Positions 1 through 64,000 of a stretch of 64,000 nucleotides of DNA are shown here, in pieces; the first letter of the stretch is position 1; the number at the start of each line of letters is the position of its first letter. The stretch lies in UHGV virus genome UHGV-0129253. The stretch is one strand, 5' to 3'. This DNA is from a virus. A model generated the notes under the pieces. The model was not told the origin of the DNA, did no database searches, and worked only from the letters and a program-made list of their open reading frames with translations. Both the position numbers and the translations under genes were made by a program.

Positions 1-11
1 TCAAGTTTACA

Positions 12-650
12 TTGAAAGGTTATGCAGAGGATGCGGTAGGCCAGATCATTATTGATAAAGGCATCGTTAAGTTTGAGGGGGATTTTGATGAATCCGCGAA
101 AACATTCATAGACTTCGTTGCCAAACGTTGGAGCGAGCAATGGAAAGACCTGGAAAAGCGCGCTAGTGAGTTTGATCGGTTCATGGATGCAATGGATACA
201 GCAAAAGAGGCTCTTGCTGCCGGGACTCCGTTAGATCTGGAGTCACTTTTCAACGGCGAAGTGGCCTCTGCGATGTTCGCCACCATGTTCGCGGGTGAGT
301 TCGTCCGCAGCGGTGCCAAAAACTACCTTGAGCTGGATTACAACGTCCCTGCAATTGGCGATTTCGTCGTTACCATCCAACGCAAAGAAGGTAAGACGCC
401 AGGTGAACGCGTCGCAGAGCTTGAGGCCGTTGTGGATCAGCGTAACGGAGAGTGTGACCGTTTGATCAACGAGCTTCATGCACTTCGGGAAGAAAGAATA
501 TGCGCGGGTAGCAATACACGTAATGCAGCGGATATCTACTTCCAGTTAGTTGAGGAATGCCAGATTCCACCAGGCGGCTCTCTTGTCGATTACGTCAGAC
601 ATTTAATGGCGGAAGTTAACTCCAGCCATAAAGATGGTGAGGTGCGCTGA
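12..650 (+). CDS. Hypothetical protein, possibly 5'-partial (TTG at window edge, no upstream in-frame stop)
   Basis: 212-aa ORF; stop overlaps next start (ATGA). Confidence 0.45.
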   Translation: MKGYAEDAVGQIIIDKGIVKFEGDFDESAKTFIDFVAKRWSEQWKDLEKRASEFDRFMDAMDTAKEALAAGTPLDLESLFNGEVASAMFATMFAGEFVRSGAKNYLELDYNVPAIGDFVVTIQRKEGKTPGERVAELEAVVDQRNGECDRLINELHALREERICAGSNTRNAADIYFQLVEECQIPPGGSLVDYVRHLMAEVNSSHKDGEVR

Positions 651-1030
651 TGTTTGGCATTGACGCACAGCGTATAGCCGCTTTTGCAAAAAGCCCTCTT
701 GATAATCCCTTGTCTCGTAGTGAGCAAATGGAGCTGGCAAGGCTTTTTCTTCACATTCAAAAACAGGCAGACATTTTCAATAACATGCCTAATCAACCTA
801 TTCTGGATGGTCACATCCAGATGGTCATTAACAGTCATGAGAAAGGCTGGGCTGCAATCGTCCCCTGCACAATTACATACAAGTTGGCGAAAGAGGTTCA
901 AGAGTTTCGAAAAGCCAGTGTCGAATCGGAGTCTACCAAAGCCGCAATAAACACTCTTATTCGCATGGGGTTCACATGGACCGGTGGAGCCTACTGGCAA
1001 GCACCTCAACCCATTTTATCCGGCAATTAG
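650..1030 (+). CDS. Hypothetical protein
   Basis: 126-aa ORF translationally coupled to upstream ORF; hairpin downstream. Confidence 0.5.
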   Translation: MFGIDAQRIAAFAKSPLDNPLSRSEQMELARLFLHIQKQADIFNNMPNQPILDGHIQMVINSHEKGWAAIVPCTITYKLAKEVQEFRKASVESESTKAAINTLIRMGFTWTGGAYWQAPQPILSGN

Positions 1031-1061
1031 GCGCTACAAATCCTTCTGCATGAATAAATAA

Positions 1062-1080
1062 AGGCCATAACTTATGGCCT
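1062..1080 (+). terminator. Perfect hairpin AGGCCATAA-C-TTATGGCCT after ORF 650-1030 (no clear T-run)
   Basis: 9-bp inverted repeat read directly. Confidence 0.35.
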
Positions 1081-1081
1081 T

Positions 1082-1140
1082 AAATAAATTGTTTTCTACC
1101 TTTTCTTATTTGTGAAAATAAACCAGCACTTGGTAGTGCT
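1082..1140 (+). promoter_or_regulatory. Early-type promoter module: degenerate palindrome AAATAAATTGTTTT, TGTGAAAAT extended -10-like box, palindrome AGCACTtggtAGTGCT
   Basis: Same ~40-bp module (ATTTGTTTTCTACC...TGTGAAAAT) recurs at 8011 and 12461. Confidence 0.35.
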
Positions 1141-1168
1141 TATGTAACAGCAAAGAAGAGAAAAACAC

Positions 1169-1720
1169 ATGAGTAACAAAATCGAAAATCCCGTAGTTCT
1201 CATTCACAAGCGCGAGAACCACGACTCCTATGCGGTGGCGATCACCAATGGGAGTCACGATTTTTACGATGGCCTGCTAATGGCCTCAGTGTCGCCTGAT
1301 GAGGCAGACAACTCTTTTGCCGTCTTCGCTATGGTTGGTTACTACATGGCTGCCGAAATTGAGAAGTTGCGGGCGCAGAGAGACGCATTAGCGGCGGAGA
1401 ATGTGGCATTGCGATCTAAGGCTGCGGAACTGGCACATGAAGCGTCAAAAATTTACTCGGCATATAACGCCACTATCACAGAGCCTGACGGGGATTTTAT
1501 GGACATGCAGACATTGCATGAAATGCAGTGCATAGAAACTCCAGCCACCGATGCTTTTCTGGCTGAAGTACGTGCGCAGGGCGTGGATATGGCTCGTAAC
1601 GCGATGATTGATTTTGTTGATGGTGAAGTTGGGCCAAACAAGAACGTTCCGGGGCTGATTAGAGGCGCAGAGATATGCGTAAGTATTGCTGAACAGCTTC
1701 GCAAAGGAGGCAACCAGTGA
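1169..1720 (+). CDS. Ead/Ea22-like prophage early protein
   Basis: 183-aa ORF; resembles the ead/Ea22-like family of lambdoid prophage early regions (from memory, not searched). Confidence 0.55.
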   Translation: MSNKIENPVVLIHKRENHDSYAVAITNGSHDFYDGLLMASVSPDEADNSFAVFAMVGYYMAAEIEKLRAQRDALAAENVALRSKAAELAHEASKIYSAYNATITEPDGDFMDMQTLHEMQCIETPATDAFLAEVRAQGVDMARNAMIDFVDGEVGPNKNVPGLIRGAEICVSIAEQLRKGGNQ

Positions 1721-2523
1721 GCAAGATTGACTATCAGGCACTGCGTGAAAAGGCAGAGAAAGCAACGTGTGGCGAGTGGGCGCTAGAATATGGAGATGGC
1801 AGATTTGATGGTGATGATGCACTAATTCATCGCGAGGCTGCTGGATATATTCCCATTTGCAGAATTGAAGGAGCGCATCCTGAAAGCGGTTTCGATGAAG
1901 ATTTCCAAATGGAGCAGCAGGCCAATGCTGAATTCATCGCCGCAGCCAACCCGGCTACTGTGCTGGTATTACTGGATGAACGGGAAAGGAACCAGCAATA
2001 CATCAAACGCCGTGACCAGGAGAACGAGGATATTGCGCTAACGGTTGGGAAGCTGCGCGTTGAGCTGGAAGCCGCAGAGAAGCGCATTGCTGAACTGGAG
2101 TCACTGATGGAACCAAAGTTACCGCAGCCAGCGGTGGTTGACAACGATAAGTTCCGAGCGGATTTTGAACGGTGGATGGTTGAGGATGAAAAGTGCATCG
2201 TAGGAAGCTCTGACCCTTATCCAGCTGGGATTGAGTCACGCAACTGGAGAGCATGGAACGCCTGCCGCGCCGCCATGCTTCAGAGTCAAGATAGTGGCAT
2301 TAAGGATAGCTGGATAAGCTGTAGTGAGCGAATGCCGGATACCAAAACAGCCGTTCTTGTTGCCAAGGAGTTTGATAGGAAAGGTGACTGGCGAATGAAA
2401 TGGGCGACTTACATCCCGGGGCATCCTGACGCTAATGATGGGTGGATCATTCCTGGGGCGTCGTGGAAACCGTCACACTGGATGCAGCTACCAGAACCTC
2501 CGCAGGAGTCGCAGAGTGAATAA
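1717..2523 (+). CDS. Ead/Ea22-like family protein with coiled-coil and Trp-rich C-terminal region
   Basis: 268-aa ORF, GTG start overlapping upstream stop. Confidence 0.5.
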   Translation: MSKIDYQALREKAEKATCGEWALEYGDGRFDGDDALIHREAAGYIPICRIEGAHPESGFDEDFQMEQQANAEFIAAANPATVLVLLDERERNQQYIKRRDQENEDIALTVGKLRVELEAAEKRIAELESLMEPKLPQPAVVDNDKFRADFERWMVEDEKCIVGSSDPYPAGIESRNWRAWNACRAAMLQSQDSGIKDSWISCSERMPDTKTAVLVAKEFDRKGDWRMKWATYIPGHPDANDGWIIPGASWKPSHWMQLPEPPQESQSE

Positions 2524-2737
2524 AGCAGAGTTATTTCAGAAAATATCGGCTCTCGCGACTGAATGTCACGCTATAGCATCTGAGCTTGATGTTGGCGGTG
2601 AACGAACCGAGATGTTCGAAATATACAGTGTGCTGCGCAATCTCTGTCGGCGTGGCTACGCCACTCAAGTAGGGCGAATGACTAACCCACTACTCTCATC
2701 CTGTGATGAGGATGACTCGGATGAGGATGACGAATGA
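2516..2737 (+). CDS. Small hypothetical protein with acidic C-terminus (DEDDSDEDDE)
   Basis: GTG start at 2516 with AGGAG ~9 nt upstream; the ORF track's longer start overlaps the upstream gene. Confidence 0.45.
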   Translation: MNKAELFQKISALATECHAIASELDVGGERTEMFEIYSVLRNLCRRGYATQVGRMTNPLLSSCDEDDSDEDDE

Positions 2738-3399
2738 TGCATAAATCAGTAGCCGGTGAGTTTCAGAAGGAAGTCGATAATACTACCGTTCTATTGGACG
2801 ATATTTTAAGCATTCTCGCGCTTCTTGAGGCTGGCGATTGGTCAGAACATTGCACTAAAACGGAGTTAGGCGGTCGGCTTGAAAGAGAGATTACACGACT
2901 TATTGGTGATGCGCAGGAAGCTACAGTCACTAGTTATGAGTTAATCGCTGAAGCCTGGCGTTTGATGGATGGACAAGATCCTAAAACTAGCGATTGGCAT
3001 AGCAAGGCTTCGAAGTATTTAAATTCCGATAGGGTAGAAAAAGTTGATGATGTGAAACCGAAGCCAGTAGACCACGGTTTCCGCGATAACTGCGAATGCT
3101 CTAGTTGCCAGACCACGGCCCGTATTTGTTCCGAATTGACAGATAAGTCCAGCCTAATCTACGAAGTTAATGTAGGCGGTAATACATGGGTCGAATGCAC
3201 AAGAGCTGCATACGTAAGAGCAAAAGACAAGGGTGAATTAACCAGAGTTGTTGCCCATCACCCAAATAATGAGCTTAAAGATCACCAGATTAGAGAACTG
3301 GTGAACGAGTTGCGGGATATTGCGGTTCAGTACCACGGAACGCAGCAATTGCGGGAGAAAATTGCCAGAGCAGTGAACAACTCAGTCCGTAAAAAATAA
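2734..3399 (+). CDS. Hypothetical protein (Cys cluster CECSSCQ)
   Basis: 221-aa ORF, ATGA overlap with upstream gene. Confidence 0.5.
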   Translation: MMHKSVAGEFQKEVDNTTVLLDDILSILALLEAGDWSEHCTKTELGGRLEREITRLIGDAQEATVTSYELIAEAWRLMDGQDPKTSDWHSKASKYLNSDRVEKVDDVKPKPVDHGFRDNCECSSCQTTARICSELTDKSSLIYEVNVGGNTWVECTRAAYVRAKDKGELTRVVAHHPNNELKDHQIRELVNELRDIAVQYHGTQQLREKIARAVNNSVRKK

Positions 3400-3786
3400 G
3401 CAATAGTACGATAAAGAGGCCCCATGCTCTTGATGGGGCCTGTAGCAACTAGCGTTATGGACGCTGGTTTACGTACTCAATGATCGCTTTGATAATCGCG
3501 AACATCGGCGGCACGATTTTGAACAGTAAGTTAACCATAACAGGCCTCACTTAGTTTTATCGCGCCTAGCTGCAAATACCTTTGGGCTTGCCTTTGCAGT
3601 TGCAATATCTGTAGTCGCCAGATACTTACGGCACGATTTCGAGTTAAGGTAAGGTTTTAGAGTCACCAAAAACCTGGACTTAAATCTTCTTTGAGAACAA
3701 CGATGTTTAGTAAATGGTCATTATTACCTGGTATGACCACTCAACGTTTCTTGATGAATCCAGTACATTCGGTTAATCTTAATTCA

Positions 3787-3870
3787 GTCGCCAGATACTT
3801 ATGGCTCAGGAACAGAGCCGCAAACTCTGTTTCCTTTTAAAAAGCCCAGCCTAGTCAACTGGGCTTTTTA
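3787..3870 (+). ncRNA. Candidate small RNA: repeated 16-mer AGTCGCCAGATACTTA, then hairpin AGGAACAGAG/CTCTGTTTCCT, then terminator hairpin plus T-run
   Basis: No ORF; two hairpins and a terminator in ~65 nt; the 16-mer also occurs at 3615. Confidence 0.25.
3843..3870 (+). terminator. Rho-independent terminator (AGCCCAG...CTGGGCT + TTTTT)
   Basis: 7-bp stem, 9-nt loop, T5 run. Confidence 0.55.
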
Positions 3871-4164
3871 ATGTCTATTTTTAACCCAACATACCCTCAA
3901 TACTGCAACATCAGTGTCTTGCGAATTAAGATAGTGTGAATAGATTTTTCATGCAAGTGCATAAGCCTGTGGATAACTCAGGAAGGAAAAAGTGACTTCT
4001 GCGCACTTTAGACAGGACAAGGCGTTCGAAAAAGTCAATGGGAAGAAAAAATTTGTTAAAAATAACGTTTGTTTGAATTGTATATATTTATGCCTTTCAA
4101 TAGTTAGCATCTTATTAACATCTTTTTTAAGAGATAGAGTTCAAAAATATATAGCTTCAATATA

Positions 4165-4184
4165 TACTGTATGTGTATACAGTA
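4165..4184. promoter_or_regulatory. LexA (SOS) box TACTGTATGTGTATACAGTA
   Basis: Perfect CTGT-N8-ACAG, 17 nt upstream of the UmuD'-like start. Confidence 0.7.
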
Positions 4185-4200
4185 TTAAGAGGCGAGTATT

Positions 4201-4590
4201 ATGGGCTTCCCTTCTCCTGCGGCGGATTATGCTGAGAGCCGTATTTCTCTTGATCAGCAGATAATTAGACATCCTTCAGCGACCTACTTCATGAGGGCAG
4301 CTGATAGTCATCATCGTGAGGGAATATTACAGGGTGCATTGCTGGTGGTCGATTCCTCACTTACCCCGGTTGATGGTTCTCTGCTTGTATGCGCTCTGGA
4401 TGGGGAATATCGCGTAAAAAGATACCGGAAGTACCCACGTCAGCATCTGGAGGATTTAAGAACCGGTAAGAAGGAAGCATTGCCAAAGGATGACGATGGA
4501 TGCACGGGCAGCAATGCCGTGTTTGGTGTGATCACTCACATTATCAACGACGCAAGAAGTGGCGAGTTTGATGATTGTCCTGTGATGTAG
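4201..4590 (+). CDS. UmuD'-like SOS mutagenesis protein (S24 LexA-like peptidase fold), HumD-like pre-processed form
   Basis: MGFPSPAADY...HPSATYF... begins at the UmuD Cys24-Gly25 cleavage position; LexA box upstream; no umuC partner in window. Confidence 0.75.
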   Translation: MGFPSPAADYAESRISLDQQIIRHPSATYFMRAADSHHREGILQGALLVVDSSLTPVDGSLLVCALDGEYRVKRYRKYPRQHLEDLRTGKKEALPKDDDGCTGSNAVFGVITHIINDARSGEFDDCPVM

Positions 4591-4601
4591 GAGAACTGTT
4601 T

Positions 4602-4626
4602 AGGTGGTGCAATGCACCACCTTTTT
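4602..4626 (+). terminator. Hairpin AGGTGGTGCA-A-TGCACCACCT + TTTT between convergent humD-like and mrp
   Basis: 10-bp stem plus T-run. Confidence 0.55.
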
Positions 4627-4627
4627 A

Positions 4628-5728
4628 TCACACTGCGCGGAATGCGATTTCGCCAGGTATTACTTCACCTTGCCAATACATTTGGGCAGCAACGCGATCT
4701 GCGAGGTCACGATAAATAGCCGTAAATTCACTATCTGGACGACTAATAACGGTTGGTGTTCCGTTATCCAGATCTTCACGAAGAGAGATATGAAGTGGCA
4801 TTTGGCCTAACAACTGCGTGTTGTATTTCTCGGCCAGTTTCTGTGCGCCACCGGTGCCAAAAATTGGCTCGTGATGACCGCAGTTACTGCAAATATGCAC
4901 ACTCATGTTTTCGACGATACCCAGTACCGGCACTTCGACTTTTTCGAACATCACAATGCCTTTCTTCGCATCGATCAGCGCGATGTCTTGCGGCGTAGTT
5001 ACCACAACCGCACCAGTTACAGGAATGTTCTGCGCCAGCGTCAACTGAATATCACCAGTGCCCGGCGGCATATCGAGAACGAGATAGTCCAGATCAGGCC
5101 ATATAGTTTCCTGCAACATCTGCATCAGCGCCTTGCTGGCCATCGGTCCACGCCACACCATTGCATTGTCGTCGGTGACCAGATAACCAATAGAGTTGGT
5201 TGCCAGGCCATGAGACATGATAGGTGCCATGTGAGTACCGTCAGGTGAGGTTGGACGTTGGTTTTCCGCGCCCAGCATGGTTGGAATTGATGGACCATAG
5301 ATATCGGCATCCAAAATACCAACTTTCGCACCTTCAGCAGCCAACGCCAGTGCCAGGTTTACCGCCGTGGAGGATTTACCCACGCCGCCCTTGCCTGAGC
5401 TGACGGCGATAATGTTCTTAACGCCATTAATGCCTGGTTGGTTTTTGACGCGCTTAAGCGTGGCAATGTTGTACGACAGCTTCCAGTCAATAGCCTTTGC
5501 GCCAGTGATACGGAGCAGATCACCACTACATTGCTCTTTCAGGTCTTCAAAAGGCTTATTCCACACGAAAGGCATGATTAGTTCGACATGCAGTGTGTCA
5601 TCCATCAACGCAACATGGTGTAACGCTTTAAGCGTAGTCAGGTTGTGTTTCAGGGTTGGGTGCTGAAAATTAGCCAGCGTACCGGCTACCATTGCTCTCA
5701 GGGCATCCGGCGATTTGGACTCGCTCAT
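4628..5728 (-). CDS. mrp: Iron-sulfur cluster carrier ATPase Mrp/ApbC
   Basis: 366 aa, P-loop SSGKGGVGKS, near-full-length match to enterobacterial Mrp; divergent from metG as in E. coli. Confidence 0.9.
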   Translation of the reverse strand: MSESKSPDALRAMVAGTLANFQHPTLKHNLTTLKALHHVALMDDTLHVELIMPFVWNKPFEDLKEQCSGDLLRITGAKAIDWKLSYNIATLKRVKNQPGINGVKNIIAVSSGKGGVGKSSTAVNLALALAAEGAKVGILDADIYGPSIPTMLGAENQRPTSPDGTHMAPIMSHGLATNSIGYLVTDDNAMVWRGPMASKALMQMLQETIWPDLDYLVLDMPPGTGDIQLTLAQNIPVTGAVVVTTPQDIALIDAKKGIVMFEKVEVPVLGIVENMSVHICSNCGHHEPIFGTGGAQKLAEKYNTQLLGQMPLHISLREDLDNGTPTVISRPDSEFTAIYRDLADRVAAQMYWQGEVIPGEIAFRAV

Positions 5729-5885
5729 CCCGTCTCCTTTATTTTAATTTGCGCAATTGTCGCCTTGTAGTGTACTCCAGCTACGGCATTTAATCATTTA
5801 TGAGAAATGCTGTTATCACATGGCAGACATAAGGCCATTTTGTTACTATCAAGCCCCTTTTCACTACAAAGAAGTAATGCCTACT

Positions 5886-7919
5886 ATGACCCAAGTCGCG
5901 AAGAAAATTCTGGTGACGTGCGCGCTGCCGTACGCTAACGGCTCAATCCACCTCGGCCATATGCTGGAGCACATCCAGGCTGATGTCTGGGTTCGTTACC
6001 AGCGAATGCGCGGCCACGAGGTTAATTTCATCTGTGCCGACGATGCCCACGGTACGCCGATCATGCTGAAAGCGCAGCAGCTTGGTATCACACCGGAGCA
6101 GATGATTGGCGAAATGAGTCAGGAACACCAGACTGATTTCGCAGGCTTTAACATCAGCTATGACAACTATCACTCGACGCACAGCGAAGAGAACCGCCAG
6201 CTGTCTGAGCTTATCTATACTCGCCTGAAAGAGAACGGTTTTATTAAAAACCGCACTATCTCTCAGTTGTACGATCCGGAAAAAGGCATGTTCCTGCCGG
6301 ACCGTTTTGTAAAAGGCACCTGCCCGAAATGTAAAGCGCCAGATCAATACGGCGATAACTGTGAAGTCTGCGGCGCAACATATAGCCCGACTGAATTGAT
6401 CGAGCCGAAATCGGTGGTTTCTGGCGCTACCCCGGTAATGCGTGATTCTGAACACTTCTTCTTTGATCTACCCTCTTTCAGCGAAATGTTGCAGGCATGG
6501 ACCCGCAGCGGCGCGTTGCAGGAGCAGGTGGCGAACAAAATGCAGGAATGGTTTGAATCCGGCCTGCAACAGTGGGATATCTCCCGCGATGCGCCTTACT
6601 TCGGTTTTGAAATTCCGAACGCGCCGGGCAAATATTTCTACGTCTGGCTGGACGCGCCGATTGGCTACATGGGTTCCTTCAAGAATCTGTGCGACAAGCG
6701 CGGCGATACCACCAGCTTCGATGAATACTGGAAGAAAGACTCCACCGCCGAGCTGTACCACTTCATCGGTAAAGATATTGTTTACTTCCACAGCCTGTTC
6801 TGGCCTGCCATGCTGGAAGGCAGCAACTTCCGCAAGCCGACCAACCTGTTTGTTCACGGCTATGTGACGGTGAACGGCGCGAAGATGTCCAAGTCTCGCG
6901 GCACCTTTATTAAAGCCAGCACCTGGCTGAATCATTTTGACGCTGACAGCCTGCGTTACTACTACACTGCGAAACTCTCTTCGCGCATTGATGATATCGA
7001 TCTCAACCTGGAGGATTTCGTTCAGCGCGTGAATGCCGATATCGTGAACAAAGTGGTTAACCTGGCCTCTCGTAATGCAGGCTTTATCAACAAGCGTTTT
7101 GACGGCGTGCTGGCAGGCGAACTGGCTGACCCGCAACTGTACAAAACCTTTACTGATGCCGCTGAAGTGATTGGCGAAGCATGGGAAAGCCGCGAATTTG
7201 GTAAAGCTATCCGTGAAATCATGGCACTGGCTGACCTGGCTAACCGCTATGTCGATGAACAGGCTCCGTGGGTGGTGGCGAAGCAGGAAGGTCGCGATGC
7301 CGATCTGCAGGCGATTTGCTCTATGGGCATTAACCTGTTCCGCGTGCTGATGACTTACCTGAAACCGGTACTGCCGAAACTGACTGAACGTGCAGAAGCA
7401 TTCCTGAATACAGAACTGACCTGGGATGGTATCCAGCAACCGCTGCTGGGCCATAAAGTGAATCCGTTCAAGGCACTGTATAACCGTATCGATATGAAAC
7501 AGGTGGAAGCACTGGTGGAAGCATCCAAAGAAGAAGTGAAAGCCACAGCCGCACCGGTAACTGGCCCACTGGCTGACGACCCGATTCAGGAAACCATCAC
7601 CTTTGACGACTTCGCCAAAGTTGACCTGCGTGTGGCGCTGATTGAAAACGCGGAGTTTGTTGAAGGTTCTGACAAACTGTTGCGCCTGACGCTGGATCTC
7701 GGCGGTGAAAAACGCAATGTCTTCTCAGGCATCCGTTCTGCTTATCCAGACCCACAGGCACTGATTGGTCGTCACACCATTATGGTGGCTAACCTGGCTC
7801 CGCGTAAAATGCGCTTCGGTATCTCCGAAGGCATGGTGATGGCTGCTGGCCCCGGCGGGAAAGATATCTTCCTGTTAAGCCCGGATGTCGGTGCTAAACC
7901 TGGCCACCAGGTTAAGTAA
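5886..7919 (+). CDS. metG: Methionine--tRNA ligase
   Basis: 677 aa from ATG 5886 ([25 protein letters not shown]...); HIGH-type and KMSKS motifs; the ORF track's 5757 start is an upstream artefact. Confidence 0.95.
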
Positions 7920-7941
7920 TTAAGCAACCATTCTTCACAAT

Positions 7942-7965
7942 GCCCAGCAATACGCTGGGCATTTT
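7942..7965 (+). terminator. metG terminator (GCCCAGC...GCTGGGC + TTTT)
   Basis: Hairpin plus T-run 23 nt after stop. Confidence 0.55.
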
Positions 7966-8003
7966 CATATAGACACAACCCCTTCTGACTTTAACAAACC
8001 CTA

Positions 8004-8018
8004 AAACAATTTGTTTTC
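8004..8018. promoter_or_regulatory. Early-type palindrome AAAACAA-T-TTGTTTT
   Basis: Perfect 7-bp arms; upstream of a GATAAT -10-like box. Confidence 0.4.
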
Positions 8019-8052
8019 TACCTTTTATTGATTGAGATAATAAGCCACATAA

Positions 8053-8068
8053 GAAAACAAATTGTTTC
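8053..8068. promoter_or_regulatory. Early-type palindrome GAAAACAAATTGTTTC
   Basis: 13 nt upstream of ATG 8081. Confidence 0.4.
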
Positions 8069-8080
8069 GGAGTGGTTGAA

Positions 8081-8380
8081 ATGTTGAACATTACCCAAGC
8101 CTACCAGGTGGCATTGATCAGTTCATCTCATACATCAGAGGAAGATGCTCGCCGATTCATGATCGCAAGCAATGAGCTGGATTGGGTTTCACAAATTGAC
8201 GGCGGTTGTATTGTCCACGCTGGGTTACAGGATGATGTCTGGAAAGAGGACTTGCGTCGATATGGTATATCCGAAGGCGCGATTGCTAACATTCAGAAAG
8301 TACTTGATGTAGGCTTTGACTCTGTACATTTTGATTGTGGTGCGCCGGTCGTTGAAGGGCTTGAGTGCTGGAACTGGTAA
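8081..8380 (+). CDS. Hypothetical protein
   Basis: ATG 8081 with GGAG upstream. Confidence 0.5.
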   Translation: MLNITQAYQVALISSSHTSEEDARRFMIASNELDWVSQIDGGCIVHAGLQDDVWKEDLRRYGISEGAIANIQKVLDVGFDSVHFDCGAPVVEGLECWNW

Positions 8381-8425
8381 CAGATATTAAAGCATTGGTA
8401 GTTTGTTTTTAGGATTATCAAAGAA

Positions 8426-9160
8426 ATGAAAAAGTTGAAAAGTTTAGAAATCCCTGGGACTGGTTATAAATTCTTTATGGACAACGCGGAGTGTGCACCT
8501 AACGCGTTGGAAAAAATACAAAGTCTTATCAACAGCCTTACTGAAGAAGCGAAAGAACTGAATAGCGAGGCGACAAAGGACAATACAGCTAAAATCCAAT
8601 GCTTAAATCTCGTTTCTTATTGTTTATATCAAGTGTCCAAGACACTGATTAAAGGCAATATCTATTACGACGATGAAGACACCTCGACACCTGAAGAAAA
8701 AGATAGCGATGAAGAACTCTATGAAGATATCTCTACTAGTGCGGGTCACGCTGCCTTCGATGCTATGGGTAAATCGTCAGGCATCAGATCGTTTGTTGAA
8801 CAGAACAATTCGACAATAATGATTGAGTACTGTGAACAAACAAGCTCCAAGGCCATACATGTTCTTCACGATGTTGCTGCAGGGGTTCGCTGTGAGGCTG
8901 AAGCGGTCAGAAAAGATGTATTTGGTGCAGACAGTAATACCGTGAAAGCGTTCATCAACAGTGCTCTGCTAAATTCTTACTCAAACCTTATCGTCAATGC
9001 GGCACTATGCGCAAATTCTGGTGAAGAACACATTGTCATAACCGAAACCAAATATGAGCATCAACAGTCACCAACCATAGAAGAGGTAACTGCATTGGCT
9101 ATCAAACAGGCGAGTGAAATTAGTGATGAAATTCTCTCTCTGCTAAACAAAACTAAGTAA
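8426..9160 (+). CDS. Hypothetical acidic protein
   Basis: 244-aa ORF with acidic stretches (DDEDTSTPEEKDSDEELYED). Confidence 0.5.
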   Translation: MKKLKSLEIPGTGYKFFMDNAECAPNALEKIQSLINSLTEEAKELNSEATKDNTAKIQCLNLVSYCLYQVSKTLIKGNIYYDDEDTSTPEEKDSDEELYEDISTSAGHAAFDAMGKSSGIRSFVEQNNSTIMIEYCEQTSSKAIHVLHDVAAGVRCEAEAVRKDVFGADSNTVKAFINSALLNSYSNLIVNAALCANSGEEHIVITETKYEHQQSPTIEEVTALAIKQASEISDEILSLLNKTK

Positions 9161-9229
9161 AACATTGATAATGGCGGTCACAATTTGATTCTTTTCTATA
9201 AGAATCCGTTGATCGCCACTACTCCCCTT

Positions 9230-10020
9230 CCATGCCTGGAATCACATCCTTAAATATCAATAGGTTACAGTTGTTTATACCAATAAGAAAACAACTGAAT
9301 AACAGATCAACGAAACATCAACGCTTTCACCCGATTTGGTCTAAAAAATTGACGTTTTCACACATCACTGCTTATACCCGTAATTCTACGCAGCAGACAG
9401 CGCCACAGCGTCCAATTTTCACCACAGACGACCCAACACACTACCAACAAAAACACACGCTCAAAATCGCTCCCGTTGCGTTACACAACCATATAAACAA
9501 CTTATTTTCAGGTATAACGAAACAACTAAATAACACATATGCCATTTCCAAAAACAACCAACCTCTTTATGGCAGGCTACCGAAAAGACCCACCTCTTCT
9601 CCCCAGGCTACCGGACAACCAACCTAACTTTCACAGGCAATCCGAAAACATTCATACGCGCGATACCCACGACACGCCATTACCCAAACAGCGAAGAAAC
9701 ACCAGAATCACTGAACCCCCAACGAAGCCTGTAACCGCAAGGCTTCTCTCAATCCCAAAAGACACGAAACAGAACAATCACGGGAAACGCCATTACCCAA
9801 CACACGAATAACTACAAAAGCCTTTCACACACTCCAGACAAACAACTCAAACACAATAACGAAAGGAATCGCCCACCTGCCATTACTCCATACACGGAGA
9901 AGAACAATCACCAAAACGACGAGAACACCCCATAGAAGAACCACCGCAAAACGAACGAAACCACATACACCGACAGAGAAAACAACACACCCAATTCACC
10001 AACAGAAATAGTCGCCGTAT
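9230..10020. other. G-depleted A+C-rich noncoding tract (~0.8 kb)
   Basis: Plus strand ~12-15% G by hand count on three 60-nt lines; ORFs in it translate to low-complexity sequence. Confidence 0.5.
9551..9653 (+). repeat. Direct repeats of CAGGCTACCG(A/G)A(A/C)AA..CC(A/C)ACCT (3-4 copies)
   Basis: Same family recurs at 13565-13648. Confidence 0.4.
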
Positions 10021-10219
10021 AGAACGTTCTGGAAGGAGTGAGCATTAACGCCTATAGAGAGGTTGAAACAGATAAAACACGAAGAAAACACAACATGTAT
10101 AGCGAACAAGACAGGTATGTATAAGTGGGGAGGGAAGGAGGGGTGTTGCCTCCTTTTTCGTATTTATTCAACTCCTGATTTTATCCCCCGTAACACCCCT
10201 ACGGTCAGCCTTCGGTCCA

Positions 10220-10360
10220 TACAGGGAAAAGGCTGCATCCTGCTACAGAAACGGCTGGGTTGCCTTCGGGGAACGGCTGGGGATTTTCAGGGAAACGGTC
10301 GAGTTGCCTGTGTGGATTTCGGGAAAAGGCTCGATGCCGGTTCAGGAACGGTGGCGTACC
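10220..10360 (+). repeat. Iteron array: six copies of (C)(A/G)GGAAA(A/C)GGCTG at ~21-24 bp spacing, with a DnaA-box-like TGTGGATTT
   Basis: Copies at 10222, 10246, 10268, 10288, 10320, 10343. Confidence 0.5.
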
Positions 10361-10690
10361 GGTATAGCGTGAGGGAGAGTTGCGGCTACCCACCTGTAAT
10401 GTGCGGGAAGAAGAGAGGCGCTCACGTGCAGGCGAACTTACTTACCGCAGGATTCCCTCTGAATGCCCAACTACAGCGTAATTGTGCCAGACAGCCAACG
10501 GGTCACAATCGATTTCAGTAGGTTTTCGGGGAGATGATTATTCTGCCCACCAGCCACCTTCGGCCACTAAATCAGAATAATGTAAAAAGTGTACTCGGTA
10601 CTGAACCTGAAAACTCACTGCCAAAACCACATTCACCGGAATAAAATCCTTTTCCGCCTTTGTCTTATTGCGATAATAACACCAACAAGT

Positions 10691-10704
10691 AAACAACATG
10701 TTTA
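10691..10704. promoter_or_regulatory. Early-type palindrome AAACAACATGTTTA after a GATAAT box
   Basis: Module CGATAAT(A/T)ACACCAACAAG-AAACAA..TGTTT shared with 13180 and 13670. Confidence 0.35.
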
Positions 10705-10735
10705 GACGTTATATAAACGAAGTGAGGATGAAGAG

Positions 10736-10954
10736 ATGATTAAGATGCCTGTGACGGTTGAGGTGTGGGGCGTGGATTCCCTGGCTGAGTGTCTGGATGC
10801 AGTGGGGCCGGAGTTGTACCGCAAGTTGTGGTCGTTCGTCCCGGCAGAAGGGGAATCGCCCAAAGGGAAGGATATCTGGCACCTGCTGAGTGAAGATGAA
10901 AAGCGAGAGCTGGTGGACGCGGTACACAGCGAGTTCCCGGGCGACGAAGATTAA
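10736..10954 (+). CDS. Small acidic hypothetical protein
   Basis: 72 aa; GTGAGGATG upstream; terminator downstream. Confidence 0.5.
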   Translation: MIKMPVTVEVWGVDSLAECLDAVGPELYRKLWSFVPAEGESPKGKDIWHLLSEDEKRELVDAVHSEFPGDED

Positions 10955-10961
10955 GAGTGAG

Positions 10962-10983
10962 GCCACCAGCACGGTGGCTTTTG
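10962..10983 (+). terminator. Terminator hairpin GCCACCAGCACGGTGGC + TTTTG
   Basis: One of a family of AAGGCCACCA...TGGTGGCCTT hairpins (also 11434, 13053, 13525). Confidence 0.5.
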
Positions 10984-11066
10984 TCGCTATTAACCTCCGG
11001 GGCAGCGCAGCACCGTAACGATATACTTTGTGGCCGTTTTCTTACTGGTATTGTTTACGCAATTCA

Positions 11067-11083
11067 GAAAACAACATGTTTAA
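11067..11083. promoter_or_regulatory. Early-type palindrome GAAAACAACATGTTTAA
   Basis: Downstream of a TATTGT -10-like box; module shared with 11520. Confidence 0.35.
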
Positions 11084-11093
11084 GGATTGCGTT

Positions 11094-11423
11094 ATGTTTG
11101 CAAATATCGACATCAACCAAATTAAGAAATTAACTCAAAAAGAGTTTGATCAGTTTTATGAGTTAGAAGGTTGGTCTTCCACTCTGATCAATTCGCGGTG
11201 GGTGCTTGAGCTGATGACTCGTGATGACGCACCTGCTTTGATGATTTGCGACATGGGTGAAGATGCTGACTTTATGGATATGAGCGAATTTTGTGTGGAC
11301 ACATACAACCGCAGCCAGAAGTACTACTTCACATGCGATAGCGAAAATGACGTGATTTCTAAGGTCTATCTTCACCTCGTCCAGCATTGGGACGTTCAGG
11401 AGTTTCTTGAAGTATTCGAGTAA
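11094..11423 (+). CDS. Hypothetical protein
   Basis: ATG 11094 with AAGGA 7 nt upstream; the longer track start lacks an RBS. Confidence 0.45.
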   Translation: MFANIDINQIKKLTQKEFDQFYELEGWSSTLINSRWVLELMTRDDAPALMICDMGEDADFMDMSEFCVDTYNRSQKYYFTCDSENDVISKVYLHLVQHWDVQEFLEVFE

Positions 11424-11550
11424 CCCCAACCAAAGCCAGCAATGCTGGCTTAATTTCTCTATAGCCGCAGGGAAGAACCTGCATATAGCTCATGCACCTG
11501 ATCAATATGCTTTGTAGCCGTTTTCTTACTGGTATTATTTACGCCATTGA

Positions 11551-11567
11551 GAAAACAAGTTGTTTAC
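11551..11567. promoter_or_regulatory. Early-type palindrome GAAAACAAGTTGTTTAC
   Basis: Follows a TATTAT -10-like box. Confidence 0.35.
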
Positions 11568-11576
11568 GGAGTTGTG

Positions 11577-11888
11577 ATGAAAAAATCATTGGTTCTTGGT
11601 CTGGACAAAGACCAGAAGAGAAAAGAGAAGCCTGCACTGGTTGCTCAATTAACTTTGCTAGACATCGTTGCCAATGGAACCTCTATTCGTCTGTTCCGTG
11701 AAACAGCGGTGTCTTTCGATAAAAACACCTTTACTCGTTATGTAATGAATGTTCGTCGCCAGCGTGGAAAAGGCTGGATGGCATTTCAAAGAATGTGGCC
11801 GGAACATCAGCTCGAACTGGCTTTGATGGAAGTTAACCGCGTGGCCCAGCAAGAAATTCAGAGAGCATCAGTGATGGCAATAGCCTGA
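11577..11888 (+). CDS. Hypothetical protein
   Basis: ATG 11577 with GGAG upstream. Confidence 0.5.
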   Translation: MKKSLVLGLDKDQKRKEKPALVAQLTLLDIVANGTSIRLFRETAVSFDKNTFTRYVMNVRRQRGKGWMAFQRMWPEHQLELALMEVNRVAQQEIQRASVMAIA

Positions 11889-11922
11889 TAATGTGCAAGT
11901 GGTAATTAGTCGACAGTACGAC

Positions 11923-11951
11923 AGCCCCGCCATCCTTACGGGGCTTTTTTG
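11923..11951 (+). terminator. Rho-independent terminator (AGCCCCG...CGGGGCT + TTTTTT)
   Basis: Hairpin plus T6. Confidence 0.65.
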
Positions 11952-12014
11952 TATTGTAAGTACATACTTACGATCATAGAATAGAAAAATAACCAATACA
12001 CTACGGAGAGTGAA

Positions 12015-12410
12015 ATGACCATTAAACGCGAAAAACTGACAGTTGATGTTTACTATGCCTCTGAAACCGCCGAAGGTAAGAATGTGGCAAAAATCACCGT
12101 TGTTACGTACAACACCGAAACTGGCGCCGAAGTACAGGCCAGTACGATCGTGCGTAAAGGTGATGCCTCCGACGGCGAGTACGCGATTCAATACCAGTCT
12201 ATTTTCGATGCAACTGACCCGCTGCTGCTGAAAATCGAGAACTACTTCCGCCAGGTTGATGAAGAGGTGTTTGAACCAATGATGAATATGGTTGACACCG
12301 TATTCGCCTCCAACCTGAATACCAACACTGCCTGGATTGGTCAGTACGGCCTGCGCATTACCTCTGGCATTCCTGCCGACACCTTAATCCCTGAAAGCGT
12401 ATTCGCTTAA
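12015..12410 (+). CDS. Hypothetical protein
   Basis: 131-aa ORF with GGAGAG RBS. Confidence 0.55.
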   Translation: MTIKREKLTVDVYYASETAEGKNVAKITVVTYNTETGAEVQASTIVRKGDASDGEYAIQYQSIFDATDPLLLKIENYFRQVDEEVFEPMMNMVDTVFASNLNTNTAWIGQYGLRITSGIPADTLIPESVFA

Positions 12411-12422
12411 TCCTCTTTAAAT

Positions 12423-12446
12423 GGCGCGTAAACCGCGCCATTTTCT
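12423..12446 (+). terminator. Rho-independent terminator (TGGCGCG-TAAA-CCGCGCCA + TTTTCTT)
   Basis: Hairpin plus T-run. Confidence 0.65.
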
Positions 12447-12456
12447 TATGCCCGAT

Positions 12457-12500
12457 AACAATTTGTTTTCTGCCTTATCTGATTTGTGAAAATGATTTCA
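12457..12500 (+). promoter_or_regulatory. Early-type promoter module (AACAATTTGTTTTCTGCC...TGTGAAAAT)
   Basis: Third copy of the module seen at 1082 and 8004. Confidence 0.35.
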
Positions 12501-12527
12501 CTGAAGCAACTTAATAAGGAAACCATC

Positions 12528-12902
12528 ATGGGACTTGATATCTATATCGAGACACAGCCTAAAAACGATCTGAATAACGAGGCATCCAGAAAGCAGGTTG
12601 CTTACTTCCGTAAGTTCAATGCGCTCGTTGGGTGGATGGAGCGCAACGTAGGTGAAGTCGAAAATTGTGAGCTTTTAGAATTAACGATGAATGACATTTG
12701 TTTTCTGAAGGCTCATTTGATGCACATAAACGAAAGCAATTGCGAAGAGTACTTGCCTACCCGGGAAGGTTTTTTCTTCGGCAGTCAGGAGTACGATGAA
12801 GGTTACTGGCATGACGTGGACAAGCTGAAAAAACTTGTGGAAGACCTGATCAGGAACCACGACTTTCACAATAACAGACTGACCTTCTGCGCCTGGTGGT
12901 AA
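12528..12902 (+). CDS. Hypothetical protein
   Basis: ATG 12528 with AAGGA upstream. Confidence 0.5.
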   Translation: MGLDIYIETQPKNDLNNEASRKQVAYFRKFNALVGWMERNVGEVENCELLELTMNDICFLKAHLMHINESNCEEYLPTREGFFFGSQEYDEGYWHDVDKLKKLVEDLIRNHDFHNNRLTFCAWW

Positions 12903-12904
12903 AT

Positions 12905-13036
12905 ATGGGCGATTTCAAGAAACGCCTGAAGGAAAGAGCCGAGATGGTCAGAAAGCAAAACGCCTCTTCTGTCATCAGATACGCAAGGCAGTTTAGTCGC
13001 AACAACAAATCAGTTGAGGAAAAGATCCTTAGCGTA
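12905..13036 (+). CDS. Small ORF (43 aa, basic), translationally coupled
   Basis: ATG 3 nt after upstream stop; below the track threshold; frame checked codon by codon. Confidence 0.3.
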
Positions 13037-13203
13037 ATCGGGCGATAATTATTAAGGCCACCAGCATTGGTGGTCTTAAATGACTTTTAATAACCGAAGG
13101 TTAGTTTGAAACCTGGCTATCAACTTCCAGAACCTTTCTTGTGTATTCAGCCTGTATTAACTTCTTTTATGCCTTATCTACACTGCGATAATTACACCAA
13201 CAA

Positions 13204-13220
13204 GAAAACAACATGTTTAC
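13204..13220. promoter_or_regulatory. Early-type palindrome GAAAACAACATGTTTAC after GATAAT
   Basis: Module shared with 10670 and 13670. Confidence 0.35.
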
Positions 13221-13237
13221 GCAGTGAGGATATGCTC

Positions 13238-13519
13238 ATGACTGATTTCACCATTACCCCTAAAGCACAAAATGTATTCCTTGAATCATGGCTGGACTTG
13301 CCGGAAACAGAACAGCAAGAAATGGATCATGTGGATTATGACGAGCAGGTAAGCACGCGATTCTTCCACTTTGAGGGATGCGTTTACGACATTGCCGACT
13401 TCATGCGAGATGACCGCTTCCCTGAATGGCACGCAAGCTATCCACTAAACGCCTTTGCCATGCTGATGATCCGTGTGGGTGATTCAGGGGATACCATCGA
13501 CATCGGTCTGCTCCACTAA
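13238..13519 (+). CDS. Hypothetical protein
   Basis: ATG 13238 with GTGAGGAT ~9 nt upstream. Confidence 0.45.
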   Translation: MTDFTITPKAQNVFLESWLDLPETEQQEMDHVDYDEQVSTRFFHFEGCVYDIADFMRDDRFPEWHASYPLNAFAMLMIRVGDSGDTIDIGLLH

Positions 13520-13564
13520 AGACTAAGGCCACCAATGCTGGTGGCCTTAAATGACCATCCTGTT

Positions 13565-13648
13565 TCCCGCAGGCTAAAAACACCAACCTCTTACCTCCAG
13601 GCAACCGACAAACCCACCTGTTCCCGTCCGGCTACCGCAACTTTCCAC
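13565..13648 (+). repeat. Direct repeats CAGGC(T/A)A..CGACAAACCCACCT (3 copies), second locus of the 9551 family
   Basis: Read directly. Confidence 0.4.
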
Positions 13649-13688
13649 TTTGACGCCTTATTCGTACAACGATAATTAACACCAACAA

Positions 13689-13703
13689 GAAAACAATTTG
13701 TTA
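13689..13703. promoter_or_regulatory. Early-type palindrome GAAAACAATTTGTTA after GATAAT
   Basis: ~20 nt upstream of ATG 13724. Confidence 0.35.
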
Positions 13704-13723
13704 TTTACGATAAGGAATTAATC

Positions 13724-14206
13724 ATGAATTTTATCGCTACTGTAAACGCACCCGCACATGGCAATATCGCTGTAACGTTCTCTGACATTGAAAAACGAGT
13801 ACTTGGTGCATGGCGCGACAATGAGACGGTAGAACTGTCAGCACAAGAAAAATGCATTATTGCACGCGACATCATTGGCAATCGTCGTTACTCGCGGGTA
13901 TTTGAGAAAGCGTATGTGGTAAATTCTGGGTTCGGAACGTTCGTCTTTCCGGTGCGCTCCGGGCGATTCTGCCAGTCCAAGCTGATTGAGTTCGCTACGC
14001 AGATTTCTGTCTGGATTAAAACTCAATCGTCGTTCAAATTTTCCGACGATGAAGCAGTATCGCAGGGGATGCGGATCGCCAACAATGCAATTAAATGCAA
14101 AAACATTACGTATACCGCTGGCGTTGACACATGGAAACTGTTTTGCGCTAACTTTATGCTGAATGTATACGCAAGCAACCGCATCCACATCCTTGATGGC
14201 GTGTAA
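13724..14206 (+). CDS. Hypothetical protein
   Basis: 160-aa ORF, AAGGA RBS. Confidence 0.55.
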   Translation: MNFIATVNAPAHGNIAVTFSDIEKRVLGAWRDNETVELSAQEKCIIARDIIGNRRYSRVFEKAYVVNSGFGTFVFPVRSGRFCQSKLIEFATQISVWIKTQSSFKFSDDEAVSQGMRIANNAIKCKNITYTAGVDTWKLFCANFMLNVYASNRIHILDGV

Positions 14207-14208
14207 CT

Positions 14209-14237
14209 GAGAAGAGGGCCAGAAACGGCCCTTTCTC
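14209..14237 (+). terminator. Long hairpin GAGAAGAGGGCC-AGAAAC-GGCCCTTTCTC after ORF 13724-14206
   Basis: ~11-bp stem; loop carries the iteron core GAAACGGCC. Confidence 0.4.
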
Positions 14238-14259
14238 TATAGCCACCAGCTGCCGCAGG

Positions 14260-14340
14260 GAAATTTTCAGAAACGGCGAGGAACGCATTCATGAGCCGAC
14301 GGGAAACGGCCAGGATTTTTTCGGGAAACGGCTGCATTCG
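14260..14340 (+). repeat. Second iteron array: 3 copies of (C)GGGAAACGGC
   Basis: Copies at 14268, 14300, 14322; same core as 10220-10360. Confidence 0.45.
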
Positions 14341-14742
14341 CCTTTATGTAGAAAAAAACATCGGGAAGCTGGTGGAATCCAACCAGCGGTTGTCGGACAG
14401 GCGAGCGGGGAAAATTATGATGACTTTCGTCGCCTGAGACATCCAGATTTCTTTCGTAGCGTAATCACATACGTGATTAAGTGGTGTGATTATGTGAAAA
14501 ATCACGCGCACATAATACGCGAGCGGATACGGAACAAAACAAAATGCCGATCCGCGCCGACAATTAAACGCGGATCATAAAGCAAGACTAAAAGCCAATG
14601 ATTAACCACACACCATAGCGCAATATAACGCGTTTTAAGCGCGTTAATGTGTTGAGTAATGGGTATGTACTGGTAAGGATATAAAAGCTCGTCTGTGGCG
14701 TTATTTTGGCGCTTATTTTATGTTGTTGGAGTGAGTCAAAGA

Positions 14743-14772
14743 CAATAAAAAACGCGCCATCATTGGCGCGTT
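14743..14772 (-). terminator. Minus-strand terminator (AACGCGCCATCATTGGCGCGTT, T-run on minus strand)
   Basis: Perfect 8-bp stem; A-run on plus strand. Confidence 0.55.
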
Positions 14773-14793
14773 ATGGTGGAAGTATTAGAAACG

Positions 14794-14816
14794 AAAAAAG
14801 CGCCCATAGTGGGCGC
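14794..14816 (-). terminator. Minus-strand terminator GCGCCCATAGTGGGCGC, copy 1
   Basis: Overlaps the stop of gene 14823-15053. Confidence 0.55.
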
Positions 14817-14822
14817 TTGATT

Positions 14823-15053
14823 TTATTTGTGCAAACTGATTTTAAATCCCATTTCTACAAACGCTTTTAGCATTAAAAATATATCAGCGTCATTCACGTC
14901 TGCTTTTTTCCGCTCCTGGTCGTTCAATAAGTCAATTTTTCGCGTTGTTTCATCGATAAACTCGACTGAGCGCCCAGCGTAACCAGCGATCCCAGCGATG
15001 CGATTAACAAAATAATCATTGCGCACGTTAACGCCAGCGATAAGAATAAACAT
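14823..15053 (-). CDS. Small hypothetical protein, paralog A (76 aa)
   Basis: Paralogous to 15096-15323; AAGGAG RBS. Confidence 0.55.
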   Translation of the reverse strand: MFILIAGVNVRNDYFVNRIAGIAGYAGRSVEFIDETTRKIDLLNDQERKKADVNDADIFLMLKAFVEMGFKISLHK

Positions 15054-15066
15054 GATTAAGCTCCTT

Positions 15067-15087
15067 AAAAGCGCCCATAGTGGGCGC
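15067..15087 (-). terminator. Intergenic hairpin GCGCCCATAGTGGGCGC, copy 2
   Basis: Identical stem-loop between the paralogs. Confidence 0.5.
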
Positions 15088-15095
15088 TATTGTTT

Positions 15096-15323
15096 TTATT
15101 TTTCTAAGTGAATATTAAAGCCAGCGTTTAAAAATTCTTGAAGCATTAAAGTTACATCAGCTTCATGTATTCCTGCGCGCGCTCTATGTTCTACGTCATT
15201 GATGTTTATTTTAAACGTTGTTTCGTCAACCACTTCAGAACTTAGAGCATACCCAGCTAAACCAGCAATATCATAAACAAGAGTATGATTGTTGATATTT
15301 ACGCCAGAGATGAAAATAACCAT
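15096..15323 (-). CDS. Small hypothetical protein, paralog B (75 aa)
   Basis: Tandem duplicate of 14823-15053. Confidence 0.55.
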   Translation of the reverse strand: MVIFISGVNINNHTLVYDIAGLAGYALSSEVVDETTFKININDVEHRARAGIHEADVTLMLQEFLNAGFNIHLEK

Positions 15324-15337
15324 GATTAAGCTCCTTT

Positions 15338-15357
15338 AAAGCGCCCATAGTGGGCGC
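15338..15357 (-). terminator. Intergenic hairpin GCGCCCATAGTGGGCGC, copy 3
   Basis: Identical stem-loop. Confidence 0.5.
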
Positions 15358-15370
15358 AAGATTCCATTAA

Positions 15371-16021
15371 TTACGCTTTAAAAGCATCAGCCAGATAGTT
15401 ATAGAAATCATTTTTAACGAAGCGATATTGCTGAGTGCCAGCTTTCGCGCTCCCAGCTCCTTTGACTTTTTCAACAAGTCCGAGACGTTCGCAAAGATTG
15501 ATCAACTGGTTGGCTTGAGTATAGCCAGCGTCCAATTTAATCTCGCACGCTTTTTTGGCTTCATTCATTAAATCGAAAACAGCGCCATTCGTGAACGTGT
15601 CGATCTCGTCGTTAATCATATCGATTAAAGCGAATACACGAGATCCAGACATATCAGCGACGGAATAAGTGCATTTGCCAGATTTAATTGATTTAACCAG
15701 ATAAACCAGTTTTTCCAGAGAATAACTATTAGTCATTGCATCACGGAAAAAAACTTCTGGCGTTTGTTTGCTTGCTTTGATCGCATAGTAGAAAACAGAG
15801 CACAATTTTTCGTCTTCTACAGCGTTTACAACGTTGTTGATGAAGTAAGCAAGTTTAGTGGTTGCAGCTTGCATATTTGCTTTGTCTGCTTTTGTGTGCG
15901 TACCATTTTTATAATGTTCGTTATATGTTTGAGTTGCCAGATCTGCTTTTTCGCGCAGCTCGTCGGATACAATGGCAGCAGCTTCAACGATGGATTTTTT
16001 AGAAATGATAATGTTAGCCAT
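15371..16021 (-). CDS. Hypothetical protein (216 aa)
   Basis: ORF with AT-rich promoter region upstream (16022-16300). Confidence 0.55.
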   Translation of the reverse strand: MANIIISKKSIVEAAAIVSDELREKADLATQTYNEHYKNGTHTKADKANMQAATTKLAYFINNVVNAVEDEKLCSVFYYAIKASKQTPEVFFRDAMTNSYSLEKLVYLVKSIKSGKCTYSVADMSGSRVFALIDMINDEIDTFTNGAVFDLMNEAKKACEIKLDAGYTQANQLINLCERLGLVEKVKGAGSAKAGTQQYRFVKNDFYNYLADAFKA

Positions 16022-16260
16022 GATAATTTTTCCTTATGTAAATTTAAAATTTATTGTCGTTAGCGTCTTCGCTTTCGACGAGTTCAATTATCGATATGCG
16101 AAAAAAGATTGCAAGTGTTTTTTTAAAATTTTTTGCAGGGATGAAAGTCCTAGAAATAAAAGCGAGATCGTCGAAGGTGTTCCCTAAATAAATAATCGAT
16201 TCCGGCTTTCGACCTTATATATTTAGGTTATTTGATTTGTAGATATAAAGAAGTGATGTG

Positions 16261-16290
16261 AAAAATAATAACCGGACTTAGCCGGTTATT
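16261..16290 (-). terminator. Minus-strand terminator (ATAACCGGACTTAGCCGGTTAT + T-run)
   Basis: 8-bp stem plus T-run on minus strand. Confidence 0.6.
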
Positions 16291-16302
16291 AACCTTATAG
16301 AT

Positions 16303-16611
16303 TTATTGAACAGACTCTACAGCCTTACGATTGGTGTCAAATAGCGCATCAACGAACTGTGCCGATGACTCGCTAGATTCGCAATCCAACATTGCCCGTT
16401 CTTCATTTGCCACTTTCTTACACAGTTCCACACTCTCACCTATCGCTTTTCCTGCTTTTACGGCTGCCGAAAATTGATACATACAAACTGATACATTCTG
16501 AGACGTTGAGCACACGTCATTCATCAGCGACTGAATGACAGGCTTATAGTCCATTGCATTTGCCGCAACTGAGCAAAGTAAAAATAATGGTGGTAACAAT
16601 ATCGATTTCAT
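16303..16611 (-). CDS. Secreted Cys-rich small protein (signal peptide, 6 Cys)
   Basis: N-terminal MKSILLPPLFLLCSVAANA hydrophobic leader. Confidence 0.55.
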   Translation of the reverse strand: MKSILLPPLFLLCSVAANAMDYKPVIQSLMNDVCSTSQNVSVCMYQFSAAVKAGKAIGESVELCKKVANEERAMLDCESSESSAQFVDALFDTNRKAVESVQ

Positions 16612-16614
16612 AAC

Positions 16615-17139
16615 TCAAAAAGGCAAAATTCGTTCAACCCAATCGAACAAAACAACTATTTTTCTACCGTTCTCGACACGTAGTGTAACCTGACAAGCAT
16701 CTGCGCCTGCTGACACCCCCTCAATTTCACGGCCATCCGCCATGTACACCCTTATAGATTTGTTTGCTTTGTAGGCTTGGTTGCAAATTGCAAAAAAATC
16801 GCGGCGTGATGGCCGATTATCGACATAATCAGGGTGAACTGTTAGTCGACCTTTGAAATCGTGAGCGATACTGTCAACCACACCTGATTCAATTGTACTA
16901 ATGCGTTCAAGTGGGAGCCTTATACGATTTTCTTTGTCAAAAGGGGCTGGGCAAAGGTCAACTTTGTTACGAGATGGCATGAGGCCATAAACGTACATGC
17001 AAAACGCCTGGCCATCTTCGAGAGTGACCCTTACAGGAATTTGTTCTCTGCGCCAGAACATCAGTAGTTTTTCAACGTTAGTGTAATCTCGCGGCCAGAG
17101 TTCAGCTTGGATACCGTAGGTAATATCTTTGGTTGTCAT
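16615..17139 (-). CDS. Hypothetical protein; start uncertain (alternative ATG at 17217 would overlap the upstream gene by 74 nt)
   Basis: ORF 16615-17217; internal ATG at 17139 lies 4 nt after the lipoprotein stop. Confidence 0.4.
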   Translation of the reverse strand: MTTKDITYGIQAELWPRDYTNVEKLLMFWRREQIPVRVTLEDGQAFCMYVYGLMPSRNKVDLCPAPFDKENRIRLPLERISTIESGVVDSIAHDFKGRLTVHPDYVDNRPSRRDFFAICNQAYKANKSIRVYMADGREIEGVSAGADACQVTLRVENGRKIVVLFDWVERILPF

Positions 17140-17143
17140 GTCA

Positions 17144-17566
17144 TCACAGAGTTGTTGGCAGAATGTCGATGTCACCAGAATTGCTGGTGAACACCCTGAA
17201 CGCTTTTGTGTCTCCATTCTTCAGAGTCGTTTCTCGCTCTTGACGAGCGGGGTTTAGAGCACATAAACCTGCACCTTCAAGAGATGCACCCACAATTAAT
17301 TCTCCGGCATTTAAATGGAAAGTCGCTTTTTCGCCTGTAGCCAGTTTTGCGACAGTTTCGCCATTGATGAAAATGGAAGCATCACATCCAGCTCCTACAA
17401 AACCTGCGTCTCTCATTACCACCAACGTAGCTGGCGCTGCGCTTTGATACTTGAACACTTTGGCCTGCGGTGCTGGTTTGGCGTCATGGATTGATATTGG
17501 ACGTGATTGGCACGCGGTAAGCATCAACACTGGTAACGTTAGTAGAGGGAGAAGCGAGTATTTCAT
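17144..17566 (-). CDS. Putative lipoprotein (lipobox LTAC); candidate superinfection-exclusion factor
   Basis: MKYSLLPLLTLPVLMLTAC signal/lipobox read directly. Confidence 0.5.
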   Translation of the reverse strand: MKYSLLPLLTLPVLMLTACQSRPISIHDAKPAPQAKVFKYQSAAPATLVVMRDAGFVGAGCDASIFINGETVAKLATGEKATFHLNAGELIVGASLEGAGLCALNPARQERETTLKNGDTKAFRVFTSNSGDIDILPTTL

Positions 17567-17634
17567 GTTAGTTTTAGAACAGAAAGTGAACAGTATGGGA
17601 GACTTCATCTTTGTCTCCCTAATTGATAGCGTGA

Positions 17635-17913
17635 TTATTTTAATCTGCTTAATAGCGTTTCGAGATCTTCCTTTGTCATATTAGAGTTCTCATAGATACG
17701 CATGATTTTCTCACGAGTCTTAGCGGAAGCCCCGACAGAAGATATAACCTTGTCAAAGTCGGCCATTGTCAATTGTTCCAGAATGGTATTTATGACTTCA
17801 GCCTTAGACATTTTGATATTTTTTTCTTTTAGTTTCACTTGAAACTTTCCAAGTTTGTCATTGGCCTTATCAGACAATGCTACCTGACAGTAAGTTGTTT
17901 TCTTTTCACTCAT
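17635..17913 (-). CDS. Hypothetical protein (92 aa)
   Basis: ORF immediately downstream of the helicase. Confidence 0.5.
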   Translation of the reverse strand: MSEKKTTYCQVALSDKANDKLGKFQVKLKEKNIKMSKAEVINTILEQLTMADFDKVISSVGASAKTREKIMRIYENSNMTKEDLETLLSRLK

Positions 17914-17915
17914 AA

Positions 17916-19475
17916 CTAATCTCGTTTCAGAACTCCAAAATCGAATGCTCCATCAATAGGCAATACACCTTCTGCAAAGCCAGGTGTGGTGTCGATGATG
18001 TGTTTTCGCTCATAAGAGTGAGACAACAGGTATTTGTTGCTAATGTCAATGAAATCAGTGATAAAACACACGTTTGCCTGATTTTTTTTGGCTCGTAAGC
18101 CACGACCGACACGCTGTCTCATTTCAACTTCTGCTTTCCCACCACCAGCAAGAATGACCGCACCAACGCTTGGCACATCAACACCAACATCCAGAATAGT
18201 CGAGCCTATTAAAACATCTATTTCACCAGACGCTAAACTATTCAGCTTTGCTTGCCTTGTCGTCTGGTTAGATTCCCCATAGATGAAATCAACTTTAAGA
18301 CCTGACTCCTTCATCATCTCCATCAGGATTTGCCCGTGGCGTTTAAGACGAACCAGAGTCATGCAGTTGAGTGAATGTTGCTTATAAAGCAATGCCTCGC
18401 GCACTATGGCCTCGTTACGTCCCAAATTATACACGATCCCCAACTGATAAGCCTTTTGGTAGGCGGTGCTCATACCAACTCTAAAATTGAGGTGTTTGTT
18501 GGCAAGTTCGGCCTTGATTCTGGTCTCGTCTGGCTTGTAGGCAACTTTATGATAAAGGAAGTACGGCTTTGCCAGAATGCCTCGATCAATCAGGTACTTT
18601 TCTGTGACTTTAATTTCAATTCGCCCGGCCACCGCCATCAGGCGCATGTTGGCTTCCGTCGAATCCTTCATGAACGGCGTGGCTGTAAGCGCCAGACGAT
18701 AGTCTGCGTTCACACATAATCTGGCGATGTCATAGAAATTTGAGCCTGAAGACTCATGCGCCTCTTCCAGAATAAGAAGAGAGACACTTGAAAGGAAGCG
18801 TTTCACCAACTCCCGACGTTTGAGGTGGTAGCTTTTCTTATCTGGTGTTGCATCGCGTGGTGGTTCTTCGAGGAAACTTGCAAGAGTTTGAACTGTAGCG
18901 ACGTTGATATGTCGTGATACCTGGAACTCACCCGAGCCAATGACTCCAACCTTTTGGTCTTTTAACCACGGTTCGCCATTTTCGGCGCGGTAGTCGATGG
19001 ATCTCTGGAAGTTTTCGGCCATTTGAAACATCAGAACAGAGCGGGTTGTTAAAAATAATGTCATTCGACCGATACGTGCAGCTGCTTTGCAGGCAACGTT
19101 AGATTTCCCGCCACCAGTAGCGATCTGCGCAATCATCATTCCCTCTCGAACCAGTGTTTCCACAGTCTGATCCTGATACGCATAATCAGGATTGTATGGG
19201 AATGGGTTAACCGCCGGATTTGGTTTACCAAGCGCCGGGGCTTTGTCTTTGCGGATATGAACACATTTGATGCCCGCCTTGTTCAAGTTCGCCGCTACAG
19301 GCTTGGCAAAGCCAGCAGGGAACGAGTTTTTACTCCAGTTGAACATCGTGCTTGTGCCCTTCCAGTCGCCAGTCTCGACTTCGTAGCTCAACATTTGCTG
19401 CACCAGTTGCTTTACCTTGTCATCTGCGCCAGAAATAAGCGCATTTACTGCGTTAGATACAATCCGAACAGTCAT
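17916..19475 (-). CDS. SF2 DEAD/DEAH-box helicase
   Basis: Motif I ATGGGKS, motif II ILEEAH, motif III LTATP, motif VI QRVGRGLR. Confidence 0.8.
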   Translation of the reverse strand: MTVRIVSNAVNALISGADDKVKQLVQQMLSYEVETGDWKGTSTMFNWSKNSFPAGFAKPVAANLNKAGIKCVHIRKDKAPALGKPNPAVNPFPYNPDYAYQDQTVETLVREGMMIAQIATGGGKSNVACKAAARIGRMTLFLTTRSVLMFQMAENFQRSIDYRAENGEPWLKDQKVGVIGSGEFQVSRHINVATVQTLASFLEEPPRDATPDKKSYHLKRRELVKRFLSSVSLLILEEAHESSGSNFYDIARLCVNADYRLALTATPFMKDSTEANMRLMAVAGRIEIKVTEKYLIDRGILAKPYFLYHKVAYKPDETRIKAELANKHLNFRVGMSTAYQKAYQLGIVYNLGRNEAIVREALLYKQHSLNCMTLVRLKRHGQILMEMMKESGLKVDFIYGESNQTTRQAKLNSLASGEIDVLIGSTILDVGVDVPSVGAVILAGGGKAEVEMRQRVGRGLRAKKNQANVCFITDFIDISNKYLLSHSYERKHIIDTTPGFAEGVLPIDGAFDFGVLKRD

Positions 19476-19520
19476 AAACCTCTTTCCTTAGTGCCTTTTG
19501 TATGTTATTTGGCTATTATA

Positions 19521-19540
19521 ATAAGTAAGTGATTACTTAG
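19521..19540. promoter_or_regulatory. Late-type motif ATAAGTAAGTGATTACTTAG in divergent promoter region
   Basis: First member of the (G)ATA(A/G)GTAAGTA...TACTTA family. Confidence 0.4.
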
Positions 19541-19557
19541 TGGATTGTAGCAATAAA

Positions 19558-20238
19558 ATGGATGTAAAAATCACGATTTTGCAGGTTGATGTTGCCAACC
19601 TTCGCCCGAATACCTGGAACACCAATTCGGTTGGTGCGCAGAATTTTGAAAAACTGAAAGGTTCTATCGAAAAATTGGGCTTTTTTAAGCCAATTTTGGC
19701 TCGTGAACTTGAAGATGGATTTTTTGAAATCCTCGGCGGTGAACATCGCTGGCGTGCTGCTATTGAGCAAGGAATTTCAACGGTTCCGGTGCTTTCTGTG
19801 GGCAAAATTAGCGATGTCGTAGCTAAACAGATGTCACTGGTGGACAACGAGCGATACGGTGAAGACGACCAAATCGCATTGCAACGCTTCATTGAAGAAA
19901 TTCAGTCAGAACTTGACTATCAACTGTCTGAAATCGCCCCGTATGACGACGAAATCTCGATGGTTTTAGCAAAAGAGGCGGCAATCGACCTTGAAGCACT
20001 GGAGGCATTGTCTCGTGGTAGTGATGAGCCTGTCGATACCGACAAACGAGAGAAAACCGAACGTGTGGGTGCGGAACATCAGACCATGCGCTTCAAAGTA
20101 ACTTTCGATGCGTCAGATCGTGTTGCAGAAACCATAAAAAACATCATCAAAGAGCAGGCTATTAACACCGGTAATGAAATGGAGAACGCTGGTGAGGCTC
20201 TGGTGTGGCTGGTCGACTACTACAAGGAGCGTATGTAA
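19558..20238 (+). CDS. ParB/Srx-fold (ParB N-terminal domain) protein 1
   Basis: GxxRxxA motif (EILGGEHRWRAA); start ATG 19558 (track gives GTG 19540). Confidence 0.6.
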   Translation: MDVKITILQVDVANLRPNTWNTNSVGAQNFEKLKGSIEKLGFFKPILARELEDGFFEILGGEHRWRAAIEQGISTVPVLSVGKISDVVAKQMSLVDNERYGEDDQIALQRFIEEIQSELDYQLSEIAPYDDEISMVLAKEAAIDLEALEALSRGSDEPVDTDKREKTERVGAEHQTMRFKVTFDASDRVAETIKNIIKEQAINTGNEMENAGEALVWLVDYYKERM

Positions 20239-20906
20239 TGACCAAAAAGTTTGAAATCGTATATCGCGACCCGGCAGATCTTATTCCCTATGAGATGAAT
20301 GCCAAAAAGCATGATGAACAGCAGATCCGAGATCTGGCCGCAGCCATTAAAAAGCGCGGATTTGACCAGCCAATTACGGTCGATAAGAACGACGTAATTA
20401 TTACTGGCCACGGCCGCCGTGAGGCTGCAATTTTTGCTGGACTTGAGCGCGTACCGGTTATTGTTCGTGATGATCTGAGTGATGACGAGGTACGTGCAAA
20501 GCGTCTTGAAGATAACCGACTTGCCAGCATTGATTACGATGCAATTAAGCTACAGAAAGAGCTTGAGTCGCTTGTTCTGGACGATATCGAGGTTTTCGGC
20601 TTTGAAGAGCGTGAGTTGAATGTTCTCGTTGGCAGTATGACAGAAGAAATGGACACCGACTCGCTAGTTATCGATCTTGGCGAAGAAACTAAACGACAGA
20701 AGGATGAACACACCGAGATCAGTCGTGAAGTTGCAGCGGAAGAAGTACGTGTTGTCGACGTATTGGGCTTTAAAACGCTCCCTGCTGGCTCTGCCATTGT
20801 TGTTGGTGATTTGCTTGCCCATATGGAAGAAATGACGGGAGAAAGCGGGGTAGACGCATTTGTGGCATATGCGGAGAAGATCTCTTCCGGGGAGATGGCT
20901 GCATGA
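20238..20906 (+). CDS. ParB/Srx-fold (ParB N-terminal domain) protein 2
   Basis: ITGHGRREAA motif; start overlaps upstream stop. Confidence 0.6.
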   Translation: MTKKFEIVYRDPADLIPYEMNAKKHDEQQIRDLAAAIKKRGFDQPITVDKNDVIITGHGRREAAIFAGLERVPVIVRDDLSDDEVRAKRLEDNRLASIDYDAIKLQKELESLVLDDIEVFGFEERELNVLVGSMTEEMDTDSLVIDLGEETKRQKDEHTEISREVAAEEVRVVDVLGFKTLPAGSAIVVGDLLAHMEEMTGESGVDAFVAYAEKISSGEMAA

Positions 20907-21568
20907 GCAAATACATCATCAACGTATCGTTTCAGACACGCGTAAATAAAACCACGCGCACGTTGGAAATCGCTGAGTCGTTCGGGCTTGGCCTGGACGA
21001 AAAAGAGTGGACGCTTTACGACAATCTGGAGCTGGAAGTGAAGCAGGGCGATGTGGTGTACATCACCGGCCAATCCGGTTCCGGCAAATCCGTTGTGCTG
21101 CGCGAGTTGCAACGACAGATGAAGGATGAAGGGCTGTCTGTAGCCTCCATCGATGATTTTACCTTCGATAATGAGGTTAACGTCATCGATCAGTTGGGCA
21201 AAACGACCAGTGATGCGCTTGGGTTGTTATCTATGGCTGGTCTGAACGATGCATATCTGTTTGTTCGCAAGCCTTCTGAAATGTCAGACGGCCAGAAATA
21301 TCGTCTCAAGATTGCCAAACTGATTGAGTCAGGCGCTAAAGTGTGGGCTGCTGACGAGTTCGGCGCTGTTCTCGACCGTGTAACCGCTCAGGTTGTGGCG
21401 TCTAACCTCCAGCGTGCCGCTCGAAAGGTTGGTGCGACGGTAATGGTGGCGACGACTCACGAAGACCTGAAGAACGCGCTGCGCCCTGATATGCAGATCA
21501 CCAAGCACTACAAAGAACGCGTGAAGGTGGAATATCACAATGGTAGTCATGATGAGGTCCATTCATGA
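20903..21568 (+). CDS. ABC-type ATPase (stand-alone nucleotide-binding domain)
   Basis: Walker A GQSGSGKS, signature-like SDGQKYRL, Walker B VWAADEF, H-loop ATTHED; ATGA overlap. Confidence 0.65.
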   Translation: MSKYIINVSFQTRVNKTTRTLEIAESFGLGLDEKEWTLYDNLELEVKQGDVVYITGQSGSGKSVVLRELQRQMKDEGLSVASIDDFTFDNEVNVIDQLGKTTSDALGLLSMAGLNDAYLFVRKPSEMSDGQKYRLKIAKLIESGAKVWAADEFGAVLDRVTAQVVASNLQRAARKVGATVMVATTHEDLKNALRPDMQITKHYKERVKVEYHNGSHDEVHS

Positions 21569-22455
21569 CGGACATCATCATTAAACGCTACCGCCCTGAA
21601 GAGTTTCCGCGTCATCTGGACTTTCTGGAGCGAATGACTGTTACAAAGGGAACTGTAGAGGACTGGCACGCTCTTAAGTCGCTTCACTACAAAACAGACG
21701 GCAAACCTTTCGCGCCAACTTACTATCGCTGCGAACTTGATGACCGTCTGGTGGGCGTCGTGGTTATGGCTTACCCGAAACTACTGTTGGCACCTCGCCA
21801 CCGCATGTTTCCTAAGTTGAAACCAACCACTAATACCACCGTGGCTAACCAGTACTGGGGTCGGTACGTGAATAACAACTTTGCGGTGATCAGTCGCTCA
21901 GTTGTGGATACTCAGTATCGTGGCGTAGGCGTCTCTTATCGAATGATTAACCTGGTTAGCAGGATGCATGACCGGCCAATCATTGAGATCCAGTCCTCGA
22001 TGAGCAAATACAATCCCTTCGCCATGAAAGCAGGGTTTAAGTTCATCCGTCCGGAGCGTCCGAAGAGCTATGAGAGTGCGTTGCGCGTCTTCCAGCGTCA
22101 TTTCCGTTCCGACCCTGGCGACAACGAAGCGATCGTCAAAGAGCTGTTTGCCATGAGTGAGTCTCGCCGTCGTCGTGCGCTGCGTGATCTGGTCGCTGAC
22201 TACCACAAGAACAGTTCCCTGGCAAAAGCTGGGCGGAATCGTGGCACGACGATTCAGGACATTGCCGACAGTCTGGTGGACGAGGCCAGCATTGTGAAGC
22301 TGCTCAAGGACATTCACAACCTGAGCTTTACGTCTCCGTTGTATGGTGTGTACCGAAACCCTGACTTTGGCCGTCGACTGCCTGACACGCTGCCACTGCT
22401 GGCATTCGACAAACAACCTTTGGATAAACCGTTAGAAATTGCTTTACCGGCATAA
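21565..22455 (+). CDS. GNAT-fold acetyltransferase-like protein with uncharacterised C-terminal domain
   Basis: Motif A QYRGVGVS and motif B NPFAMKAGFKFI; ATGA overlap. Confidence 0.5.
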   Translation: MTDIIIKRYRPEEFPRHLDFLERMTVTKGTVEDWHALKSLHYKTDGKPFAPTYYRCELDDRLVGVVVMAYPKLLLAPRHRMFPKLKPTTNTTVANQYWGRYVNNNFAVISRSVVDTQYRGVGVSYRMINLVSRMHDRPIIEIQSSMSKYNPFAMKAGFKFIRPERPKSYESALRVFQRHFRSDPGDNEAIVKELFAMSESRRRRALRDLVADYHKNSSLAKAGRNRGTTIQDIADSLVDEASIVKLLKDIHNLSFTSPLYGVYRNPDFGRRLPDTLPLLAFDKQPLDKPLEIALPA

Positions 22456-22464
22456 GGATTTGCC

Positions 22465-22731
22465 ATGACGTTAACCGATAAACAAAAGGACATCATCAAA
22501 ACGCTCAATCTCGGTTATGAGCGAGGTCATCTACTTGACCTGGACGAATTGCTTGAAGTTTTGCCGTACAAGACAACCAAGCAAAGTATCCAGTTCTCAA
22601 TTCGCGCTCTGATAAAAAAGGGGCTGGTGGAGAAAGGGCATACGCGCCAACGCAGTGACAATCGCTATCACCGCCGGACTCTTGGGTTAACCACTTTAGG
22701 TCGAGCCAAAGCGAAGTTACTGGTGATGTAA
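22465..22731 (+). CDS. Small putative winged-helix DNA-binding protein (88 aa)
   Basis: AAGGA RBS; basic C-terminus. Confidence 0.45.
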   Translation: MTLTDKQKDIIKTLNLGYERGHLLDLDELLEVLPYKTTKQSIQFSIRALIKKGLVEKGHTRQRSDNRYHRRTLGLTTLGRAKAKLLVM

Positions 22732-22755
22732 TCGGTCTGGGAGCTTATTTAAAGA

Positions 22756-22810
22756 CCTGCTTCTGTATATATAAATAATAAGTAACTTATTAAATATATA
22801 CGGAAGCAGG
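22756..22810. repeat. 55-bp AT-rich long hairpin CCTGCTTCTGTATATATAAATAATAAGTAACTTATTAAATATATACGGAAGCAGG, copy 1
   Basis: Identical copy at 55785-55839. Confidence 0.6.
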
Positions 22811-22846
22811 CTTCGTAAGACATGCCAGACCTAATTAAACACCCCA

Positions 22847-22861
22847 GAAAACAAGTTGGTT
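22847..22861. promoter_or_regulatory. Early-type half-palindrome GAAAACAAGTTGGTT
   Basis: Upstream of TerS-like gene. Confidence 0.3.
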
Positions 22862-22872
22862 AGCAGATGCAG

Positions 22873-22888
22873 TAAACAAGTTGTTTTA
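22873..22888. promoter_or_regulatory. Early-type palindrome TAAACAAGTTGTTTTA
   Basis: ~40 nt upstream of ATG 22927. Confidence 0.35.
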
Positions 22889-22926
22889 GAGCGCATGGAC
22901 GCGCTCTGTGTGTTTTAGAGGGATCT

Positions 22927-23559
22927 ATGACGGTCGAAAAAGACGAGGTAAAAACTCGCCTGACACCAGCGGAGTGGGCCGAAGCTGAAGCCAAATGGAC
23001 GTCAGGCGAATATACACTCTCAAAGCTGGAGGAAGAGTACGGCATTCGTCGTGAAACACTCTCCAGACATTTCAAAAAGCGAGGATTAGAGAAAGGCGCG
23101 GACTCTGTTGGGAAGATGGTTCGTGAGTCTCTTAAATCTGACGCAGAGCTTCGCGCTAAAGCCCGTGCGGAAAAGATAGAAGAACGTCGTACACGTTATG
23201 ACGGCTGGGCGTATGCGTTGGGGCAGATGGTGATGGTCGAAGTCACTACGGCCAAACGTGAGGGTAAGCCTTTAGGGGCGATTGAGGATTCTCTCAAGAG
23301 CTTACAGAGAGCCAGTAATACCCTTGCAAAATGCTTTGAAGTTTCGTCCAAAGCATTGGGCATGGATCATGCGGAAAATGACGAGGAAGAAATTCCGAAC
23401 CTGGTATTTGGTGAGCTTACGCCTTCCCAGGTGGCGAAATTACGTCAGGAAGACGACGAGCCTGAAATCATCGATGACGAATTGCTTGAGACGTTAGAAG
23501 AAGAAGCTCTAAGCGAATTTGATGCGACAGATGATGGAAGTGAAGGGGAGGACGAATAA
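22927..23559 (+). CDS. Putative terminase small subunit (N-terminal HTH, acidic C-terminus)
   Basis: Directly upstream of and overlapping TerL. Confidence 0.5.
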   Translation: MTVEKDEVKTRLTPAEWAEAEAKWTSGEYTLSKLEEEYGIRRETLSRHFKKRGLEKGADSVGKMVRESLKSDAELRAKARAEKIEERRTRYDGWAYALGQMVMVEVTTAKREGKPLGAIEDSLKSLQRASNTLAKCFEVSSKALGMDHAENDEEEIPNLVFGELTPSQVAKLRQEDDEPEIIDDELLETLEEEALSEFDATDDGSEGEDE

Positions 23560-24815
23560 TGGCAATCCCGTCCTCGCTCAGTCTTGTGCAACTGCATTCT
23601 GGACAGATGAAAGTCTTCCAGTCTCCGCATCGATTTAAAGTTGTTTGTGCTGGTCGACGCTGGGGAAAATCCCGGTTGTCGATCTCCACTATTATTCGTG
23701 CGGCGGCAAAGGAAAAAAAGCAAAGGGTCTGGTATGTCGCTCCTACTTACCAGATGGCTCGCCAGATTTTGTGGGACGATCTACAGGAAGTTCTGCCTCG
23801 TAAGTGGGTTAGGAAAAAGAACGACACCACGATGACAATCGTGTTGAAGAACGGTTCGGAGATCGCCCTCAAAGGTGCTGATAAGCCTGACACTCTGCGC
23901 GGCGTAGCGTTGCATTTTGTAGTGCTTGATGAATTTCAGGATATGAAGGCTGACACCTGGTACAAGGTGTTACGACCTACTCTTTCATCGACACGCGGCG
24001 GTGCACTGATCATTGGTACGCCAAAAGGCTTCTCGGAATTTCACAAACTGTGGACTATAGGCCAGAACGTAGAGCTGCAAAGAAAGGGACAGTGGAAGAG
24101 CTGGCAGTTTGTAACTGCCGATTCTCCGTTTGTGCCTACGGCGGAAATTGAAGCTGCTAAGAACGATATGGACCCCAAATCGTTCGCTCAGGAGTACCTG
24201 GCCAGCTTTGAGAACATGTCCGGGCGCGTTTACTACCCGTTCGATCGTAACGTGCATGTAAAACCGCTTCAGTTCAACCCTCGGTTGCCTATATGGGTAG
24301 GGCAGGACTTCAACATTGACCCGATGTCTTCAGTAATTTTGCAACCTCAGCCAAATGGTGAGCTATGGGCAATTGATGAATTGGTGCTCTTTTCCTCTAA
24401 CACGGCAGAGGTTTGTGATGAGCTTGAGAGACGCTTCTGGCGCTGGAAATCACAGATAACGGTATTTCCAGATCCGGCAGGTGCTTATCGCCAACATGCT
24501 CGCGGGGAGTCTGACGTCGACATATTCAAAGAGAAGGGATTCTTACGTGTCGATTATTCGAAAAAGCACCCGCCAATTGCGGATCGTGTTAATGCTGTTA
24601 ACCGAATGCTGATGACCGCATCTGGAGATATCCGGCTGTATATCGATCCGAAGTGCAAGCATTTGATTGATTCACTGGAAAAAGTCATCTACAAGCCTGG
24701 AACACGAGATATGGATAAGACAGGTGGCATTGAGCATAGTGCAGACGCATTGGGCTATCCAGTACATCGTAGGTATCCAGTCAAAAACCGTGTTATTCTT
24801 GGTGGTTCTCGATAG
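23559..24815 (+). CDS. Terminase large subunit
   Basis: Walker A VCAGRRWGKS, Walker B VVLDEF, C-terminal nuclease-like region; followed by portal. Confidence 0.8.
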   Translation: MAIPSSLSLVQLHSGQMKVFQSPHRFKVVCAGRRWGKSRLSISTIIRAAAKEKKQRVWYVAPTYQMARQILWDDLQEVLPRKWVRKKNDTTMTIVLKNGSEIALKGADKPDTLRGVALHFVVLDEFQDMKADTWYKVLRPTLSSTRGGALIIGTPKGFSEFHKLWTIGQNVELQRKGQWKSWQFVTADSPFVPTAEIEAAKNDMDPKSFAQEYLASFENMSGRVYYPFDRNVHVKPLQFNPRLPIWVGQDFNIDPMSSVILQPQPNGELWAIDELVLFSSNTAEVCDELERRFWRWKSQITVFPDPAGAYRQHARGESDVDIFKEKGFLRVDYSKKHPPIADRVNAVNRMLMTASGDIRLYIDPKCKHLIDSLEKVIYKPGTRDMDKTGGIEHSADALGYPVHRRYPVKNRVILGGSR

Positions 24816-24830
24816 GTAAGTAATTATCTA
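24812..24830. promoter_or_regulatory. Late-type motif ATAGGTAAGTAATTATCTA
   Basis: 12 nt upstream of portal ATG. Confidence 0.4.
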
Positions 24831-24841
24831 AGGTTATTCAA

Positions 24842-26416
24842 ATGGAATTGAACGACAAACAAATTAAGGATCTGGTGGCGCGACGCCACCCGGAATACGA
24901 AAAGAAAAAAGAACATTGGGACTTCCTCGCCAGCACTTACGCTGGCGGGCGTGGTTGGTTTACAGACAATATCTTTCGTTACTTTAAAGAGGGAGATCAG
25001 GAGTTTAAGGAGCGAGTTGAACGTGCTTATCGCTTCAACCACACTCGTGAGGTGGTAAACCTCATCAACAAATATCTCTTTAAAGAAGACATTCATAGAA
25101 ATATCGAAGAGGCACCAGAGCAGATCCGCAATTTCTGGAAACGTGCGACTCGCCAGAATGCCTCTATTGACTCATTTATGGCCGCTATTGATTTGCAGTC
25201 GTCTATTTACGGTCGCATATGGGTTGTTGTCGATAGCACGATGAGTGGTGATGTTGAGTCAGTAGCTGACGAGAAAAAGAAAGATGCTCGCGCCTACGCC
25301 TACTGGATTTCACCTCAGCAAATGCTGGATGTGGCATGGGACGACGACGGGAATATGTTGTGGGCGTTAATTGTGGAAGTCGCTCGTGATGACGCAGATC
25401 CTTTTACTTCTACAGGTCAGGAATACCAACGTTATCGTCTGTGGACACAAAACGAGTGGTATCTGTTCCGCGAGGAAGTGAAGAAGGGCGCTGGTGGAGC
25501 AGGTCGCCGTCAGGCAAAAGTTATTTTAGAGGATAGCGGTGAGCATAATCTCGGCGTAGTTCCTGTGTTTCCTGTTGATTGTATTGGAGAAAGTGAATCA
25601 CCGTATTTCAGCCCATCGTTGATCGATGATATCGCTTATCTTGATCGTGCGGTTGCAAACTATCTGTCAAACCTTGATGCCATTATTCAGGATCAGACAT
25701 TTAGCCAGTTGGCTATACCGGTACAGTCGCTTTTACCTGGTGATGAAAACCACACTAAAGTGCTTGAAATGGGCACAAAGCGAGTCTTCACCTACGATTC
25801 TGAAGGTGGAAACCAGCCGTTTTATCTGTCACCAGACCCGAAACAAGCTCAGATGATCATCACTACGATTAAGACGGTGATTAACGAAATCTACCATTCA
25901 GTTGGTGTAGCTGGTGAGCGAACGAAGCAGGACAACGCACAGGGAATCGATAATTCATCTGGTGCCGCAAAAATGTATGACTTCCAGCGTGTAAATAGCT
26001 TGCTTGTCACAAAAGCAGAGCGTCTGGAAAGGGCTGAACGCCAAATCATGCTACTGGTTGCGAAATGGATGGGGGCAGATCTGGACGAAGACCACTCTTT
26101 AATTGCGTATCCAGAAAGTTTCGATATTCGTGGCCTTACTGATGAATTTTCTGTTGCCGAGAAACTGTCATTACTTCAGGCACCGGACTCTGTACGTCGT
26201 CACCAGATGGAAATGCTTATTGAGAAGATTTTCCCGAACATTACTGAGGCGATGAAAAAGGAATTTGATAAAGATCTCTTGAATTTTCCTCCAAAAAATG
26301 ATCTAAATACCCTTGAAAATAAGTCAGTACTTACTTATGATCGTGGTACGGCCCAAGAAAGCGGGCAAGATCAACCCCGAGGGAATGGGGACTCATCTAC
26401 TCAAGAGAACGAGTGA
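24842..26416 (+). CDS. Portal protein
   Basis: 524 aa, position between TerL and scaffold. Confidence 0.75.
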   Translation: MELNDKQIKDLVARRHPEYEKKKEHWDFLASTYAGGRGWFTDNIFRYFKEGDQEFKERVERAYRFNHTREVVNLINKYLFKEDIHRNIEEAPEQIRNFWKRATRQNASIDSFMAAIDLQSSIYGRIWVVVDSTMSGDVESVADEKKKDARAYAYWISPQQMLDVAWDDDGNMLWALIVEVARDDADPFTSTGQEYQRYRLWTQNEWYLFREEVKKGAGGAGRRQAKVILEDSGEHNLGVVPVFPVDCIGESESPYFSPSLIDDIAYLDRAVANYLSNLDAIIQDQTFSQLAIPVQSLLPGDENHTKVLEMGTKRVFTYDSEGGNQPFYLSPDPKQAQMIITTIKTVINEIYHSVGVAGERTKQDNAQGIDNSSGAAKMYDFQRVNSLLVTKAERLERAERQIMLLVAKWMGADLDEDHSLIAYPESFDIRGLTDEFSVAEKLSLLQAPDSVRRHQMEMLIEKIFPNITEAMKKEFDKDLLNFPPKNDLNTLENKSVLTYDRGTAQESGQDQPRGNGDSSTQENE

Positions 26417-26437
26417 TAAGTAACAAAAGGAATTTTT

Positions 26438-27325
26438 ATGAATCTGTGGCAAATGCTTTTGGCCCGTCGTGGTCTGATGGATGTCGCTGAAGCGCATGAG
26501 CGTGGAGGCGCTGGCGGTGTAGCTGCTGATAATGAGCAGAGTACACAAGATCCTGACAAACAGGGTGAACAAAAAGAGCAGCCGAAGGGCGATGACGAAT
26601 ACGCTGGCATGACTCAGGAAGAGTTACTGGCCGAACTTCGTAAAACCAAGAAAGCTGGTGCTGAACTGCTGAAGGAGAACATGAAGCGCAAAGAGAAAGA
26701 GCGCACATTGGCCGATCAGCTTGCTCAGTACGGTGATATCGATCCGGCTCGTGCTCGCCAGCTTTTAGAAGCTGAACAGGCCGCAGAAAACGCACGTCGT
26801 GAGGCGGAGCAAGCTGAACTGGAGCGTCGTGGTGAGTTCGATGCTGTTAAAAAACAGATGATCGAAGCACACCAGGCAGAGCTGGCACAGCGTGACGAAC
26901 GTTATGCAGCACTGGAAAGTGAAAACGCATCACTGAAATCTCAATTAGTCGAGATGACCGTGGGCGCTTCCTTCAGTAACTCTCTCTTCCTACGTGACAA
27001 AGTTCTGATGACCCCGGCAAAAGCCCGCGTGATCTACGGTTCTCATTTTGAAGTGGGTGAAGACGGTAGCGTAGTGGGTTATGACAAACCGGCAGGTCAC
27101 AAAGAACGAGCTGTTCTGGTTGACGGTGAAGGTAAGCCGTTGCCGTTTGAATCCGCGATTGAACGCATTGTGCGGGCAGATCCGGAAGCTGACGCATTGA
27201 TGCGTAGCGAAGCCAAGCAGGGTGTAGGCTCACATTCCAAATCGACCTACACAATATCCCAACCGAAGAACAAGTCGACTATGGATAAGTTGGCCTCCGG
27301 TCTGGGGAAAATTGGACTTAAGTAA
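26438..27325 (+). CDS. Scaffolding protein
   Basis: Charged coiled-coil-rich 295 aa between portal and capsid. Confidence 0.55.
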   Translation: MNLWQMLLARRGLMDVAEAHERGGAGGVAADNEQSTQDPDKQGEQKEQPKGDDEYAGMTQEELLAELRKTKKAGAELLKENMKRKEKERTLADQLAQYGDIDPARARQLLEAEQAAENARREAEQAELERRGEFDAVKKQMIEAHQAELAQRDERYAALESENASLKSQLVEMTVGASFSNSLFLRDKVLMTPAKARVIYGSHFEVGEDGSVVGYDKPAGHKERAVLVDGEGKPLPFESAIERIVRADPEADALMRSEAKQGVGSHSKSTYTISQPKNKSTMDKLASGLGKIGLK

Positions 27326-27350
27326 CATCTAAATCAAAGGGAATTGATAG

Positions 27351-28226
27351 ATGCCATTACTGCGTGAAGAAGCTGAAAAGCTGTCTAACAACGAACTTGA
27401 ACAGGGCGTGATTGAAACCATCATCGATCGCGATGACCTGTTTGCCATCCTGCCTTTTATGAAAATTAATTCAAAGGCATATCTGTACAACCGTGAAAAA
27501 ACGCTGAGTGAAGCTACCTTCATCGACGTTAACGACACCATCACTGAAGGTGCAGCAACCTTCGAAGAATGCGTTGCGAAACTGCGTATTCTGGCTGGTG
27601 ACGTAGACGTTGATAAATTCCTGGCAACCACTATGGCCGACACCAATAACCAGTTGGCTATTCAGGTTCGTCAGAAAGTTAAAGGTCTGGCTCGTGCGTT
27701 CCGTCGCAACCTGATTTTGGGTGACTCCAGCTCCAACACCAAAGCGTTCGACGGCATTCCACGCCTGATGCACGCAGATCAGAAGATCGATATCGCCGGT
27801 GCATCTATGACTTTCTCTATGTTCGACGAACTGGTCGATGCGGTGAAAGATCTTGGTGCTGACTGCATCATGATGCGTTCAGAGCACCTGCGTGCTTACC
27901 GTGCGCTGCTGCGTACAGTAAACGTAGGTCCGTCTGAAATCATGATGGAGAACTTCGGTCGTCCGATGCTGTGTCATAACGGCGTTCCGTTCATCATCAA
28001 CGACTTCATCCCGACCGATTCTGGCAAAGCAAGCATCTACTGCCTGCATCTGTCAGAAGAGAACGGCGTTACTGGTCTGTATGGCGGCGACAACGCAGGT
28101 ATCGTTGTTGAAAACATTGGTACTGTACAGAACAAAGACGCAGTACGTACCCGTGTGAAGTGGTACTGCTCTCTGGCGAATAAGCACGATAAGGCTATCG
28201 CTGCACTGACCAATGTAAAAATTTAA
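27351..28226 (+). CDS. Major capsid protein
   Basis: 291 aa, canonical position; strong terminator downstream. Confidence 0.65.
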   Translation: MPLLREEAEKLSNNELEQGVIETIIDRDDLFAILPFMKINSKAYLYNREKTLSEATFIDVNDTITEGAATFEECVAKLRILAGDVDVDKFLATTMADTNNQLAIQVRQKVKGLARAFRRNLILGDSSSNTKAFDGIPRLMHADQKIDIAGASMTFSMFDELVDAVKDLGADCIMMRSEHLRAYRALLRTVNVGPSEIMMENFGRPMLCHNGVPFIINDFIPTDSGKASIYCLHLSEENGVTGLYGGDNAGIVVENIGTVQNKDAVRTRVKWYCSLANKHDKAIAALTNVKI

Positions 28227-28233
28227 TCAGTGA

Positions 28234-28254
28234 AGTAGATAAGTAATTATCTAT
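28234..28254. promoter_or_regulatory. Late-type motif AGTAGATAAGTAATTATCTAT
   Basis: Between capsid and Ig-like gene. Confidence 0.4.
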
Positions 28255-28260
28255 GTTAAA

Positions 28261-28286
28261 GGGTGGGCTATACGCCCACCCTTTTT
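28261..28286 (+). terminator. Rho-independent terminator (GGGTGGGC-tatac-GCCCACCC + TTTTT)
   Basis: 8-bp GC stem plus T5. Confidence 0.65.
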
Positions 28287-28299
28287 GTAGGAGCGAGAA

Positions 28300-29220
28300 A
28301 TGCCAGAACAAAAGATGAAGATTACGGAAGAGACATTTTCGGATTTTACGGGGCATATGTGCCGTGCCGGATTTACCAATTCTATCTCCGATGAACCTTT
28401 AACCGAGCGACAACAAAGTCAGCTATCTGCTTGTTTGCAGGCGGTTCCCCTCTCCCAATCCGTAAACATAACCCCGGCTTCACCGTCAGTTTTGGTTGGG
28501 AAAACTGTTCAACTTAGTGCAGGTATTAGTATGGGTAAGAGTGCCAGTTCATTCACCTGGAAGTCAGCGAATGATCAAATTGCAACCGTCAACGGCACTG
28601 GATTAGTAACTGGCGTAGCACCAGGCAAAGTGAAAATTACCGCAACTGATCAGGAAACCCAGCTTTCCGCGTCAGTGGAAGTCACCGTAAATCCGGTAGC
28701 CGTTCAATCCGTAACGGTAACGCCAGACTCAACCTCTGTTGAGAAAGGGAAATCAGTCAGTCTGAAAGCGAATGTTCAGCCGTCAAATGCGACGAATAAG
28801 GCTGTTACCTGGTCTTCAAAAAATGAAGATAAGGCAACGGTAGACCAGAGCGGGAACGTTACTGGTGTAGAAGTTGGCACTGCGACGATTGAGATCGTTT
28901 CCCAAGATGGCAGCAAAAAGGCAACTGCAACGGTGGAAGTAACTGCGCCTGTTGTGGCTGTTACCGGCGTCGAAATCGACCCAAATAGCACAACCGTTGA
29001 GGCAAACAAAACTGTTCAGCTGACCGCAAATGTCGAGCCGGCAGGAGCAACAAATAAAACCGTTACTTGGGAATCCAAAAATACCGAGTTTGCAACGGTG
29101 GATAGCGAAACCGGTGTTGTAACTGGCGTTGCGGCTGGTACTGCCACAATCGAGGTTACTACCCAAGATGGTAGCCACAAAGCGACAGCGACCGTAGAAG
29201 TCACTGCTGCACAGGAATAA
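28300..29220 (+). CDS. Ig-like (Big_2-type) repeat protein, likely head decoration
   Basis: Three repeats of ~80-aa units (e.g. VTPDSTSVEKGKSVSLKANVQP...). Confidence 0.65.
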   Translation: MPEQKMKITEETFSDFTGHMCRAGFTNSISDEPLTERQQSQLSACLQAVPLSQSVNITPASPSVLVGKTVQLSAGISMGKSASSFTWKSANDQIATVNGTGLVTGVAPGKVKITATDQETQLSASVEVTVNPVAVQSVTVTPDSTSVEKGKSVSLKANVQPSNATNKAVTWSSKNEDKATVDQSGNVTGVEVGTATIEIVSQDGSKKATATVEVTAPVVAVTGVEIDPNSTTVEANKTVQLTANVEPAGATNKTVTWESKNTEFATVDSETGVVTGVAAGTATIEVTTQDGSHKATATVEVTAAQE

Positions 29221-29264
29221 TCAATATTGGGCGGCGAAAGCCGCCCATGTAGAGAGAAAGCGTT

Positions 29265-29699
29265 ATGAAACCAGCAAAAATTGTTTTATTAGAACCGCAA
29301 TTTTCCGGTTATTCGGGAATGCTGTGTGGCGTTCAGTTCGAGAACGGGGTATCCGTAGCGGAGTTGCCTTTTATCGATCAGCAGAGGATTTGTGCTTCAA
29401 TGCGAGCGTCAACAGTAGAGGGCAAAAATGTTTCTCCGTCTGCCGCATACAGTGATCGTGGTGAATTGACCGCAGACCTGATTACCGAGCCAGCAGCACC
29501 TGACATTGTGCCAATGAAACGTGGGACACCAGATGAACCGGCCAAACAGATCCAGACTTTCACACGAGAAGAGTTGGAGTCAATTGCAGACAATGAAGGT
29601 ATTGCCGGTCTACGTGTGATTGGTAATCAGGTTGGTGTCAAAGCGAAAGGAATTGTCGAGATGATTGAAGGCATCCTGAAAGCACAAGGCGGTGAGTAA
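29265..29699 (+). CDS. Hypothetical head-associated protein
   Basis: 144-aa ORF in head module. Confidence 0.45.
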   Translation: MKPAKIVLLEPQFSGYSGMLCGVQFENGVSVAELPFIDQQRICASMRASTVEGKNVSPSAAYSDRGELTADLITEPAAPDIVPMKRGTPDEPAKQIQTFTREELESIADNEGIAGLRVIGNQVGVKAKGIVEMIEGILKAQGGE

Positions 29700-30532
29700 T
29701 GGCGCAGATCGACTCGTATCGTAGCGGTGAAGCTGTTTCCCTTTCATTTGCCTTCAACGTGCTGGATATCGAATCTGCTACCTACACAGTAAAGGACAGC
29801 ACCGGGGCTATTCTCGTTGATGGAGAGCCGCTAGAAATTACCAGCGGTCAAATGTCGATTCCGGTTGTCGTGTCGGCTGAATATAACCAGCTCTCTGAGA
29901 AAGAGCGAGATCTGCGGTACGTCATTGTGAAGGCTGTTGCATCGGGTCTGACGCATGAAGAGCGGCAAATGTATGTTCTGCTGAATAGTTTTGAACTGTC
30001 GATACCAGAACAGTCGTTTGCAACTGTCGCTGATGCTCAAATGCAGGCGATCGATATGCTGAATGGGGACACTTTGCTGTCGGATGGTGAAGGCTTAATG
30101 CGCAAGCGTCTCATTGAGGCTACCAGACGAATTAAAACTTTACCGTTCTCAATCCGCAAAATTCTACGTATCGACTTTGACCGATACGATCGCCCTCAAA
30201 ATATGCTGAATGTGTATGACATTCCGTGGGGAGCAGATGGAGCGTACCGGCATGATTTAGTCGATTGGGAAAAGATGACGCAGGAGAAGTTTGAAGAGTT
30301 CCCTGACTACTTCAAAGAAGCGTTGATGCTTGCCGTTGTCAACGAAGCGTGTGAGATCGCAAATGGCAATGATGTTGCCGCAGCACGAGAGGATGGCATT
30401 TTGTCAGAGTCAATCGGTGAAACAACCAACATGTACCGTACCGGTAAAGCTGCAAACGTGCATGTGGCTCGCAGTACCTGGCGCTTGCTGGTCAGTTACA
30501 TCAACAACCGTATGATTGTTCGCCGTGCGTAA
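29699..30532 (+). CDS. Hypothetical head completion/connector-region protein
   Basis: 277-aa ORF overlapping upstream stop. Confidence 0.45.
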   Translation: MAQIDSYRSGEAVSLSFAFNVLDIESATYTVKDSTGAILVDGEPLEITSGQMSIPVVVSAEYNQLSEKERDLRYVIVKAVASGLTHEERQMYVLLNSFELSIPEQSFATVADAQMQAIDMLNGDTLLSDGEGLMRKRLIEATRRIKTLPFSIRKILRIDFDRYDRPQNMLNVYDIPWGADGAYRHDLVDWEKMTQEKFEEFPDYFKEALMLAVVNEACEIANGNDVAAAREDGILSESIGETTNMYRTGKAANVHVARSTWRLLVSYINNRMIVRRA

Positions 30533-30611
30533 CGCCAGTCGCATTATTTACTTTTGGTCTAAAGGGTTTTTGGCCAGTAATGAGAGCGACCGACAACAAC
30601 AGGGAGAGAGC

Positions 30612-30956
30612 ATGAATATTTCATGGCAAACAGAAATTGCGATCTACCGCTTTGGCGCAAAGAACGTTTACGGTGAGGCGCAATTACAATTCGTCAGGAA
30701 GACGAATGTCGGCGTGGTTAAGTTCGAACAGAGTAATGAGAAATCGTCAGTTCGTGCTGATAGCTCTGGTAGTCGTGGTAAGGCGAGTCTGGAGCTGTTT
30801 GATGCTGTGTTAGTTGTCCCTTTAGAAGCGGCTGTACAACTTGATGATGTGCTGATCCTTGAAGGTCAAAAATTAAAGGTGTCCAGTGTTCATCGCCGCT
30901 GGGGGCTACGAGGAAGACCTGGGCATCTTGAAGTAGGGGCGAATATATGGGTCTGA
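30612..30956 (+). CDS. Hypothetical head-tail adaptor-like protein
   Basis: ATG 30612 with GGGAGAG RBS. Confidence 0.4.
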   Translation: MNISWQTEIAIYRFGAKNVYGEAQLQFVRKTNVGVVKFEQSNEKSSVRADSSGSRGKASLELFDAVLVVPLEAAVQLDDVLILEGQKLKVSSVHRRWGLRGRPGHLEVGANIWV

Positions 30957-31420
30957 AATACGATGCGCATCAGTTCAAACGTGCGGGGAATCGACTCAAC
31001 AACAGCCAGAAAGCATTTAAGCGATATCTTATCCGGGACATGGAAAAGCTGGCGCGTTTGGTTGAGCGTCTCAGCCGTGCAATGGCCCCGCTGGAAACCG
31101 GATCTCTGGAGACAGCCATCTTTGCCAGGGTGATTAAAGAAGGTTATTCAGGGCTGCGTATTGAGCTTTCTGTGTCTGGAGCAAAACCACGTCAGGGGCA
31201 TCCGGGCGTAGAAGTAGGTGACTATGCTAAGTACATGGAGCTGGGTAAATACCGACTCGGTTATCTTTCTCGAATGAAGAACGTGACAAACCCACCAATT
31301 GCCGGTGTTAAACCCCGTGTTGGGCCACACTTTCTGGAAAGAGCGGTGGAAATTAGCGAGAAGCAGTTCTCAGAAGCGATTCTTGAGGCTGCCAGAAAAG
31401 CCGGATTTACAAGAGGTTAA
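30947..31420 (+). CDS. Virion morphogenesis protein (HK97 gp10 / lambda Z-like position)
   Basis: 157 aa; position before tail terminator. Confidence 0.5.
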   Translation: MGLKYDAHQFKRAGNRLNNSQKAFKRYLIRDMEKLARLVERLSRAMAPLETGSLETAIFARVIKEGYSGLRIELSVSGAKPRQGHPGVEVGDYAKYMELGKYRLGYLSRMKNVTNPPIAGVKPRVGPHFLERAVEISEKQFSEAILEAARKAGFTRG

Positions 31421-31421
31421 T

Positions 31422-31805
31422 GTGTTTATTGAAGCGTTTGCAAGTTTGATGCAGAAGGCAAAGATTGGCACGGTCGGGACTGACATTTTCTGTCACTACT
31501 TGCCTGCCAATGTGAAATCTGGCGTCCTGCTTATTAACCCAAATACCGGCATCAGCATCGATCATGAGCTACAGGGCTTTTATCACGAATCATTCACAAT
31601 CATTGTGCGTGGTTCGTCAATTACTACGACGGTTGAGAAAGCCAATAAAATCATTGAGATGTTTCCAGTAGAGGAAACGGAATCTGGTGGTGTTTATTTT
31701 CGACTTGTACGACCGATGGCGATGCCAATCATTTATCCCAAAAATGATGGGGCATTAATAGAAGCAGGCATTCCTGTTGAATTTGCTGGCTATTTATTGA
31801 ATTAA
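31422..31805 (+). CDS. Putative tail terminator (lambda U-like position)
   Basis: GTG 31422 with AGAGG 5 nt upstream; track start 31299 overlaps the upstream gene. Confidence 0.4.
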   Translation: MFIEAFASLMQKAKIGTVGTDIFCHYLPANVKSGVLLINPNTGISIDHELQGFYHESFTIIVRGSSITTTVEKANKIIEMFPVEETESGGVYFRLVRPMAMPIIYPKNDGALIEAGIPVEFAGYLLN

Positions 31806-31812
31806 CTCAATT

Positions 31813-31830
31813 GGTAAGTATATACTTACT
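31813..31830. promoter_or_regulatory. Late-type perfect palindrome GTAAGTATATACTTAC
   Basis: Upstream of major tail gene. Confidence 0.4.
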
Positions 31831-31879
31831 ATTAGCGCAATGAATGCGTAGAATTAACGGAAAAAGGAGTTTTCCATCA

Positions 31880-32626
31880 ATGTCTAATACCCATGTAAAA
31901 AACATCAAACTTGGTGCCTGTAAGGTGTCGTTTGGTGGTGTGGATTTGGGTTACACCAAAGGTGGTGTTCAGGTTGAAGTAGCCACTGAAACGCTGAAAG
32001 TCACCGTCGATCAGTTGGGGCAGACCGTAATTTCCGAATTAGTTCAGGGGCGCAACATTACCATCACCGCGCCTCTGGCTGAGTCTGTACTCCAAAACAT
32101 GGTTGACCTGATGCCTGGTTCTACTCTGAGCGAAGATGACAGCTCTGTCACGATCACATCTGCACAGGGCGTTAACCTGATTGATGTGGCGAAGGAGCTG
32201 GTTCTGACTCCGCAGGACACCACCGACTATGTGTTGACCATCCCGAAAGCGGCAACCGCGGGCAACTTCACTATGACCTACCAGTCTGATGATGTTCGTG
32301 TGTTCTCTGTTCAGTTCAGTGCATACCCGGATGATGAAGGCGTTCTGGGCAAAATGAGCGGCCCTAAACCGGTAAAAACCGTGTCGATCAAACCGGAATC
32401 TCCAACCGTAAAAGCTGGAGAAACTGTGCAACTGACAGCCGAAATCACTCCAGCTGATGCCGCAGACAAAACCGGTGTTTGGGAATCCGAAGACCAGGAA
32501 AAGGCCACGGTAGATCAAACGGGTCTGGTACGTGGTGTGGCGCAGGGTTCTACAAATATCTCCTTCACCAGCAATAGCGGTGGTAAGAAGGCAACTAAGT
32601 CAGTAACGATTAACCCCGCAGATTAA
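31880..32626 (+). CDS. Major tail protein with C-terminal Ig-like domain (lambda V-like)
   Basis: ATG 31880 with GGAG upstream; C-terminal Big_2-like repeat; terminator downstream. Confidence 0.7.
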   Translation: MSNTHVKNIKLGACKVSFGGVDLGYTKGGVQVEVATETLKVTVDQLGQTVISELVQGRNITITAPLAESVLQNMVDLMPGSTLSEDDSSVTITSAQGVNLIDVAKELVLTPQDTTDYVLTIPKAATAGNFTMTYQSDDVRVFSVQFSAYPDDEGVLGKMSGPKPVKTVSIKPESPTVKAGETVQLTAEITPADAADKTGVWESEDQEKATVDQTGLVRGVAQGSTNISFTSNSGGKKATKSVTINPAD

Positions 32627-32640
32627 TCAGTAATTAAGCA

Positions 32641-32665
32641 GAGGCTCAGGATGAGCCTCTCTTTT
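32641..32665 (+). terminator. Terminator (GAGGCTC-aggat-GAGCCTC + CTTTT)
   Basis: Hairpin after major tail gene. Confidence 0.55.
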
Positions 32666-32681
32666 AAAAGGATTTTAACCA

Positions 32682-32999
32682 ATGACCAAATTACTCGATC
32701 TCGATTCCATTCTGCCTCCGAAGAAAAGCATCAAATTTGGCGGTCAGGAATATCCCATCGTTGAAATGACGGTAGGTCTGTTCGTTTCCATCAAGCAGAT
32801 GGAAGGCAAAGATCTCATGAACATGTCTCCTGTTGAGCAAGTGACAGCTTATGCAGATCTGGTTCGTAAGGTTATCCCTTCAGTACCTGACGAAGTTCTT
32901 GAAAAACTGACTGTTCCGCAACTCCAGCAGATCTTCACCTTCGCTATGGAAGTGATTGATGAAGAAAACGAAAAAGCGGCTGGCGAAGGGGCAAAGTAA
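32682..32999 (+). CDS. Tail assembly chaperone (lambda G-like)
   Basis: 105-aa acidic protein directly upstream of tape measure. Confidence 0.6.
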   Translation: MTKLLDLDSILPPKKSIKFGGQEYPIVEMTVGLFVSIKQMEGKDLMNMSPVEQVTAYADLVRKVIPSVPDEVLEKLTVPQLQQIFTFAMEVIDEENEKAAGEGAK

Positions 33000-33349
33000 T
33001 TTCCCGCGATGAATCCGGGACAAGGACCGTCTCAATAGATCTCGGATTCTATTTCAGTCGTGTAGTTGCTCACTACGCCGTGTCGCCATTAGAGCTACTG
33101 AACGTTCCTCTCACGATGTTCTGGATGCTCAGTCGCAATATAGACCGTCTGCGTGCGGAAGAGGATGTCCGCAACTTACAAGTCGCTCGTGCGTCCCAGG
33201 CGGATGGCGAGGCTGTGAAGGCGTTCATGGAGGGTTTGCAACTCAGGATTGGAAGACCAGTCGTAACAGATAAAGTCTACGATCCAAGCCAGGATAAGGC
33301 AGACCCTGACGCCAAAGAGCAACTGATGCAAATATTTGGCAGAGGATGA
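32682..33349 (+). CDS. Putative -1 frameshift fusion product (lambda GT-like)
   Basis: -1 frame is open from 32963 to 33349 and ends 8 nt before the tape-measure start; candidate slip site GAAAAAG at 32970-32976. Confidence 0.4.
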
Positions 33350-33356
33350 CAAGGGA

Positions 33357-36300
33357 ATGTCACAAAACGTAGAGTTTATCCTGTCGCTGGAAGACAAACA
33401 GTTTACAGCGTCAATCGATCGTGCGGGGAAACTGCTTACTCGATTTGGTGAGCAGGTAACAAAGCCTGCTCAAAAAATCCAAACCTTTGAACGCTCTTTG
33501 GGTTCGGTCGCCCGTATCATTGGCGTTCTGGAAAGCAAGCTCGATTCTACGGCAGATAAACTACAGGATGTAGCTGCCGGTTTTGAGCTTGCTTCAGATG
33601 CTACGCGTAAAATGCGTGGCAACATCACCAGCCTCAATTCTGGTCTTAAAGCCCTGATTGAGCGCGTCGATACGACAACTTCTTCAGTAGATAAACTCAC
33701 CGCGTCATTACGTAAAGTGCAATCAGAGCTAAATGATTTCTCTGATTGGGCGACCTATGCAAGCAAAAGCGCAAGCCGCTTTGGTACGGAGGTCAAAGAA
33801 GCCTCTGCGTCCGTGAGTGGCATGAATACGCGCCTTAATACCACGACGAAGCGACTCAGTAATTGGGGTGTCACAACGAGTCAGGCTGCCGAGGGACTGA
33901 AAAAGGTTCGTGAGCAGATGGACGAAGTTATCGGACGTCAGCAACTGATTAGCAAGCCGGTACGCGTTCGTACATCTGGAAGTGGCGATGGTGGTAGCGG
34001 GCGGCGTAGCGGCGCTTCTGGCCATAGCGGTAAAAGTAACGAAGGAGGTATGTTCTCTGGCCTTCGTGGCAACATTTTCCTGCTTGGCGAGATCGGAGAT
34101 GCAGCCAGAACGGTTACTGACATCATGTTTGGGTGGCAGAAGCCTATTGTTGAAGCTGCGGCCGAAATGGAACGTATGCGGGTGATGCTTCGAGGGTTGA
34201 ATAAGGAGAAGTCCAACCCGGGCCAGGCTGCCGCTGATGATATGAAGTACATCGTAGACATGGCGCAAAATGCGCCGTTCGCGATGCAGGCGTTAACAGA
34301 TTCCTTCGTGAAGTTTCGTTCTGCTGGCTTAGATCCAACCGATGGTTCTCTGAAGGCGCTGGTGGACTCCGTTGCTCGTTTTGGTGGTGATAGTGAGCTG
34401 TTGAAACGTGCGGCTGTGGCCGTTCAGCAGATGTCCGGTAAGGGCGTTGTGTCAATGGAAGAGCTACGTCAGCAATTAGGTGAAGCCGTTCCTAACGCGA
34501 TGCAGGCAATGGCAGACGCCGCAGGCATCACTATGGGGGAACTGACTAAAGCCGTTGCCAGCGGTACGGTTGAGGCAAAACAGGCGTTGTCTCTGATGTT
34601 TGTTGGTCTGCGTGCGGAGAATGAGAACGCAGCGAAAGACATGATGCAAACCTACACAGGTGCGCTGGCGCAACTTCAGACGTCATTCACGTTATTTGCT
34701 GATCGGGTTGGTCAGGCCGGATATCTGGATTCTCTATCGAAGGGGATGAAAGAACTGGCTTCAATCATGAATAGCGCCGAAGGGATTTCGTTTGCCAATT
34801 CTTTAGGTTCGGGGTTAACAACGGCAATCGATGGGTTGCGTCAGCTTGCTCAATGGTTAGCAAAGAACCAAGAGCTGGTGATTAATCTCGGTAAGGTCGT
34901 GGCCGCGATGGTTGCGTTCAAACTGATGCGAGCAGGGATCATGGGGGTAGTTGGCGCAGGCAGCCAGATGGTTAGCACCTTTGCCACGATGGCGACCGCC
35001 ATACAGACTCCATTTAACCTCGGCGCTACAGCAGTAACCCGATTCAATCGTGCGGCACGTATGGGGCTGGCTCCGATCCCCTCTCTTATTTTCGCCATCC
35101 GTGGGGCGATTACGGGGCTTAAAGGCGCTTTTGCTGGATTAACGGCGTTCATTGCGGCAAACCCTATAGGGGCAGCATTTACAGTCGCCACTGTAGCTGT
35201 TGCTGGCCTAATCACGTACATGACCATGCTCCGCAGCGAAACTTCAAAGGTCGTTGACGAGATTAGGAAAATACCAGAGGCGATGACGGCGGCCAAACGT
35301 GCACAAATGGCCGACCGCGCAGAAAAGCTCGAAAAGCAGATTCTTGCTGATCAACGAGCATTAAAAACTGGTGAGGGTGTTAATTACGTATCTAACTCTG
35401 CCGGTGTTATTACTCACAAAGAGTCGAAGGCTGACATCGAAGCACGCCTGAAAAAAAATCAGGAAGAGTATCAAAAGATAACCGGCACGATAGCTCTTGG
35501 TGACGGCGCTGTAGCAAAGCGTTTGGCTAAAGAGGCTGCCGAATCTCAGATTGAGAAAATTCGAGCGGAAAACCAGATTTTCGCGGCAACATTCGTGAAA
35601 GCCCGGCAGGAGGCTCTGGATAAGATCCAGAAAATCAATGATGACGGTTCACTTTCAGATGACGAAAAGAACAAGCTATTGGCACCGTTACGTGAAACGG
35701 TAAACAAAAGCTATCTGGAGCCTGCGCAAAAACTGGTTGATTCACTTTCTTCTCGTAAGAATGCGACCGAGAAGCAAATCGCGACTCTTAATGATCAGCT
35801 TGAAAAAGCCAAAAAGGATGGCAATACCGAGCAAATCCAGAAACTGCAAGGCAGTATTCGTGGTTATCAGGAGCATTTGGAAGCCGTTGCTCAGGAACTT
35901 ACTCAGGCAGAGTTCGAGAGAGATAACGCGGCCAAAACTGGTAAGGGCGTAATGTCAAACCAGGGGACTGTTCTTGGGTTAGGTACAACTGATAAAGCTG
36001 CTCAGAAGGCGTTGGCGCAATATATGCGAAACCAGATGGATTCTGCGACTTATCAGCGTACTTTGCCTGACGGCACTCCGATGATGGACTTCGAAGGTAA
36101 GCCGATTATTGGGCCTAAACAACTCAAGACGCAGCTTAATTTGCAGAAAGCATCCAGCGCCAGCTCTCTGGAGAAAATGAGCGATGAAGAGCGTGCCGCA
36201 GCCATTGCTGCACTGACTAAAGCTCGTGAACAGGATGCAGCAGCTGCCGAGAAAGCAGCCCAACGATCAGCTAACGCCTCGCAGCGTGCGGCCAAGAAGG

Positions 36301-37928
36301 AACAGGCAGCGCAACAGAAACTGGCAGCCGGATACCAGAAGGCTCTGGACAAAGCCGATCAGCTTATGGGGCAAATGGGTGAAAGCTCTAAGGCTACGGT
36401 ATCGTTTGATCAGTCTCTTCGCGATACAACGAAATCGCTGACAGATTTGGCTAATGCGGTTCCTAACGAGTTCATCACTCAAGAGATGATCGACAAGGCG
36501 AAAAAACGTCTTGAAGACCTCAAAAATGCGACACCTGAATATCGCGAGATGTTTAATCGCCGCAATGTTGAGCAGATGATCTCCACTTGGGCACCGGAGG
36601 CGGATTCCATTATTAGTGCTGGCTATACGCCGTCTCGCGAAGAGAAAGTTGCTGATTTCGAAGACACCTACAACCGCAATCTCAAAGCGTTGATAGAACT
36701 TCGTGATAAGGCGTCTGATCCTAAAGTTGTGGCGCTTTATACAAAGAAAATCAATCAACTGATTGCTGCTGGCAATACCGCGCTTATTAAAGAGACGGGG
36801 ACTGCGACGCAGAAGTTGGCACTGGAATACGAAAATCTGGCAGAGCAGATCGAAAGCACCTGGACTGATTTGTTTAGTGGCTTAACTGATGTCCTGACTG
36901 ATTTCGTTATTAACGGGAAGATGAGCTTCTCCAGCCTATCTCAGTCCATTTTGAAAGATATCACCAATATGGTCGTGAAGTCGCAGATCACGCTGCCTCT
37001 AATGAACATGTTGGGGATGGGAACCACCGCAGCTGGTAGTTCACAGAGTGGTAATTTGCTCACCGGGGTTGCTTCCGCAGTTGCCAATCAAGGTGTGCGC
37101 ATAAGCAACACTGTTAATGGCGACAAGTCGGTAGGAGAAGCCACGAAGGAGACGTCCAGTTCGGTAACTGGATTGGGGCAAACGACACAGCAGACCACCA
37201 GCGCAATTGGCACAGCAACAAATGCGATTGGTAGCTGGGTATCGGGGCTATTTGATAGCACCGAAGCCAAAGATGCTGAGACAAAAGCCGTGAAGGACTC
37301 CATCTTCTCGATGCAGAACCTCAGCTCTGTTACCGGCGCGCTGTCTGCCGCGTTTGCAATGCTTGGAGCTAATGCTTCCGGCTCTGGTAATAAGTGGTTG
37401 AGTTTTGGAGCAACGGTTGCATCTGGTCTTGTTTCAGCTTGGGCTGGCGGTGGATTCGATGGATTGATGTCCGGTTCTTCTGGCTCAACTTCCGGGTTCA
37501 ACAATCTGACCAGTTCTGCTGCCGATGGCACGAATGGTATTCCTGCAATTCCGAAGTTTGCAAATGGTGGCATATTCGGAAAAGACGGCGTGATCCCGCT
37601 CCGGGCATACCAGAAAGGCGGTATCGCCAACTCACCTCAATTGGCGTTGTTTGGGGAAGGCGATATGAATGAGGCGTATGTTCCATTGCCTGATGGTCGA
37701 ACAATCCCTGTAACGCTCAGTACCGATGGTATGAGTGGAGGAGGAAATGTTCTTTCTCCGGTATCAATTGAGATCAACGTCCATAGTGACGGTAGCACAA
37801 CTGAATCCGGCGATACAGAAAGCATATGGAACAATGCCGCTCAACGGATGAAAGCAATCGCGCTTGAGACTATCGCTCAAGAGAAACGCCCTGGCGGATC
37901 ACTCAACCCAAACACTCAACGTAACTAA
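33357..37928 (+). CDS. Tail tape measure protein
   Basis: ~1523 aa, coiled-coil rich, position after G/GT; ATG 33357 with GAGGA upstream. Confidence 0.85.
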   Translation: MSQNVEFILSLEDKQFTASIDRAGKLLTRFGEQVTKPAQKIQTFERSLGSVARIIGVLESKLDSTADKLQDVAAGFELASDATRKMRGNITSLNSGLKALIERVDTTTSSVDKLTASLRKVQSELNDFSDWATYASKSASRFGTEVKEASASVSGMNTRLNTTTKRLSNWGVTTSQAAEGLKKVREQMDEVIGRQQLISKPVRVRTSGSGDGGSGRRSGASGHSGKSNEGGMFSGLRGNIFLLGEIGDAARTVTDIMFGWQKPIVEAAAEMERMRVMLRGLNKEKSNPGQAAADDMKYIVDMAQNAPFAMQALTDSFVKFRSAGLDPTDGSLKALVDSVARFGGDSELLKRAAVAVQQMSGKGVVSMEELRQQLGEAVPNAMQAMADAAGITMGELTKAVASGTVEAKQALSLMFVGLRAENENAAKDMMQTYTGALAQLQTSFTLFADRVGQAGYLDSLSKGMKELASIMNSAEGISFANSLGSGLTTAIDGLRQLAQWLAKNQELVINLGKVVAAMVAFKLMRAGIMGVVGAGSQMVSTFATMATAIQTPFNLGATAVTRFNRAARMGLAPIPSLIFAIRGAITGLKGAFAGLTAFIAANPIGAAFTVATVAVAGLITYMTMLRSETSKVVDEIRKIPEAMTAAKRAQMADRAEKLEKQILADQRALKTGEGVNYVSNSAGVITHKESKADIEARLKKNQEEYQKITGTIALGDGAVAKRLAKEAAESQIEKIRAENQIFAATFVKARQEALDKIQKINDDGSLSDDEKNKLLAPLRETVNKSYLEPAQKLVDSLSSRKNATEKQIATLNDQLEKAKKDGNTEQIQKLQGSIRGYQEHLEAVAQELTQAEFERDNAAKTGKGVMSNQGTVLGLGTTDKAAQKALAQYMRNQMDSATYQRTLPDGTPMMDFEGKPIIGPKQLKTQLNLQKASSASSLEKMSDEERAAAIAALTKAREQDAAAAEKAAQRSANASQRAAKKEQAAQQKLAAGYQKALDKADQLMGQMGESSKATVSFDQSLRDTTKSLTDLANAVPNEFITQEMIDKAKKRLEDLKNATPEYREMFNRRNVEQMISTWAPEADSIISAGYTPSREEKVADFEDTYNRNLKALIELRDKASDPKVVALYTKKINQLIAAGNTALIKETGTATQKLALEYENLAEQIESTWTDLFSGLTDVLTDFVINGKMSFSSLSQSILKDITNMVVKSQITLPLMNMLGMGTTAAGSSQSGNLLTGVASAVANQGVRISNTVNGDKSVGEATKETSSSVTGLGQTTQQTTSAIGTATNAIGSWVSGLFDSTEAKDAETKAVKDSIFSMQNLSSVTGALSAAFAMLGANASGSGNKWLSFGATVASGLVSAWAGGGFDGLMSGSSGSTSGFNNLTSSAADGTNGIPAIPKFANGGIFGKDGVIPLRAYQKGGIANSPQLALFGEGDMNEAYVPLPDGRTIPVTLSTDGMSGGGNVLSPVSIEINVHSDGSTTESGDTESIWNNAAQRMKAIALETIAQEKRPGGSLNPNTQRN

Positions 37929-37970
37929 CTATCGACTGCCCCGACCGGGGCAGTCTCACAAGGATGTGAG

Positions 37971-38306
37971 ATGGAAAGACAAACGTTTAATTGGTATCCA
38001 GATTACGAATCTGAAAAGAGCGTAAAACCGAATGTAACGGTACTTAATTTTGGTGATGACTACGAGCAGCGACAGGCTCAAGGTCTTAATCGTATTAAAG
38101 AAGAATGGTCGTTAACCTTTACCAGATCATACAACGAAATTAATGCAATCGATGACTTCCTGACTGAGCGAGCAGGCGTTGAGTCGTTCTATTGGGTTAA
38201 TCCAAGAGGAAAACGGATTGTAGTTGTATGTGACAGTCATACGGTCAAGCGATATCAGGGGTACTGTGTCTTAACTGCTACATTCAGACAAGTATTTGAG
38301 GCTTAA
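37971..38306 (+). CDS. Minor tail protein (lambda M-like)
   Basis: 111 aa; FGDDYEQR...GLN resembles lambda gpM. Confidence 0.6.
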   Translation: MERQTFNWYPDYESEKSVKPNVTVLNFGDDYEQRQAQGLNRIKEEWSLTFTRSYNEINAIDDFLTERAGVESFYWVNPRGKRIVVVCDSHTVKRYQGYCVLTATFRQVFEA

Positions 38307-38312
38307 GTATCT

Positions 38313-38335
38313 GGATAAGTAAGTACTAATTTACT
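38313..38335. promoter_or_regulatory. Late-type motif GGATAAGTAAGTACTAATTTACT
   Basis: Between M-like and L-like genes. Confidence 0.35.
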
Positions 38336-38388
38336 ATCATTGTGGCGCTGACAGGATGTTAGCGCCTACTTATTTCAAGGATGAAACA

Positions 38389-39087
38389 ATGGGAATTAAA
38401 GCTGATATTCAGAGCTTATCTCCCTCTGCACTCATTGAGTTGTTCGTACTGGATATGTCGAACACAACTTCAGGGGGGAAGTTATTCTTCCACGCCGGAA
38501 CAAACGAACTGATGCAACCTGTCGTCTGGCAAGGAGTGACATACGAGCCGTGGCCAATCAAAGCATCAGGCTTTGACAAAACTGGCCAGGGAACGTTGCC
38601 ACGTCCAAAAATTCAGGTATCGAACTTTGCCGGAACCGTCTCTGCGGAAGTTCAGGCGAACGACGATCTTGTTGGCTGCCGCATTATTCGCAAGATGACG
38701 CTGGCTCGCTTCCTCGATGCCGTTAATTTTAAAGACGGCAACCCAACAGCAGATCCAAACCAACATTTCCCGGATGAAATGTGGTTTATCGAACAGAAAA
38801 CTCTCGAAACTCATCAGGTTGTCGAGTTTGAATTGTCCAGTGTGTTCGATTTGATGGGGGTGCAACTGCCGTATCGTCAGATCATTAAAAACACCTGCCC
38901 GTGGAAATACCGAGGGCCAGAATGCGGCTATACCGGTCCATATTTCGACAAAAATAACCAGCAGACGTCTATGTCTGGTGCTGATTACTGCACAAAACGT
39001 TATGACGCCTGTAATGCGCGTCGGAATTATTTTGCCAACGGAGTGATCCATTTTGGCGGGTTTATTGGAGCTACGCGATATGGGTAA
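38389..39087 (+). CDS. Minor tail protein (lambda L-like, Cys cluster)
   Basis: RFLDAVNF and CPWKYRGPECGYTGP...C..C match lambda gpL signatures. Confidence 0.8.
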   Translation: MGIKADIQSLSPSALIELFVLDMSNTTSGGKLFFHAGTNELMQPVVWQGVTYEPWPIKASGFDKTGQGTLPRPKIQVSNFAGTVSAEVQANDDLVGCRIIRKMTLARFLDAVNFKDGNPTADPNQHFPDEMWFIEQKTLETHQVVEFELSSVFDLMGVQLPYRQIIKNTCPWKYRGPECGYTGPYFDKNNQQTSMSGADYCTKRYDACNARRNYFANGVIHFGGFIGATRYG

Positions 39088-39877
39088 TAAAGCAATCCCT
39101 GAGCTTGGCTCTGATGTTATGCAGCAAATCTATCTCTGCGCCATAAATCGCTACCCTAATGAAGCGTGTGGCTTTCTGGTGAGAACTAATGGCGACAAAT
39201 ATCGCTTTATGGAAGCGCGAAATGTTTCGGAGAACCCGCAGAACACTTTTGTAATGCACGTTGACGACATTATGGCGGCGGAGGATGCAGGTGACGTAAT
39301 CGCAATCTGGCATTCACATACTGATGAATCAGCAGAAGCATCTGATGCCGATCGTGCAGGCTGTGAAGCGACGGAAGTTCCGTGGATGATTCTGGCTATT
39401 CGCAAGAATGTTGAGGGAGATGCCCCTTTCCATTTTAGCGAGATGAATGTGATCACACCTGATGGTTTCGAAATGCCATACCTGGGTAGACCGTATGTAT
39501 TTGGCGTATTCGATTGCTGGATGTTGTGTCGGGACTATTTGAAGCGTGAGTTTAACGTCGAGCTTAACCCGAACGCACACCTGCATATTCCATCGTGGTA
39601 CACCGGCGATAACGACATTCTCGACCAGAACTACCGAAACGAGGGATTGGTACGGCTTGCGCCTGGAACAGAGCCTCAACGTGGGGACGTCTTCTTTATT
39701 CAATACGGGAAAATGCCAGATCACTGCGCGGTTTATATCGGCGATGGAATGATTCTTCATCACCAGATCGACCGTCTTAGTTGTCGTGCTTATTACGGCG
39801 GAATGTATCAGAAACATACGACGCATCACTTGCGTCACAGAGACTTGCTCAAGGGAGATGAGACGTGTCTGAGTTAG
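39080..39877 (+). CDS. Tail tip assembly protein (lambda K-like, JAB/MPN plus NlpC/P60)
   Basis: ACGFLV... and HSH(T)DESAEASDAD JAB-like motif; start choice between 39080 and 39119 uncertain. Confidence 0.75.
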   Translation: MGNKAIPELGSDVMQQIYLCAINRYPNEACGFLVRTNGDKYRFMEARNVSENPQNTFVMHVDDIMAAEDAGDVIAIWHSHTDESAEASDADRAGCEATEVPWMILAIRKNVEGDAPFHFSEMNVITPDGFEMPYLGRPYVFGVFDCWMLCRDYLKREFNVELNPNAHLHIPSWYTGDNDILDQNYRNEGLVRLAPGTEPQRGDVFFIQYGKMPDHCAVYIGDGMILHHQIDRLSCRAYYGGMYQKHTTHHLRHRDLLKGDETCLS

Positions 39878-40458
39878 TTCATGTGCAGCTTGGCGGCCCT
39901 ATGGCCAAACATTTTGGCCGCCACTGGCATCTAAAGGTGCGCAATACAAAACAGGCTCTGGATTTAATTGAGGCCAACAAGCCTGGGTTTAAAGCATGGA
40001 TGAAGCGCAATATAAAAACCTATGACCGTTACCACATCCAGATCACCAATAAACAGGGCCACAAGTGGTCTGTTGACGAAAGTGAATATCAGATGATGGG
40101 GCAGTCTGACAACATTGCCAAAATCCGCATTACACCTGTTCCGCGAGGAAGCGGTGGATCTGCTTTTGGGTGGTTTCAGACGGTAGTAGGGGCCGCTTTG
40201 TTGGTTGTATCGGCGGTAGTGATGCCTGCTTTAGCACCTCTCGGTTTGTCACTGATGATGGGCGGCATATCACAAATCATATCGCCGCAAGCCACTAACG
40301 AAAGTGTGAGACAGGCAGATAACTCGAACTCTTATTATTTCGACGGCCCTCAAAATACAGAAAACCAGGGCAACCCAGTACAACTTATCTATGGCGAGGA
40401 AATTCTGGTTGGCTCACAGGTTGTGAGTTCTTCAATCACGATTGACCAGCTAATGTAA
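39865..40458 (+). CDS. Tail assembly protein (lambda I-like)
   Basis: VPRGSGGSA, hydrophobic segment, LIYGEEILVGSQVVS resemble lambda gpI. Confidence 0.75.
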   Translation: MSELVHVQLGGPMAKHFGRHWHLKVRNTKQALDLIEANKPGFKAWMKRNIKTYDRYHIQITNKQGHKWSVDESEYQMMGQSDNIAKIRITPVPRGSGGSAFGWFQTVVGAALLVVSAVVMPALAPLGLSLMMGGISQIISPQATNESVRQADNSNSYYFDGPQNTENQGNPVQLIYGEEILVGSQVVSSSITIDQLM

Positions 40459-40475
40459 ACAAGGATTTTTTGAAC

Positions 40476-43400
40476 ATGGAACAGTTCAAGAAGAAAAAGC
40501 TACCGCTGTTTATTGCCGGTGCGGGTGGTAAAAAAAGCAGCAAAAGCTCCAGCCGTACACCGGTTGAAGCCGACGATACCGTAAATTCTCGTGCAATGGC
40601 CGCTATCCTCGATCTTCTTGGGGAAGGGGTAATTGGCGGCTTAGTAAATGGCGCAAGATCTATTTTTATCGACGATCTGCCGATTGTAAATGAAGACGGT
40701 TCCTCCAACTTCAGCGGAATCACATGGGATTTTCGCGACGGTTCACAAGACCAGACTCCAATGTCTGGCTTTGATTTCGTTGAAACGCCTAAATCCGTCA
40801 ATATCCAGTTAAAAAAAACACATTATGTAACGGTTTCAATCGATAACGATGAAGCTGATCGGGTTCGTGTCATCATGAAGTTTCCTTCTTTGCGAAGCAT
40901 AGATAAAAAAACTGGTGACACGAACGGTACGACTGTTGAGTACAAGTTCCAGATAGCAAATGGCGACTCAACATTTGTAGATGTGGTCGCTGAAGGTGAA
41001 AAAAGCGTTGGCATTAAGCTAACAGCAAAGAAGACCGGCGTTTATTACCGTAGCTATGAGCTGAAGCTGCCTAAGCCTGGACGAGCATACAAGGTTCGTG
41101 TGGTCCGTATTACCGATGATAACAGCAGCCAGTATCTCTATAACGATACATGGGTGGACTCAATAGGTGAGATTGTAGATACACCGATGAACTACCCAAA
41201 CTCTGTGCTGGTGGGTCTGAAGGTTAATTCTGAGCAGTTTGGTAGCACCATGCCATCTCGTTCGTATTTGGTACGTGGATTAAAAATTCGCGTGCCGTCA
41301 AACTACAACGAGGCCAGCAACACTTATGATGGTGTATGGGATGGCACTTTTAAGCTGTTGTCTTCTTCAAACCCCGCGTGGATTCTCTTTGATTTGCTGA
41401 CCAATGCTCGATATGGCCTTGGTCAGTATGTGTCGGAATCTATGATTGACCTTGGCCAGTTGTACCAGATTGGTCGATATTGTGACGAAGAGGTCGATGA
41501 TGGCTTTGGTGGCAAAGAGAAACGCTTTGCAATCAATACGCAGATCACCAGTCGACAGGACGCATACCGGCTAATTCAGGATATTGCCGGAGCATTCCGC
41601 GGCATGGTGTTTTGGGCTGGTGGGATGGTCAACATCATGCAGGATAGCCCATCAGATCCGGTAATGATGTTTACCAACTCTAACGTCAAAGATGGATTGT
41701 TTACCTATAAAGGTTCTGCGCGTAAAGATCGCCCATCCGTTGCGCTCGTAACCTACAACAACAAGGAGGACGGTTATAAGCAAAACATCGAGTACGTCGA
41801 AGATCAGGACGCAATGCGCCGTTATGGTGAGCGTAAAACAGAAGTCGTAGCATTTGGCTGTACAAGCCGAGGGCAGGCTCACCGAGTTGGTTTGTGGCTT
41901 TTATATACCGCCAGAATGGAGTCGGATGTAATTACATTTACTGCCGGCTTAGACGCGTCATTTCTGATGCCTGGTGAAACCGTTCTGATTCAGAACAAAT
42001 ATCGCGCAGGCAAACGTAACTCAGGTCGAATTGTGGCGTTTACCAAAAACAGCGTCACACTCGATGCGCCTGTGTCGTTAGCCAAAGGCGGCTGCTTTAT
42101 TCGAATACTGAATCAGGAAGGCAAAATCGTTGAACGCGATGTTCTTGAAACTGGCGAAAATATAACAAAAGTTACGTTTTCAAAAGACCTGTCTTCGGCT
42201 GAAACGCCTGTTTTGAACGGCGTCTGGACTATTACAGAACCAGACCTCGAACCTATGCGCGTTCGCATCGTTAACATCGCGCAGGGGGAAACGCCGGGTA
42301 GCTTTGACATCACCGCTGTTGAGAACAATCCGTCTAAATATGAGGCAATCGACAATGGTGCAACGCTGATTCCGCAGAATACGACGGTATTGGACCCAAC
42401 TTACTCCAAGCCATCTAATTTGCAAATCACTGAAGGGACTTATCTCTCAAGCCCGGGCAACCTGTCAGTAAAACTGACTGCAACATGGGAAGGGAAATCT
42501 CCAGAGTATTGGATCAGTTGGCGACGTTCTGATGAAAACAATGTATCGAACTGGCAATCGGCGCGTGTAACCGAAGAGCAATACGAAATCGTTAATGTCG
42601 CGGAGAATGGACGCTACGACTTCCAGCTGTATGCGGTTTCATTCAACGGTAAAAAAACAGAGATTATCAGTGCCGTTTATCAGGTGTTGGGCACAATGAC
42701 ACCGCCGGATTCCCCAACGTCATTAACGGCCGTTGGAGACTATCGTAATGTGATACTGAATTGGGTTAATCCAGATTCGGTAGACCTTGATCACATTAAT
42801 GTTTACGCATCCCAGACCAACAATCTGGATACGGCGAAACTGATCGCAGAGTCTGCAAGCACCACCTTTACACATGCTGGTCTTGGGGATAGCGAAACGT
42901 GGTATTACTGGGTTCGAGCATCGAACAAGCGAGGTATGTTAAGTCCTCCGAACTCAAACTTGGGTACAGAGGCGACAACTCGCGATGTACTGTCGTTCCT
43001 GACTGGCAAAATTACATCTTCCGAGCTTGGTCAGGCTCTGCTTGAGGACATCAACAGCAAAGCCTCTCAAGAAGCAGTTGACGAGTTAAATGAGCATATC
43101 AACCAGAGCGTCGAATCTTTGGAGGGGGCGGTAAACGACGTTAAGGAAGATATAGCTGAATTAGATAAGCAGTTCAGCGATAACCTCGCGGATTTTGAAA
43201 TAAAATTCAACGAGCGTAGCGATGCTTTGGAGAACGCACAAACCGAGCTTAAAGGTGAGGTTTCGGCAACGATTGACAAGGTCAATGAAGCGTTTGAAAA
43301 AATTGATGCTACTGATGCTGCAATTGTTGAAATCGAAAACACCGTATCTGAACACGATAAAGCTCTCGCTAATACAGTCGAGGCAATAAAGGCTGCAAGA

Positions 43401-45203
43401 GATGAAGCGGCGGCTCTTATTGCTAAGGAAAGCGAGGCTCGTGTTGAAGGCGATGCTGCAAACGCTAAACAACTGGAAGTGTTGCAGTCAACGGTAGAGG
43501 AAAGCTCCGCTGCCGTTGAAGAAATGAAAAAGACGGTTGCAGAGGTCGATCGTGCCAGTGCAGAACTGACTACGAACATTGAGGCGTTAGCCAAAACAAA
43601 TATTGACCTGGCTCTTCGTCAAGATGAAGACCAGCACAAGCAGATGGTCAATAACGCGAAGATCGCAACAACACAGAAAACCTTTGCTGATGATATGTCT
43701 GCAATGGCCACGAAGGTTGAGGAAATTCGCGTAGAAATTGGCGAAGACATTAAGGCCAGTATTCTGGAAGAGTCCACCGCTCGTGCCGATGGCGATGAAG
43801 CGTTGGCAAAGCGTGTCACTCAGCTGCAATCTAAGTTTGAAGGAGATATCAGCGCGGCGATTAGTACAGAGCAGGAGGCTCGTACATCTGCCGATGAAGC
43901 TCTGACGACACAGATCACTCAGCTTGAGTCGAAAGTAAGCAACGATATCGTCGCAGCTATTAAGGAAGAACAAGAAGCCCGAGCAACGGAAGATTCGGCT
44001 CTGGCAAGCCAGATCACCCAACTTCAGGCAAAGGTTGATGATGATATTTCTGCTGCAATACGTAGTGAGCAGGAGGCCCGAGCAAGCGGGGACTCTGCGT
44101 TAGCCAAACAAATAAACCAGCTTCAGTCAAAGGTTGACGGTGATATATCCGCTGCCATCACTCAGGAGCAGGAGGCCAGAGCAAGTGCTGACCAGGCGCT
44201 CTCACGAGAAATTAACAGCCTGCGAGCACAAACCGGAACTGATATTGCCGCAGCGGTTGCTGTAGAGACAAAAGCAAGGACTGATGCCGATAGTGCATTG
44301 TCTACCCAGATTACGTCTCTTACAGCAAAAGCTAATGATCTCGAGGCGTCTCTTGCCAGAGAAACAACGGCTCGTGCAGATGGTGATACCGCTTTAACAA
44401 AAGAGGTTTCAAGTTTAAAAGCACAGACAGCGAAAGATATTAGTGCGGCCGTTGCAGTTGAAACGCAGGCTCGAACTGATGCTGACTCGGCGTTGTCGTC
44501 TCAGATCACCAAGCTGACCTCTCAATACAAAGAGGATATTAAAGCGGCTGTAGCAACCGAAACGAAAACGCGTACAGAGCAAGATGCTGCATTGGCGACT
44601 CAAATCACAAACTTAGAGTCTCAAACGGCAGCCAACATTTCCGCGGCGGTAACAACTGAAACGACAGCGAGAACGCAGGCAGATAATGCTCTGAGTGGGC
44701 GAATCGATACTCTGAAAGCAGAGGTGGATGGAAATACCGCGACAATTCAACAGCAGGCAACAGCTATTGCTGATACCAACAAAAAAGTATCAACCGCGTG
44801 GACGTTGAAAATGGAGACTTCAACGAGCGGAGGGCAGAAGTATGTTGCCGGTATTGCGCTTGGTATTGACACCACTGGGCTATCTCAGTTTTTGGTTCAG
44901 GCGGACAGGTTTGGTTTGGTCAACTCTGTTAACGGGAAGATCACAACGCCATTTGTTATCGAAAACAGTATCGCCTATATGAATGGAGCGTATATCAAGG
45001 ATGGCACAATCACCAATGCAAAAGTAGGCGATCTGCAATCTACCAATTTTGTTAGCGGTAGATCTGGATGGCGGTTCGGCAAAAATGGAACGCTTGAGAT
45101 CAACGGTAATAGCGGCGGCAATGGGCGATTGGTTATAAATGGTCAGCGGATTGACGTTTATGACGATAACAACGTCCTACGAGTAAGAATTGGCCGTCTG
45201 TGA
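40476..45203 (+). CDS. Central tail fibre / host specificity protein (lambda J-like)
   Basis: NYPNSVLVGLKVNSEQFG, AFGCTSRGQAHRVGLWL match gpJ; ~1575 aa. Confidence 0.85.
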   Translation: MEQFKKKKLPLFIAGAGGKKSSKSSSRTPVEADDTVNSRAMAAILDLLGEGVIGGLVNGARSIFIDDLPIVNEDGSSNFSGITWDFRDGSQDQTPMSGFDFVETPKSVNIQLKKTHYVTVSIDNDEADRVRVIMKFPSLRSIDKKTGDTNGTTVEYKFQIANGDSTFVDVVAEGEKSVGIKLTAKKTGVYYRSYELKLPKPGRAYKVRVVRITDDNSSQYLYNDTWVDSIGEIVDTPMNYPNSVLVGLKVNSEQFGSTMPSRSYLVRGLKIRVPSNYNEASNTYDGVWDGTFKLLSSSNPAWILFDLLTNARYGLGQYVSESMIDLGQLYQIGRYCDEEVDDGFGGKEKRFAINTQITSRQDAYRLIQDIAGAFRGMVFWAGGMVNIMQDSPSDPVMMFTNSNVKDGLFTYKGSARKDRPSVALVTYNNKEDGYKQNIEYVEDQDAMRRYGERKTEVVAFGCTSRGQAHRVGLWLLYTARMESDVITFTAGLDASFLMPGETVLIQNKYRAGKRNSGRIVAFTKNSVTLDAPVSLAKGGCFIRILNQEGKIVERDVLETGENITKVTFSKDLSSAETPVLNGVWTITEPDLEPMRVRIVNIAQGETPGSFDITAVENNPSKYEAIDNGATLIPQNTTVLDPTYSKPSNLQITEGTYLSSPGNLSVKLTATWEGKSPEYWISWRRSDENNVSNWQSARVTEEQYEIVNVAENGRYDFQLYAVSFNGKKTEIISAVYQVLGTMTPPDSPTSLTAVGDYRNVILNWVNPDSVDLDHINVYASQTNNLDTAKLIAESASTTFTHAGLGDSETWYYWVRASNKRGMLSPPNSNLGTEATTRDVLSFLTGKITSSELGQALLEDINSKASQEAVDELNEHINQSVESLEGAVNDVKEDIAELDKQFSDNLADFEIKFNERSDALENAQTELKGEVSATIDKVNEAFEKIDATDAAIVEIENTVSEHDKALANTVEAIKAARDEAAALIAKESEARVEGDAANAKQLEVLQSTVEESSAAVEEMKKTVAEVDRASAELTTNIEALAKTNIDLALRQDEDQHKQMVNNAKIATTQKTFADDMSAMATKVEEIRVEIGEDIKASILEESTARADGDEALAKRVTQLQSKFEGDISAAISTEQEARTSADEALTTQITQLESKVSNDIVAAIKEEQEARATEDSALASQITQLQAKVDDDISAAIRSEQEARASGDSALAKQINQLQSKVDGDISAAITQEQEARASADQALSREINSLRAQTGTDIAAAVAVETKARTDADSALSTQITSLTAKANDLEASLARETTARADGDTALTKEVSSLKAQTAKDISAAVAVETQARTDADSALSSQITKLTSQYKEDIKAAVATETKTRTEQDAALATQITNLESQTAANISAAVTTETTARTQADNALSGRIDTLKAEVDGNTATIQQQATAIADTNKKVSTAWTLKMETSTSGGQKYVAGIALGIDTTGLSQFLVQADRFGLVNSVNGKITTPFVIENSIAYMNGAYIKDGTITNAKVGDLQSTNFVSGRSGWRFGKNGTLEINGNSGGNGRLVINGQRIDVYDDNNVLRVRIGRL
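43780..44770 (+). repeat. Tandem in-frame ~87-bp repeats (>=10 units) encoding coiled-coil motif (D/S)AL(A/S)xQITxLxSKVxxDISAAIxxEQEAR
   Basis: Read directly in J-like translation. Confidence 0.6.
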
Positions 45204-45234
45204 TGGTGGAAAAAAAATTTTATATCGGTAAAAA

Positions 45235-45254
45235 TAGGTAAGTAATTACTTAAT
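45235..45254. promoter_or_regulatory. Late-type perfect palindrome GTAAGTAATTACTTA
   Basis: Upstream of tail fibre gene. Confidence 0.4.
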
Positions 45255-45296
45255 GGCGGGCAAGGATAACCCGCCAAATCAAGGAGCATATTCAAC

Positions 45297-48200
45297 ATGT
45301 GGTACAGGGAAGGTACTATCACATTTACACAGGGTAGCAATACTCTGGTTGGGGCAGGGACAGCCTGGAACGTAACAGCTAATGGTGTGTTGCCGGGGAT
45401 GATCGTCATTGGCCCCGACAATAAGCTGTATGAGATCAAGCGCGTAATAAGCGATACGAATATTGTTCTCTCAGAACCTTATACCGGCGAAACTCAGTCT
45501 GAAGTTCCGTGCCGAATCATTACGACCTATGAAGGCGACTTAACACAGTTTAGCGCGCGCTTTACTGCGCTAATGTCGCGTATGTCGGCTGATTCCAAGT
45601 CTATGCGCAGTTGGTTGACTGCGCTGGATGAGGTGACAATCGAGCGTGAAGACGGTACAGAAGTGGCCGTTAAGCCGCTGATGCAGATCGTCAACGAGCA
45701 CAACGAAAACGTTGAGTGGTATAAAAATAACACTGACGCGATTGATGCCGCTGGCGACAAAGCTCGTGAGGCGGCGGCCAGTGCTGCCGCAGCGGCAGAA
45801 AGCGCCAATACCGCTGGAGAAAAAGCCTCTCAAGCGTCTCAAAGTGCATCCGCTGCGGCATCCTCACAAAGTGCCGCAAGTGCGAGTGCAACTGCTGCGA
45901 AAAAATCTGAAACGAATGCTGCAGCGTCACAAAAATCTGCAGCCACTTCTGCATCCACCGCGACCACGAAAGCGTCAGAAGCTGCCACCTCAGCCAGAGA
46001 TGCGTCGGCTTCAAAAGAGGCGGCAAAATCATCAGAAACGAGCGCAGCCTCGAGCGCCAGTAGTGCAGCCTCCTCGGCAACAGCGGCAGGCAATTCCGCG
46101 AAGGCGGCAAAAACGTCCGAGACGAACGCCAGGTCTTCTGAAACGGCAGCGGGACAGAGTGCCTCGGCTGCGGCAGGCTCAAAAACAGCGGCTGCGTCGT
46201 CTGCCAGTGCCGCGTCAACAAGTGCCGGGCAGGCCTCAGCCAGTGCCACCGCCGCCGGAAAATCGGCAGAAAGTGCCGCATCGTCTGCTTCAACAGCCAC
46301 AACGAAGGCTGGCGAAGCCACTGAACAGGCCAGCGCAGCAGCGAGGTCTGCTTCCGCAGCGAAGACATCCGAAACGAACGCGAAAGCGTCGGAAACCAGC
46401 GCAGAATCCTCAAAAACGGCTGCCGCATCGTCCGCCAGTTCGGCGGCGTCATCGGCATCATCGGCGTCTGCTTCAAAAGATGAGGCGACCAGACAAGCGT
46501 CCGCAGCGAAGGGCAGCGCCACGACAGCATCCACGAAGGCGACAGAGGCAGCTGGCAGTGCGACGGCGGCAGCACAGAGCAAAAGTACGGCGGAATCCGC
46601 GGCAACGCGCGCCGAGACAGCGGCAAAACGGGCAGAGGATATTGCATCCGCCGTGGCGCTTGAGGATGCAAGTACGACGAAAAAGGGGATAGTACAGCTC
46701 AGCAGTGCGACCAACAGTACGTCTGAAACGCTGGCCGCAACGCCAAAAGCAGTTAAAGCAGCCAATGACAATGCGAATAGCAGGGTGCCATCTAACCGAA
46801 AAGTTAACGGAAAAGCACTGACTGCGGATATAACATTAACGCCGAAAGATATTGGTACTTTAAATTCAGTAACGATGTCTTTCTCTGGCGGGGCTGGGTG
46901 GTTCAAACTGGCTACGGTTACCATGCCACAAGCGAGTTCCATCGTTTACATCGCATTGATTGGTGGCGCTGGTTACAACGTCGGTTCCCCACATCAGGCA
47001 GGCATTTCAGAACTGGTTCTACGAGCAGGCAATGGAAACCCCAAAGGAATTACCGGGGCTTTGTGGAAGCGTACAGCCGTCGGATTAACGAATTTCGCCT
47101 GGATCAACACATCCGGCGATACATATGATATTTACGTTGAGATTGGCAATTATGCGACGAGTGTAAATATCCATTGGGATTGTACTGCAAATGCGTCAGT
47201 TTCTGTTTATACCTCGCCAACATATTCAGCGAGTAAGCCTTCCAGCGTTACCGATGGTGTTGTTTATACGATGTATAGCACACATCAGAAACCGACGCCG
47301 TTAGATATTGGAGCACTGCCAACAACCGGAGGAACAGTTTCAGGTCCGTTGTCTGTTACAGGTGGATTAACTGGTTCATTGAATGGTAATGCAAGTACAG
47401 CCACGAAATTGCAGACGGCAAGATCTATCGGTGGAGTTGTTTTCGACGGTTCTGCAAATATTAATTTGCCAGGTGTTAATACGACTGGTAATCAGAATAC
47501 AACGGGCAACGCTGCAACCGCTACAAAACTACAGACAGCGCGTACAATCAACGGTGTTAAGTTTGATGGTTCTGCGGACATAACGCTGACTCCTGCGAAC
47601 CTTGACGTATACAGCAAAAGCGAAATAGACAATAAAAAAGGGATGAGAAAATACACTTTTTCAGCGCCTGCAAATGCAGTAAGCGGTAAGTGGTATCCTA
47701 TAGTCTTTCGCCGATCTGGAGGCAGTACCGATGAATTAGCCTCACGAGTTGTGATAACTACTTATTCCTCAGCTGGCGGATACGCCATGAATAATTGTGA
47801 ATTTAATGGGTTTGTTATGCCTGGCGGTTGGTCTGATCGCGGTTCATATGCGGCTGGTTTTTTCTCAATATATTCTACTGCTGAGCGAGCTATACACTCG
47901 ATTATTTCAAGTGTGAAAGATGACGATTTGTGTAGTGTATTTTACGTTGAAGCCAGAGCATTCCCTATCAAGATATTTGCTGAGGAGGGCTTGAACGTAA
48001 TTGTTCCAACGGCTGATTATGCAGTTGGTCAAACCACTTATAAGTGGGGGGCAACTGATCCTTTATCAGAAAGTACGAATGCACAGATAATTTTGGACTT
48101 TAAAAATGGACGAGGTTATTACTGTTCACATCCATTTATTTCAAGTCTTTCAGGAAATGCTGCTACAGCAACGAAATTGCAGACTGCAAGAACTATCGGC

Positions 48201-50333
48201 GGCGTGGCCTTCGATGGATCTGCGAACATAAATTTGCCTGGTGTAAACACGGCAGGTAATCAGAATACAACGGGCAACGCGGCTACTGCTACGAAGTTGC
48301 AAACAGCGAGAAACATCAATGGTGTTAAGTTTGATGGCTCAGGCGATATCAACATTAATACACTGGTATCTCGTGGCCGAGTTACGGCGTTAAGCGGCTC
48401 TACTCAAGGCACTGCTGGCATTCAAATGTATGAGGCGTACAACAATAGCTACCCGACCATGTATGGCAACGTATTGCACATGAAAGGTGCGAGTGCTTCT
48501 GGTGAGGGCGAGATGCTTGTTGGCTGGAGCGGAACGGATGGTGCTCATGCACCGGTTTATGTTCGTTCACGCCGTGATACTTCGACAGCGAATTGGTCTG
48601 GTTGGGCGCAGGTCTATACCACTGCTCATAAACCCACAGCGAAAGATGTTGGGGCTGCACAGACGTTTAGCGCGTCATACAGTACTGGGGCTGGCAACTG
48701 GACTACCGCTGAATTTATCGCATGGCTGAAGGAGCGTGGTGCTTTCGCCGTACCGTATTGGATGATGAAAGGCTCTTGGTCATATGCCGACAATAAAATT
48801 ATCACTGATACAGGTGTCGGCAATATTTGTCTTGCTGGTGCGGTTATCGAGGTTTTAGGTCACGAAGGCGCAATGACCATCCGAGTTACTACGCCTACAA
48901 CGACAACCGGAGGTGGTATTGCCAGTGCTCAGTTCACCTATATTAATCACGGTAGCGCGTATGCCCCTGCCTGGCGCAGAGATTACAACACGACTCTCAA
49001 ACCCACTGCGGCTGATGTCGGTGCGTTGCCGAGCGGTGGCGGCACACTTTCCGGCGCACTCACATTATCTATGGCTGCGCCAAGTGTCCAGTTACGAGGG
49101 CAAGGTACGGACACCAGACAGTACATCATGGCTTACAGAACCGATGGCGCTACATCATGGTATGTGGGCAAGGCTAACAACGGCTCCGATAATGCGATGT
49201 TCTGGAACTATACCGGCTCCAACGGAATTGAATTGGCTGCCGATGGCAATGTGCGTATTAATGCGAAGGGTAAACAGTTTACGTTCGCAAACAATGGGAA
49301 CTTAGGTCTTGTTGCTTCGTTAGATCAGAGTTCAGTTCCACAGGGTACTTACCATCAAGTAGCTCTTAACACTGGCACTGTTGGTGGTAAATCGTACCTT
49401 CGAAAATTCCGCGGCGGCAACACAGACACCATTTGGCATGAGACGGTTCAGGGCGGCTTCCTTCGTTGGGCAACCGGCAATGCTGATGAGCAAGAAGAAC
49501 TGTCTATCAGTACTGGCTATGGTGTTCGAGCAAGAGGTGAAATCACTTCCCTTAGCGCCAATGGTCTAAGAGTGGCTTACGGGAATTACGGCTTCTTTAT
49601 TCGCAATGATGGCGGAACAACTTACTTCTTGCTGACTGCTTCTGGCGACAAGTTCGGAAGCTGGAATGCTTTGCGTCCAATGTACATTAACAACGCTTCA
49701 GGCGCGGTTACGATGGGGAACGGGTTGTCGCTTGCCGGTGGCTTAAATGTCACGAGCGGAAATATCCGAATCCCGACGTCGAGTACATCTTGGATCGACA
49801 TGAGAAACAATGCCGCTCTGTCTAACAGTTCTGCGGTTGCCACTTCCTCTGCATCGGCCATTATTCGTCAGGAGCACGCCGATCGTCATTATTTTGTTGG
49901 TGGTTTAGGCAACTCTCAGTTCGGGTTCTACATGATTAACAAGTCACGAACCGCGAACGGCACGGATGCGAACGCATACCTCCAGAATGACGGTACTTGG
50001 GTTTGCGGCGGTAATGGCAGCTTTAATGACGTTTATATCCGTTCTGACCGCCGTAGTAAGCGCAATATTCGCAAGATTGACCGGGCGCTCGACAAGCTGG
50101 AGCAGATCGAAGGTGTTCTCTACGAGATTCAGGTCTGTGGCCGTTATGAGCAGTCTGGTGGCCTCATCGCTCAGGATGTCCAGAATGTTCAACCTGAACT
50201 GGTAACGGTCGACCATAACGATCAGTCAGGAGAGCCTCGTCTGCGTCTTAACTACAACGGCGTTATCGGCATGTTGGTTGAGGCTGTCAAAGAGTTGCGC
50301 GAGGAAGTGCGCGAACTGAAGGCAAAAATGTAA
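45297..50333 (+). CDS. Side tail fibre with Ala/Ser-rich region, tail-fibre repeats and C-terminal S74 intramolecular chaperone domain
   Basis: Repeats GNAATATKLQTAR.I.GV.FDGS; C-terminal SDRRSKRNI...LREEVRELKAKM typical of endosialidase-type chaperone. Confidence 0.8.
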   Translation: MWYREGTITFTQGSNTLVGAGTAWNVTANGVLPGMIVIGPDNKLYEIKRVISDTNIVLSEPYTGETQSEVPCRIITTYEGDLTQFSARFTALMSRMSADSKSMRSWLTALDEVTIEREDGTEVAVKPLMQIVNEHNENVEWYKNNTDAIDAAGDKAREAAASAAAAAESANTAGEKASQASQSASAAASSQSAASASATAAKKSETNAAASQKSAATSASTATTKASEAATSARDASASKEAAKSSETSAASSASSAASSATAAGNSAKAAKTSETNARSSETAAGQSASAAAGSKTAAASSASAASTSAGQASASATAAGKSAESAASSASTATTKAGEATEQASAAARSASAAKTSETNAKASETSAESSKTAAASSASSAASSASSASASKDEATRQASAAKGSATTASTKATEAAGSATAAAQSKSTAESAATRAETAAKRAEDIASAVALEDASTTKKGIVQLSSATNSTSETLAATPKAVKAANDNANSRVPSNRKVNGKALTADITLTPKDIGTLNSVTMSFSGGAGWFKLATVTMPQASSIVYIALIGGAGYNVGSPHQAGISELVLRAGNGNPKGITGALWKRTAVGLTNFAWINTSGDTYDIYVEIGNYATSVNIHWDCTANASVSVYTSPTYSASKPSSVTDGVVYTMYSTHQKPTPLDIGALPTTGGTVSGPLSVTGGLTGSLNGNASTATKLQTARSIGGVVFDGSANINLPGVNTTGNQNTTGNAATATKLQTARTINGVKFDGSADITLTPANLDVYSKSEIDNKKGMRKYTFSAPANAVSGKWYPIVFRRSGGSTDELASRVVITTYSSAGGYAMNNCEFNGFVMPGGWSDRGSYAAGFFSIYSTAERAIHSIISSVKDDDLCSVFYVEARAFPIKIFAEEGLNVIVPTADYAVGQTTYKWGATDPLSESTNAQIILDFKNGRGYYCSHPFISSLSGNAATATKLQTARTIGGVAFDGSANINLPGVNTAGNQNTTGNAATATKLQTARNINGVKFDGSGDININTLVSRGRVTALSGSTQGTAGIQMYEAYNNSYPTMYGNVLHMKGASASGEGEMLVGWSGTDGAHAPVYVRSRRDTSTANWSGWAQVYTTAHKPTAKDVGAAQTFSASYSTGAGNWTTAEFIAWLKERGAFAVPYWMMKGSWSYADNKIITDTGVGNICLAGAVIEVLGHEGAMTIRVTTPTTTTGGGIASAQFTYINHGSAYAPAWRRDYNTTLKPTAADVGALPSGGGTLSGALTLSMAAPSVQLRGQGTDTRQYIMAYRTDGATSWYVGKANNGSDNAMFWNYTGSNGIELAADGNVRINAKGKQFTFANNGNLGLVASLDQSSVPQGTYHQVALNTGTVGGKSYLRKFRGGNTDTIWHETVQGGFLRWATGNADEQEELSISTGYGVRARGEITSLSANGLRVAYGNYGFFIRNDGGTTYFLLTASGDKFGSWNALRPMYINNASGAVTMGNGLSLAGGLNVTSGNIRIPTSSTSWIDMRNNAALSNSSAVATSSASAIIRQEHADRHYFVGGLGNSQFGFYMINKSRTANGTDANAYLQNDGTWVCGGNGSFNDVYIRSDRRSKRNIRKIDRALDKLEQIEGVLYEIQVCGRYEQSGGLIAQDVQNVQPELVTVDHNDQSGEPRLRLNYNGVIGMLVEAVKELREEVRELKAKM
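45760..46650 (+). repeat. Low-complexity Ala/Ser/Thr-rich coding repeat (GC-rich) inside the tail fibre gene
   Basis: Generates long spurious ORFs in other frames and on the minus strand. Confidence 0.6.
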
Positions 50334-50399
50334 TCAAGGTGAATGGTGAGGGGCCACCCTCACCAATTCAGGATATTCACATCAAAAAGGAGATTAGAT

Positions 50400-51182
50400 G
50401 TGCCAATTGTCGGTGTTCCCGGTTGGATTGGGTCTTCGGCTGTCAGTGTGACAGGCCAGAGATGGATGAGTGCGGCTCGAACGGCGGTGCAACTGCCAGC
50501 GGCTGGTTCAATGTCTCAAATGGCCGGGCGATCTAAAGAAGTTCAGTACAGCATCGGTGCGAATCATAACTACAACAAAGACACACTGATCAACTATTTA
50601 AAATCCCAGGGGGCGACGCCAGTCGTTGTTACCATTACAGGGGATCTGGTGTCGTCCAGTAGCGGCGTGCCATGTTTAGATTTCCCGAGTTCACTTACCA
50701 ACTCTTATATCAGCCTTGTAATCAACGCAGGTGTGACTGTCTATGGACGCGGTGGCAATGGTGGTAGTAACGCTGCCGGTGCTGCTGGTGGTAACGCAAT
50801 TAATAATGGCATCGGTACACGCTTGCGTATTACGAATAATGGTGCAATCGCTGGAGGTGGTGGCGGCGGTGGCGGCGGTAACAGGGGTCGACTAGTATTT
50901 GGTGGTGGCGGTGGGTGCCCATTCGGTGCTGGTGGGTCTTCCTCTCATATGAGTTCCGGTGCAACTGCTGGTACTATTTCCACTCCTGGTAAGGGATCTG
51001 TTGGTGAGGGGTCTCTTAGTGCATATACAGGCGGTTCGGGTGGTAATGTCGGTGCTGCTGGAGGAAGATGTAATACTCAAGGTAACGGTACAGAATATAA
51101 CGGCGGAGCAGCTGGTAAAGCTGTTACTGGTAATGCTCCAACTTGGACTAAAGTTGGGGCAATTTACGGCGCTCATGTGTAA
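50400..51182 (+). CDS. Glycine-rich protein, possibly tail fibre-associated
   Basis: GTG 50400 with AAGGAG 7 nt upstream; poly-Gly tracts. Confidence 0.45.
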   Translation: MPIVGVPGWIGSSAVSVTGQRWMSAARTAVQLPAAGSMSQMAGRSKEVQYSIGANHNYNKDTLINYLKSQGATPVVVTITGDLVSSSSGVPCLDFPSSLTNSYISLVINAGVTVYGRGGNGGSNAAGAAGGNAINNGIGTRLRITNNGAIAGGGGGGGGGNRGRLVFGGGGGCPFGAGGSSSHMSSGATAGTISTPGKGSVGEGSLSAYTGGSGGNVGAAGGRCNTQGNGTEYNGGAAGKAVTGNAPTWTKVGAIYGAHV

Positions 51183-51195
51183 GTACTTACCTACC
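51177..51195. promoter_or_regulatory. Late-type palindrome GTAAGTACTTAC
   Basis: Upstream of lysis cassette. Confidence 0.35.
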
Positions 51196-51256
51196 AAGTG
51201 TGGGCGTTTTATGATATAAAACCGCCATCCCGATTTGACTTTTCATGGAGGAAAAC

Positions 51257-51580
51257 ATGTCGAACGAGATGGCGGGCGTTACAACAGAGCAAGTTGAGCG
51301 TATTGCCGCGATCGTTGCTCGGGAGGTTGTTGGCAAATTAGGTAAAGAGCTACGTGAAGAAATTGGCCAGGAGGTCAATGATCAGCTGAAAACCTACTTT
51401 GGTGATATGACCCCGGCGCAACATAGTATTCAACACTCCAATCTGGACAAACTCCTTAACCGGTTAGATTCCATCTCAAGTGGGTTCTTTGGCGGCATTG
51501 TTTCTAAAATAACGTCGTTCATTATTACCGCACTGCTTTTGGGGTTAGCCGCGTATGGCGTAAAAAGTGGACTGCAATAA
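51257..51580 (+). CDS. Putative holin or membrane lysis protein (single C-terminal TM)
   Basis: Hydrophobic FIITALLLGLAAYGV; first gene of lysis cassette. Confidence 0.4.
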   Translation: MSNEMAGVTTEQVERIAAIVAREVVGKLGKELREEIGQEVNDQLKTYFGDMTPAQHSIQHSNLDKLLNRLDSISSGFFGGIVSKITSFIITALLLGLAAYGVKSGLQ

Positions 51581-51593
51581 CAGGAGATCAAGG

Positions 51594-52286
51594 ATGAAAA
51601 CTCCGAGAGGCATTCGTAATAACAACCCTGGCAACCTCGACAAAGGTTCGCCGTGGCAGGGGCTAATCGACAACCCTGCCGAACCGCGCTTTTGCACGTT
51701 TAAAGACCCTGTTTGGGGGATTCGTGCGCTGGCGGTGACTCTAATTACCTACCACGACAAACGTCGCGCAAAAGACGGCTCAAGTATCGATACCATTCGT
51801 GAAGTTATTGAACGTTGGGCACCGCCGAATGAAAACAATACTGACGCCTACATTAATGAGGTGTCTAAAGCCGTTGGTGTAACCGCAGACATGATTATCG
51901 ATCTGCATGATTACGACATTCTTCGACCTTTGGTTGAGGCAATCATTCGCCATGAGAATGGGCGAGGTCCGCTAAAAACGCTGAACACCTGGTATGCGGC
52001 AGAAGTTATTGAGGAAGGTCTGCGTCGAGCTGGCGTTGTTAAGCCGGCGAAAACCGTGAAGGCTGTTCCTGTAACTAAAGAAACCGCAGGCGCAACTGTT
52101 ACAGCAGGTATTGGTCTGGCGCAGCTGGCCGATGTTATGCCGCAGGTTTCCGCTGCTATGGATAAAGCACAAGGTCATATCTCTAGCGGGGATACAGTAC
52201 GCATCATCTTCGGTATTGCCACCATTGTTGTGGCAGGATTCATTGCCTGGTCGCAGGTAAGAAAACACCAGAAAGGGATGGTCTAA
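51594..52286 (+). CDS. Putative endolysin / lysis protein (by position), with C-terminal TM segment
   Basis: 230 aa between holin-like and spanin genes; function not recognised from sequence. Confidence 0.35.
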   Translation: MKTPRGIRNNNPGNLDKGSPWQGLIDNPAEPRFCTFKDPVWGIRALAVTLITYHDKRRAKDGSSIDTIREVIERWAPPNENNTDAYINEVSKAVGVTADMIIDLHDYDILRPLVEAIIRHENGRGPLKTLNTWYAAEVIEEGLRRAGVVKPAKTVKAVPVTKETAGATVTAGIGLAQLADVMPQVSAAMDKAQGHISSGDTVRIIFGIATIVVAGFIAWSQVRKHQKGMV

Positions 52287-52287
52287 T

Positions 52288-52539
52288 ATGCTAGGCAGCC
52301 TGATGACAAAGCTAAAAGTTGCTTTGATTACGCTGGCTGCCGTTCTTTTCGTTCTTGTCGGCGCTTACACGATGGGCGGGAATGCGGCGCGACGAGCAAT
52401 GGAAGAGAAGGCAAAACAGGAAGACAGAAAACGACTTCAAAACACAGTGAAAGTGGTGAATGAGACGAACAGTGAAATACGTCAGAAAGATGCTTCTGCC
52501 ATTCATCGTGAGCTGCATGATAAGTGGATGCGTCATTAA
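52288..52539 (+). CDS. i-spanin (Rz-like): N-terminal TM plus charged coiled coil
   Basis: MLGSLMTKLKVALITLAAVLFVLVGAY then EEKAKQEDRKRLQ. Confidence 0.55.
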   Translation: MLGSLMTKLKVALITLAAVLFVLVGAYTMGGNAARRAMEEKAKQEDRKRLQNTVKVVNETNSEIRQKDASAIHRELHDKWMRH

Positions 52540-52675
52540 GCCACAAACCACTAGCGTGTTGTTCTGCGATGGCGCTGAACCTATTTATATCAGCAATGAC
52601 GATGTAATGACCGAAGAAACCGAACGCCAAATCCTTTTTCACAATACGATGGGAGAGAGAGTTTGCGGTTGGTGA
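52490..52675 (+). CDS. o-spanin (Rz1-like) lipoprotein, +1 frame overlapping the i-spanin 3' end
   Basis: Signal MLLPFIVSCMISGC with lipobox ISGC; overlaps 52490-52539. Confidence 0.55.
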   Translation: MLLPFIVSCMISGCVIKPQTTSVLFCDGAEPIYISNDDVMTEETERQILFHNTMGERVCGW

Positions 52676-52707
52676 TGTCGAAGTTCCCCTCAAATGAGGG
52701 GGACACA

Positions 52708-53229
52708 TTATTCTTCGAACAATTTTTCGATAGATTTTGTTGGATAGAACAAAGAACGATCGTTGTTACCAACCAGCTGGATAAAGCCCAAACTTTTATA
52801 AAACGCCCTGGCTTTATCGTTCAACGCCTCAACGAAAAGCCCATGAATGCCTACCGCAAGAGATGCATTGTACACAACACGCATTGCGTGAGTTACAAGC
52901 ATTGAGCCAAGCCCCTGACCTTGAAGAGATTTGTCCAAAGCCAGTCTGCCTAAAGTGATACTTGGGACATTCCGATAAGGCACTTTCTTTTGCTGACTCT
53001 TTGAAGGTAAGGTTTCTTTCTCAAAGCAGCTGCCTGACAAAGTGTAATAACCTAATACCTTTGGTATTTCTTCTTTAGTGCAAAGCACATAAGCGCGAAG
53101 AATTTTTCCTTCATGCTGTCTTTTTAAGTGGTTGGTCAAAAATGCGTTTAGTGACTCTTCGCCGCAATCAAAACCGTTTAGATCATAATCGTTCTCTCCA
53201 GAGAAAATCTCGATCGTCGTATTGCTCAC
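52708..53229 (-). CDS. GNAT-family toxin (TacT/AtaT/KacT-like type II TA toxin)
   Basis: 173 aa GNAT; paired with upstream DUF1778-type antitoxin. Confidence 0.75.
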   Translation of the reverse strand: MSNTTIEIFSGENDYDLNGFDCGEESLNAFLTNHLKRQHEGKILRAYVLCTKEEIPKVLGYYTLSGSCFEKETLPSKSQQKKVPYRNVPSITLGRLALDKSLQGQGLGSMLVTHAMRVVYNASLAVGIHGLFVEALNDKARAFYKSLGFIQLVGNNDRSLFYPTKSIEKLFEE

Positions 53230-53236
53230 GAGTAAA

Positions 53237-53506
53237 TTACTCCATGCTTTTCAGACGATTGGCAGCTCGTTTCAGCTTGTCGTTCGGTGCCGGAGGATTG
53301 CTTATAGCATCCATAACCAGATTCCAGGACTCTTCACTTAGAACCAGTCTACGGTGTTGCTCTATCACCTTCACGGCACGTTCGGATGCACTGCTAACCA
53401 TGAACTGGGTAATGCTCTGGTTAGACATTGCGGCAGCTTCCTCGATGATGCTTTTATCGTCATCGGTTAATCTCAAATCGATGCGCTGCTTTTTCAGTGC
53501 GGACAT
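53237..53506 (-). CDS. DUF1778 / RHH antitoxin (TacA/AtaR-like)
   Basis: 89 aa, 7 nt upstream of the GNAT gene on the same strand. Confidence 0.75.
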   Translation of the reverse strand: MSALKKQRIDLRLTDDDKSIIEEAAAMSNQSITQFMVSSASERAVKVIEQHRRLVLSEESWNLVMDAISNPPAPNDKLKRAANRLKSME

Positions 53507-53775
53507 GTGTACCCCCTGATGGCCGGTGATGTAGGAAGGCCATCATTGCTCTCTATTTAAACTGAGTTTTCGACTCAAAGGTTATTTAACTGGGCTATAG
53601 CCCATTGCGTATGTGTCATCAAATTGTGTACGGCAATTTACCGTACTCGTAATATAGAGATGATTGTCACTTTTTTCAACAGACAAATGAAAACAGTTAC
53701 TAGCAATAGGCAATAACAACCTACTAAATAACCTTTACACCGCAGCCGTAGGCATTTAGGCTATATCACATATAA

Positions 53776-53791
53776 GAAAACAAGTTGTTTC
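53776..53791. promoter_or_regulatory. Early-type palindrome GAAAACAAGTTGTTTC upstream of the ParA-like gene
   Basis: 35 nt upstream of ATG 53826, followed by GATAAT. Confidence 0.4.
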
Positions 53792-53825
53792 AGACGATAA
53801 TTATATACGCAAAGGGAACTCTCCA

Positions 53826-54494
53826 ATGACCAAGATCTTTGTGGTTGGCGGCACAAAGGGCGGGCCTGGCAAATCCACTGTTGCCCAGCAAATTGCCGTT
53901 TGCCTGAAAGTCAAAAAGAAGAAGAAGGTTTATATCACTGATATAGATATTCAGCGCACGACAACAAGCTGGTGTGAAGACCGTAGACAGAACGAAGACC
54001 TTGAGCTGATTCCTTTTGCATACGTTCAGGATGACATCATTAAGCACCTAAAATCGCTTCAGGGTAGAGCTGAGTTTGTAGTGGTAGATGCTGGTGGCTT
54101 TGACTCCGAAATTCAGCGACAAGCGATGCTGATGGCCGACGTTATCATTATCCCGCTTCGTCCCAAGCGTCGTGATTTGAAATCTCTGCGTGACATTGAT
54201 CCTATTATCGACAATGTTCGTAATGTAAACGATAAAGTGAAGGTCCGCGCGGTCATGAACCAGTGCCCGGCTTTGCCATCACAAGTGTCTCGCATTCTGG
54301 CGGCTAAAGAGATTGTTGAGACGTTTGGCATCGAGTCTGCGCCAGTCAATTTATATAACCGCAACGTCTATGATGATGCGGAAGAGTCTGGTCGTTCTAT
54401 CTTTGAAATGACCGGTAGCGAGCGCGACAAAAAGGCGGAAGCCGAGTTTGAAGAATTTGTAGATTATCTGTTGAGTCTGGAGGAAGAAGAATAA
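53826..54494 (+). CDS. ParA/ParF-type partition ATPase
   Basis: Deviant Walker A GGTKGGPGKST; 222 aa. Confidence 0.8.
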   Translation: MTKIFVVGGTKGGPGKSTVAQQIAVCLKVKKKKKVYITDIDIQRTTTSWCEDRRQNEDLELIPFAYVQDDIIKHLKSLQGRAEFVVVDAGGFDSEIQRQAMLMADVIIIPLRPKRRDLKSLRDIDPIIDNVRNVNDKVKVRAVMNQCPALPSQVSRILAAKEIVETFGIESAPVNLYNRNVYDDAEESGRSIFEMTGSERDKKAEAEFEEFVDYLLSLEEEE

Positions 54495-54853
54495 TGTCCA
54501 TGAAAATGGGTGACCTAGCAAAGCGCAAAGAGCCTGATGCACCGGCCAAGAACACAACTCCTTTGCGCCAACCAGTCAGACCACAGGGACGCCCGACTCG
54601 TGGCAAAGAGAAAATTAAAAGCCGCACAATGTCACTGGAGGACGAATACTTCGAACTGCTGGAAATGATGAAGTTCATCCCTCGTTTCGAGAAGTTCACC
54701 CGTTCTGACGTGATTCGCGCAGCCATTTTCCATCTGGCAGAGAAGTCACCGCAGGAAATCGAGGACATCGTGAAATTGAATGAGGCGATCACCGCTGCCG
54801 ATGTCACGATGCGTACCGATGAAATCAAACGAGAGTTGATGAAGAAAGGTTAA
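54494..54853 (+). CDS. Putative partition partner (ParG/ParB-like, basic N-terminus)
   Basis: 119 aa, start overlapping ParA-like stop. Confidence 0.5.
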   Translation: MSMKMGDLAKRKEPDAPAKNTTPLRQPVRPQGRPTRGKEKIKSRTMSLEDEYFELLEMMKFIPRFEKFTRSDVIRAAIFHLAEKSPQEIEDIVKLNEAITAADVTMRTDEIKRELMKKG

Positions 54854-54858
54854 AAATC

Positions 54859-54889
54859 ATGCATTGGCGCGTACATTGCGCCAATGCAT
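54859..54889. terminator. Perfect palindrome ATGCATTGGCGC-gtacatt-GCGCCAATGCAT between convergent genes
   Basis: 12-bp arms; bidirectional terminator or centromere-like site. Confidence 0.45.
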
Positions 54890-54905
54890 AACTACAGTGT
54901 CAGCT

Positions 54906-55673
54906 TTATGCCGCGCTAACACTATGTTCAGTCCTAACCACCCCAACCTTCACAAAAGGGCTACCGTAGCTTGGTGGCTTCTTGATTAATTTGCCTACAT
55001 ACAGTTTTCTAATATGCTCATCGGCTATTCTGCCAACAAATTCATAACGTTTTGTGTCGGGGCCAAGAGCTATATCCCTTGTAAAGTACTGCTGAGAACC
55101 GGCTTTGACCCAGCATTCAATCTGATAAACTTCCATTATTAGCCCACCATATGTAGCGTAGGCATATTTGAGATTCTCGTCTCTTGGAACCTTTGCCCAT
55201 ACGCCACGCGTAGCTTCATATAATGCCAGAGCGGACATTCCTGACTTGTAGGTGCTGTTTAGCAGGAAGGCAAGACCGGCGTGCTCAGGAGCAATTTCAG
55301 TTTCCTCTTGCAGCACTAAGTGATGGTAGGCGTCCAGTGATATTCTGCCCATCATGGAACCACTTCCTCGTACCTTATTCGTAAGCTCTCCGACCCCCAT
55401 AAGGTCGATGCATGTCGCCTCAACAAGTTTGGCTGTGGTTTCATCCATACCATGACGAAGAATATCTATGCCTAATTTTTTATTAGCCAAAAGTTCTTTG
55501 ATCCGCATGGATTTGGGAGAGTCATCGGGATACTTGATGTGATCGAGACAACGAGTCGATTTGCCTTTTCCTATGTAAAACGGTCTTTTCATCTTGTCTT
55601 CTGTATCATAGAGGCAGTAAACATAGTATTTAGCCTTATCCAATGATCTCGCGTATACCGATAAATCGTCCAT
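54906..55673 (-). CDS. GIY-YIG nuclease-domain protein
   Basis: N-terminal YYVYCLYD...RPFYIGKGKSTR motif; 255 aa. Confidence 0.6.
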   Translation of the reverse strand: MDDLSVYARSLDKAKYYVYCLYDTEDKMKRPFYIGKGKSTRCLDHIKYPDDSPKSMRIKELLANKKLGIDILRHGMDETTAKLVEATCIDLMGVGELTNKVRGSGSMMGRISLDAYHHLVLQEETEIAPEHAGLAFLLNSTYKSGMSALALYEATRGVWAKVPRDENLKYAYATYGGLIMEVYQIECWVKAGSQQYFTRDIALGPDTKRYEFVGRIADEHIRKLYVGKLIKKPPSYGSPFVKVGVVRTEHSVSAA

Positions 55674-55784
55674 TATTGCATCTCTTTGCTACTGACTAAT
55701 GCGTTCTATTTTACACATAAGTTTTTAATCAATTTAACAGGCTCAAAGTGTAGAGCTTCTGGGCGTCTAAGACGACAAGTTATG

Positions 55785-55839
55785 CCTGCTTCTGTATATA
55801 TAAATAATAAGTAACTTATTAAATATATACGGAAGCAGG
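55785..55839. repeat. 55-bp AT-rich long hairpin, copy 2 (identical to 22756-22810)
   Basis: Exact repeat read directly. Confidence 0.6.
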
Positions 55840-55922
55840 TCTTTTAAAAGACACCACCAGAACAACTCCCTTCCGTTTCCACTTCCAAAAACTGCCACCA
55901 GTCGCTATCATCCGCTCATCGT

Positions 55923-55944
55923 GATAAGTAAGTAACTACCTACC
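55923..55944. promoter_or_regulatory. Late-type motif GATAAGTAAGTAACTACCTACC
   Basis: Upstream of gene 55956. Confidence 0.35.
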
Positions 55945-55955
55945 AGGTGAGCCAC

Positions 55956-56696
55956 ATGAGCCAGATCTTTTTCGATACCATCGACAACGACCAGTACGAC
56001 TTCATGACAGAGTGGAATACCGCTGTTATGGACAAGTGGGTCGCTGAAAACATTGGTTTGTCGCGCTGTAAAGACGAGGCTGAACTCTTCGAGACGAAGT
56101 GGTTTGATTACCGCGACATGCATCCTCTCATGGCCACCTGTCTTTTTACGGAGGCATACAAACGTCAGTACTCAAATATCATGCTGACGCACGGTCGCGA
56201 ACACTTTGAAACAGCTCCGTTCACCACCGGGTTAAAACGCCTGCCTTATCAGGAGTTGTCGACTGCCAATAAAACGTCGCTATGGAAAGCGCGCCAGTTT
56301 GCGGATCGCTATTGCTGCTCATACGACTACTTTATCTCCACCGTTCTTTCCGCAGCTGCACGACGGCTGTGGGACAAGCTGCCGCGCCCACAGCATTTAT
56401 GGCAGCAAGAACTGATTGAGATATTCGAAGAGAAATTAGCCAGACGCGCAACAACCCGTCTGGATGACTCTCTGGTTAGCTTTAAGCATATGGGGGACAT
56501 GCAGTTCAACCCGATTCAGGAAAGCTATTTTGAGTGGATTCTGGAGCGTTTACGCACCATCCCTCGCAGCAAGCGCATACGCGCAATTTTCTCCGCTATC
56601 TGGCTAATGGAAATCGTTCCAGAGCGCCTTATTTCCGCCCACTTTCCAGAAGAACTGGAAGAAGCACGGCGGTTTATTGATCCCCTATCTAATTAA
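55956..56696 (+). CDS. Hypothetical protein, first gene of the replication module
   Basis: ATG 55956 (track gives GTG 55947). Confidence 0.45.
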   Translation: MSQIFFDTIDNDQYDFMTEWNTAVMDKWVAENIGLSRCKDEAELFETKWFDYRDMHPLMATCLFTEAYKRQYSNIMLTHGREHFETAPFTTGLKRLPYQELSTANKTSLWKARQFADRYCCSYDYFISTVLSAAARRLWDKLPRPQHLWQQELIEIFEEKLARRATTRLDDSLVSFKHMGDMQFNPIQESYFEWILERLRTIPRSKRIRAIFSAIWLMEIVPERLISAHFPEELEEARRFIDPLSN

Positions 56697-56705
56697 CTAA
56701 TACTA

Positions 56706-56721
56706 GAAAACAATTTGTTTA
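56706..56721. promoter_or_regulatory. Early-type palindrome GAAAACAATTTGTTTA
   Basis: 19 nt upstream of helicase ATG. Confidence 0.4.
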
Positions 56722-56739
56722 AAAAACAAAGGAAAGCAC

Positions 56740-58080
56740 ATGACCGAACTTTGCCATACAGGACGCGGGCTGTCCGAAGAGTTTGATGAAGATTTTCAGA
56801 ACAGATTGACGGCCTATTTTTGTCGTGATCACGAGTTTCTTACTCGTGCTGGAGATCTGGTTGTACCTAGCCAATTTGCCAATGCGGCCAATGCCATATT
56901 GGTTAATATGGTTTCGGGCTATTACCGTATGTACAAGAGCGCGCCCTCTTCATCTGCGATTCTGGATATGCTTAAGCGTGCGAAACGCGATAAGACTATC
57001 CGTGAGGAACTATTCGCCGATGTTGTTGCTGCGTTTAAGCGCATCCTTGCAGAAAAATTGTCTGATACCTCGTACATGGTTGACCAGGTATCAACCTTCG
57101 CAAAAAGCGTAGCGTTTGATGATGCTCTGATTAAGGCTGCTGAACTGAAAGAGAAAGGCGACTTTCAGGGGGCGATGGCAATCATGGCCAAGGTTCAGCA
57201 GATTGGATCGAACGAAGCGACCGGAATCTATGACTACTACACCTCCGCAAGTGAGCGATTGAAAGCGCGTGAATATGAGGCTTCAGAGGAGTATGTACCA
57301 AACAGTATTACAACTGGACTCCCTCTTCTCGATAGGTTGCTGTACCAAAAAGGCTGGGCAAAGCGCGAAATGGTGCTCTTCATGGGGTTCGCTAAATCCG
57401 GTAAATCGACCGCAATGGGTGAGTTTTCCATAAACGCAACGCTTGCTGGCTACAATGTTCTGTATCTCTCGCTGGAGGTTCACACCACCATTTTATCCGA
57501 CCGTTTTGATGCAAGATTGTCGGAGACAGAAATGTCCAAGCTGGTGGAACGGCGCGATGAGGTTCATCGTAAGTTGGCAGAGTTGGGAGCCACGAAGGGG
57601 ATTGGTAGTTTGTGGGTTGTTGAGCGTCCGTCAGGAAGTATGTCACCGGCAGATCTGGATCGTATGCTTAACAGCATGAAAGCCAATGGCATGGTGCCTG
57701 ACATGGTTGTTGTCGACTATGCAGATTTGATGCGTGCCAGTTATGACCTTCGTGATGATCGCGCCAACATACGTAGTATCTATACCGACTTACGTGCTCT
57801 TTATGACAAACACAACGTTGCTGGTATCACAGCATCGCAAACAAACCGTGAAGGTGGCGCGTCAGAAGTTGCCACAATGATGCACGCTGCCGACAACATC
57901 GAAAAAGTACGTATTGCTGACCTGGTAATAACGATCAACAAAACCGAAGAAGAAGAAGCGAAAGGAGAGGCTCGTCTCTACTTTGCTGGTTCACGTAACC
58001 AGCAGGGAGGGATCAGCATTCGCGTTAAACAAAACCTCGAACAAATGCGCTTCATTGAGCGAATCTTAGACGTTACCTAA
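56740..58080 (+). CDS. DnaB-family replicative helicase
   Basis: Walker A GFAKSGKST, Walker B VVVDYADLM, SQTNRE motif. Confidence 0.7.
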   Translation: MTELCHTGRGLSEEFDEDFQNRLTAYFCRDHEFLTRAGDLVVPSQFANAANAILVNMVSGYYRMYKSAPSSSAILDMLKRAKRDKTIREELFADVVAAFKRILAEKLSDTSYMVDQVSTFAKSVAFDDALIKAAELKEKGDFQGAMAIMAKVQQIGSNEATGIYDYYTSASERLKAREYEASEEYVPNSITTGLPLLDRLLYQKGWAKREMVLFMGFAKSGKSTAMGEFSINATLAGYNVLYLSLEVHTTILSDRFDARLSETEMSKLVERRDEVHRKLAELGATKGIGSLWVVERPSGSMSPADLDRMLNSMKANGMVPDMVVVDYADLMRASYDLRDDRANIRSIYTDLRALYDKHNVAGITASQTNREGGASEVATMMHAADNIEKVRIADLVITINKTEEEEAKGEARLYFAGSRNQQGGISIRVKQNLEQMRFIERILDVT

Positions 58081-58161
58081 AAAATAAGCGTGGAGAACAC
58101 CTCCACGCTTGATTCATTGGTGAAACAACTTTTCTTTTGCCAAACCACAAAAGAAAAACAC

Positions 58162-59343
58162 ATGAGCCTTTATGTTATATCAACATTTAGGTTGGTCACA
58201 ATATTGCCTGTTAAAAGTGGAATTATCGTGAGCGAGCTGAAAGAGCTAATTACCGAATTAGATTTTGAACAATGGTTGGATACTGAAGGTATCGTTTATC
58301 GACGTGGAGGCGTGAGTACTCGCGGTCGTGAAGTGAATATCAAGGAGTGTCCGGTATGTGGCAGCTCCAACTGGAAGGTATATTTCAATCTGACCAGTGG
58401 CGTCGGTAAATGCTTCGCTGGTGATCATCCCGAAGAGATTCAGTTCAATAAGCTGGTCTTCCTCAAGCACTACAGCGGCAAATCACGACGACAGTTCGAG
58501 GAATATGTGCAGAACGCCCTTCTTTCCCAGGGGTGGGCACCAAAGAAAGAAGAGATAGTGCTTGCAAGCACAGTCGAGTTAGAGGGACCACTTGCACTCC
58601 CTCGTCATTACGAACTTCCTATAGATGGCCGTCTTCCAGACTATCTGGTTGAACGAAACATATCGCCTGAAATGGCAAAGTATTTTGACCTACGATACTG
58701 CGTCGAAGGCAAGCACGCTTATGTAGATCCGTATACAGATCAGGTTAAAGGACAGATATTCGATATGCGAATACTGATACCGGTTTACGATCTGGATGGG
58801 GTAATGAAGACATTTCAGGGGCGAGACATTACCGGTACAGCAGAACGCCGCTACCTCTTTCCTATGCAGCTTCCAGCTTCAGGTAAGTTTCTCTACAACG
58901 GCCATAATGCGGTCGGCAAACAGACTGTAGTTGTCTGTGAGGGGGCGTTCGATGTTATGGGAGTTAAACGAGCTATTTTTGATGAAGAAACATTACGTGA
59001 TTACGTGGAACCGATAGGAACGTTCGGGATGCATCTATCTGGTAACACCACTCAGGATGCAGAAGATCAGTTGGGCGCGTTCCTGACGCTCAAGGCGCGT
59101 GGATTACGTAATGTGATCATGATGTGGGATAGTGAAAAGCAAGCTATACGCAACACTATGGCCGCAGCCAGGCGACTGACCAGTATTGGTCTTAATGTCA
59201 AAGTAGCATGTTTGGGCGAGGAAGGACTCGACCCAGGCGATGCAACGCCAGAACAAATTATCAAAGCCTATTATCGGGCAAAACCGTATACCAAACAGTT
59301 GGAGTTGCAAAGCAAGGTTTTGGGCATTAAGGCGCTATCGTAA
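58162..59343 (+). CDS. DNA primase (zinc ribbon plus TOPRIM-like); start uncertain (58090 to 58230)
   Basis: CPVCGSS...CFAGDH zinc-binding motif; VVVCEGAFD and MWDSE acidic motifs. Confidence 0.5.
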   Translation: MSLYVISTFRLVTILPVKSGIIVSELKELITELDFEQWLDTEGIVYRRGGVSTRGREVNIKECPVCGSSNWKVYFNLTSGVGKCFAGDHPEEIQFNKLVFLKHYSGKSRRQFEEYVQNALLSQGWAPKKEEIVLASTVELEGPLALPRHYELPIDGRLPDYLVERNISPEMAKYFDLRYCVEGKHAYVDPYTDQVKGQIFDMRILIPVYDLDGVMKTFQGRDITGTAERRYLFPMQLPASGKFLYNGHNAVGKQTVVVCEGAFDVMGVKRAIFDEETLRDYVEPIGTFGMHLSGNTTQDAEDQLGAFLTLKARGLRNVIMMWDSEKQAIRNTMAAARRLTSIGLNVKVACLGEEGLDPGDATPEQIIKAYYRAKPYTKQLELQSKVLGIKALS

Positions 59344-59355
59344 CAAGTGCCGCTA

Positions 59356-59378
59356 AAATAAGTAGATGATTACTTATC
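59356..59378. promoter_or_regulatory. Late-type palindrome ATAAGTAgatgaTTACTTAT
   Basis: Upstream of gene 59419. Confidence 0.4.
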
Positions 59379-59418
59379 TTTCTGTAAGAATACTTTCATC
59401 TGTTAGCTAGGAGTTGGT

Positions 59419-60195
59419 ATGAAAGACGAAATTCAGAAATTAGCCTGCGACATCATTGATAAAACTGGTTTAGAAATCAGCGAGAGCAATCGACTAGACA
59501 TCATTGAAAAAGCGGTAAAAACAGCAATGGATCATATCGCCACTCGTTTGGTTGAGATCCCGCTACCAGGGCTACCTTATCTGAAAGTTGAGTTACACGT
59601 ATGGGGTGAACCTTCTTGTGCACGGCGTTCTGCATTAGTTGTTTTTATTAGCAAAGAAAACCCGCTCAGTCTTAAAGTGCAGGTTGGTGCATGGATGGAT
59701 GGCAAAGTGATCTACACAAATACCGTTTTTTGTCTTTCAAACGACGAAACTATTGAAGCGGCCATTCAAGAAGCAGTTCTAGCAATGCGCAGCAGCGGTT
59801 TGATGAAGAATAACTACGAAGAGTACTTGCGTTCGATAAGTGGTGAAAAGACATTATCTCTGAAAGCAGATTTCGTTACCCCGAAAAATCTGTTGGAAGT
59901 CTTGCTTAATAAAGGGGCTAATGATGCCGTAAATGTAATCAGAGAGAGTGAGTATGCGTCTCTTTGCGACATGTGCAAAAGCCAGTTGGATCTGGTGCAT
60001 ATCGTTATTGATGCTGGGAAGGCATGTGATGGCGTAATGGCGGAATTTGCTTGGAAGGTGGTCAGGATTGCTAACGAATTACCGATGATAGAGCAAGAGG
60101 CCAAATCATACGCCACCAATCATGTCACAGAGCTTCTTGCCCCCTATCGCTTAGAAAGCAATCAGCGCAAGATGGTTAGCTGGGGAAGTTGGTAA
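59419..60195 (+). CDS. Hypothetical protein (258 aa)
   Basis: ORF with GGAG RBS. Confidence 0.5.
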   Translation: MKDEIQKLACDIIDKTGLEISESNRLDIIEKAVKTAMDHIATRLVEIPLPGLPYLKVELHVWGEPSCARRSALVVFISKENPLSLKVQVGAWMDGKVIYTNTVFCLSNDETIEAAIQEAVLAMRSSGLMKNNYEEYLRSISGEKTLSLKADFVTPKNLLEVLLNKGANDAVNVIRESEYASLCDMCKSQLDLVHIVIDAGKACDGVMAEFAWKVVRIANELPMIEQEAKSYATNHVTELLAPYRLESNQRKMVSWGSW

Positions 60196-60227
60196 TCTCT
60201 CCGCGCGTCGTTTTTTACGCAAATAAC

Positions 60228-60253
60228 GATAGGTAAGTACAAGATTATTTATG
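60228..60253. promoter_or_regulatory. Late-type motif GATAGGTAAGTACAAGATTATTTATG
   Basis: Overlaps start of gene 60251. Confidence 0.3.
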
Positions 60254-60733
60254 GCGGTAGTTGTGAAAGCTGATTTGTCAAAAATCCCTTCTATTTCAGG
60301 AAATAACGGTTATTCACTTCGTTGTGAGGAAGTAAAGATAAACGGTGAGTCGGCATATTGCAGCTATTCCGTTTGCCAGCACACCATTCTTGCCTTCAAA
60401 GAAAACCGTCTTCCTCGAACTTCTTTCCAGTCGTGCGCAACCGCTATTAAAGCAGGCAAATGCAAGGCGTTAAAAATGATGGTTGAAGAGATTCGTAAAG
60501 GAGAATCTCTGTATTTCGAAGATATGACCGCGCTCATTAAGGAGGTTGAAGAACGGAATAAACAAGCCAGAACTATAAAACGAAAACGTGACAGTGTAAC
60601 GATTAATAGCATGGTTAAGAAGAGCACCACATCACAAACAGCGATCACTGACGTGTATGCGGCGTTGCTTGAAGAAACAACAAAAGAAACACATGAGCAA
60701 ATCGATCAACATATGGAGGCAAAACAACAATGA
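60251..60733 (+). CDS. Hypothetical Cys-containing protein (160 aa)
   Basis: ORF. Confidence 0.45.
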   Translation: MAVVVKADLSKIPSISGNNGYSLRCEEVKINGESAYCSYSVCQHTILAFKENRLPRTSFQSCATAIKAGKCKALKMMVEEIRKGESLYFEDMTALIKEVEERNKQARTIKRKRDSVTINSMVKKSTTSQTAITDVYAALLEETTKETHEQIDQHMEAKQQ

Positions 60734-62052
60734 AAAAGTTGATCGCACTTAAGCATAAGCTGGACGAAATGAAAGCTATGGGAACCAATGCAAAAAAAGA
60801 GGCATTGACCAACATGGATGACTTCGAGCAAAGCATGGTTTCATTGATGCTCAACCCTTTCATCCGTTTTGGGGTAAAGAAATACAAAGTGGCAGAGCCG
60901 CTTAGTGAGTCCGTCCCAAGTGACGAAAAAGCCATTGATGTACTGAATAAGCTGGCCTCTCGCGAGCTGACGGGGAACGCAGCAATAGAAGCTGTTGAGT
61001 CTATCGTGGCGTCAATGTGCGCCGATGGGCAGGACGTGTTCCGTCGTTTCCTCTTAAAAGACCCGAAAGCAGGTGTTGGGATTAGCCTATGCAACAAGGT
61101 TTTTGAAAATCCCATTCCGAAATTCGAGGTGCAGCTGGCGTCACCGTATAAAGAAAAAGGCGACAAATACCCCTTCAAGCCAAATCCTAAAGCAAAATGG
61201 CCGATGATTGGCAGTCTTAAGCTCGATGGTTTGCGAGTAATTTGTGAGGTTATTGTTGACGAGGAAGAGGTGAACTTCCTTTCTCGTACTGGTAATCCAA
61301 TCACGTCTCTCGATCACCTAAAGCCAGCCATGCTCGAATTAGGCAAACTTTCAGGCCACAAACACATCTTCTTCGATGGTGAAGGAACAGCCGGTTCATT
61401 TAACCAGTCCGTATCTGCATTGCGCAAAAAGAACGTGCAGGCAATTGGCGCTATTTATCATGTTTTCGACTTCTTCCTACCGGAATGGCGGGCACAGGCT
61501 AAATCCAAAGAGTATGCAAAGACAGGTATGAAGCTGAAAGAGCGCCTGGCTATTCTCGTGGCGTTGTTCAAAAACGATCGCAGTGAAGACTACGCGCAAG
61601 ACATTCACCTACATCCGTTCTACATCATCCATAGCCACGAAGACTTCATCGAACGCTTCATGAAACGCCTGGACGATAACGAAGAAGGGGAGATGGGCAA
61701 AGATCCGAACTCTGTTTACGAGTTTAAACGTACCCGCAGCTGGTGGAAGTTAAAAGACGAAGATTCAGAAGATGGTGAAATTATCGATTTTGAGCCTGGC
61801 GACCCGGACTCTGGTTTTGCCAACACGCTTGGAAAAATTGTTATTCGTCTTGAAAACGGCGTCATCGTTCGTGCGAGCGGCATTAAGCATAAATATCTGG
61901 ACGAGATCTGGAACAACAAAGAGAAGTACCGTGGTCGTATTGTCGAGGTTCATTGTCACGAGAAAACGCCTGATGGCAGCTTACGCCACCCACGACTGAA
62001 ATGGCCGCGTTGCTTACGCGATACCGAAGATCGAATCGGAGATAAAGAATGA
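60730..62052 (+). CDS. ATP-dependent DNA ligase
   Basis: Adenylation motif I KLDGLR, motif III FFDGEG; 440 aa. Confidence 0.7.
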   Translation: MKKLIALKHKLDEMKAMGTNAKKEALTNMDDFEQSMVSLMLNPFIRFGVKKYKVAEPLSESVPSDEKAIDVLNKLASRELTGNAAIEAVESIVASMCADGQDVFRRFLLKDPKAGVGISLCNKVFENPIPKFEVQLASPYKEKGDKYPFKPNPKAKWPMIGSLKLDGLRVICEVIVDEEEVNFLSRTGNPITSLDHLKPAMLELGKLSGHKHIFFDGEGTAGSFNQSVSALRKKNVQAIGAIYHVFDFFLPEWRAQAKSKEYAKTGMKLKERLAILVALFKNDRSEDYAQDIHLHPFYIIHSHEDFIERFMKRLDDNEEGEMGKDPNSVYEFKRTRSWWKLKDEDSEDGEIIDFEPGDPDSGFANTLGKIVIRLENGVIVRASGIKHKYLDEIWNNKEKYRGRIVEVHCHEKTPDGSLRHPRLKWPRCLRDTEDRIGDKE

Positions 62053-62264
62053 TCGTATTAAGTAAAAGGGAGAAAGAAACGCTTCATGAAATCAGTAAGT
62101 GGCCGGAGTTCCCTGAGTACTGGAAGCCTAAAACGCGAGCTAAGTTAGAGCGTTTAGGGTTGGTTGCAAACGTTTCTGAAACGTGGTGCTCGGCCAACTA
62201 CCAGTTAACTGATAAAGGGAAAGTATTGCTACAGCAATTAGTAGAATCAGGAGTGTTAAAATGA
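62049..62264 (+). CDS. Hypothetical small protein (71 aa)
   Basis: ATGA overlap with ligase stop. Confidence 0.45.
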   Translation: MIVLSKREKETLHEISKWPEFPEYWKPKTRAKLERLGLVANVSETWCSANYQLTDKGKVLLQQLVESGVLK

Positions 62265-62413
62265 TTCCATACATCTCATTAGCTTTTATGGGTGGCTTCC
62301 TTATCGGCTTCGGCATCTGTCGTGATTTAATTAAGCAGGAACTTAAAACCAAAACACTGTGCATCGGAAAGCGTGTGTATCGGGTAGTTCATGAAACAAA
62401 GGTGAAAAAATGA
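62261..62413 (+). CDS. Small membrane protein (50 aa, one TM), translationally coupled
   Basis: ATGA overlaps at both ends; frame verified codon by codon; below track threshold. Confidence 0.3.
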   Translation: MIPYISLAFMGGFLIGFGICRDLIKQELKTKTLCIGKRVYRVVHETKVKK

Positions 62414-62700
62414 GCAATTTAACTTCTTGGGAATGGTGGTTGGCCACCTATTTCTTAGCGGCCGGAGTCGCATTCGCCTTTTACGTAGGTCAGTTAGTCG
62501 TAAAACTGTTGCTGATTAAATTTGCTAGTCATAAACGTATCGATGATGGTCTGTGGCGTCTTGGCACCCTGGTGGAAACTCGCTACGGGCAACTTAAGGA
62601 GAACGAAACCATTACTATCCAAGCGAAACGATTCACTGCCACCATCACAAGAACACCTAGTCGTAGAGTGGCCTTGATCATAAAAGTCACAACCGAATAA
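62410..62700 (+). CDS. Small membrane protein (96 aa)
   Basis: N-terminal TM WWLATYFLAAGVAFAFYVGQLVV. Confidence 0.5.
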   Translation: MSNLTSWEWWLATYFLAAGVAFAFYVGQLVVKLLLIKFASHKRIDDGLWRLGTLVETRYGQLKENETITIQAKRFTATITRTPSRRVALIIKVTTE

Positions 62701-62709
62701 AAACATGAT

Positions 62710-62731
62710 GATAAGTATTTACTTACTTATC
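62710..62731. promoter_or_regulatory. Late-type motif GATAAGTATTTACTTACTTATC, possibly driving the tRNA region
   Basis: Last member of the family; no plus-strand CDS follows before the tRNAs. Confidence 0.3.
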
Positions 62732-62937
62732 TTTTATGTATAAGATGACTTTGTTTTCGTTGAGACGCGACTGTTTGAACTTAAATACAAGTGCAAACGA
62801 AGAAGTCTATCTGGCAGTAGCCTAATAAGCCAAACACCAGCGAGGTCAGTTTCCAGCCTCGTTACCGAAATGGGACACACTGAGCGAGTGTGATTGCAGA
62901 ACGCAGGAGGGAACATTCATGTTCCCTCCGATGAAGT

Positions 62938-63014
62938 AACAGAATGGGCGGTTGGTATATTTTCAACTCCATATGACTCCCGGATTCTTAGCCACTGACC
63001 GCCCATCCTGTTAC
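62938..63014. repeat. Long hairpin element (arms ACAGAATGGGCGGT / ACCGCCCATCCTGT)
   Basis: ~14-bp arms around a ~45-nt interior containing a second palindrome GGGAACATtcATGTTCCC nearby. Confidence 0.35.
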
Positions 63015-63090
63015 GTCATTTTGTTCAATTATGTCGTTTATACTGGGTTAAAAAGCGGCGACGTAGCCCGGCTGGTATGGTTAGCCAGCA

Positions 63091-63212
63091 CACAACGTTG
63101 AGGCCATTACATTTTTATCAATTCTAAGGTTCTATTCACAGAGATACCGGCGAGCGTTGATATGTAACATGTTGGGCAAACATTCAATCGGAGTAGTGGC
63201 CTCAACGTTGTG
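63091..63212. repeat. Long hairpin element 1 (20-nt arms CACAACGTTGAGGCCATTAC / GTAGTGGCCTCAACGTTGTG)
   Basis: One G-T position, ~82-nt loop. Confidence 0.5.
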
Positions 63213-63478
63213 AAGACAGGATTGTTGTGTAGGTTTAACCACTGTTGCCATTGGTGCCTGTTTTCACAACAAATGATTCCATACATCACATTGTATAAAT
63301 TACAAAGTAGGTGCTGTCCTCAGAAACATCATCTACTTAAAGATTTTGCCTTCTACTATTGAGCGAAGTCGAAAGCGTCTGGCACTAACGAAAAGTGCAA
63401 GTAGCGGTGCGTTTCCTGGCAGAAACTAAACCGTCGCGATTGGCACTGTTGAGTAATAAATACTGGCAGTGCTGAATT

Positions 63479-63553
63479 GATGGTGTAGCTCAGCGGTAGA
63501 GCAGTTGGCTGTTAACCAACTGGTCGGTGGTTCGAATCCACCCACCATCGCCA
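63479..63553 (+). tRNA. tRNA-Asn (anticodon GUU)
   Basis: Hand-folded cloverleaf: acceptor GATGGTG/CACCATC, D-stem GCTC/GAGC, anticodon loop CTGTTAA, T-arm GGTGG-TTCGAAT-CCACC, encoded CCA; unlike the enterobacterial tRNA-Asn as I recall it. Confidence 0.8.
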
Positions 63554-63558
63554 ATTTA

Positions 63559-63645
63559 GGGGAGTTAGTCCGTAGGGGCAGCGGGGTAGACTGTAAATCT
63601 ACTGTCATTGCGACTCGGGTGGTTCGACTCCATCACTCCCCACCA
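63559..63645 (+). tRNA. tRNA-Tyr (anticodon GUA), type II with long variable arm; D-arm non-canonical
   Basis: Acceptor GGGGAGT/ACTCCCC, anticodon arm GTAGA-CTGTAAA-TCTAC, variable-arm hairpin GTC-ATTGC-GAC, T-arm GGTGG-TTCGACT-CCATC, encoded CCA. Confidence 0.6.
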
Positions 63646-63649
63646 AATT

Positions 63650-63725
63650 GCCGGTTTAGCTCAGTTGGTAGAGCGCCTGCCTTGTAAGCAGGATGTCAGC
63701 GGTTCGATCCCGTTAACCGGCACCA
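63650..63725 (+). tRNA. tRNA-Thr (anticodon UGU)
   Basis: Acceptor GCCGGTT/AACCGGC, D-stem GCTC/GAGC, anticodon arm CCTGC-CTTGTAA-GCAGG, T-loop TTCGATC, encoded CCA. Confidence 0.8.
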
Positions 63726-63726
63726 A

Positions 63727-63815
63727 CACAACAGGTAAGAGCATTGGGCGAATCGGCGATACTGACCCACAAGCCCGTAAATCGATAGAGTCAGACCAGT
63801 GCTCTTACCGTTGTG
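63727..63815. repeat. Long hairpin element 2 (arms CACAACAGGTAAGAGCATTGG / CCAGTGCTCTTACCGTTGTG)
   Basis: Starts immediately after tRNA-Thr CCA; paralogous to 63091 and 63868. Confidence 0.5.
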
Positions 63816-63867
63816 AGGAAGTGCAGCTCTTTGAAGCAACCAGAAGATAAGCATCTGGCTTCACAAC

Positions 63868-63944
63868 ACAACGATAAGATCATTACGGTTAATCGTCGTT
63901 CATGTGCACAATGACTGGTCGAAAGTAGTGATCTTACCGTTGTG
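63868..63944. repeat. Long hairpin element 3 (arms ACAACGATAAGATCATTAC / GTAGTGATCTTACCGTTGTG)
   Basis: Same terminal CACAAC...CGTTGTG signature with compensatory changes. Confidence 0.5.
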
Positions 63945-64000
63945 ATGAATGCACAGGCTGATGTGCCGCAACTACAGTAGTGCGCGCTTTGCGGGGCTTG

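What the first reader, a model, noticed from the sequence alone, without database searches (positions are those of the whole stretch)
14240..14750. Transcriptionally silent zone bounded by convergent terminators, with iterons and nested inverted repeats
Between the plus-strand terminator at 14209-14237 and minus-strand terminators at 14743-14816 lie three GGGAAACGGC iterons, inverted repeats built on AATCAC/GTGATT (AATCACATACGTGATT..GTGTGATTATGTGAAAAATCAC) and GATCCGCGC...GCGCGGATC. This architecture suits an origin, centromere or packaging site.
Basis: partly seen in the sequence, partly recalled or inferred. Interest (0 to 1): 0.5.

Follow-up and report, generated by a model that had tools for sequence, protein, structure and literature searches.

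The report
Conserved iteron array in phage-plasmid
A 616-base non-coding gap in an SSU5/pHCM2/pMT1-type phage-plasmid holds a short repeated DNA motif, kept almost unchanged across very distant relatives and duplicated 4 kb upstream, that most likely serves as a docking array for a still-unidentified DNA-binding protein.

Summary
The window is an E. coli SSU5-like phage-plasmid (96-98% identical to Cyrano/pLF82). There are two exact GGGAAACGGC plus two CAGAAACGGC, not three. The AATCAC and GATCCGCG inverted repeats are real but specific to this lineage. The conserved core is a + strand terminator (14209-14237), then same-orientation repeats with core GGGAAACGGC (14220-14332), then about 400 bp of patchily conserved spacer, then two tandem minus-strand terminators (14751-14818). 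This layout persists in pMT1, SSU5 and Klebsiella, Citrobacter, Enterobacter and Cronobacter elements. It also persists in relatives whose flanking protein is only 31-33% identical. A paralogous array with a 22-bp period lies at 10225-10353, and no other site in the 64 kb scores comparably. I found no RNA structure, covariation, Rfam match or convincing promoter. It is not the plasmid RepA origin: that origin lies about 37 kb away and uses different iterons. There is no DnaA-box enrichment or long AT-rich tract here, and the terminase genes are 8 kb away. Best reading (about 0.4): a transcription-insulated protein-binding array that forms one half of a bipartite cis element. Its role, whether phage-mode replication control, pairing or partition, is inferred and not shown. 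The binding protein is unidentified.

The parts
14209..14237 (+). Intrinsic terminator T1 of the + strand small-gene operon. Its loop and 3' stem contain the first motif copy, CAGAAACGGC (14220-14229).
   Evidence: Fold dG -17.7, z -3.9. Compensatory stem changes in relatives.
14243..14250 (-). Chi site (CCACCAGC on the + strand), facing inward towards the array.
   Evidence: Present in most but not all lineages.
14252..14332 (+). Array 2. It opens with the conserved CCGCAGGGAAA, followed by units CAGAAACGGC (14268), GGGAAACGGC (14301) and GGGAAACGGC (14323). Anchor spacings are 48, 33 and 22 bp, and all units share one orientation.
   Evidence: This is the most conserved block of the intergenic region (0.83-0.91 pairwise identity). 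It is retained in relatives whose flanking protein is 31-33% identical.
14341..14360 (.). Short A/T-rich patch (CCTTTATGTAGAAAAAAACA) directly after the last unit. It is partly conserved.
   Evidence: An equivalent TATAG(A/C)G patch follows array 1.
14368..14375 (+). Chi site (GCTGGTGG), facing inward. Relatives have a Chi about 45 bp further right instead.
14462..14521 (.). Lineage-specific cluster of four AATCAC/GTGATT hexamers plus a small hairpin. It overlaps a conserved block, ATAATACGCGAGCG, which reads as a -10-like TATTAT on the minus strand.
14548..14577 (-). GATCCGCG...CGCGGATC hairpin followed by a T-run (terminator-like on the minus strand). Found only in the E. coli-type allele.
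14696..14719 (+). TGGCG(C)TTATTT direct repeat, two copies. Moderately conserved.
14751..14772 (-). Second (inner) minus-strand intrinsic terminator. The stem is invariant and the loop varies among relatives.
14798..14818 (-). First minus-strand terminator, of the phrog_1585 gene (potentially bidirectional). The sequence GAAACGAAAAAAGCGCCCATAGTGGGCGCT is invariant in 11 elements, and the hairpin is repeated at 15070-15088.
10225..10353 (+). Partner array 1. It has six units with the same core (GGRAAMGGY), anchor spacings of 22, 22, 22, 31 and 22 bp, and the same orientation. It lies about 70 bp downstream of the + strand terminator at 10132-10158.
   Evidence: Present in all relatives examined except pMT1.

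Best explanation
The conserved left third of the region (14252-14332, with a further copy inside the terminator at 14220) is a tandem array of binding sites for a sequence-specific DNA-binding protein. The core is GGGAAACGGC, often extended to TTCGGGAAACGGCTGG. It is one half of a bipartite element whose other half is the 22-bp-period array at 10225-10353. Together the two arrays bracket a cassette of seven small early genes (10736-14206).

The proposed mechanism has three steps.
1. Protomers bind head-to-tail along each array.
2. The terminators on both sides keep RNA polymerase from sweeping the complex off.
3. The two loaded arrays can pair by looping or handcuffing.

I think the most likely use is control or enhancement of phage-mode (non-RepA) replication, in the manner of P4 ori/crr or P1 incA. 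Partition and topological or transcriptional insulation of the cassette are close seconds.

Shown here: the repeats, their clustering, single orientation, conservation above the neutral level, restriction to two loci, flanking terminators, and the absence of RNA or coding signals. Inferred: protein binding, pairing of the arrays, and any role in replication. I put about 0.6 on 'DNA-level protein-binding array' and about 0.25-0.3 on a replication-related role. The 0.4 given below is for the statement as a whole.
For: - Clustering and orientation.
- A position weight matrix built from the 10 units finds no comparable site elsewhere in the 64 kb.
- The array is 72-76% identical between lineages in which third-codon positions of the adjacent gene are only 47-48% identical.
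- The conservation peak lies at 14297-14341.
- Motif, terminator and synteny persist in elements whose flanking protein is 31-33% identical. Those elements also have an array-1 equivalent.
- Both arrays lie just downstream of a + strand terminator, and array 2 is additionally closed by two tandem minus-strand terminators.
- There is no RNA structure (z -0.67 and +0.73) and no covariation (term +0.03).
- The arrays share only the core of about 10-14 nt, with no within-element concerted evolution. That fits a short protein recognition site better than RNA-RNA pairing.
- The element is found in 772 PLSDB plasmids and in 239 of 5426 complete E. coli genomes, always on plasmids.
Against: - No initiator-like gene, no DnaA-box enrichment and only a 19-bp A/T patch are present.
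- Cumulative GC skew shows no origin or terminus signature at the locus.
- Spacings in the most distant relatives (37, 28, 34, 26 bp) are not multiples of a helical turn, so the phasing argument is weak.
- pMT1 is maintained without array 1, so the pair is not needed for plasmid maintenance.
- All units are in the sense orientation of the upstream operons, which an RNA-level function would also predict.
Confidence: 0.4

Rival explanations
1. RNA-level element. Read-through or leader transcripts carry the repeated GGGAAAC motifs. A protein binds them, most plausibly the FljA-family tandem-Sm protein encoded 1.8 kb to the right. The arrays would then act as a 3'UTR or leader regulatory platform, or as a protein sponge in the manner of Csr/Rsm.
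For: - All ten units lie on the sense strand of the upstream + strand operons.
- From my own knowledge, Salmonella FljA binds the fliC mRNA 5'UTR.
- The gene co-occurs with the arrays in all relatives examined, including non-flagellate Klebsiella hosts.
- The array is rich in GGA.
Against: - Both arrays lie downstream of intrinsic terminators, and no promoter is evident.
- The RNA folds are no more stable than shuffled sequence, and there is no covariation.
- There is no CsrB/Rsm or other Rfam match even at E of 10 or below.
- The 12-mer shared with the E. coli fliC 5'UTR is at chance level: a second, unrelated 12-mer match occurs elsewhere in the window, with E 0.65. It is also confined to the E. 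coli lineage.
- No sRNA was called at the pMT1 homologue (PMC3770706).
Confidence: 0.15
2. Partition centromere. The arrays are dispersed centromere sites bound by one of the two ParB-N-domain proteins (19540-20906) or by a small DNA-binding protein. This would resemble the parC1/parC2 iteron arrays flanking par2 of pB171, or the dispersed centromeres of phage-plasmid N15.
For: - The element is a low-copy plasmid (5.5 copies per chromosome for Cyrano, PMC9928086), and I saw no canonical ParA/ParM in the annotated E. coli relative.
- Two ParB_N proteins plus an ATPase are conserved 4.7 kb away.
- Same-orientation short repeats insulated from transcription are typical of parC-type centromeres (own knowledge).
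Against: - The arrays are not adjacent to the ParB-like operon.
- The ATPase is ABC-like and not ParA-like.
- pMT1 carries a separate P1-type parAB yet keeps array 2 and the ParB-like genes.
- ParB proteins usually bind palindromes (own knowledge).
Confidence: 0.12
3. Regulatory or insulator array. A repressor or roadblock protein bound at both ends of the small-gene cassette loops it out or blocks read-through. This would isolate the early, probably anti-host, genes from neighbouring transcription.
For: - The arrays bracket the cassette exactly and each follows a terminator.
- The cassette proteins are small, mostly acidic and without known families.
- The layout is analogous to lambda OL-OR looping (own knowledge).
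Against: - The cassette has its own distinct repeated palindromic motif, ACAACATGTTTA. It occurs three times exactly, each time upstream of a gene, and is conserved as AACAACTTGTTTAG in a distant relative. That motif looks like the real operator or promoter, and none lies in the finding region.
- Array 2 is not next to any promoter.
Confidence: 0.13
4. Packaging (pac/cos-type) recognition site for the small terminase subunit.
For: - The reverse complement of the core, GCCGTTTCCC, shares CGTTTCC with the lambda cosB R sites. This is from my own memory and is a lead only.
- Chi sites flank the array and are 14-fold over-represented in the element.
Against: - TerL is of the T4/headful type, and the candidate terS/terL genes start 8 kb away (22927, 23559). 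There is no Nu1-like protein.
- Two arrays 4 kb apart are not expected for a pac site.
- No deposited linear phage record begins or ends here.
Confidence: 0.05
5. No present function: decaying duplicated terminator-proximal sequence carried along by linkage.
For: - The middle 400 bp is mosaic, with at least two alleles and several indels.
Against: - The core units are invariant across elements whose neighbouring gene has saturated synonymous sites.
- They are retained at 31-33% flanking protein identity.
- The same motif is kept at a second locus in every functional relative examined.
Confidence: 0.08

Closest known systems
Satellite phage-plasmid P4 ori / crr (own knowledge: two clusters of type I iterons TGTTCACC about 4.5 kb apart, both bound by the alpha protein and both required in cis)
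   Same: Two clusters of one short motif lie about 4 kb apart in a phage-plasmid, separate from ordinary plasmid-type control.
   Different: No alpha-like primase-helicase or any initiator is recognisable nearby. The motif is unrelated. Replication function is untested.
Iteron control loci of P1 (incC/incA) and RepFIB. The RepFIB type is present in this same element around repA.
   Same: Direct repeats with a period of about 22 bp lie on both sides of a gene block, and handcuffing is a plausible mode of action.
   Different: This element's RepA iterons have a different sequence (aaCCACTATAGAGAG) and lie about 37 kb away. The bracketed genes include no Rep-like protein.
parC-type centromeres (R1 parC; pB171 parC1/parC2), from own knowledge
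   Same: Arrays of short same-orientation repeats lie upstream and downstream of an operon. They are probably bound cooperatively by a small DNA-binding protein.
   Different: No ParM or ParA-type ATPase and no recognised ribbon-helix-helix ParR/ParG lies in the bracketed operon.
Lambda cosB R sites (own knowledge)
   Same: They share the heptamer CGTTTCC and occur as several copies near a bend or A-tract.
   Different: There is no Nu1-type small terminase. The terminase is of the headful type and its genes are 8 kb away.
CsrB/RsmZ-type protein-sponge RNAs and the FljA-fliC 5'UTR interaction
   Same: GGA-rich repeated units, and a neighbouring Sm-like RNA-binding protein of the FljA family.
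   Different: There is no promoter, no hairpin-presented motifs, no Rfam match and no covariation.

Membership tests
Iteron-type replication origin | Tandem direct repeats of about 17-22 bp period in one orientation | tested here: met
   Spacings are 48/33/22 bp in array 2 and 22/22/22/31/22 bp in array 1, all on the + strand.
Iteron-type replication origin | Cognate initiator (Rep) gene adjacent to or overlapping the repeats | tested here: not met
   No Rep-like Pfam, NCBIfam or PHROG annotation among the flanking genes. The phrog_1641 model has no significant structural match.
Iteron-type replication origin | Adjacent AT-rich unwinding element and host-factor (DnaA) boxes | tested here: not met
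   GC content is 0.48-0.50 across the array, with only a 19-bp A/T patch. DnaA-box-like matches occur at the background rate, and none in the region is perfect.
Iteron-type replication origin | Supports initiation or exerts incompatibility in vivo | not testable with these tools
   Needs marker-frequency analysis or an origin-cloning assay.
RepFIB (RepA) plasmid origin of this element | Repeats match the RepA iteron consensus and flank repA | tested here: not met
   The RepA iterons are of the CCACTATAGAGAG type at positions 1-1545 and 107.4-108.2 kb of NZ_CP061531. The locus is at 70.6-71.2 kb.
Plasmid partition centromere (parC/parS) | Repeated binding sites next to a par operon that encodes the binding protein | tested here: inconclusive
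   The repeats are present. The nearest ParB_N genes are 4.7 kb away and are paired with an ABC-like ATPase, not a ParA-like one.
Phage pac/cos site | Location in or beside the terminase genes; genome termini map there | tested here: not met
   The terS candidate is at 22927 and terL at 23559. No phage record ends at the locus. Physical termini are not testable here.
Rho-independent terminators | GC-rich hairpin followed by a T-run, with the stem kept by compensatory change | tested here: met
   T1 stem variants are GGGCC/GGCCC, GGGGC/GCCCC and GGGAGA/TCTCCC. The T-run of T1 is short (TTTCTCT) in this window.
Any described structured RNA family (Rfam 15), including CsrB/Rsm sponges | Covariance-model match; conserved structure with covariation | tested here: not met
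   No gathering-level hit. At E of 10 or below, only terminator-driven chance hits appear. The RNAalifold covariation term is +0.03.
Chi (RecBCD) sites | Exact GCTGGTGG | tested here: met
   Sites at 14243 (-) and 14368 (+). There are 21 in the window against 1.5 expected.

The most novel reading that the evidence does not exclude
The two GGGAAAC-repeat arrays are transcribed by regulated read-through of the preceding terminators. They then act as dedicated binding platforms or sponges for the element's own tandem-Sm (FljA-family) RNA-binding protein. That would be a Csr/Rsm-like protein-RNA titration circuit carried by a whole supergroup of phage-plasmids, including pMT1 of Y. pestis and pHCM2 of S. 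Typhi.

A DNA-level variant of similar novelty: the arrays, bound by the novel-fold phrog_1641 protein, form an ori/crr-like bipartite lytic origin beside the T-poor skewed tract at 9.2-10.0 kb.
Probability: 0.12. Interest if true: 0.75.

Novelty: new variant of a known kind. Interest (0 to 1): 0.45.

Why it matters
SSU5-like phage-plasmids are common in Enterobacteriaceae. This locus is in 772 PLSDB plasmids and in 4.4% of complete E. coli genomes. The group includes pMT1 of Yersinia pestis, pHCM2-type plasmids of Salmonella Typhi and resistance-carrying Klebsiella and Enterobacter elements. In the paper libraries I could search, I found no description of their lytic origin, centromere or packaging site.

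A motif held invariant at two loci, while neighbouring proteins drift to about 31% identity, is a strong candidate for one of those missing cis elements. It also gives a precise target of 10 bp, present in 10 copies, for mutagenesis and binding assays.

Tried and rejected
1. Plasmid origin. Rejected: repA and different iterons lie elsewhere.
2. Small ORF 14291-14437 (48 aa). Rejected: neither the start codon nor the reading frame is conserved, and there is no family hit.
3. Structured RNA or sRNA. No Rfam match, no covariation and no excess folding stability. The two Y. pestis pMT1 sRNAs, sR082 and sR083, map to other loci.
4. fliC 5'UTR mimicry as a target for the FljA-like protein. The shared 12-mer TGAGCCGACGGG is at chance level and lineage-specific.
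5. Antisense pairing between the arrays, in the style of P4/P1/N15 immunity. There is no within-element concerted evolution, and the shared core is only 9-21 nt. The only conserved promoter-like element is a minus-strand TATTAT with 19-bp spacing, and it is absent from a distant relative.
6. A sigma-70 promoter after the last unit (TATGTA). Not conserved: Klebsiella and Cronobacter types have CATGGG or CAGGTA.
8. GC-skew mapping of an origin or terminus. The cumulative skew is monotonic and uninformative.
9. Xer/dif-like, IHF, CRP, sigma-54, Ter and omega-heptad resemblances were judged by eye only and did not hold.
10. A 15-mer scan of IMG/VR returned SSU5-like contigs plus chance hits, with no new genomic context.
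11. Literature searches for SSU5, pHCM2 or pMT1 origins, termini or iterons found nothing relevant. One 2026 preprint on phage-plasmid copy number could not be opened.

Full report
IDENTITY OF THE SEQUENCE. The window is an E. coli SSU5-like phage-plasmid. The stretch 13700-15400 is 95-97% identical to Escherichia phages Cyrano (pLF82), PhiR41_1 and CMS-2020a. The intergenic region is 98% identical to plasmid NZ_CP061531. The finding lies in a 616-bp intergenic gap (14207-14822) between two convergent genes with no known function. These are phrog_1641 (13724-14206, +) and a 76-aa phrog_1585 gene (14823-15053, -). No annotated record places a feature in the gap, apart from occasional 'hypothetical protein' calls.

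OBSERVATION CHECK. The + strand hairpin at 14209-14237 is real (dG -17.7, z -3.9), although its T-run is short. The two minus-strand terminators at 14772-14751 and 14818-14798 are textbook examples. The repeats are a genuine cluster. Of the six GAAACGGC octamers in the 64 kb on both strands, four lie within 111 bp and all four are on the + strand. Only two copies are exactly GGGAAACGGC (14301, 14323). Two are CAGAAACGGC (14220, inside the terminator; 14268), and one GGGAAA (14258) is split from its second half. AATCAC occurs four times in 43 bp, and the GATCCGCG hairpin is stable.

COMPARATIVE PICTURE. The same gap, 580-680 bp long and in the same synteny, is present in 772 PLSDB plasmids and 12 phage records. 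These include Y. pestis pMT1, Salmonella phage SSU5 and elements from Klebsiella, Citrobacter, Enterobacter and Cronobacter. In an 11-sequence alignment, conservation peaks at 14297-14341 (0.83-0.91) and at the right-hand terminators (up to 1.00). It falls to 0.2-0.6 in the middle. Between the window and the pMT1/SSU5 types, the array is 72-76% identical. Third-codon positions of the adjacent gene are only 47-48% identical.

Two more distant elements (OW968253, CP056499) have a phrog_1641 homologue that is only 31-33% identical. They still show the same order: gene, hairpin, CGCAGGGA..., (A)TTTCGGGAAACGGCTGG, about 450 bp of spacer, then AAAAAGCGCCCA-loop-TGGGCGCT terminators. The T1 stem changes in a compensatory way: GGGCC/GGCCC, GGGGC/GCCCC and GGGAGA/TCTCCC. 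By contrast, the AATCAC/GTGATT cluster and the GATCCGCG hairpin belong to one allele of the middle segment and are absent from most relatives. That middle segment is mosaic, with recombination breakpoints inside the gap.

A SECOND, PARALOGOUS ARRAY. The same core motif forms a six-unit array at 10225-10353, with anchor spacings of 22, 22, 22, 31 and 22 bp. It is also on the + strand and also lies just downstream of a + strand terminator (10132-10158). A weight matrix built from the ten units finds nothing comparable elsewhere in the window. Every relative examined except pMT1 has both arrays about 3.3-4 kb apart, including the distant ones. The arrays bracket seven small + strand genes (10736-14206). 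These genes have their own exact 12-mer, ACAACATGTTTA, three times upstream of genes. The arrays share only the core of about 10-14 nt. The longest common substring between the two arrays within one element is no longer than between different elements.

RNA OR DNA? I found no Rfam family, no excess folding stability and no covariation beyond the terminator. No conserved sigma-70 promoter reads into the array. The only conserved promoter-like block is a minus-strand TATTAT with poor spacing. No sRNA was called at the homologous pMT1 locus in a Y. pestis RNA-seq survey (PMC3770706). The 48-aa ORF is not conserved. The array sits between terminators on both sides, and the minus-strand side carries two tandem terminators. 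Together with the short shared core, this favours a DNA-level protein-binding site kept free of transcription. The sense orientation of every unit, and imperfect helical phasing in the distant relatives, keep an RNA-level role open.

WHICH DNA FUNCTION?
- Plasmid origin. It is elsewhere: repA with CCACTATAGAGAG-type iterons on both sides lies about 37 kb away.
- Classical origin. It would need an initiator gene, DnaA boxes and an AT-rich tract, and none is found. Cumulative GC skew is uninformative.
- Packaging site. It is expected near terS/terL at 22.9-24.8 kb, and TerL is of the T4/headful type.
- Centromere. This is possible. Two ParB_N proteins with an ABC-like ATPase lie 4.7 kb away, but they are not adjacent to the arrays.
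- Bipartite layout. It most resembles P4 ori/crr or iteron control loci such as P1 incA (own knowledge).

For these reasons I rank a phage-mode replication or control element first among the specific roles, at roughly 0.25-0.3.

CANDIDATE BINDING PROTEINS. The syntenic neighbour phrog_1641 gives a confident model (pLDDT 87.6) with no significant structural relative. Other conserved neighbours are a basic 103-aa protein inside the cassette, a basic 92-aa protein at 17635-17913, and the 216-aa phrog_1513 protein. The 92-aa protein corresponds to CYRAN_117, which is 12 times background in LF82 lysogens (PMC9928086). By my own reading its sequence may be ribbon-helix-helix-like, but this is untested. 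The FljA-family regulator at 16615-17139 models as two tandem Sm/Hfq-like domains, which supports the RNA-level rival. However, the 12-mer the array shares with the E. coli fliC 5'UTR is at chance level.

CHI SITES. GCTGGTGG occurs 21 times in the window against 1.5 expected, and 28 times in a reconstructed 108.9-kb element. An inward-facing pair (14243 -, 14368 +) brackets array 2. Relatives keep a Chi site on the right at a shifted position. Three further Chi sites lie in terminator hairpins of the cassette (10963, 13058, 13537). This could protect the region from RecBCD or promote recombination there. It does not identify the array's function.

VERDICT. This is a real, strongly conserved and apparently undescribed cis element. 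It consists of a terminator-insulated array of short direct repeats, paired with a paralogous array 4 kb upstream. It is most likely a protein-binding DNA site (about 0.6). The best guess for its role is control or enhancement of phage-mode replication or array pairing, and the whole statement carries about 0.4. Partition, cassette insulation and an RNA-protein platform are the live rivals.

Noticed in passing
window 10225-10353 (with 10132-10158): Six-unit, 22-bp-period array of the same GGRAAMGGY core, about 70 bp downstream of a + strand terminator. It is the paralogous partner of the array under study. It is present in all relatives examined except pMT1.
   Followed up: yes
window about 9230-10020: A tract of about 800 bp with extreme strand asymmetry: A+C-rich and T- and G-poor on the + strand, with AT skew up to +0.60 and GC skew down to -0.46. 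It lies just upstream of array 1. Distant relatives instead have an A+G-rich, T-poor tract at the same place. RefSeq annotates no gene in 9538-11094.
   Followed up: partly
whole window, e.g. 10547, 10963, 13058, 13537, 14243, 14368: Chi (GCTGGTGG) is about 14-fold over-represented (21 observed, 1.5 expected). From 22.6 kb rightwards, 12 of 13 sites are on the + strand. Several sites in 10.5-14.4 kb lie in intergenic terminator hairpins, arranged as inward-facing (-,+) pairs.
   Followed up: partly
window 10693, 11071, 13208 (near-copies at 10090 and 22873): The exact 12-mer ACAACATGTTTA, with palindromic core AACATGTT, occurs three times, each time shortly upstream of a small gene. A distant relative has AACAACTTGTTTAG before its first cassette gene. 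It is probably the operator or promoter motif of the early cassette.
   Followed up: partly
[not shown]
   Followed up: partly
[not shown]
   Followed up: partly
window 4165-4184 and 3935-3976: A near-consensus LexA box, TACTGTATGTGTATACAGTA, lies 17 bp upstream of an S24-peptidase ORF (4201-4590). A cluster of three DnaA-box-like sites, one of them a perfect TTATCCACA, lies 200 bp further upstream. These may relate to SOS induction or to an alternative origin.
   Followed up: no
window 14785-14818 and 15070-15088: The 30-nt sequence GAAACGAAAAAAGCGCCCATAGTGGGCGCT, loop included, is invariant in all 11 aligned elements. The hairpin recurs after the paralogous phrog_1585 gene. The upstream GAAACG resembles the iteron core.
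   Followed up: partly
window 4628-7919: A divergent apbC(mrp)/metG pair, arranged as on the E. coli chromosome, looks like a captured host segment. Three tRNA genes (Asn, Tyr, Thr) lie at 63479-63725.
   Followed up: no
window 14355-14520 compared with L006/L010: The middle of the gap exists in at least two alleles. E. coli plasmids pYLPI6a and pLR-46_1 share the window's left part but carry the Klebsiella/pMT1-type middle, so recombination breakpoints fall inside the intergenic region.
   Followed up: partly

Follow-up and report, generated by a model that had tools for sequence, protein, structure and literature searches.

An invariant stem-loop at the joints of a promoter-less cassette slot in SSU5-type phage-plasmids: a probable leaky terminator doubling as a homology joint

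The closest described counterparts of the locus discussed here are the promoter-early stem-loop (PeSL) linkers of T4-type phages (Arbiol et al., 2010, PMC2839356; Comeau et al., 2014, PMC4122927). In these linkers, an intergenic stem-loop with terminator or attenuator activity is placed directly before the Shine-Dalgarno (SD) sequence and start codon of a small open reading frame (ORF) of unknown function, and the flanked cassettes are inserted, deleted and replaced between close relatives, for which homologous recombination has been proposed in phages that possess their own recombination genes (Arbiol et al., 2010, PMC2839356). Excised mini-circles are a further trait of PeSL cassettes. In this article, I describe a hairpin slot that works like PeSL but is outside that family, found in a 64,000-nucleotide stretch of viral DNA (UHGV-0129253, the whole of which is called the window from here on). 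As in PeSL, the stem-loop, the SD and the start of the downstream ORF all lie inside the repeat, here a 37-nt block with 36/37 identity, and the repeats flank replaceable cassettes, with at least 10 architectures known and four of these among relatives that are at least 96% identical in the 216-aa protein encoded beside the slot. Unlike PeSL, the element has no sigma-70-like early promoter, and since the stem stands only ~20 nt from the ATG and no promoter is present, the cassettes here depend on read-through. Furthermore, a PeSL element is ~100 bp in length whereas the conserved core described here is 17 nt and extends up to ~37 nt; PeSLs occur in many copies and in several hyperplastic regions whereas there is one slot per genome here (in the 64-kb window and in the whole of SSU5); and the host is a temperate phage-plasmid in place of a lytic T4-type phage.

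Two other groups of known elements resemble parts of this picture. In lambdoid phages, mosaic joints cluster at short linkers or boundary sequences (see also the discussion in PMC2839356). The present locus is similar to these boundaries, and to morons, in that a short conserved sequence is located where modules meet and small accessory genes are carried on a conserved backbone. A moron comes with a promoter and a terminator of its own, and it is not through its flanks that it moves, whereas the cassettes described below lack a promoter and have the flank itself as their common joint. Similarly, the element shares with intrinsic terminators and with intercistronic attenuator or stabiliser hairpins a GC-rich stem of 7-9 bp, a 3-nt loop, a U-tract, a location just past stop codons and, where the operon ends, a tandem arrangement; but the sequence of ordinary terminators drifts while compensatory changes keep the pairing, and this stem is invariant and re-used at joints. 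The basic nature of the locus, terminator-like hairpins between small accessory genes, is ordinary, and it is the comparative picture of an invariant joint, a combinatorial slot and recurrent loop inversions that lifts it.

Matches to the region, at 81-97% identity, include Escherichia phage Cyrano and phage SSU5 as well as hundreds of 'plasmids' of ~100-115 kb that are of the IncFIB type and non-mobilizable, and by these matches the window is an SSU5/pHCM2/pMT1-type phage-plasmid. Elements of this type are widespread and combine a conserved phage portion with a variable accessory repertoire. The 216-aa protein is encoded by 815 plasmids in PLSDB, from Klebsiella, Escherichia, Enterobacter, Yersinia (Y. 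pestis; pMT1), Salmonella, Citrobacter and Cronobacter, and its neighborhood is conserved in synteny: a FljA-like regulator (PF03614), a 102-aa ORF, the 216-aa gene, the hairpin(s) and cassettes, ~600 nt of non-coding DNA and a convergent gene for a 160-aa protein (phrog_1641). The 102-aa ORF is present in the window and its close relatives, and other small ORFs take its place in some lineages. In addition, SSU5 encodes a RecA-like recombinase and exonuclease subunits. Pfam and PADLOC returned nothing for the 75/76-aa, 216-aa, 102-aa or 160-aa proteins, and an Rfam search with E-values of up to 1 across positions 12500-18000 gave only sub-threshold chance matches.

The features listed here are all on the minus strand. 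The upstream operon is closed by a terminator-like hairpin (16291-16266), and two sigma-70-like promoter candidates (spanning 16020-16114) precede the 216-aa gene, TTGCAA-16-GATAAT at 16114-16087 and TTTAAA-17-TATCAT at 16048-16020; these two are presumed to be the sole promoters of the unit, and they are consensus matches only, occurring at a frequency not above that in shuffled sequence. The 216-aa gene (15371-16021, phrog_1513) is the conserved anchor of the locus. Hairpin 1 (15341-15357), reading GCGCCCA-CUA-UGGGCGC, is found 14 nt past its stop and continues with UUU and an SD, the DNA between hairpin and first cassette (15321-15340) being TTT-AAAGGAG-CTTAATC-ATG, with AAGGAG at 15336-15331, a 7-nt spacer and the ATG of A75 at 15323-15321. 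A75 (15096-15323) encodes 75 aa and belongs to phrog_1585. Hairpin 2 (15071-15087) lies 8 nt past the A75 stop and continues with UUUU and the next SD, the stretch 15051-15070 reading TTTT-AAGGAG-CTTAATC-ATG, with AAGGAG at 15066-15061 and the ATG of A76 at 15053-15051. A76 (14823-15053) encodes 76 aa of the same phrog_1585 and is followed by hairpin 3, the terminal copy, which with its T6 occupies 14794-14818 (17-mer at 14800-14816), has a stem lengthened to 9 bp by A-U pairs, and looks like a canonical intrinsic terminator in shape. Beyond it is a second terminator hairpin of different sequence, AACGCGCCA-AUGA-UGGCGCGUU in RNA and AACGCGCCA-ATGA-TGGCGCGTT in DNA, again with T6 (14745-14772, hairpin 14751-14772). 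The initial annotation had described a hairpin and T-run after three consecutive minus-strand genes, and this is indeed the arrangement behind the 216-aa gene, A75 and A76 (T3, T4 and T6, respectively); it had also placed the AAGGAG of a next gene after each hairpin, which is correct for hairpins 1 and 2 but not for hairpin 3, where T6 is followed by the second terminator.

The three stem-loops are identical, as had been claimed: on the plus strand, GCGCCCATAGTGGGCGC is an exact 17-mer at 14800-14816, 15071-15087 and 15341-15357, compared with 0.11 copies expected in 64 kb, and none of 100 dinucleotide shuffles reached three copies. There are 23 perfect GC-rich hairpins in the window and no stem is repeated apart from this one, and in the complete 103-kb SSU5 genome the hairpin is confined to this locus. 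The 17-nt hairpin first reported as the repeat is its core, but the repeated block is longer, since the two internal copies share all but one position of 37 nt made up of the hairpin, the T-run and AAGGAGCTTAATCATG, the last containing the SD and ATG. The coding parts of the two repeat units, which have a period of 270/271 nt, are only ~60% identical in nucleotides. All three copies fold into a GC-rich stem of 7-9 bp with a 3-nt loop, with folding energies of -13.2 and -14.2 kcal/mol for the 51-nt segments containing the two internal copies and -12.0 to -14.5 kcal/mol for the bare stems.

The T-run that follows the stem depends on where the copy is located. Among the copies compared across relatives, all 78 that precede an SD and ATG have a leading T-run of 1-4, and 101 of the 106 others have T5-7; in the window, the T3 and T4 of the internal copies pass directly into the SD and T6 is reserved for the terminal copy. 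A d'Aubenton-Carafa-type score, which is indicative only and was computed with modern energy parameters, comes to about -4 and -3 in the internal copies of the window, +19 for hairpin 3 and +22 for the second terminator, and only the terminal copy possesses the full structure of an intrinsic terminator. Only 8 nt (A75) and 6 nt (A76) lie between the stop codons and the 17-mer core, and when the stems are counted with their additional A-U pairs, the distances shrink to 7 and 4 nt. A ribosome terminating at a stop this near to a stem would cover the 5' arm, and termination is expected to be weaker still wherever the upstream ORF is translated. A sigma-70 consensus scan of the coding strand from 14800 to 15370 found no promoter-like site, so the cassettes must be read through; and since their ORFs are under purifying selection, and are presumably expressed, expression must come from read-through of internal hairpins that leave a stem-to-ATG gap of ~20 nt. 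The cassette-like organization proposed earlier agrees with this anatomy and with the lack of promoter-like sites within the cassettes. The accompanying suggestion of partial terminators or RNA-stability elements also fits as far as anatomy can take it, in that the internal T3-4 running into the SD would make for partial termination while T6 and the second terminator are found at the terminal copy.

The reading that I consider probable, while well short of certain, is that the element is a leaky terminator, or RNA 3'-end hairpin, and at the same time the stretch of homology at which the promoter-less cassettes of the slot are joined. In this view, the transcription unit of the 216-aa gene would end in a stem-loop of the intrinsic-terminator type, which has been turned into the joint between cassettes. 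The last copy, with its stem and U6 and backed by the second terminator, would end the transcript as one half of a double terminator, and the internal copies, whose U-tract is cut to 1-4 U by the SD of the next cassette, would act as leaky terminators or attenuators, as well as protective hairpins at the 3' ends and, after processing, the 5' ends of the RNAs. Expression would step down from the 216-aa gene to cassette 1 and then to cassette 2, the promoter-less cassettes being transcribed by read-through. Termination, read-through and RNA stabilization at the hairpins are what I infer from the sequence.

How far the stem is conserved was assessed in two samples. When IMG/VR was scanned for the exact 17-mer, 104 loci were retrieved, ~94 of which represent this locus and ~10 unrelated contigs; the latter are mostly GC-rich contigs without T-runs, in about the number that I estimate for any 17-mer in so large a collection, and were set aside as chance or convergence. 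The second sample was drawn by the 216-aa protein and is hence unbiased toward the hairpin. In it, 80 of the 81 loci analysed extend beyond the gene stop, and among these 80 the exact 17-mer is found 15-25 nt past the stop in 68, the stem is kept with a different loop in 11 and a single stem mismatch occurs in 1. The pooled and de-duplicated sample consists of 97 distinct regions with 186 hairpins, 184 of which have perfect stems and 2 of which are near-misses, and in these regions column conservation is 99-100% in the stem versus 30-80% in the abutting non-coding DNA. The stem is letter-for-letter the same from E. coli to Yersinia, Cronobacter and a Klebsiella lineage in which the 216-aa protein is down to 48% identity, it recurs at cassette joints, and it is unchanged beside an A75 gene at a synonymous divergence of 0.585 per site from the window's A75; no compensatory stem changes were found across the divergence sampled. 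In Pectobacterium, a homolog of the 216-aa protein with 39% identity is followed by an ordinary, unrelated terminator.

The loop is free to vary, with twelve variants recorded, predominantly CTA (148) and TAG (20), but also ATA, TTA, TAA, CAA, TTG, TCA, TGA and others. Several of these form reverse-complement pairs (CTA/TAG, TTA/TAA, CAA/TTG and TCA/TGA), and flips from one to the other are seen within otherwise identical flanks in several lineages. Loop inversion is the signature of template switching at a perfect hairpin (PMC8794818), and the frequent flips show template-switch or cruciform-type events at the palindrome as well. In addition, the copies inside one genome can have a derived loop in common (TCA/TGA, in locus L141 and in pMB7868_2), and this sharing indicates concerted evolution. 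The second terminator, which is present in single copy, likewise combines an invariant stem with the loop pairs TTGT/ACAA, TCAT/ATGA and TTGA/TCAA among relatives, so the conservation pattern is not specific to recombination joints.

A stem without any compensatory change exceeds what pairing requires, and it would fit a sequence-specific ligand equally well. The 7-3-7 palindrome might be a duplex DNA site, an operator or roadblock, for a dimeric protein that gates transcription into the cassettes, with the 216-aa protein as the candidate and the hairpin and T-run appearance as secondary. The halves GCGCCCA and TGGGCGC are invariant, with centres 10 bp apart and a free 3-bp centre, which is the geometry, and the geometry only, of a dimeric helix-turn-helix protein; and the AF2 model of the adjacent 216-aa protein predicts a helical bundle at the N-terminus and a winged-helix-like domain at the C-terminus. 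However, the fold matches of this model are weak and below statistical significance and the domain is generic. Furthermore, an operator has no need for a T-run, yet one is found behind almost every copy with a length that tracks position; the copies are located at gene 3' ends and no promoter-like site adjoins any of them; the second terminator, unrelated and unrepeated, has the same pattern of conservation; and the Pectobacterium homolog precedes a terminator of another sequence. I regard a protein-bound DNA site of this kind, which is the main rival of the reading given above, as unlikely.

The other half of the favored reading, that the leaky terminator is also a homology joint, concerns the variable slot that separates the terminal hairpin from the 216-aa gene, in which the relatives differ by at least 10 architectures, hairpins marking the joints. 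The slot may contain nothing besides a single hairpin; a single gene of family A (phrog_1585), which is of either the A75 or the A76 type; a single gene of family B (phrog_6145; SSU5_119), which encodes a helical protein of 67 aa, or C, a distant homolog of it with 36% identity; A75+A76, the window's arrangement, in 3/97 regions (a count into which the window's own slot, 1 of 4 loci in the first tally, was de-duplicated); B+A76 or B+A75; C with an empty hairpin unit; or two or three tandem 'empty' hairpin units at 44-48 nt spacing. An example of a phage-plasmid with three hairpins is p1107-111K (NZ_MG825385.1). The close relatives mentioned at the outset carry A76, A75+A76, B+A76 or B+A75, and one and the same upstream flank is joined at the hairpin to more than one downstream module, as is a given downstream module to more than one upstream flank. 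A75 is found alone on Y. pestis pMT1, and A75 and A76 each occur solo in other lineages. In Klebsiella, a chimeric allele takes its first ~11 codons from A75 and its body from A76, and it follows that crossovers can occur anywhere in the shared block, with no one fixed site. In B+A arrays the internal hairpin has been lost and the junction reads TAA-T7-AAGGAG, so the downstream cassette does not require the hairpin in order to be expressed, a point that counts against the reading favored here.

The two small genes of the window are paralogs, as first suggested: an alignment of the 75-aa and 76-aa products gives 47% identity with E=3e-22. Homologs, whose absence the initial annotation had named as part of a refutation, also exist elsewhere, with phrog_1585 matching the A-family genes and phrog_6145 the B genes, and with 32 representative clusters of the A family in a 1.8-billion-protein library of 50%-identity representatives; with dN/dS of 0.16-0.31, the cassette genes are real. 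The AF2 model of A76 (pLDDT 75) predicts a small beta-alpha-beta-beta-alpha-alpha-beta, ferredoxin-like fold, which gave no significant match in a comparison with the PDB and is generic, so that no function can be assigned from it.

The initial annotation had read the paralogs as a cassette-wise duplication, and the simplest version of that idea is a plain tandem duplication in which a gene and its terminator were copied in place and the identical hairpins are passive. Two paralogs, a period of 270/271 nt and identical junction blocks are what such an event would leave behind. However, the coding regions have diverged to ~60% nucleotide identity against 36/37 in the junction block, each paralog is found solo in other lineages, Y. 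pestis pMT1 included, and the same hairpin bounds the unrelated families B and C as well as empty arrays, which makes copying in place very improbable. Duplication is not the best description for paralogs that are old (47% amino acid identity), that occur singly elsewhere and of which a chimeric allele exists. Since each paralog occurs solo or paired with an unrelated cassette in close relatives, stacking or exchange is favored over local duplication and divergence, and the window's A75 and A76 are best read as two old alleles that would have been stacked by unequal recombination at the shared block, and not as the outcome of recent copying in place.

In the leaky-terminator joint that I favor, the hairpin, T-run, SD and first codons would provide 20-60 nt of shared sequence for homologous recombination, which would stack, delete, swap and chimerise cassettes. 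The partners in such an exchange could be two copies of one genome or two co-resident phage-plasmids, elements that encode RecA-like and exonuclease functions of their own, and A75 and A76 with their three hairpins would be one rare outcome of this process. Comparison among genomes displays DNA-level reshuffling at the joints as a pattern, and it is from this pattern that I infer a recombination mechanism.

Since the internal stems of the window are only 3-4 nt from AAGGAG, the hairpin might alternatively be an RNA operator, through which a post-transcriptional regulator would control how the cassette mRNAs are translated or degraded, and a candidate for such a regulator, FljA-like and Hfq-like, is encoded nearby. 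FljA is an mRNA-binding translational repressor. The FljA-family gene in question, two genes upstream, keeps its place in the conserved synteny, and it matches PF03614 (E=2.5e-84) and, weakly, Hfq. However, nothing ties FljA-like proteins to the hairpin sequence, and the literature on RNA targets of FljA yielded nothing usable. Hairpin operators of the boxB or coat-protein type have a conserved loop, which is the usual specificity determinant of RNA-hairpin binders, whereas the loop here has twelve variants and flips. In addition, the SD of the internal copies is unsequestered in the predicted fold, no SD is found downstream of the terminal and 'empty' copies, and the B+A junction works without a hairpin. 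I therefore see very little likelihood in a translational or decay switch.

One could also imagine that the palindrome, as duplex or cruciform, is the recognition site of a phage-plasmid protein, for example the 216-aa protein, that promotes the capture, stacking and exchange of promoter-less ORF cassettes. I consider this version very improbable; if true, it would describe an integron-like gene-capture platform without a tyrosine integrase that is common to pHCM2, pMT1 and hundreds of Enterobacterales phage-plasmids.

A further reading makes the hairpins the sites of an enzyme dedicated to site-specific or hairpin-specific recombination, of the integron attC or HUH/RAYT kind, by which the cassettes would be captured and excised. 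There is an evident likeness to integron cassette arrays, namely promoter-less ORFs in one orientation, each with a palindrome at its 3' end, one upstream promoter, a likely positional gradient and a number and content that vary among relatives, and the loop flips show that the palindrome has been extruded or copied as a hairpin. Unlike integrons, the locus has no intI or attI: no integrase or HUH gene is annotated within ~9 kb of it in phage Cyrano, and none is found in the SSU5 gene lists retrieved. The perfect 17-nt palindrome also differs from attC sites, which are 57-141 nt, imperfect, and composed of R''/L''-L'/R' boxes with extrahelical bases, and from REP/BIME elements, which are imperfect palindromes of ~35 nt that are scattered in many copies through the intergenic regions of a genome and are associated with a RAYT, whereas here there is a single hairpin locus per phage-plasmid genome. 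Furthermore, the crossover points are variable and not site-specific, as seen in the chimeric ORF and in the one junction without a hairpin. A dedicated enzyme is accordingly a very unlikely explanation. Finally, an RNase III site is ruled out by a stem that is too short, a centromere or parS by the location of the 1-3 copies within an operon, and a telomere or packaging site by size and place.

The locus shows, at nucleotide resolution, one source of phage-plasmid accessory variation, an invariant 17-nt stem-loop that marks the joints of a slot in which two families of very small proteins are shuffled, and it takes the concept of PeSL linkers beyond lytic T4-type phages and into temperate phage-plasmids, where it occurs without a promoter. 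The locus also offers a compact natural system for measuring U-tract truncation as a tuner of terminator leakiness, and in the frequent flips of the loop, mutation of the template-switch type has left a clean natural record at perfect hairpins. In addition, phrog_1585 and phrog_6145 are flagged as fast-turnover accessory genes of unknown function for which roles in, for example, host takeover, exclusion or anti-defence are worth testing, and this combinatorial slot spans hundreds of clinically common phage-plasmids.

Exchange between the two paralogous cassette genes, A75 and A76, can be read in a chimeric allele whose first ~11 codons are of the A75 type (MVIFISGVNINN) and whose remainder is of the A76 type, found in the Klebsiella phage vB_KpnS_p4727 (locus L004, 1632-1859) and in the relatives P0034, P0037, P0042 and P0052; such an allele directly shows that the A75 and A76 lineages have recombined with each other. 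Another cassette protein, B (SSU5_119; locus L005, 2623-2826), shares with its family, phrog_6145, the annotation "MIT family metal ion transporter CorA". Since B is a soluble-looking, helical protein of only 67 aa, the label is probably a propagated misannotation, and it is very unlikely that B is a CorA transporter.

The slot can also hold hairpins only. In the Klebsiella lineage whose 216-aa anchor protein is 48% identical to that of the window, it contains nothing other than tandem 44-nt "empty" units, up to three consecutively, each composed of the hairpin, T5-6 and about 21 nt (L192, 3140-3270; L062, 1498-1602; L028, 8081-8141), alongside a degenerate hairpin copy with one stem base missing. 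Such units may have been left behind when cassettes were lost, or may serve as an array of several terminators.

A different, single-copy hairpin, the second terminator AACGCGCCA-N4-TGGCGCGTT (window 14745-14772, minus strand), keeps an invariant stem among relatives while its loop flips to the reverse complement (TTGT/ACAA, TCAT/ATGA and TTGA/TCAA), and since flipping loops are seen in this hairpin as well, loop inversion is a mutational tendency common to perfect hairpins in general in SSU5/pHCM2-type replicons. An ORF at 13106..13519 is bracketed by two near-identical 28-nt hairpins in inverted orientation, both of the form TTAAGGCCACCAGCATTGGTGG(C/T)CTTA(G/A), at 13052-13079 (plus strand) and 13523-13550 (minus strand), and together they may form another hairpin-bounded module.

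The 17-mer of the cassette hairpin also occurs in two unrelated IMG/VR contigs (L012 and L088), where it lies directly after a TATAAT box and directly before a Shine-Dalgarno sequence, with a similar palindrome, CTGCCCATAGTGGGCAG, 19 nt upstream, an operator-like layout in an unrelated phage. Two other contigs, L110 (JAEWTL010000044.1) and P0201, carry the labels "MAG: Bacillota bacterium" and "Finegoldia magna", yet in both the hairpin and an A76 cassette accompany a gene for the enterobacterial 216-aa protein, at 84-89% identity; they are probably mis-binned or contaminating phage-plasmid DNA.

Between the terminators and a convergent 160-aa gene lies a non-coding spacer of ~600 nt, where GCCGTTTC[C/T][C/G] occurs four times within 113 nt (14220-14332, minus strand), the whole window holding five against 0.6 expected. 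The motif is kept in SSU5 and Klebsiella relatives, the 48% lineage included (L005, L004, L192 and L191), with one copy in the Pectobacterium plasmid Drgb1, and the cluster resembles an array of iteron-type protein-binding sites. Upstream of the cassette locus, all relatives conserve a gene of the FljA family ("repressor of phase-1 flagellin"; window 16615-17217, minus strand; PF03614, E=2.5e-84), whose product also has a weak Hfq-like match, and through which the phage-plasmid may silence host flagellin.

Follow-up and report, generated by a model that had tools for sequence, protein, structure and literature searches.

The minus-strand gene block of the window, a 64,000-nt stretch of viral DNA, is on balance best read as a backbone module of SSU5/pHCM2/pMT1-type phage-plasmids, in which two minus-strand units are combined with variable cargo slots. 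Nucleotide comparison with database records identifies the window as an E. coli element of this type, the nearest records being E. coli SSU5-like phage-plasmids (95–98% identity); SSU5 itself is 79% identical. Gene presence was scored by tblastn in 10 relatives, namely Cyrano, PhiR41_1, SSU5, pMT1, pHCM2, AnCo3, ETEC p3, and three Klebsiella plasmids. Four core genes, encoding a helicase, the small protein p92, a FljA-like protein, and p216, are found in all 10 and in the same order, whereas the lipoprotein, the small genes downstream of p216, and the secreted Cys protein occupy slots that vary among them. The original prediction of an accessory cassette thus fails for the block as a whole, and we lean towards a conserved module for regulation and DNA processing, with slots for morons, rather than a strain-specific defence cassette.

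The eight minus-strand ORFs proposed for the block were all recovered at their coordinates (Table 1), and each matches a PHROG family with an E value of 1e-38 or better. The dN/dS values of the four core genes against relatives range from 0.01 to 0.14, which marks them as genuine genes, not ORFs that occur by chance. Gaps between genes within the operon span 2–27 nt, and the block is divided into two transcription units by an intrinsic terminator and a conserved promoter. The block had also been regarded as the sole large one on its strand; it is indeed the largest such stretch, but apbC and two further coding stretches outside it have the same orientation. Gene content, homology, folds, purifying selection, and the division into core and variable genes are shown directly; the biochemical roles of all these genes, together with the timing of their expression, are what we infer below.

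Table 1. Features of the minus-strand block and other minus-strand coding stretches of the window.
Feature	Coordinates	Strand	Basis or remark
apbC	4628-5728	minus	coding, outside block
Second terminator	14751-14772	minus	end of unit 2
Hairpin copy 3 and U-run	14798-14818	minus	within unit 2 end, 14751..14818
par76, 76 aa, Cyrano-type allele	14823..15053	minus	phrog_1585
Hairpin copy 2	15071..15087	minus	followed by UUUUAAGGAG, par76 ribosome-binding site
par75, 75 aa, pMT1/pHCM2-type allele	15096..15323	minus	phrog_1585
Hairpin copy 1	15341..15357	minus	followed by UUUAAAGGAG, par75 ribosome-binding site
p216, core protein	15371..16021	minus	present in 10/10 relatives
Promoter-like site of unit 2, TTGCAA-16-GATAAT	16087..16114	minus	alignment, 11 elements
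Invariant non-coding blocks ATATATAAGG, TATTTATTTAGGGAACACCTTCGA, TTTATTTCTAGGACTTT	16144..16222	minus	alignment, 11 elements
Intrinsic terminator, end of unit 1	16266..16291	minus	-12.6 kcal/mol, z = -4.3
Secreted 102-aa protein (sec102), slot B	16303..16611	minus	phrog_9536
FljA-family protein, 174 aa	16615..17139	minus	Pfam Flag1_repress, E=2.5e-84
Lipoprotein, slot A	17144..17608	minus	phrog_890 'lipoprotein', 1.8e-51
p92, core small protein	17635..17913	minus	phrog_1466
SF2 helicase, 519 aa, XPB/UvsW-like	17916..19475	minus	Pfam, PHROG, PDB matches
Control region between helicase and divergent ParB-like operon	19476..19557	minus	sequence reading and conservation
Other minus-strand coding stretches	52328-53229 and 54906-55673	minus	outside block

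The first unit, with the helicase, p92, and the FljA-family protein, would begin at a near-invariant control region from which the ParB/Srx-ABC-ATPase operon diverges as well. Besides a TATAAT element (19515-19520), this region contains the inverted repeat TAAGTAA-N4-TTACTTA (19522-19539) as well as a 5'UTR that is conserved (AAGGCACTAAGGAAAGAGG); it is almost invariant in 11 elements, the distant KpPF25 among them, and probably works as the promoter of the helicase gene. The helicase comprises ResIII, DEAD, and Helicase_C domains, belongs to phrog_16 (DNA helicase, 2.5e-93), and matches archaeal XPBII (1.7e-12), Rad25, and UvsW (2e-8) in the PDB; searches with its N-terminal ~95 aa gave no assignable fold or family. 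It carries motifs I (TGGGKS), II (LEEAHE), III (TATP), and VI (QRVGRGLR); motif II reads EEAH and is not the strict DExH that had been proposed. XPB/Rad25 and T4 UvsW share the ResIII/DEAD and Helicase_C cores, and the Cyrano record labels its copy 'UvsW helicase', but the block helicase scores far under the equivalog cut-offs and differs in motif II. It has homologues on 1002 plasmids, an identity of 72–99% across the 10 relatives, and a dN/dS of 0.01–0.05. It would remodel or unwind the DNA of the element itself in replication or recombination. Clear homology of the helicase to a core replication or recombination enzyme, with conserved synteny in lytic relatives and no phenotype on expression, had been named as what would speak against an accessory role: the helicase synteny is conserved and comes close to this, yet in temperate phage-plasmids and not in lytic phages, and with a core-enzyme homology that is at most putative. 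The p92 gene, which starts 2 nt past the helicase stop, is present in all relatives (35–100% identity) and gave no match in PDB and Pfam searches. Its positional counterpart in Acinetobacter shows a sub-threshold RHH_4 match (E=0.025), a faint hint that the p92 N-terminus is possibly a ribbon-helix-helix and the protein an autoregulator.

A possible, if tentative, alternative is that the helicase and p92 form one ancient system with the divergent ParB/Srx-ParB/Srx-ABC-ATPase operon (e.g., for segregation or DNA processing/modification), to which the FljA-like protein, p216, and the small genes were a later and unrelated addition in enterobacterial SSU5-type elements. From Acinetobacter plasmids, with a helicase of 42% identity, up to SSU5-type elements, the junction between ParB/ABC-ATPase and the helicase with its small gene is conserved; the Acinetobacter plasmid examined lacks p216, the FljA-like gene, and the paralogues, and the shared control region is the near-invariant one described above. 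However, in enterobacterial elements the operon also includes the FljA-like gene, with the short gaps already noted and no internal terminator, and this gene co-occurs almost one-to-one with the helicase.

The FljA-like gene lies within an ORF (16615-17217 as listed) that had been described as encoding a protein of 175–200 aa; the ORF is there, but its family was overlooked and its real start is at 17139. The product is an orphan homologue of the 'repressor of phase-1 flagellin', matching FljA (Salmonella fljBA; E. coli and pBSSB1 fljA; PF03614) in Pfam family over the full length, in size, and in the motifs DITYG-AE-WPRDY, RDFF-IC, ACQV, and FDWV-RI, and it is collinear with flagellin-linked FljA at 35–36% identity. 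Whereas these comparators lie directly downstream of flagellin genes, the window gene has no flagellin gene upstream and sits in a phage-plasmid helicase operon; neither a flagellin gene nor a fliC-5'UTR-like sequence was found in the 64-kb window. Modelling yields two tandem Hfq-like Sm domains per chain, unlike Hfq/Sm-like chaperones, in which one domain assembles into a homohexamer; the sequence identity to Hfq is about 19%, the likeness lying in the modelled fold. The action of FljA proteins on fliC mRNA is post-transcriptional (PMC2652032), and the window protein would most likely be a sequence-specific mRNA-binding translational repressor of the same kind. Across Enterobacterales plasmids, its gene occurs approximately one-to-one with the helicase gene (helicase/FljA-like: Klebsiella 346/345, Escherichia 228/229, Enterobacter 92/92, Yersinia 62/62) and, unlike flagellin-linked FljA, is near-universal in the SSU5 supergroup, Klebsiella and Y. 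pestis included. Because the gene tracks the helicase on these plasmids as well, flagellin may not be its only target. In motile hosts the protein could act on flagellin mRNA of the host, but the fact that plasmids of Klebsiella and Y. pestis keep the gene points to an element-encoded target or another host mRNA. Within the literature library searched, no paper connects SSU5-type elements with FljA.

The same protein invites a further possible, if tentative, reading, namely flagellin silencing by lysogenic conversion, in which it would block translation of host fliC mRNA to give non-flagellated carriers, while the envelope proteins would complete a surface-remodelling package against flagellotropic and other phages and flagellin-based immune detection would be reduced. 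Besides its full-length kinship with functional FljA, there is the precedent of pBSSB1, whose FljA represses fliC post-transcriptionally and a derivative of which turns motile E. coli non-motile (PMC2652032). The FljA-like gene is flanked by two envelope-protein genes, and E. coli hosts have fliC, strain 503440 carrying both fliC and the plasmid FljA-like gene; however, the identity to flagellin-linked FljA is modest, a partner flagellin gene is missing, and the gene is intact and under purifying selection in the 345 Klebsiella and 62 Yersinia plasmids. The hosts of these plasmids are not known to make flagella. Moreover, pHCM2 is reportedly cryptic, and its carrier S. Typhi CT18 is typed H:d, which also weighs against silencing. 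Among elements that are otherwise close, the FljA-like and p92 genes have diverged far more than the helicase: comparison of the window with Cyrano gives a dS of 1.1–1.4 for these two genes and of 0.10 for the helicase. The two genes behave as exchangeable alleles and not as a fixed backbone, and this counts against the backbone reading that we favour.

Within the backbone reading, a second unit with its own conserved promoter would encode a winged-helix DNA-binding p216, followed by one or two phrog_1585 proteins with hairpins in between. The terminator that precedes it is conserved with pairing retained in 11 elements, in which the -35 CTTG and the -10 TCGATAAT of the promoter-like site are also invariant. 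Between both lie invariant non-coding blocks, a candidate operator or RNA-site array, where three of the four TATAAGGK sites of the 64 kb cluster and where no conserved RNA structure was found among the 11 elements. In p216, a long helical hairpin at the N-terminus is combined with a winged helix-turn-helix at the C-terminus, and the structural match of the protein is limited to the generic winged-helix fold. The small genes that follow are paralogous, as predicted (48% identity); par75 shares 83–84% identity with its counterparts in pMT1 and pHCM2, par76 shares 96% with that in Cyrano, and fold and family searches assigned neither. Three kinds of small genes occur after p216 across the 10 relatives, and the tandem of a pMT1-type and a Cyrano-type gene, as in the window, is seen in only six of 375 matching plasmids. 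The stem-loop reported after each paralogue is real, but its copies number three, one also following p216; these hairpins (GCGCCCACTATGGGCGC, -13 to -15 kcal/mol) are spaced by 270/271 nt, and only the third is followed by a T-run, within a unit 2 end conserved in seven elements.

Both proteins in slots A and B carry proper export signals, as originally predicted. The lipoprotein, whose start kept in relatives (17569) gives 140 aa, has the signal peptide ...LPVLMLTA|C, with the lipobox L-T-A-C and Gln at +2; it shows a weak, sub-threshold DUF2846 match, is present in five of the 10 relatives, and has homologues nearly all on ~105–115 kb contigs. The secreted protein has an AXA signal peptide (...SVAANA|MDYK) and an acidic mature part of 83 aa; it contains five Cys, four of them mature, in place of the six counted before, and is found in five relatives (four full-length, one partial). 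In other elements, slots A and B are often occupied by lipoproteins or secreted proteins of another kind. Given these export signals and the varying slot contents, the envelope genes, in contrast to the core genes, look like lysogenic-conversion or exclusion morons. As exchangeable morons between core genes, they would have the envelope of the lysogenic cell as their site of action, most plausibly in superinfection exclusion or surface modification. The lipoprotein resembles T5 Llp and phi80/N15 Cor in being a small phage lipoprotein and, like superinfection-exclusion lipoproteins, has the outer membrane as its predicted destination; it has a classical lipobox and a variable gene position, and no sequence-family kinship with Llp or Cor was detected.

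That the whole block is a defence, anti-defence, or superinfection-exclusion cassette, with helicase and paralogues defending and envelope proteins blocking receptors, is improbable: the exported proteins vary among elements, phrog_1585 varies in allele and copy number and is a small family with a single named member (from a Pseudomonas phage), and the helicase weakly matches PbeA and a Dnd restriction helicase, but the helicase is universal, syntenic, and 90–99% identical between genera, its PADLOC/NCBIfam matches stay far under family cut-offs and reflect generic SF2 motifs alone, PADLOC found no further component of any known defence system, and Pfam and PHROG searches with both envelope proteins gave no named exclusion protein. 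The envelope proteins and the small paralogues, taken individually, could yet be defence or anti-defence genes.

The order and orientation of the module are the same in the window as in SSU5, pHCM2 (S. Typhi), pMT1 (Y. pestis), and the phages Cyrano and CMS-2020a, among which slot contents vary. CMS-2020a is 97.9% identical in DNA to the window across 96% of positions 14000-20000, and the p92 and FljA-like proteins of ETEC plasmid 3 are identical to those of the window. The module is already present in many sequenced elements.

The minus-strand block of eight genes is best supported as a conserved regulatory and DNA-processing module with slots for morons. Its core consists of a helicase, a 92-aa protein (p92), a FljA-like protein and a 216-aa protein (p216), while a lipoprotein and a secreted protein occupy two variable positions, slot A and slot B, respectively. 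All eight ORFs proposed in the original prediction were recovered at their coordinates and match PHROG families with E values of 1e-38 or better. Described there as the only large block in reverse orientation, it is the largest minus-strand coding stretch, yet others exist in the window. The region is 95-98% identical to its counterparts in E. coli SSU5-type phages and plasmids (CMS-2020a, Cyrano, PhiR41_1) and 79% identical to that of Salmonella phage SSU5. By sequence, the source element is assigned to the SSU5 supergroup of phage-plasmids, whose members include pHCM2 of S. Typhi and pMT1 of Y. pestis (PMC7969092).

Features of the minus-strand block and of further regions of the window, with the conservation of block genes among ten related elements
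Feature	Position	Strand	Relatives	Identity to window copy	Remarks
Whole block	14823-19475	minus			
Unit 1		minus			helicase, p92, lipoprotein, FljA-like, secreted protein; intergenic gaps 2, 27, 5, 4 nt
Helicase	17916-19475	minus	10/10	72-99%	
p92	17635-17913	minus	10/10	35-100%	
Lipoprotein (slot A)	17144-17608	minus	5/10	55-99%	
FljA-like	16615-17139	minus	10/10	36-100%	
Secreted Cys protein (slot B)	16303-16611	minus	5/10 (4 full-length, 1 partial)	65-99%	
Unit-1 terminator	16266-16291	minus			strong; closes unit 1
Unit 2		minus			p216, hairpin, par75, hairpin, par76, double terminator
Unit-2 promoter-like site	16087-16114	minus			TTGCAA-16-GATAAT
p216	15371-16021	minus	10/10	48-98%	
par75	15096-15323	minus			
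par76	14823-15053	minus			
Non-coding invariant region	16144-16302	minus			
Invariant blocks upstream of p216					TCTATAAGG; ATATATAAGG; TATTTATTTAGGNAACACCTTC; TTTATTTCTARGAC
Further invariant stretches upstream of p216					promoter hexamers; p216 Shine-Dalgarno region
Helicase control region	19476-19557				82 nt
TATAAT	19515-19520				in helicase control region
TAAGTAA-N4-TTACTTA	19522-19539				perfect inverted repeat; abuts -10 element
Non-coding gap	14207-14822				600 nt; further hairpins e.g. 14548-14577, 14505-14521
apbC/mrp-metG pair	4628-7919				divergent
Ead/Ea22-like and DUF551 protein	1717-2523				
tRNA cluster	63479-63725	plus			Asn-GTT, Tyr-GTA, Thr-TGT

The block comprises two transcription units. 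In the second, each of the two small paralogues (par75 and par76) had been expected to carry its own stem-loop, and both do, but the hairpin concerned, GCGCCCACTATGGGCGC, is present three times rather than twice, at a spacing of 270/271 nt and with folding energies of -13 to -15 kcal/mol. Directly after copies 1 and 2 comes UUU(U)AAGGAG, which is the ribosome-binding site for the gene downstream, whereas a U-run follows copy 3 alone, with a second terminator behind it. In some elements, the loop of the hairpin after p216 is flipped (GCGCCCATAGTGGGCGC for GCGCCCACTATGGGCGC), so that the entire palindrome is inverted; this is the case in PhiR41_1 (locus ~4290-4310) and pHCM2 (locus ~6810-6830) as compared with 15341-15357 of the window. 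Both unit-2 terminators lie in a non-coding gap separating convergent genes, which also contains additional GC-rich hairpins. A search of 13500-20000 against Rfam gave no match close to any gathering score.

Core and cargo were distinguished by comparison with ten related elements, namely Cyrano, PhiR41_1, SSU5, pMT1, pHCM2, AnCo3, an ETEC plasmid and three Klebsiella plasmids. The order of the helicase, p92, FljA-like and p216 genes is constant in all ten, and the same gene order lies beside a ParB/ABC-ATPase operon in SSU5, pHCM2, pMT1 and the Klebsiella-type elements. The four core genes show dN/dS values of 0.01-0.14. Between the window and Cyrano, dS amounts to 0.10 for the helicase and 0.26 for p216, and to 1.1 and 1.4 for p92 and the FljA-like gene; between two Klebsiella plasmids it is 0.08 for the helicase and saturated for the FljA-like gene. 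Since the dS of the segment from p92 to the FljA-like gene far exceeds that of the helicase, this segment is swapped as alleles between similar backbones. Allele exchange of this sort is common for specificity determinants.

The FljA family had gone unrecognised in the original prediction, which listed a protein of 175-200 aa; the ORF exists, and its ATG at 17139, 5 nt past the lipoprotein stop, gives 174 aa. By profile match, this protein belongs at full length to PF03614 (Flag1_repress), the repressor of phase-1 flagellin; the alignment spans all 170 model positions (1-170) with E=2.5e-84 and a score of 281.7 bits, where the curated cut-off is 24. Comparators linked to flagellin were obtained through a tblastn search of plasmids with flagellin. 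The window protein is 35-36% identical, collinearly over ~170 aa, to the fljA products of a S. Senftenberg linear plasmid and an E. coli IncF plasmid, where fljA lies 80-90 nt downstream of a flagellin gene in both cases. Whereas FljA proper is co-transcribed with an alternative flagellin gene (fljB-type) and renders expression of that flagellin exclusive, the gene described here is preceded by the helicase, p92 and lipoprotein genes. The 64-kb window contains no flagellin gene, and sequences resembling the fliC leader are limited in it to 9-12-mers at chance level. The modelled fold, an N-terminal helix followed by a five-stranded, strongly bent beta-sheet, is of the predicted Sm/Hfq type; sequence and profile searches of the PDB with this protein returned nothing usable.

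The FljA-like gene occurs in 835 PLSDB plasmids as well as in pHCM2 and pMT1, and 243 (~4.5%) of the 5426 complete genomes of E. coli carry it. Within Enterobacterales, its counts per genus in PLSDB are almost equal to those of the helicase: 345 plasmids against 346 in Klebsiella, 229 against 228 in Escherichia, 92 for each gene in Enterobacter and 62 for each in Yersinia. A profile search of genome contigs with an alignment of the FljA-like protein reached further phage-plasmid copies only and no chromosomal fljA. An E. coli chromosome (CP125919.1, 383-399 kb) carries a decayed copy of the module, in which the helicase is broken into three fragments and p216 into two; its FljA-like gene, 52% identical, has nevertheless remained intact, and it also has a par76-type gene.

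The FljA-like protein is most likely a translational repressor of one specific mRNA. FljA is known to bind the leader of fliC mRNA and to block its translation (PMC2652032), and the target here may likewise be host fliC mRNA, as is suggested by membership of the FljA family and by the activity of a plasmid FljA across species (PMC2652032). Against this target, identity to flagellin-linked FljA is low, the partner flagellin gene is absent from the window, and the gene is kept under purifying selection in Klebsiella and Y. pestis plasmids. Klebsiella and Y. pestis are not known to make flagella, and pHCM2 has been described as cryptic in S. Typhi typed as H:d, both of which also count against fliC. 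E. coli carriers possess fliC, yet the 345 Klebsiella and 62 Yersinia plasmids bear the gene as well.

A tentative joint reading, which we hold to be somewhat improbable as it stands, is that the gene represents an unrecognised second branch of FljA repressing an mRNA of the element itself or, alternatively, a plasmid-borne silencer of flagellin. In the first case, this branch would be an orphan translational repressor with a tandem Sm (Hfq) fold, nearly universal in enterobacterial SSU5-type phage-plasmids, whose primary target would be an element mRNA, e.g., that of a life-cycle or copy-number switch, and which could act through adjoining conserved blocks containing UAUAAGG. On this view, the repressor of flagellin in Salmonella phase variation would be a relative that has been domesticated. 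In the alternative case, ~4.5% of complete E. coli genomes (243/5426) would harbour a plasmid-borne flagellin silencer affecting motility and H-antigen expression.

The adjoining non-coding sequence is unusually conserved. Several blocks within the 290 nt from the unit-1 terminator to p216 do not vary at all, the most distant element included, and the non-coding blocks between the secreted-protein gene and p216 are invariant in 11 elements, also where the flanking proteins share no more than 36-48% identity. Of the four TATAAGGK sites in the whole 64-kb window, three are clustered on the coding strand in a 545-nt stretch here. RNAalifold returned no structure in the conserved region upstream of p216 except the terminator. 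The TATAAGGK motif and the invariant blocks are candidates for DNA binding by p216 or for RNA binding by the FljA-like protein.

Slots A and B are real cargo positions with a bias towards envelope proteins, because other elements hold different lipoproteins and secreted proteins there; the remainder of the block is backbone. Slot A elsewhere contains lipoproteins of 266 aa (LLLTGC, encoded on the opposite strand) or 145 aa (LVAGC), secreted proteins of 117-118 aa, or proteins without recognisable domains. In the window, the lipoprotein may start at either of two positions: 17608, which lies behind AGGGAGA and gives 154 aa, or 17569, which gives the 140-aa form kept in SSU5, pMT1 and pHCM2. From either start, its signal peptide with lipobox, MKYSLLPLLTLPVLMLTA|CQ, ends in LMLTA|C, and Gln follows at +2. 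In the secreted protein, the signal peptide is MKSILLPPLFLLCSVAANA|MDYK, and instead of the six Cys ascribed to it there are five in total, four of them in the mature part. A role of these envelope proteins in superinfection exclusion fits as far as their sequences go: the lipoprotein shares a lipoprotein signal peptide and lipobox with exclusion lipoproteins of the Llp/Cor type. Homology to known exclusion proteins is lacking, and the lipoprotein gave no Pfam, PHROG or PADLOC match to a named one. New exclusion proteins could thus far more readily be sought in the envelope slots than at random; these slots suggest themselves for such a search.

The small proteins of the block offer leads rather than assignments. 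Searches of Pfam and of the PDB by sequence and profile assigned neither p92 nor par75 and par76 to a family or fold. The strand-helix-helix pattern of p92 suggests a ribbon-helix-helix protein, as a lead only; the Acinetobacter protein at the corresponding position matches RHH_4 at a sub-threshold level, and hhalign of the two proteins was not significant. For p216, which has a winged helix, a fold search of BFVD gave nothing below E=0.01. The paralogues par75 and par76 are 48% identical to one another. Their family is small, numbering 41 clusters at 50% identity in a set of 1.8 billion proteins, and its single named member comes from a Pseudomonas phage. Across the elements, p216 is followed by a gene of the par75 or the par76 type, by an unrelated 67-aa gene, or by two of these three, and the tandem of par75 and par76, as in the window, occurs in only 6 of 375 matching plasmids. 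The 67-aa gene, found in SSU5 and others, was considered as a further paralogue and rejected at 16-21% identity.

The helicase, judged from the evidence at hand, is a backbone enzyme rather than a defence gene. Its designation as a DExH-type SF2 helicase stands as regards the SF2 motifs and domains, i.e., ResIII, DEAD and Helicase_C above Pfam cut-offs and TGGGKS (Walker A), LEEAHE (motif II), TATP and QRVGRGLR (motif VI) in the translation, but motif II is an E-for-D variant. It matches phrog_16 (DNA helicase), and among proteins of known structure XPBII, Rad25 and T4 UvsW are its best relatives. No orthology to XPB, UvsW, RecG or RadD was found, since the NCBIfam equivalogs, matched in the generic helicase core only, score no higher than 60 bits where the cut-offs are 329-995, and none of the eight block proteins has an NCBIfam equivalog. 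The reading of the block as a defence system is rejected because a PADLOC scan of the eight proteins gave generic SF2 matches only, confined to the helicase core (PbeA, type IV REase, DruE and similar), with p92 marginal (E above 0.005) and the remaining six proteins unmatched.

The helicase is present in 1002 PLSDB plasmids, including 153 of Acinetobacter (42% identity in one copy examined), and no Acinetobacter plasmid is found among the FljA-like matches. The A. baumannii plasmid NZ_CP074697.1 retains the junction of ParB, ParB/Srx and ABC-ATPase genes with the helicase and a ~97-aa gene, and is devoid of the FljA-like gene, p216 and the paralogues. The region upstream of the helicase is common to the divergent ParB-like operon and nearly invariant in all 11 sequences; no recognisable -35 was found in it.

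Other regions of the window also carry recognisable genes. Upstream of the block, an Ead/Ea22-like and DUF551 protein is of a type usual in lambdoid early regions. Three tRNA genes are clustered on the plus strand at 63479-63725. A divergent pair is formed by apbC/mrp (366 aa), on the minus strand, and metG (720 aa), a full-length gene for methionyl-tRNA synthetase; it shares its arrangement with the E. coli chromosome and has a GC content of 0.52 against ~0.46 in its surroundings. This cargo is found beside an S24 peptidase gene in ~200 plasmids, mostly of E. coli, at identities of at least 95%. Near-identical copies of enterobacterial phage-plasmid genes also appear in records labelled as a Bacillota MAG, Candidatus Fimivivens, Gemella and Finegoldia, and are most likely binning or contamination errors.

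As a cassette, the block is ordinary: the module is known from hundreds of sequences and has been annotated in part, its SSU5 copy being labelled 'putative repressor of phase 1 flagellin'. The accessible literature on SSU5 and pHCM2 phage-plasmids yielded nothing relevant on FljA or flagellin. Neither the partition of the block into core and slots, nor the finding that an orphan FljA-family gene accompanies the helicase nearly one-to-one throughout the enterobacterial supergroup, nor the predicted tandem-Hfq fold of the FljA-like protein and the invariant non-coding blocks were found in it. SSU5-type phage-plasmids are frequent in clinical Enterobacterales, and setting invariant genes apart from exchangeable envelope cargo provides a short list of candidate regulators. 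If flagellin is silenced, carriage would alter motility, H-serotype expression, immune recognition of flagellin and sensitivity to flagellotropic phages. If the FljA-like protein regulates the element itself, it would place a gene-specific translational repressor with an Hfq fold in the control of a phage life cycle.
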